13,768 nt of DNA from a virus. Its lineage: Duplodnaviria > Heunggongvirae > Uroviricota > Caudoviricetes > Schitoviridae. Under the pieces are notes generated by a model. That model was not told the origin of the DNA, made no database searches, and saw only the letters and a list, made by a program, of their open reading frames with translations. The DNA is taken from IMG/VR virus record IMGVR_UViG_3300047463_000135, positions 64,001-77,768 of that record; one strand, written 5' to 3'. Made by a program: the position numbers and the translations under genes. How positions within the stretch are numbered: position 1 is the first letter of the stretch; each line of letters opens with the position of its first letter. Positions 1 through 13,768 of this stretch are shown here, in pieces.

Positions 1-2232
1 AGGAGATTCACCAATACGTACACCAATAGAGATAGGAGGTTCAAACATTAATAATGGACCATGTTGGCCTAATCCTAGTTCCTTGGCTTTACGTTGTAGA
101 TCAGCTTCTTCTTCTGATAAGTCAGCCATCAATGAATTGAATTCTTTAATAGCAGCTTGAGTCTGTAAAGCATAGCCTTGAGATGAAGCTGAGAATGCTT
201 GGGAAGATATCTGTAATATCTGAATACTAGATACACCACCAATACCTGTAGTCTTTGTTAATGCTGTAAAGCCACCATAGATAAGAGCTACTACTGCTAC
301 GATAGCAGCAGCTGCACCTACATCTACACCAAGCTTAACTAAAAGCTTTACAGCTACTTGTATTAATAAACCAATCACCACAGCTTGTACTACAGCATAA
401 GCTGCTGCCATCCATGTCCATGCTGCTACACCTGCAGGAGGGAAGAAGTAAGATACTACTACAGCAATAATAAACATAATGGCTTTAAATAGACCTGTCT
501 GATACCACTTGGTTTTAACTACCTGCAGTGTATTCAAAACAATGTACATAGCTTTGGTATATAGTTCTTCTAGCTGTCTCATAGTGAAACCATGATCAAT
601 AGATAGATCAATAGGTAATAGGAGTTCTTCACTATCACCAGATGCAGTTGTGTAGTTACCACCTTCTACTACTTCTACTACTGATAAACCATAAACTAAA
701 TATTCTCTATAAGTAGAGTCAGTTAATTGCTTACGGTAGTAATGCATGGTTACTCTTGAGAGTGGTCTAAACTTAGACGTAGAACCTTGTCTACCTAATT
801 GTACAGTTTGATATTCCATACCACTCTGGGTAGTACCTATAGGACCAATAGAACCACGTACATCGTTATAAGCTAAAGCATCAAAGCTAACACGTTGTGT
901 ATATCCTTTATCGCTAATCTCGTATGATTGTCCTTGTCTAGAACCACTAGCAATATAGTCAGCCTTAAGATCACCAAAGTTAGATGATGCTGTTGTATGC
1001 GGTAGCTTTCCATAGATGGTTTCAAAGTAACTAAATAGATAATCCTGGATTAACTTATCTTGAGTATTAGCGGGTAGTGAATAGGTCATATAGATTTGAG
1101 TAACACTATCTAATGAACCTACTGATTTATGTACTTCATCTACCCAGTTTTTCCAGTTCATACCCATATGTCTACAGATACCAACCATAGAGTTGTATTG
1201 CTCAGTATCTTTGAACTCATCATCATTTAGTTTACGTCCACCTAATCGAGCATAGATACGAGGAATATGTTCACCAAACTTATCACCATACTTAAATAGA
1301 TTATCTAATTTAGTATTTAAACCAGAACCATATAAGTAAATGAATGTCTCTTTATGAGATACACCATTATGCATATATTCATAATTAGCTTGATAGAAGT
1401 CTGAACCATCTAATGATTTAGGTTGTATTGGTGCTACAGCATCAGGATCAATATTGTCTGTATCACTATCATCTAAACCATCTGTAGGAGGTTTAGAGCT
1501 TGATTCAAATGATAGATAGTTAATATCAATGGTATAAGTTTGTTTAGCTCCTGCAGCATCTGCATACACTACAGTGACACGTGCAATGTCATGATCTGAA
1601 CTACCATTATTAATCCAAGGTACTTGTACAGCTTTAGGGTTAGCTTTTCTGAATGGTGTATATCCTGCTTCTGCAGACTCACCATATTGCATCAATGTAT
1701 CAGGATCAATTAAAGCAGCATTAGTATATTGGCTATAAATGATCTGAGCTGATTCCATATAACAAGGAAAACCAATACGTCTAGATTCTTCTACTAACTC
1801 ATTAGTGTCGTAGTTATATCCATACTTATTCTGGAGTATAGGGCGTAGGAAATAGAAGTTATTCATAGGACCAAAGTAAGCATCTTTAACTATTACACCT
1901 TCTGGATACATAGTATTAAGTACTTCTGTCACTGCTTCTTTAATGTCTACCTTATCACCTTGAATCATAGATGATTCAGGTAAGCCATAGTAATACGTTG
2001 GTTTCTTTGCATATGAACGAGCCTTACGTGCACGAGCTACAATATTATTAGTGGTAGCTCTGAGTAAGTAATCCGGTAATGACTCAGTAGATAAGCGTGT
2101 AGAAGATGATGCTTGAGACATTGTATAGTCTAATACAGCCATCTTATTTGATGGGACAAAGTCCTCATCTGCTACCATCCTAGATACCGAAGTATTTACA
2201 ATGGTTTTCTTCTTTGTCTTAAACAATCCCAT
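1..2232 (-). CDS. N4 gp53-like virion protein, 3'-truncated by the window edge (>=744 aa), with a C-terminal hydrophobic/transmembrane cluster
   Basis: Manual translation: ATG at 2232 (MGLFKTKKKTIVNTSVSRM...), AGGA SD 7 nt upstream, no in-frame stop down to position 1. It lies immediately downstream of the gp54-like gene, matching N4 gene order. Hydrophobic stretch at aa ~584-658 (AIMFIIAVVVSYFF...AAAAIVAVVALIYGGFTAL). Confidence 0.85.
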   Translation of the reverse strand, partial: MGLFKTKKKTIVNTSVSRMVADEDFVPSNKMAVLDYTMSQASSSTRLSTESLPDYLLRATTNNIVARARKARSYAKKPTYYYGLPESSMIQGDKVDIKEAVTEVLNTMYPEGVIVKDAYFGPMNNFYFLRPILQNKYGYNYDTNELVEESRRIGFPCYMESAQIIYSQYTNAALIDPDTLMQYGESAEAGYTPFRKANPKAVQVPWINNGSSDHDIARVTVVYADAAGAKQTYTIDINYLSFESSSKPPTDGLDDSDTDNIDPDAVAPIQPKSLDGSDFYQANYEYMHNGVSHKETFIYLYGSGLNTKLDNLFKYGDKFGEHIPRIYARLGGRKLNDDEFKDTEQYNSMVGICRHMGMNWKNWVDEVHKSVGSLDSVTQIYMTYSLPANTQDKLIQDYLFSYFETIYGKLPHTTASSNFGDLKADYIASGSRQGQSYEISDKGYTQRVSFDALAYNDVRGSIGPIGTTQSGMEYQTVQLGRQGSTSKFRPLSRVTMHYYRKQLTDSTYREYLVYGLSVVEVVEGGNYTTASGDSEELLLPIDLSIDHGFTMRQLEELYTKAMYIVLNTLQVVKTKWYQTGLFKAIMFIIAVVVSYFFPPAGVAAWTWMAAAYAVVQAVVIGLLIQVAVKLLVKLGVDVGAAAAIVAVVALIYGGFTALTKTTGIGGVSSIQILQISSQAFSASSQGYALQTQAAIKEFNSLMADLSEEEADLQRKAKELGLGQHGPLLMFEPPISIGVRIGESP

Positions 2233-2243
2233 AATATAATCCT

Positions 2244-2270
2244 AAAAAGAAAGGGAGCAATTAGCTCCCT
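2244..2270 (-). terminator. Intrinsic terminator-like hairpin downstream of the gp54-like gene
   Basis: Minus strand reads AGGGAGC-TAATT-GCTCCCT (7-bp stem, 2252-2270) followed by TTCTTTTT. Confidence 0.75.
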
Positions 2271-2287
2271 ATTCTACATCACTTATT

Positions 2288-3730
2288 TTAGCCTGAGGTG
2301 TTAGGTGTTAAACCTGCATCAGTCATCATACCTTTTACTACCACACCAATATTGGCATCGTGTAATTGGTTAGTAATGTTTGCTTCTGTACCATCATCTG
2401 AGTTACGACGTACGTTCCAAGTATCAACAAGAATCTTGGTAGCCTTCTGTAACTTATCTGATTTATAACCATCAGCTTGAGCCATAAGTACTGCAACGTT
2501 AGCACCAAGCACTGAACCAGGTTTAGCAACATCACCTTCTGTCTGAGCTTTCTCAGTTTTAACTTTCTGAGTATATAACTCAGCTTGAGCTTGTTGAGAT
2601 AACACAGCTGCTTTCTGAACTTCTAACTCTTGTTTCTTAACATCAAGTTCAGCTTGAGATAATAACAATTGTTTTTCTTGAAGTTCTAATTGACCTTGTT
2701 TCAACTCAATGTCTTTCTCAGCAATGAGTGTTTGCTTAGTCATATTAGCAATACGAGCTTGAATCTCTTCAATGTCGTAAGGGTAACGTTTAGTCTGTTC
2801 AATTACTTGTTGTGTTTGTGCATCAGTCATTAGAGCTTGCTTAGCTAGGTTCTCACCTTGCTTAGTTAAGTTCTGTACTTCAACTGGTAAACGAGTACTA
2901 GTCTCTGCAGTGATCTGATCTTTCTGTGCAGTGCTTAATGCAATAGATGCATCAGCTTGTAGAACTTGTTTCTCTAAGATAGCAATCTCTTTTGGAACCT
3001 TAGTGTTGTTAAGTTCAATAGATTCAATCTGAGCTAAGACTAAATCATTCTGTGATTTCTGGTTTACAACTTGTTGTTCCAAGATAGCTACTTCTAAAGG
3101 AATTTTAGCCATCTCTTGAGTTAACTGATCCACACGTTTATTAGTAAGAATAGTCTCACCAGACACCTGTGCAGTTTGAGCAGTAAGTAAATCACCTTGT
3201 AGTGGGATCAATGTAAGTTCTTCGCGTACACGATCTTTATTCACATCACTCAATGCAGTATTAGCTTTGATATTTTCAATCTCAGCAGGAAGCTTAGTTG
3301 TTGTCTCAGCTACCACATGATTTTTGTTAGCTACAGCTAGATCAGTAGATGCTTTAATGTTATCAATTTCAGCAGGTAGTTTAAGATCAGTCTCTTGCTT
3401 AACTTGGTTTGCTTGAGCTTCTGTTAATTTAACTTGAGCATCAATTAAGTTACCTTGTTTGGTTTCGTTCTCAATACGAATACCTAAGAGCTTAGATTCA
3501 TTTAAATACTGAACCGAAGTAGATAGAACTGCCTGCATCGCACCTAAATATACTTGAGCATATTCTTGTCCACGAATACGACCTTTATCATATTCTTCTT
3601 TAATGTGGACTGCAGATGCAGACATGAGTACATCAAACACACCTGTACCACCAATCTGCTTAGTAGTCAGCTCATCTATATTAAGCTGTTCTAACTGAGC
3701 TGTTTTGATATCAATATTGGTAGAGGCCAT
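2288..3730 (-). CDS. N4 gp54-like structural protein (probable tail tube), long coiled-coil form, 480 aa
   Basis: Position two genes downstream of MCP. N-terminus (GTGVFDVLM...EEYDKGRIRGQEYAQVYLGAMQAVL) and C-terminus (LYTQKVKTEKAQT...QADGYKSD...ILVDTWNVRR) resemble recalled N4 gp54-family motifs. Strong TAAGGAG SD. Q/E/K/L-rich helical middle. Confidence 0.75.
   Translation of the reverse strand: MASTNIDIKTAQLEQLNIDELTTKQIGGTGVFDVLMSASAVHIKEEYDKGRIRGQEYAQVYLGAMQAVLSTSVQYLNESKLLGIRIENETKQGNLIDAQVKLTEAQANQVKQETDLKLPAEIDNIKASTDLAVANKNHVVAETTTKLPAEIENIKANTALSDVNKDRVREELTLIPLQGDLLTAQTAQVSGETILTNKRVDQLTQEMAKIPLEVAILEQQVVNQKSQNDLVLAQIESIELNNTKVPKEIAILEKQVLQADASIALSTAQKDQITAETSTRLPVEVQNLTKQGENLAKQALMTDAQTQQVIEQTKRYPYDIEEIQARIANMTKQTLIAEKDIELKQGQLELQEKQLLLSQAELDVKKQELEVQKAAVLSQQAQAELYTQKVKTEKAQTEGDVAKPGSVLGANVAVLMAQADGYKSDKLQKATKILVDTWNVRRNSDDGTEANITNQLHDANIGVVVKGMMTDAGLTPNTSG
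2741..3397 (-). repeat. Proline-punctuated internal protein repeats in the gp54-like gene
   Basis: Motifs LPAEI, LPAEI, IPLQG, IPLEV, VPKEI, LPVEV, YPYDI with Pro at aa 119, 148, 176, 211, 246, 282, 317 (spacings 29, 28, 35, 35, 36, 35). Confidence 0.75.
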
Positions 3731-3741
3731 TCAACTACTCC

Positions 3742-4323
3742 TTATTCTTCTGTAGCACCAGCACGTAACTGAGCAGTAGCCAACGCATCTAATTCTTTCT
3801 GAGTTAGTGGTGGCAATTCAGTAATGCTATATGCAGGTACATAACGTACTGTGCTTGAATCAACACCATGTGGGCCAGTCTTTTTAATAAACTGTTGGAA
3901 CTTCTTCTCACGCAATGCATTAAGAATAATTTGTTCTACATGCCACTCAATACCAAACGGTACTAAACGAGTTACTGTACCAACTACTGAGTTACCTGCA
4001 GAGATGAGTTCTGATTCAAGGTTAGTTGCTTTGGTTTGATCAATAGGTGTAACGATTACACGTACTAACTTATGTGCAGCTTTAACAAGGGACTCTGTGT
4101 CCGGAGCTTCTGCTGTTGGTGTATTAGGCACATCAGTCGCAGGAGTGTGTGTACTTTCACCAACACCTGTACCTTCCATCTTTTCACTAATTGCTTTTTG
4201 AAGTGTAGCGATAGATACATTTGACTTGTAAGTAATACCGAGCAAGTCAGCTTTCTTCTTAAGAGATTGGATTGCTTGATCAAGTTCTGGTGAAGCGTTT
4301 GGAGTGTTTTGAACATCAGACAT
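3742..4323 (-). CDS. N4 gp55-like conserved protein, 193 aa
   Basis: Directly downstream of MCP. N-terminal LKKKADLLGITYKSNVSIATLQKAI motif and C-terminal ELPPLTQKELDALA motif resemble the recalled gp55 family. AAAGGA SD. Confidence 0.75.
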   Translation of the reverse strand: MSDVQNTPNASPELDQAIQSLKKKADLLGITYKSNVSIATLQKAISEKMEGTGVGESTHTPATDVPNTPTAEAPDTESLVKAAHKLVRVIVTPIDQTKATNLESELISAGNSVVGTVTRLVPFGIEWHVEQIILNALREKKFQQFIKKTGPHGVDSSTVRYVPAYSITELPPLTQKELDALATAQLRAGATEE

Positions 4324-4359
4324 AGTATTTCCTTTAGGGATTAAATCAGTTTTGTAATG

Positions 4360-4386
4360 TGAGGAAAGGGAAGCCTTAGCTTCCCT
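4360..4386 (-). terminator. Terminator/attenuator hairpin after the major capsid gene
   Basis: Minus strand reads AGGGAAGC-TAAG-GCTTCCCT (8-bp stem, 4367-4386) followed by a weak U tract (TTCCTC), just after the MCP tandem TAA TAA stops. Confidence 0.65.
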
Positions 4387-4395
4387 CTTTGGTTA

Positions 4396-5556
4396 TTAGA
4401 CTAACGCAGCAGTCTTAATCAATGCAATACGTTCTGGGCGAATAACCATGAAGCCGTACCACCATTGGATAGACATGAATCCAATCTTACCATATGGGTT
4501 ATGAAGACCAGCATTTTCAGATGGTTTCTTATGGATGATCTTATACTTCACAGACTTGGCATCTGATTGGAAGCCAATAGTTGTGAATGATTCAGAACCA
4601 ACAACTAACATTGGGTAAACGTTAGCTTTACCATTAGACGTATGGATACCGTCATTAGGAGTAGCTGCTGCACCTGCTGCTGTCCAGTTCATCATTTCAG
4701 GAACTACGATGATACGGAATTCGTCAATAGAACCAATTTCACCACGTAAAGGAGTTGTACCTGCTGCATAGTGCTGTACACCAACAAAAGCTTTTTCATC
4801 GAAGAAGTCTTTCATTTTACGAAGAGTGTTTTTAAGTTCAGAACCAATGTACATCAAGCGAGCTGCATTGATAGTTTTAGTATCAATCTTCACAGAACCA
4901 GTATTGATCTTCGTATCTTTAGGAGTACGGTTATTGTCCAAGTCAGTAGTTAAGTTAACTAAGTCTTGGAAAGTAACGATAGATGTTTTACCGATTTCAG
5001 CTGCAGAAGTAGCAGTACCTGCATACTTGATAATACCTGCGTTGTTTAACAAGTCAGCTTGAATAAGTGCTTCTGAGATTTGAGATGCACCAGTTAACAT
5101 TTCACGGTTAATGTGAGTCATTAACTGTTCATCAGTATCGAAGTCCATAGAGTCTTCTGAATACTCAGTGAAGTAACCATAGTTCTGGAATGTACCTTCA
5201 AGAGTTTTACGTACGAAGCCTACACGGTTAACACGACCACCAGACTCAGATAATACTGGCATTTTGTCAGTGATCTTACCGATGTCTTTACTTGAACCAT
5301 ACAAGTTACCATCAGCAATTACCGCACCAGTTGCATCAATACCTTGGTCATTCTTGTTGCGGTCATCAAGTAACGGCACATAGATATAACGTTTAATACG
5401 TTGACCATAATGCTTCGGCATATCAACAGTTGAAGCGAGTTGTGTGAAGTACTGTTCCTTCGCTACTTCTGTGATTGCATCACGAGCATAGTAGAAGTCT
5501 TGAAGTTGAGTACCAACGGTAGAAGTATTTCCACCTTCGTTATAGAAGTGTGCCAT
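4396..5556 (-). CDS. Major capsid protein (N4 gp56 family), 386 aa
   Basis: Contains motifs recalled from N4 MCP: KEQYF, MPKHYG, YVPLLDDRN.NDQGIDA, GNLYGSSKDIG, GGRVNRVGF, VYPMLVVG, PERIALIKT. Confidence 0.95.
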   Translation of the reverse strand: MAHFYNEGGNTSTVGTQLQDFYYARDAITEVAKEQYFTQLASTVDMPKHYGQRIKRYIYVPLLDDRNKNDQGIDATGAVIADGNLYGSSKDIGKITDKMPVLSESGGRVNRVGFVRKTLEGTFQNYGYFTEYSEDSMDFDTDEQLMTHINREMLTGASQISEALIQADLLNNAGIIKYAGTATSAAEIGKTSIVTFQDLVNLTTDLDNNRTPKDTKINTGSVKIDTKTINAARLMYIGSELKNTLRKMKDFFDEKAFVGVQHYAAGTTPLRGEIGSIDEFRIIVVPEMMNWTAAGAAATPNDGIHTSNGKANVYPMLVVGSESFTTIGFQSDAKSVKYKIIHKKPSENAGLHNPYGKIGFMSIQWWYGFMVIRPERIALIKTAALV

Positions 5557-5559
5557 AGG

Positions 5560-6759
5560 TTAATTTCCTTGCTTTAAATCTTTAGGGTTAAGAGCAGCAA
5601 ACTCTTCATCTGACATTTCCCAAATATCCTTAGGAGTTGGTAACGGTTTATGTGTAGATGATGCAGTGCTTGTAACGCTTGCTGCAGCTTGTCGTGCTGT
5701 ATTATTAACTGTATTTGTTTTGGTTGCAACAGGAACTGGAACAGGTTGTGGAGCTACAGCAGTAGGTGTAACTGCTTGAGGTACAACTTGTTGTTGCTGC
5801 GGCTGACCAAAGAGTTGTTGTCCGATAGCTTCATAAGCTTGTAGGAAGGACATTCCACGTGTACGTCCTAATGATTGAGCTACATCATATTGAGCAACAA
5901 TCTTGTCAAAATAACCATGTGCTATGTGATCAGTTAATGTACGCATAACATCAGGGTTTTCAAAGATATGCTTCTTAGTAGCTTCATCGAAGTTACCCAT
6001 GTGCTGAACCAATGTACCAAAGTTAGGGTTGCTCTCTAACTCTTGAGCTACCAATTCAAAGTTAATGGTTGCATCATTTACGTTAGGTACAGTAGGAACA
6101 TAGCTCTTAGCTTGTTCTTCAAACTCATAAGTATCTAAACCAGAATCTTGTACCAACTTAGCAATTGCTTCTGGCTTCTTAGCATGAAGGTCTAACAGAT
6201 GACCTAGTTGGTCTACTGAACTAATACCTGCATCATTGAGTGCTTTAACTAACTTTAAGTTAGGCTTCATTGCTGCCATCTTCTGATGGTAGTTAAGGCC
6301 CATCTGCATTAGTCGAGTTACGTCTTCTGCACTTTCAATCTTGTAAGATTTACCATTAGCATTAAATTCAGCAGTGACTTTATCAAAGAAAGCTTTCTCA
6401 GGTGTAACCTCTGCAGATGATTCATCTGTTGATTTCTCTTGAGTTGTTTGCTGTGTTGTTGCTGTTGGATTTGGTGTTGCTGCAGCTTCGTCAGTTACCT
6501 CCACTCCGGTATCAGCTGCTTGGGTATGCTCCGCTTCGCTCGCATTCCCATTTGCTGTACCTTCGCTCGGTACTTCCTCAGTAGTAGGTGTAGGTTCTTG
6601 TTCTACTACTGGTTCAGGTTCTTGAGTTACTTCTTGCTGAACTTCTTCTGCAGGTTCACTAACAGGAGTGTTCGGAATCTTGCTAACATCTAGTTGGCTA
6701 AATTCTTCATCAGACATGTTGGCGATTGCCTCAGGTGTCAAAGTTGCATAATCAATCAT
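5560..6759 (-). CDS. N4 gp57-like protein (often annotated 'tape measure'; likely capsid scaffold), 399 aa
   Basis: Immediately upstream of MCP. Acidic low-complexity N-terminal third, conserved core (FNANGK...LMQMGLNYHQKMAAMKP) and C-terminal MSDEEF motif. Start overlaps the upstream stop (TAATG). Confidence 0.8.
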   Translation of the reverse strand: MIDYATLTPEAIANMSDEEFSQLDVSKIPNTPVSEPAEEVQQEVTQEPEPVVEQEPTPTTEEVPSEGTANGNASEAEHTQAADTGVEVTDEAAATPNPTATTQQTTQEKSTDESSAEVTPEKAFFDKVTAEFNANGKSYKIESAEDVTRLMQMGLNYHQKMAAMKPNLKLVKALNDAGISSVDQLGHLLDLHAKKPEAIAKLVQDSGLDTYEFEEQAKSYVPTVPNVNDATINFELVAQELESNPNFGTLVQHMGNFDEATKKHIFENPDVMRTLTDHIAHGYFDKIVAQYDVAQSLGRTRGMSFLQAYEAIGQQLFGQPQQQQVVPQAVTPTAVAPQPVPVPVATKTNTVNNTARQAAASVTSTASSTHKPLPTPKDIWEMSDEEFAALNPKDLKQGN

Positions 6760-7076
6760 TAGTGAGTCCTTGTTTCTTCATCACGGAGAGCAATTGCTTC
6801 ATTGATTCGAATATCAATTGAAGATAGCTCATCGGTTAAGTTTTGAAGGTATGTCTTAAACAGTGCTACGGCATCGAGTTGTCTATTAATACTTTCATTA
6901 ATTAAAGGGTCTAAAGGTAGTTGGCCTTTATACATAACCAACTCTAAGGGATGCTTCTCAAGATAATACTCATTGATAACTTTCTTGAAGTCCGAGTTGA
7001 TAGATAGTCTTTCCAGTGCTACCAACATTTCCTTCCGTTTACGAAGGTCATAAATTTGTTGATCTAAAATGTTCAT
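6759..7076 (-). CDS. N4 gp58-like small helical protein, 105 aa
   Basis: Between portal and scaffold as in N4. ALERLSINSDFKKVI..YYL motif. AGGA SD 7 nt upstream. Confidence 0.75.
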   Translation of the reverse strand: MNILDQQIYDLRKRKEMLVALERLSINSDFKKVINEYYLEKHPLELVMYKGQLPLDPLINESINRQLDAVALFKTYLQNLTDELSSIDIRINEAIALRDEETRTH

Positions 7077-7087
7077 CTCTCATTCCT

Positions 7088-7113
7088 AAAGTAAAGGGGA
7101 AGTTTCCTTCCCC
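7088..7113 (-). terminator. Hairpin after the portal gene (terminator or 5' stabilising stem-loop)
   Basis: Minus strand reads GGGGAAG-GAAA-CTTCCCC (7-bp stem, GNRA loop, 7096-7113) followed by TTTACTTT. Confidence 0.7.
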
Positions 7114-7121
7114 AGTTGTCG

Positions 7122-9326
7122 CTATGATACAGACTTTTCTTTTGGTTGCAAACTTGCCTTAGCATGCTCTAACAACATAGCAGTGTTGTGTTGTTTGTTA
7201 GCTAGTTCAAGACTGTTCTGATTATTGAGAACATTCTTAGCCAACTCATTATCCAACTTCTGTTGTTGTAGGTCTTTGGCTTGTTGATGTGTAATGCCTT
7301 CGGCATTGTTGTAGAAGTCCAGATTGTTCTTATCTGTTTGACTCTGCATATGTCCTGCCCGTGCATTCTCAACACCAACTTTAGCATCTTGAACAAATGA
7401 TTTACTTGCTGCTTCTCTAGCTTGAGCTTTAAGTAATTCAGTCTCAGCTTGAATCTTAGCAAGCTCAAGTTGTTTAAGAGCTTCTTGCATTGGATCAGGT
7501 TGTGGTTCCCAAGTCTCTAAGAAGTGAGCTAGATCAGGTAGCTTATGTAGCTTAACAATCTTAGCCATAATCTTCACTGGAATCTCAGGAGGTAAGTTAT
7601 TACCTAGAGTCTGTAGAATGAAAGATAAGTTTTGAGACTTACTTGCATCTTCTTCCGGAGTAGAAATATTGATACGTAAATCATATTCACCCTTAAGATC
7701 ATCACGCTTAATAGAAACAAAGTTCTCATTAGTAATACGTACTACTTCTTCTTCCTCTAAGAACATAGCATTCATCATAAGGAACTTACGTGCTACCTGG
7801 ACCATACCATTACCAAGTCTGCGTACGATACCAATCTCACGTTTGGTTGCTGCATCTGTAGCTGTACGCACTGCTTCTGCTGTTTGACCTAAGTTAACAC
7901 CACTAACACCAGTACCTGCGAATGCACGTACACCAGTAAGGGACTCAGAATCAGTATTCACCATTTGCAACATGAAAGGTGCAGACTGAGGAATCTCAGG
8001 GAATGAAGATGTATGAATAGCATATTGAGGATTATTGTTCGCATTGAACTCATAGTCCTGTCCATTACGGAACTTATGCATATTGACTTGGTCCATAGTA
8101 CCTTTAGCAAAACCAGTCTGACCAGCACTAGTTTTAGCCATCAAGTCAATCATGCCACGAGTAACAGCACCTTTTATTTTCTGATTGTCTTCAAGAAGCT
8201 CAGCATCTGGCTCACCGTAAAGTGACCCCTTAACAGGCATAAAAGGAATGAACACAAAAGGGAACTGCTTATCAGGATAAGGATTTTCATCCATACGGAT
8301 AATTGTGTTGCCAACCCAAGTACATACCATAGGCTTAGCGATACCAGAATTATCATAATCGTAGTATCCCCAATACTCGTAAGCGTACATTTTCTTCCGT
8401 GGTTCATCTTTGAATGTGAAGCTTGAGGCATTGTTCGTTGAGTCATATTGGTTTCCTGTTTCAGTATTGGTCATAGCATTATCAGGGACAATCTTATCTA
8501 AGTTCTTATAGCGACCATCTCTCTTAAGGTCAGATAAGCTTGTCTCAAATCTATGAATAATAAACTGTGCCTTTGAGATATCTCCTTGACACGTTGGGTC
8601 TACGTAGATTGAACTGAAATCTACTACCTCTACTGTAGGATGGTTAGCAATTACTTTCTGTTTAGTTTCCGTACGAGTACCATCTTGGTATACACGGATA
8701 GGCATTCCTGCTTGTTGAGATTGTTCAACTGACATTCGTACTTCATCAGGTTGATCTTCTAAATAGTCTGGTTTTTGCTGTATTAATTGCATGATTTGCT
8801 GTAATTCAGGCCCATATGAAGGGTCTGGAATCATCATATAATTAGGTACTTCCTCAGTGACAGACTCTACTTTATGGTTCCATCCGGTACGTAAAATAGC
8901 AGTACCTTCATTAACACAAGCACGAATCATCTTATCAATGAATGCTACCTTATCAATCTTGGTATCAAACTGATTATTTAGAATAAGCTCATTCTGTTGA
9001 GCAGATTTAACATCTTCCCAGGTCAAAGGATTAACATTAAACAAGTCAGTACTAGATAAGAAGACTTCTGACAAAGAAGCATAACGCCATTCAGCTTGTG
9101 TACGTACAAGCTTTGGAGCTACTTTACTCTTACCTTCTGCTGTTACTGGTTTAGCATTACCAGTCATATGCAACACATCAAGCCAACGAGTAATCTTATT
9201 TACCTGTGCTGAATGTGCTGCTGTTGAATTATTCAAGTCAGCTTTTAAGTCACTAAGTTCTGGTTCTTTAGACCACTTAGTTTGTTTACCCTGAACTTGA
9301 ATAGGTTTGTTTGCTGTGATGTCCAT
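7122..9326 (-). CDS. Portal protein (N4 gp59 family), 734 aa
   Basis: Motifs recalled from the N4-type portal: KW.KEP.L..LK.DL, PKLVR.QAEWRY.SLSE.FL, YEYWG.YD, PYPDK..PF, YGEPDAELLEDNQKI.GAVTRGMIDLM, plus a C-terminal coiled coil. AGGA SD. Confidence 0.95.
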   Translation of the reverse strand: MDITANKPIQVQGKQTKWSKEPELSDLKADLNNSTAAHSAQVNKITRWLDVLHMTGNAKPVTAEGKSKVAPKLVRTQAEWRYASLSEVFLSSTDLFNVNPLTWEDVKSAQQNELILNNQFDTKIDKVAFIDKMIRACVNEGTAILRTGWNHKVESVTEEVPNYMMIPDPSYGPELQQIMQLIQQKPDYLEDQPDEVRMSVEQSQQAGMPIRVYQDGTRTETKQKVIANHPTVEVVDFSSIYVDPTCQGDISKAQFIIHRFETSLSDLKRDGRYKNLDKIVPDNAMTNTETGNQYDSTNNASSFTFKDEPRKKMYAYEYWGYYDYDNSGIAKPMVCTWVGNTIIRMDENPYPDKQFPFVFIPFMPVKGSLYGEPDAELLEDNQKIKGAVTRGMIDLMAKTSAGQTGFAKGTMDQVNMHKFRNGQDYEFNANNNPQYAIHTSSFPEIPQSAPFMLQMVNTDSESLTGVRAFAGTGVSGVNLGQTAEAVRTATDAATKREIGIVRRLGNGMVQVARKFLMMNAMFLEEEEVVRITNENFVSIKRDDLKGEYDLRINISTPEEDASKSQNLSFILQTLGNNLPPEIPVKIMAKIVKLHKLPDLAHFLETWEPQPDPMQEALKQLELAKIQAETELLKAQAREAASKSFVQDAKVGVENARAGHMQSQTDKNNLDFYNNAEGITHQQAKDLQQQKLDNELAKNVLNNQNSLELANKQHNTAMLLEHAKASLQPKEKSVS
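7124..7151 (-). promoter_or_regulatory. Candidate sigma70-like late promoter in the portal 3' end
   Basis: Minus strand TTGCAA (7146-7151), 16-nt spacer, TATCAT (7124-7129). Pattern match only. Confidence 0.3.
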
Positions 9327-9372
9327 AGTAGATTCCTATTTAAGTTGTCGTAAGTCTACATTAAATTAAGTG

Positions 9373-9401
9373 TTGACTTCTATCCTTAAGATTACTAATA
9401 T
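9373..9401 (+). promoter_or_regulatory. Candidate antisense sigma70 promoter in the portal-adaptor intergenic region
   Basis: TTGACT (9373-9378), 17-nt spacer, TAATAT (9396-9401). Confidence 0.3.
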
Positions 9402-9430
9402 CAAGTCATACCTGATTGGTTGTCATTCCG

Positions 9431-9465
9431 AAACAAAAAGCCCTCAATTAAGAGGGCTTATTTGT
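9431..9465 (-). terminator. Intrinsic terminator after the gp67-like gene, potentially bidirectional
   Basis: 8-bp stem AAGCCCTC/GAGGGCTT (9438-9459). The minus strand continues TTTGTTT and the plus strand continues ATTTGT. Confidence 0.8.
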
Positions 9466-9474
9466 ATCTAGGGT

Positions 9475-10227
9475 TTATACCCAACCACCACGATAGAAGT
9501 TAGTAGTCTCACCTTGTGAAGCAATGCTACCTAAGTTCTCTTTCAACTCCTTAATCTCTGCTTGATACAAAGAAGTATAGTTACTGCCTTCATGGTACAT
9601 ACCATTACCAATAGTCTCAGCTCCTGCAGGGTTAAAGAATCTACTAGCTACAAACAAAGTAATAGCTCTCATGAAATGATCTGGAATATCCAAGTAGATT
9701 TGATCTGGATTTAACGTACGATCAAACACTGGAAACTTAGCTTTATAGTGAACTAGTAGATCACCTAGATCATGGCCTTGGTTTAACTTCAATGTGTTGT
9801 ATGACAGGAAGTTAATACCTTGATGTACAAAATAATGAGGTCTAATACCGTATAGATTCTCATTAGGAGCCTTATAAGCTACATCAGTATTAAGCCATAA
9901 ACTCTCACCAACACTGTTAGTTACACGGTGAATTTGCATGATATCACCCTTAAATGGGTTCTCAGGACTATCAATAATAAATGCATAAGGATTACCACTA
10001 GATACTGCATTAGTAGGAATCAATTCATATGTATCTTTGCCTATCTTTGTACGAAGCAATAACTCATTCTCTCGAATAGTAAAATGCTTATTAATATCAT
10101 TCAGTGCAGCTTGCACTTGTGTATTAACCCGGCTTGCCCATACAGGATTAAGTACACCTTCTTCACCTGCTGCATGTAACCGCAGCTCAGAAGAAATTAG
10201 TTGATCATGGATTTCATTTAAATACAT
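9475..10227 (-). CDS. N4 gp67-like head-tail adaptor / 30 kDa virion protein, 250 aa
   Basis: Directly downstream of terL as in N4. MYLNEI.DQL..SEL N-terminus, AL..I.KHF.IRE.E, A..LFVASRF..P and C-terminal F..GGWV resemble the recalled gp67 family. Confidence 0.8.
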   Translation of the reverse strand: MYLNEIHDQLISSELRLHAAGEEGVLNPVWASRVNTQVQAALNDINKHFTIRENELLLRTKIGKDTYELIPTNAVSSGNPYAFIIDSPENPFKGDIMQIHRVTNSVGESLWLNTDVAYKAPNENLYGIRPHYFVHQGINFLSYNTLKLNQGHDLGDLLVHYKAKFPVFDRTLNPDQIYLDIPDHFMRAITLFVASRFFNPAGAETIGNGMYHEGSNYTSLYQAEIKELKENLGSIASQGETTNFYRGGWV

Positions 10228-10229
10228 AG

Positions 10230-11867
10230 TTACACCACATAGGTAGAAATAGGAGTTACCTCTGGTGCACTTGAGACTGCCTCAAACAACCCAGAAGATT
10301 CTTGGTATTGTACTGGGTTCTCCATGTCAGGCAAGAACACAGACATAGCAGCTAACATACTAATGGTATCAATACCATCATCATGCTTTGACTTTAAACC
10401 ATTGGCAGAAGCAAGACGTAACTCATCCATCATTTCAAGCATTGGTTTCTCATTCTTCAATTCCTCAGGGAAGAACATTTCACCTGCTTTAAACCAAGGA
10501 ACAGTAACTAAGAATCTTTGTAGCTTATTAGTGTTAGGACGAATACCAGGTCTGTTAGAGTTACCACTTGAAGCCAAGTTGAAATAGATTCTTCGCTTAA
10601 TCATTTCACTCTTAATCCATGGAATGAATCCTTCTTGCTGACCAGTAACCTCAATACCTACATTCAATGGTTTGTATTGCTGAGCAAGTCTAAATAAGTC
10701 ATCAATATTCTTATCCATACCTTGACGCTTACAGATGCCATCTACCCAGAACTTCTGACCACCAGAACTAATGGCCCATACACTAATGAAAGCAAAGTCA
10801 CCTGATTCATCTTCTGTAGTAGCAAAGTCTGTAGTGATATAAGTATTGTAGAGATGGATATGCTTAAGTACGTCGTGACGTTTATACCAGTTGATATCAC
10901 CATCTAACACAAGTCTATCTTCATCAGACATAATACGAAGCATAAGCTCTTGGTTAAACGTATGGATAGTACCTGACTTCATAGCTTCTAAATACTTACG
11001 CTTCACATAGTCATAAGTAAAGCGATCTTCCCATGAACCTCTGAACTCTTGTCTAGTACATGGAAACTTCTCACATACTGGATAACAGTTAACAGCCCAT
11101 GCTCCAGACTCTAATGCTTTATACAATGGATCAGATGCATTGAAGGGAGTACCAGACCAGATAATCTTACTTCGAGTAGGATGCATTGCATGGTCAATTG
11201 CCTTGTGCACAGTATCCTCAATAGCACTAATCATTGTCTTAGAACGTGCATCCTCATCCGATACCAAGTCATCTAGGATAGCTAACTGTGGACGCTTACC
11301 ATTAGCTTTCGTACCACGAACACCTGTCTTAGCACCGTAACCTTTAACAATAAACTCTTTACCACTAAGGTTCTTGAAGTGCCAATGAATGTCAGTGAAC
11401 TTAGCATGTGGTACAAACTTCTTAAGGAAGTCTGAGTTCTCCCAACGATACTCTAAGTTCTTACGCATGTTCTTCACGCCGTTATCAATAGAGTCCGATA
11501 CATACAATGCAAAGTCTACTGTACCAAATGTAGGTAACTCTCCAAAGGTAGCTAAGTAAAGAATCAAGTATTCACCTAACACTGTAGTCTTAGCTGCACC
11601 ACGATGAACCATGTTTGCAATCTTTCTACTGTTAGGTTGATCAATCTGATCAAGCATCTTCAAATGAAGAGTAGGTGTAACGTTCTCTTCACCTTGACCA
11701 CCATTAACCAACTTAATGAAGTTAACAAACATGGTTGCAAACTTACTTGGTACATAAGAAGGATCAGGCGCATACGATACTGTATTCAGCCACTCCTCTA
11801 CTGTTTTAACATCAAGACCCAAGTCATCTTCAAAGACCTGATCATCTTCTAATAATAGATCAGACAT
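10230..11867 (-). CDS. terL: Terminase large subunit (N4 gp68 family), 545 aa
   Basis: Walker A HRGAAKTT, Walker B LAILDD, RNase H-like nuclease motifs YITTDFA and KHDDGIDTISML. Confidence 0.95.
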   Translation of the reverse strand: MSDLLLEDDQVFEDDLGLDVKTVEEWLNTVSYAPDPSYVPSKFATMFVNFIKLVNGGQGEENVTPTLHLKMLDQIDQPNSRKIANMVHRGAAKTTVLGEYLILYLATFGELPTFGTVDFALYVSDSIDNGVKNMRKNLEYRWENSDFLKKFVPHAKFTDIHWHFKNLSGKEFIVKGYGAKTGVRGTKANGKRPQLAILDDLVSDEDARSKTMISAIEDTVHKAIDHAMHPTRSKIIWSGTPFNASDPLYKALESGAWAVNCYPVCEKFPCTRQEFRGSWEDRFTYDYVKRKYLEAMKSGTIHTFNQELMLRIMSDEDRLVLDGDINWYKRHDVLKHIHLYNTYITTDFATTEDESGDFAFISVWAISSGGQKFWVDGICKRQGMDKNIDDLFRLAQQYKPLNVGIEVTGQQEGFIPWIKSEMIKRRIYFNLASSGNSNRPGIRPNTNKLQRFLVTVPWFKAGEMFFPEELKNEKPMLEMMDELRLASANGLKSKHDDGIDTISMLAAMSVFLPDMENPVQYQESSGLFEAVSSAPEVTPISTYVV

Positions 11868-12543
11868 CTACTACCTCCGCTTCAATAATTCTAGCTGCAG
11901 CCATCTCACCTGCATTCCAGTGTTTATCTTCAATAGATTTAACCTGTACTTCTGCAAGTTTACCAATAGCAGCGTACAACTCTTTAATGGAGTCAGTCTC
12001 TTGTAAACCAACATTAAGATTAACTTGCTTCTCTTCTGGTGGCTTAAGATGAATCATTAATGAGTTAGCAGCATCACTCTGTACCTTCTCACTAGCTGCA
12101 TTATTCATTAACCAATACTGTCTATTGATTGCCTCTTGAAACTTATCTTGATTAAGTACATGAGTAGGAATAACTGCCTGAGCATAAACCAAGTTAACAA
12201 GCTTACTCTTGTTATACATAGCTACATGAGCAGACATGGTTTGTGCTGTCTTACCACTCTGTACCCATTGTTGAAACTTCTGAGGAAAGGTAAGTGAATA
12301 AGCATCCATGTTGTTATAACCCATGAGCTTATAAGACACATACATAACTGCATTCATATAACTAGATAACTTGAACTTACCTTCTGCTAATACCCGGTTA
12401 TAAGAGATCATGTTCTCCCTGAATGTCTCTCTAAAGTCTGGATCAGTAATGATAGAGTTCAATTCATTAACAAGAGTATCTGATACACCTCCTTGTACAG
12501 AAGGAGGAAGAGCATTAATGATTTCTTCTTTAGTGAGACTCAT
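11860..12543 (-). CDS. N4 gp69-like protein, putative terminase small subunit (~227 aa; start probably 12543 rather than 12549)
   Basis: Immediately upstream of terL and overlapping it by 8 nt. LTKEEI..ALP and YM.AV.YVSYKLMG motifs. The GAGGT SD is 8 nt from the ATG at 12543 but only 2 nt from the ATG at 12549. TerS function is inferred from position. Confidence 0.75.
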   Translation of the reverse strand: MSLTKEEIINALPPSVQGGVSDTLVNELNSIITDPDFRETFRENMISYNRVLAEGKFKLSSYMNAVMYVSYKLMGYNNMDAYSLTFPQKFQQWVQSGKTAQTMSAHVAMYNKSKLVNLVYAQAVIPTHVLNQDKFQEAINRQYWLMNNAASEKVQSDAANSLMIHLKPPEEKQVNLNVGLQETDSIKELYAAIGKLAEVQVKSIEDKHWNAGEMAAARIIEAEVVDV

Positions 12544-12724
12544 GATCATCTACCTCTAATGTATGTGTGAACTTAACAGGACCACCATAAACATAAGCAT
12601 ATGGTAACTGTAGATATAACTTACAAGATGCGTGTGCTTCTTTCGCAAGCTCTAAACCAAGGGATAAAGCTTTAGGAACAATACTTATCGTATGACCTTT
12701 CACATGTAATGACTTAATTTCCAT
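12530..12724 (-). CDS. Small hypothetical protein, 64 aa, first gene of the late cluster
   Basis: Co-oriented with and overlapping the start of the gp69-like gene. Only a weak SD (AGAG). Fills otherwise unexplained sequence. Confidence 0.5.
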   Translation of the reverse strand: MEIKSLHVKGHTISIVPKALSLGLELAKEAHASCKLYLQLPYAYVYGGPVKFTHTLEVDDHESH

Positions 12725-12928
12725 AAGGGTTACTCTATAAATAATATATGAGCATAGGATATAGGTAGTGTTAGGTAGAGTAAAGAAGTAAGGGAATTCA
12801 ACTTATGGCAACTTTTTCATATTTTTTATAATTAGGTATAACAGTAGGGCTACCTACTACGTCTCAACTAAAAGGTTTACCACCCCCCCTATACCTCAAG
12901 TTGTAAAAGGATTCTTACTTGTTTGTTT
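12725..12928. other. Divergent late/early junction; probable genome terminus or terminal-repeat region
   Basis: Coding strand switches here. Contains TAGGTA x3, inverted repeat AGGTATA/TATACCT, inner hairpin AGTAGG-GCTA-CCTACT, TAAAAGG x2 and a C7 run. N4-like genomes end beyond the terminase genes and begin with plus-strand early genes. Confidence 0.5.
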
Positions 12929-12948
12929 TAAGCTACGCTTATAGATGG
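12929..12948 (+). promoter_or_regulatory. N4 virion-RNA-polymerase-type hairpin promoter
   Basis: TAAGC-TAC-GCTTA (5-bp stem, 3-nt loop). The template strand loop reads C-GTA-G, fitting the N4 C-GDA-G consensus, and the core differs from recalled N4 P2 (AAGC-TCC-GCTT) only at the central loop base. It lies 35 nt upstream of the first plus-strand ORF. Confidence 0.65.
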
Positions 12949-12976
12949 AATGATCAACTAACTTAAGGAAACTATC

Positions 12977-13252
12977 ATGTCTATCCAACAACAATCTTTC
13001 ATTGGTTCATTAGCTACTCTTGGTAAGGTTGCAGCTAATACAATGACTAATGGTCTATTAACTGTAGACAACTTAGCATCAGCTACTGAACGTCTAACAT
13101 ACATAGCTAAATCTAAAGCTACTAACATAGCAGAGATCAGTGATGTACAAGACTCAATGAAGATGCTCACTGTTCGTAAAGAACTAGCAGATCAAATGAA
13201 AGCAATGAATGCATCATATGTGAATGGTGTTCTTCAATTCAATGAAGACTAA
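12977..13252 (+). CDS. First early gene, 91 aa, possibly N4 gp1-like
   Basis: AAGGA SD, first ORF after the hairpin promoter, Ala/Thr-rich amphipathic N-terminus (SFIGSLATLGKVAANTMT). The gp1 resemblance rests on recall and position only. Confidence 0.75.
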   Translation: MSIQQQSFIGSLATLGKVAANTMTNGLLTVDNLASATERLTYIAKSKATNIAEISDVQDSMKMLTVRKELADQMKAMNASYVNGVLQFNED

Positions 13253-13257
13253 ACAAT

Positions 13258-13280
13258 AGGAGCATTAGCTTGCTCCTTTA
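13258..13280 (+). terminator. Terminator-like hairpin, one state of a putative RNA switch
   Basis: AGGAGCA-TTAGCT-TGCTCCT (7-bp stem) followed by a short TTAAT tract. Confidence 0.5.
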
Positions 13281-13296
13281 ATATCAGGAGTAAGTT

Positions 13297-13365
13297 ATGT
13301 TTGAACTACAAGTCTTTGGAATACTAGTCTTGTTAATTGTATTAATCATCATGGATATGCGATAA
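13297..13365 (+). CDS. 22-aa single-pass membrane micropeptide MFELQVFGILVLLIVLIIMDMR
   Basis: Manual translation. AGGAG SD (13286-13290) 6 nt before the ATG. Its TAA stop overlaps the TAAGGA SD of the next ORF. Contains a 14-residue apolar core. Confidence 0.65.
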   Translation: MFELQVFGILVLLIVLIIMDMR

Positions 13366-13374
13366 GGAATACTT

Positions 13375-13533
13375 ATGTTTACTAATGAACAACTACATGA
13401 CATCTTGCATTTACAACTTAAGCTTAATGGCAGAGTCCATAAAGATAACTTTAGTATTGCAATGGCTATGTCTAAAGCTACTCATGCTATATGGGTAGAA
13501 AAGAAATTAATAGCTGATAAATTAGATCTTTAA
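13375..13533 (+). CDS. 52-aa hypothetical early protein MFTNEQLHDILHLQLKLNGRVHKDNFSIAMAMSKATHAIWVEKKLIADKLDL
   Basis: Manual translation. TAAGGA SD 6 nt upstream. Ends 13 nt before a strong terminator. Confidence 0.7.
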   Translation: MFTNEQLHDILHLQLKLNGRVHKDNFSIAMAMSKATHAIWVEKKLIADKLDL

Positions 13534-13546
13534 TAGCTATGTATGC

Positions 13547-13582
13547 ATGCCTTACCTTTGGGTAGGGCATACTTATTTTTTT
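13547..13582 (+). terminator. Strong intrinsic terminator closing the first early cassette
   Basis: ATGCCTTACC-TTTG-GGTAGGGCAT (10-bp stem, one G-U pair) followed by ACTTATTTTTTT. Confidence 0.85.
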
Positions 13583-13612
13583 ATACACATATTACACATT
13601 ACACATTACACA
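13583..13612. repeat. 7-bp tandem repeat TTACACA x3 plus one degenerate copy
   Basis: TTACACA at 13592, 13599 and 13606; ATACACA at 13583. Confidence 0.85.
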
Positions 13613-13740
13613 AGTAGACAGTAAGGTGCGCTAAACTATTTAAAAACTATCTGAGAAAACAGTATATTTTGTATAGCTCTACTTCAACCTATCTAATTAT
13701 TAATATATTTATTTAGCTATATAACTAATTCCATAATTCG

Positions 13741-13755
13741 CTGTACTCCGTACAG
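13741..13755 (+). promoter_or_regulatory. Second candidate virion-RNAP hairpin promoter / cruciform
   Basis: CTGTAC-TCC-GTACAG (6-bp stem). The template loop C-GGA-G equals the recalled N4 P2 loop, in the same orientation as the 12929 hairpin and preceded by an AT-rich tract. The stem and +1 region deviate from N4. Confidence 0.45.
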
Positions 13756-13768
13756 TCTTATATAAATA

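Follow-up and report, generated by a model that had tools for sequence, protein, structure and literature searches.

Control of translation by delayed folding has reportedly been described for the maturation (A) protein gene of MS2 and other Levivirus members, in work by Groeneveld in 1995 and van Meerten in 2001. In MS2 the complement lying upstream is first captured in a metastable hairpin, and translation proceeds briefly until the inhibitory pairing forms (PMC4615214). Type I toxin mRNAs offer a second precedent. Examples are hok, aapA3 with its metastable SD hairpins (PMC6733600) and timP with its structural switch (PMC13000454). In these mRNAs the SD of a small hydrophobic peptide can be masked by more than one intramolecular pairing, and which of the successive or alternative folds is present decides translation. 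In the literature searched, documented cases of such control come mostly from RNA phages and type I toxins, and no description was found for N4-like phages.

We analysed the spacer between a conserved first gene, gene 1, and a membrane-micropeptide gene in an N4-like phage. It resembles the MS2 maturation gene in two respects. The equilibrium fold has the SD bound to an upstream complement, here as the MFE in 11 of 12 loci and with covariation. This complement can also first sit in an earlier-made, mutually exclusive hairpin that leaves the SD briefly open, which is here predicted. The MS2 product is needed in low copy number. The present element differs in belonging to the mRNA of a dsDNA phage and in lying between two cistrons, 5 nt past the upstream stop codon. 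The hairpin that would hold the anti-SD strand is stable, at -11 to -16 kcal/mol, and in relatives it also stands alone; the closed form adds a pairing between the 5' arm of that hairpin and the first codons of the regulated ORF, and the kinetics are taken from nearest-neighbour energy models.

The locus and the micropeptide gene

The window, meaning the whole 13,768-nt stretch of DNA analysed, covers bases 64001-77768, one end of a virus record that is 77,768 bp long and has direct terminal repeats. In GenBank it is most closely related to three Acinetobacter phages, nACB1, VB_ApiP_XC38 (hereafter XC38) and At2, of which nACB1 and XC38 are placed on record in the Schitoviridae (N4-like). Minus-strand structural and packaging genes stop at 12549 and a small plus-strand operon then begins (Table 1). 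Homologues of gene 1 were found in nACB1, XC38, At2 and metagenomes. Its product weakly matched the profile phrog_16196 (E 1e-5) and had no Pfam match above cutoff.

Table 1. Positions of genes and RNA elements in the window
Feature	Coordinates	Strand	Description
Gene 1	12977..13252	+	91 aa, conserved first gene of the small operon; stop TAA 13250-52
Outermost 5' strand of long hairpin L	13244..13250	+	Last gene-1 codons and first stop base; pairs with 13311-13317 (MFE of 13240-13320)
Arm A, 5' arm of H1 (anti-anti-SD)	13258..13264	+	AGGAGCA; in L, 13260-65 pairs with 13297-302
H1 loop, 6 nt	13265..13270	+	In the alternative fold, 13266-70 belong to the anti-SD strand
Arm A', 3' arm of H1, anti-SD core	13271..13277	+	TGCTCCT; full anti-SD strand 13266-13277
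AU-rich linker	13278..13285	+	H1 tail and apical loop (8 nt) of L
SD, spacer and AUG	13286..13299	+	SD AGGAG 13286-90, AUG 13297-99; all base-paired in the MFE fold
Micropeptide gene	13297..13365	+	22-codon hydrophobic ORF, single predicted helix, second cistron
3' strand of outermost stem	13311..13317	+	In micropeptide codons 5-7
52-aa ORF	13375..13533	+	Third cistron, variable; in relatives the place is taken by other genes or empty
Operon-end intrinsic terminator	13547..13580	+	10-bp stem 13547-70, then T-run

A candidate phage promoter of the small operon, the motif GCTACGCT followed by TA(T/G)A, lies at 12932-12948, about 30 nt 5' of the gene-1 start. Motifs of the GCTACGCT type were also seen in relatives (L001 ~2575, L002 ~2492, L003 ~870, L008 ~2107 and L009 ~2217), where they recur 5' of the next rightward genes. 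In XC38 the gene-1 region is present at both ends of the 79,328-bp record (contig ends L005 and L006), so the operon lies inside the terminal repeat there. In the record of the window, the stretch 12900-13600 is present once only.

The slot 3' of gene 1 is a variable cassette that holds the membrane micropeptide, one of several unrelated small ORFs, or nothing. Starting from gene-1 homologues, we gathered 12 loci that carry the micropeptide, namely the window, three GenBank Acinetobacter Schitoviridae and eight metagenomic or assembly contigs. These represent a single phage clade and include close pairs. Across them the micropeptide is 21-26 aa long and hydrophobic in its core, and close to the C-terminus it carries an Asp-Met or Asp-Tyr pair. 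The pN/pS ratio was about 0.2-0.5 in 11 pairwise comparisons (pS 0.3-0.7, pN 0.1-0.36), indicating that the ORF is under purifying selection and that the gene is real. It matched nothing in Pfam or PHROGs, and its CDS is absent from the GenBank annotation in nACB1, XC38 and At2. A tblastn search against phage records returned these three Acinetobacter phages alone. An IMG/VR scan with a conserved downstream 15-mer yielded 29 loci, most of them unrelated chance matches; the micropeptide was absent from the upstream 1 kb in all 29. We discarded recoding or read-through of the gene-1 stop as a source of the peptide, because the frame of the peptide ORF relative to gene 1 varies among loci (offsets 44-56 nt).

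Further along the operon, another conserved micropeptide without annotation was seen (L001 2172-2252, L003 530-610); it is 26 aa long and has many Tyr and Trp residues. The nACB1 copy overlaps the membrane-peptide stop (TAATG), whilst the At2 copy starts a few nt past that stop. This second micropeptide is missing from XC38 and from the window, which has the 52-aa ORF instead.

Just 3' of the operon terminator, at 13584-13633, the window carries tandem TACACA-type repeats and then the exact 15-mer GACAGTAAGGTGCGC. The same arrangement was found in L001 (~2270-2320), L003 (~630-680), L031, L038, L042, L043 and L052. The layout of terminator, repeats and 15-mer is common to N4-like phages of other hosts, including Pectobacterium phage phiA41 (L052). 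Matches from Pectobacterium and Kosakonia phages cover the 13584-13633 segment, and the Pectobacterium records Horatius and Possum annotate it as repeat_region only. The segment had no Rfam match, and other IMG/VR matches to GACAGTAAGGTGCGC were mostly unrelated and due to chance. Nearer the record end, positions 13741-13757 form a perfect stem of 6 bp whose 3-nt loop reads TCC (GGA on the complementary strand), and an AT-rich stretch follows; this is the sole such hairpin in the window and is kept in every relative examined. Hairpin promoters of the N4-type virion RNA polymerase have a short stem and a 3-nt loop with a 5'G and a 3'A on the template strand (PMC4496689). The 13741-13757 hairpin fits such a promoter, which would be aimed rightwards at the record end.

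Two alternative folds and their conservation

The earlier note, made from the window alone, had described two competing structures in the spacer, and its coordinates proved exact for both. The hairpin H1 pairs 13258-64 with 13271-77 in 7 bp around a 6-nt loop. The alternative pairs 13266-77 with 13286-97 in 12 bp, 10 Watson-Crick and 2 G-U, around an 8-nt loop. As 13271-77 is common to both pairings, the folds are mutually exclusive. Arm A starts 5 nt past the gene-1 stop in the window, as had been noted, and the distance is 5-7 nt in 11 of the 12 loci.

The MFE structure (RNAfold, 13245-13310) was the downstream pairing extended by 13260-65 with 13297-302. This extension buries the whole AUG, beyond its A alone. 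The resulting long hairpin, L, folded at -19.5 kcal/mol compared with -9.65 ± 2.49 in dinucleotide shuffles (z = -3.96), and none of 200 shuffles folded as well. Folding more flanking sequence added an outer stem, 13244-50 with 13311-17. The equilibrium prediction is one long hairpin in which the SD, the spacer and the whole AUG are buried, bearing out the suggestion that one fold closes the start of what is a real, conserved hydrophobic micropeptide gene. Rfam covariance models had no match at E <= 1 on either strand of 12500-13768. In the window only, arm A reads as a perfect AGGAG and a TTG 7 nt on opens a 3-codon mini-ORF inside H1 (13270-13281). Arm A reads AGAG in relatives, and the mini-ORF is not kept there.

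Both structures recurred among relatives. H1 comprised 7-12 bp and -11.2 to -16.3 kcal/mol in the 12 loci, and L was the MFE in 11 of them. The exception was L010, in which the H1 state remains the MFE and the cognate interaction is weak. In L, the 3' arm of H1, often together with H1 loop bases, pairs with the SD, spacer and AUG, and the 5' arm pairs with the first codons. The sequences vary among lineages and the complementary strands change together. We placed main weight on alignment-free tests comparing cognate with non-cognate pairs. In chimeras of upstream and downstream halves, the cognate interaction was worth -6.7 kcal/mol against -2.7 for non-cognate pairs, a difference reached in none of 20,000 permutations. 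The duplex between the anti-SD strand and the SD-to-AUG segment averaged -14.3 kcal/mol for cognate and -9.4 for non-cognate pairs (0 of 20,000 permutations), and the cognate advantage was also present in a non-redundant subset. For arm A with the first codons, the values were -6.7 and -4.7 kcal/mol, respectively (p = 0.0007).

Alignment columns gave the same picture. In a MAFFT alignment of the 12 loci, H1 columns were 93.5% paired, compared with 33-55% for slid partners, and compensatory changes were present. Anti-SD helix columns were 82.8% paired against 40-54% when slid, with four pairs changed on both sides; the SDs of the window, L013 and XC38 are out of register and bulges shift outer anti-SD pairs, so these column counts are underestimates. 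Covariation scores for H1 and for the anti-SD helix were each above all 500 shuffles. Pairing beyond the AGGAG/CTCC core, on which the earlier note had made its proposal depend, is kept by compensatory change. Judged from these comparisons, both folds are conserved and covarying, and recurrence with covariation in 11 further loci places the pattern beyond chance.

These data also bear on whether the complementarity might be a functionless by-product of SD-like motifs and local duplication. Arm A does look like the sequence that generally surrounds start sites in these phages (ahead of gene 1, AATAGGAGTA), as that origin would predict. The covariation, however, reaches past the SD core into H1 loop bases and the spacer, and cognate pairs outperform non-cognate ones as described above. 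Moreover, relatives lacking the micropeptide retain H1 without any downstream complement. We consider a by-product very improbable.

Those relatives are six loci (class ii: L004, L014, L016, L019, L020 and L023) in which a near-invariant H1-type hairpin follows gene 1 and then a different gene. In a further locus, L018, a true terminator lies directly 3' of gene 1. Persistence of H1-type hairpins where no micropeptide follows implies a separate function for H1, linked to gene 1, and an origin as a kinetic trap need not be assumed. H1 might serve as a 3' stabiliser, as a cassette boundary or as a weak terminator such as those frequent in LUZ7. The near-invariance of the hairpin in this class suggests a recombination boundary.

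Accessibility of the start site

We next consider how far L would restrict initiation. Opening cost was taken as the energy needed to force the SD core through the AUG to be unpaired. For the micropeptide start it was 10.1 kcal/mol in the window and 7.4-13.6 in relatives, compared with 2.2-6.9 for the 11 other window genes tested. The more stable fold, burying the ribosome binding site and start codon, thus most likely limits the amount of peptide made, if the modelled energies hold.

Constrained folding over 11 loci gave modelled mean costs for other states of the mRNA. The free mRNA required 11.0 kcal/mol. A ribosome at the gene-1 stop that occluded 4 nt past the stop left the cost at 10.1, whilst occlusion of 9, 12 or 16 nt raised it to 13.7, 15.5 and 14.8 kcal/mol, respectively. 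In the model, the lock tightens when arm A is covered because the anti-SD strand is freed. A ribosome inside the peptide ORF reduced the cost to 7.2 kcal/mol. A transcript ending at AUG+3 required only 4.2 kcal/mol, and one ending at AUG+12 already 9.4. Within the model, the nascent transcript is the open condition.

Translational coupling by ribosome unwinding, as at MS2 coat-replicase and rpmI-rplT, was rejected on these values from the constrained-fold model, since occlusion 9-16 nt past the gene-1 stop raises the opening cost. The locus shares with those systems a downstream start locked by sequence near or within the preceding cistron. It differs in that the anti-SD strand lies 14-25 nt past the stop, beyond the reach of a terminating ribosome, and in that occlusion to stop+9 or stop+12 makes opening more costly.

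The earlier note had gone further and proposed that H1 is a terminator toggled by translation of gene 1. According to this idea H1 would be a leaky terminator or attenuator, with the ribosome terminating on gene 1 choosing between termination and read-through and so setting the peptide dose. The position of H1, 5-7 nt past the stop in almost all loci, is suited to such a role, and its stem is a stable, G+C-containing stem-loop as intrinsic terminators require. Weak hairpin terminators with variable read-through are also common in the N4-like phage LUZ7 (PMC9163698). The U-tract of an intrinsic terminator is however lacking. The H1 tail of the window has 4 T in 10, never more than 2 in succession, and across the 12 loci the tails have 2-5 T in 10 with longest runs of 1-3. 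By contrast, operon-end terminators of the same phages have T-rich tracts 3' of the stem (read by eye in five loci, where RNAfold paired the T-run). A simple plus-strand terminator scan did not call H1. The modelled ribosome at the stop favours the SD-closed fold and does not open the start, and read-through RNA would still be locked. The idea would also require tight coupling of ribosome and polymerase, and a phage polymerase of the fast, single-subunit type would not be expected to show it.

A comparison with trp-type attenuators (1:2 / 2:3 / 3:4) leads to the same point. As there, four consecutive segments can pair as A:A' plus A'':A''' or as A':A'' plus A:A''', and the first adjoins the stop of a translated ORF. 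Unlike there, the output is access to a start site, neither alternative fold has a U-tract, the upstream ORF is a conserved 91-aa protein gene and no sensor leader peptide, and a modelled ribosome at the stop closes the SD. Persistence of H1-type hairpins in relatives with a different downstream gene, free of any anti-SD pairing, also counts against the toggle. Control of the micropeptide by termination at H1 is quite unlikely. Of the proposed switch gating a membrane micropeptide, the two-state fold is supported and its terminator or attenuator component is not.

The type I toxin label attached to that switch fares no better. A type I toxin-antitoxin-like module would need an antisense RNA over the start site. 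The small hydrophobic peptide and an SD sequestered as in type I toxin mRNAs (PMC6733600, PMC13000454) are what such a module would show, and H1 is terminator-like on the minus strand. As to the defining antisense RNA, no sigma-70-like minus-strand promoter was found downstream facing the region, and sequence 3' of the peptide is not conserved among relatives. The gene is also a cistron within the operon of a lytic phage, which sets it apart from the known toxins, and no antisense antitoxin is evident. The early hairpin, furthermore, leaves the SD free here, in contrast to the transient hairpins of aapA3, which mask it. We regard such a module as scarcely credible. On the minus strand (13277-13258), H1 has a T-richer tail and was picked up by the simple scan as a terminator-like site; we saw no minus-strand gene converging on it.

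Proposed delayed folding and other readings

We propose that translation of the membrane micropeptide is throttled by delayed folding, as at the MS2 maturation gene, and that the spacer between gene 1 and the micropeptide is the conserved, bistable RNA element responsible. We hold this view with about as much confidence as doubt. At equilibrium L would form, with the 3' arm and loop of H1 pairing the SD, spacer and AUG, and its 5' arm pairing the start codon, the first peptide codons, or both, so that the start site is locked. On a fresh transcript, H1 would be made first and hold the anti-SD strand, leaving the start site open until the RNA refolds to L. A ribosome already on the peptide ORF would cover the partner of arm A, lowering the opening cost in the model. 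The outcome would be a limited burst of peptide from each mRNA.

The modelled energies are compatible with this order. At AUG+3 the H1 and closed states were near-isoenergetic (mean difference -1.1 kcal/mol), and 9-15 nt beyond that point the closed state was better by 5-6.5 kcal/mol. The direct-path barrier out of the H1 state (findpath) averaged about 10-14 kcal/mol, with a range of 5.8-19.8, and the reverse barrier was 14-22; these barriers are upper bounds with a wide spread. With usual Arrhenius prefactors, we estimate that the open state may last from under a second to minutes, a time range like that described for the MS2 maturation gene (PMC4615214). As the barriers are upper bounds and wide-ranging, this lifetime could be too short to matter. 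From these models we infer in which order the folds arise, how long the start stays open and that the purpose is to limit dose, and dose limitation by delayed folding is the likeliest mechanism in our analysis.

The same data could be read without any switch. Anti-SD pairing may act as a constitutive throttle, keeping a potentially harmful peptide very low via equilibrium breathing, with H1 an independent gene-1 element, its 3' stabiliser or boundary hairpin, whose 3' arm has been co-opted. The dominance of L as MFE (11 of 12 loci), an opening cost of about 11 kcal/mol in every equilibrium condition modelled, and the H1-type hairpins standing alone 3' of gene 1 in class-ii relatives all agree with this. 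Expression is said, following de Smit and van Duin, to drop about tenfold per 1.4 kcal/mol. A lock of 11 kcal/mol would nearly silence a gene that appears to be under purifying selection, which argues against a purely static throttle. Covariation of arm A with the first codons also provides a second alternative partner, beyond what simple co-option would give. A constitutive throttle is possible but rather unlikely.

Closure might instead be triggered by translation. H1 would keep the start open on fresh transcripts only, and the first ribosome to finish gene 1, standing at a stop only 5-7 nt away, would occlude the base of H1, free the anti-SD strand and cause irreversible closure into L. We consider this variant unlikely. 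We know of no described example of such logic in a dsDNA phage early operon.

Finally, the spacer may be a processing element. L or its AU-rich apical loop could be cut by a host RNase, either RNase III, as in T7 early mRNA, or RNase E, a reading to which we give a slim chance. The cut would leave gene-1 mRNA with a protective 3' hairpin and part the anti-SD strand from the SD, a consequence we hold to be equally improbable. L has 17-27 stacked pairs with bulges, and the AU-rich linker is single-stranded in both folds. Cleavage in the linker would yield H1 and a free SD, explaining why both pairings are retained. As at the T7 RNase III sites, a long imperfect hairpin lies between cistrons of a phage early operon, and cleavage would leave a 3' stabilising hairpin. 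Set against this, the linker is not distinctive by eye, and the SD here, unlike at the T7 sites, lies within the upper stem.

The element, about 60 nt long and with natural variants, adds a comparatively well-supported alternative-fold RNA, both folds of which covary, to the operons of dsDNA phages. Were closure set off by the first ribosome to complete gene 1, a single pioneer round of gene-1 translation would determine how much of a membrane-active peptide is made. The analysis also brings to light a conserved membrane micropeptide overlooked by GenBank annotation in nACB1, XC38 and At2. The strong apparent restraint of its expression suggests potency at low dose, and its candidate roles are host-membrane takeover and superinfection exclusion.
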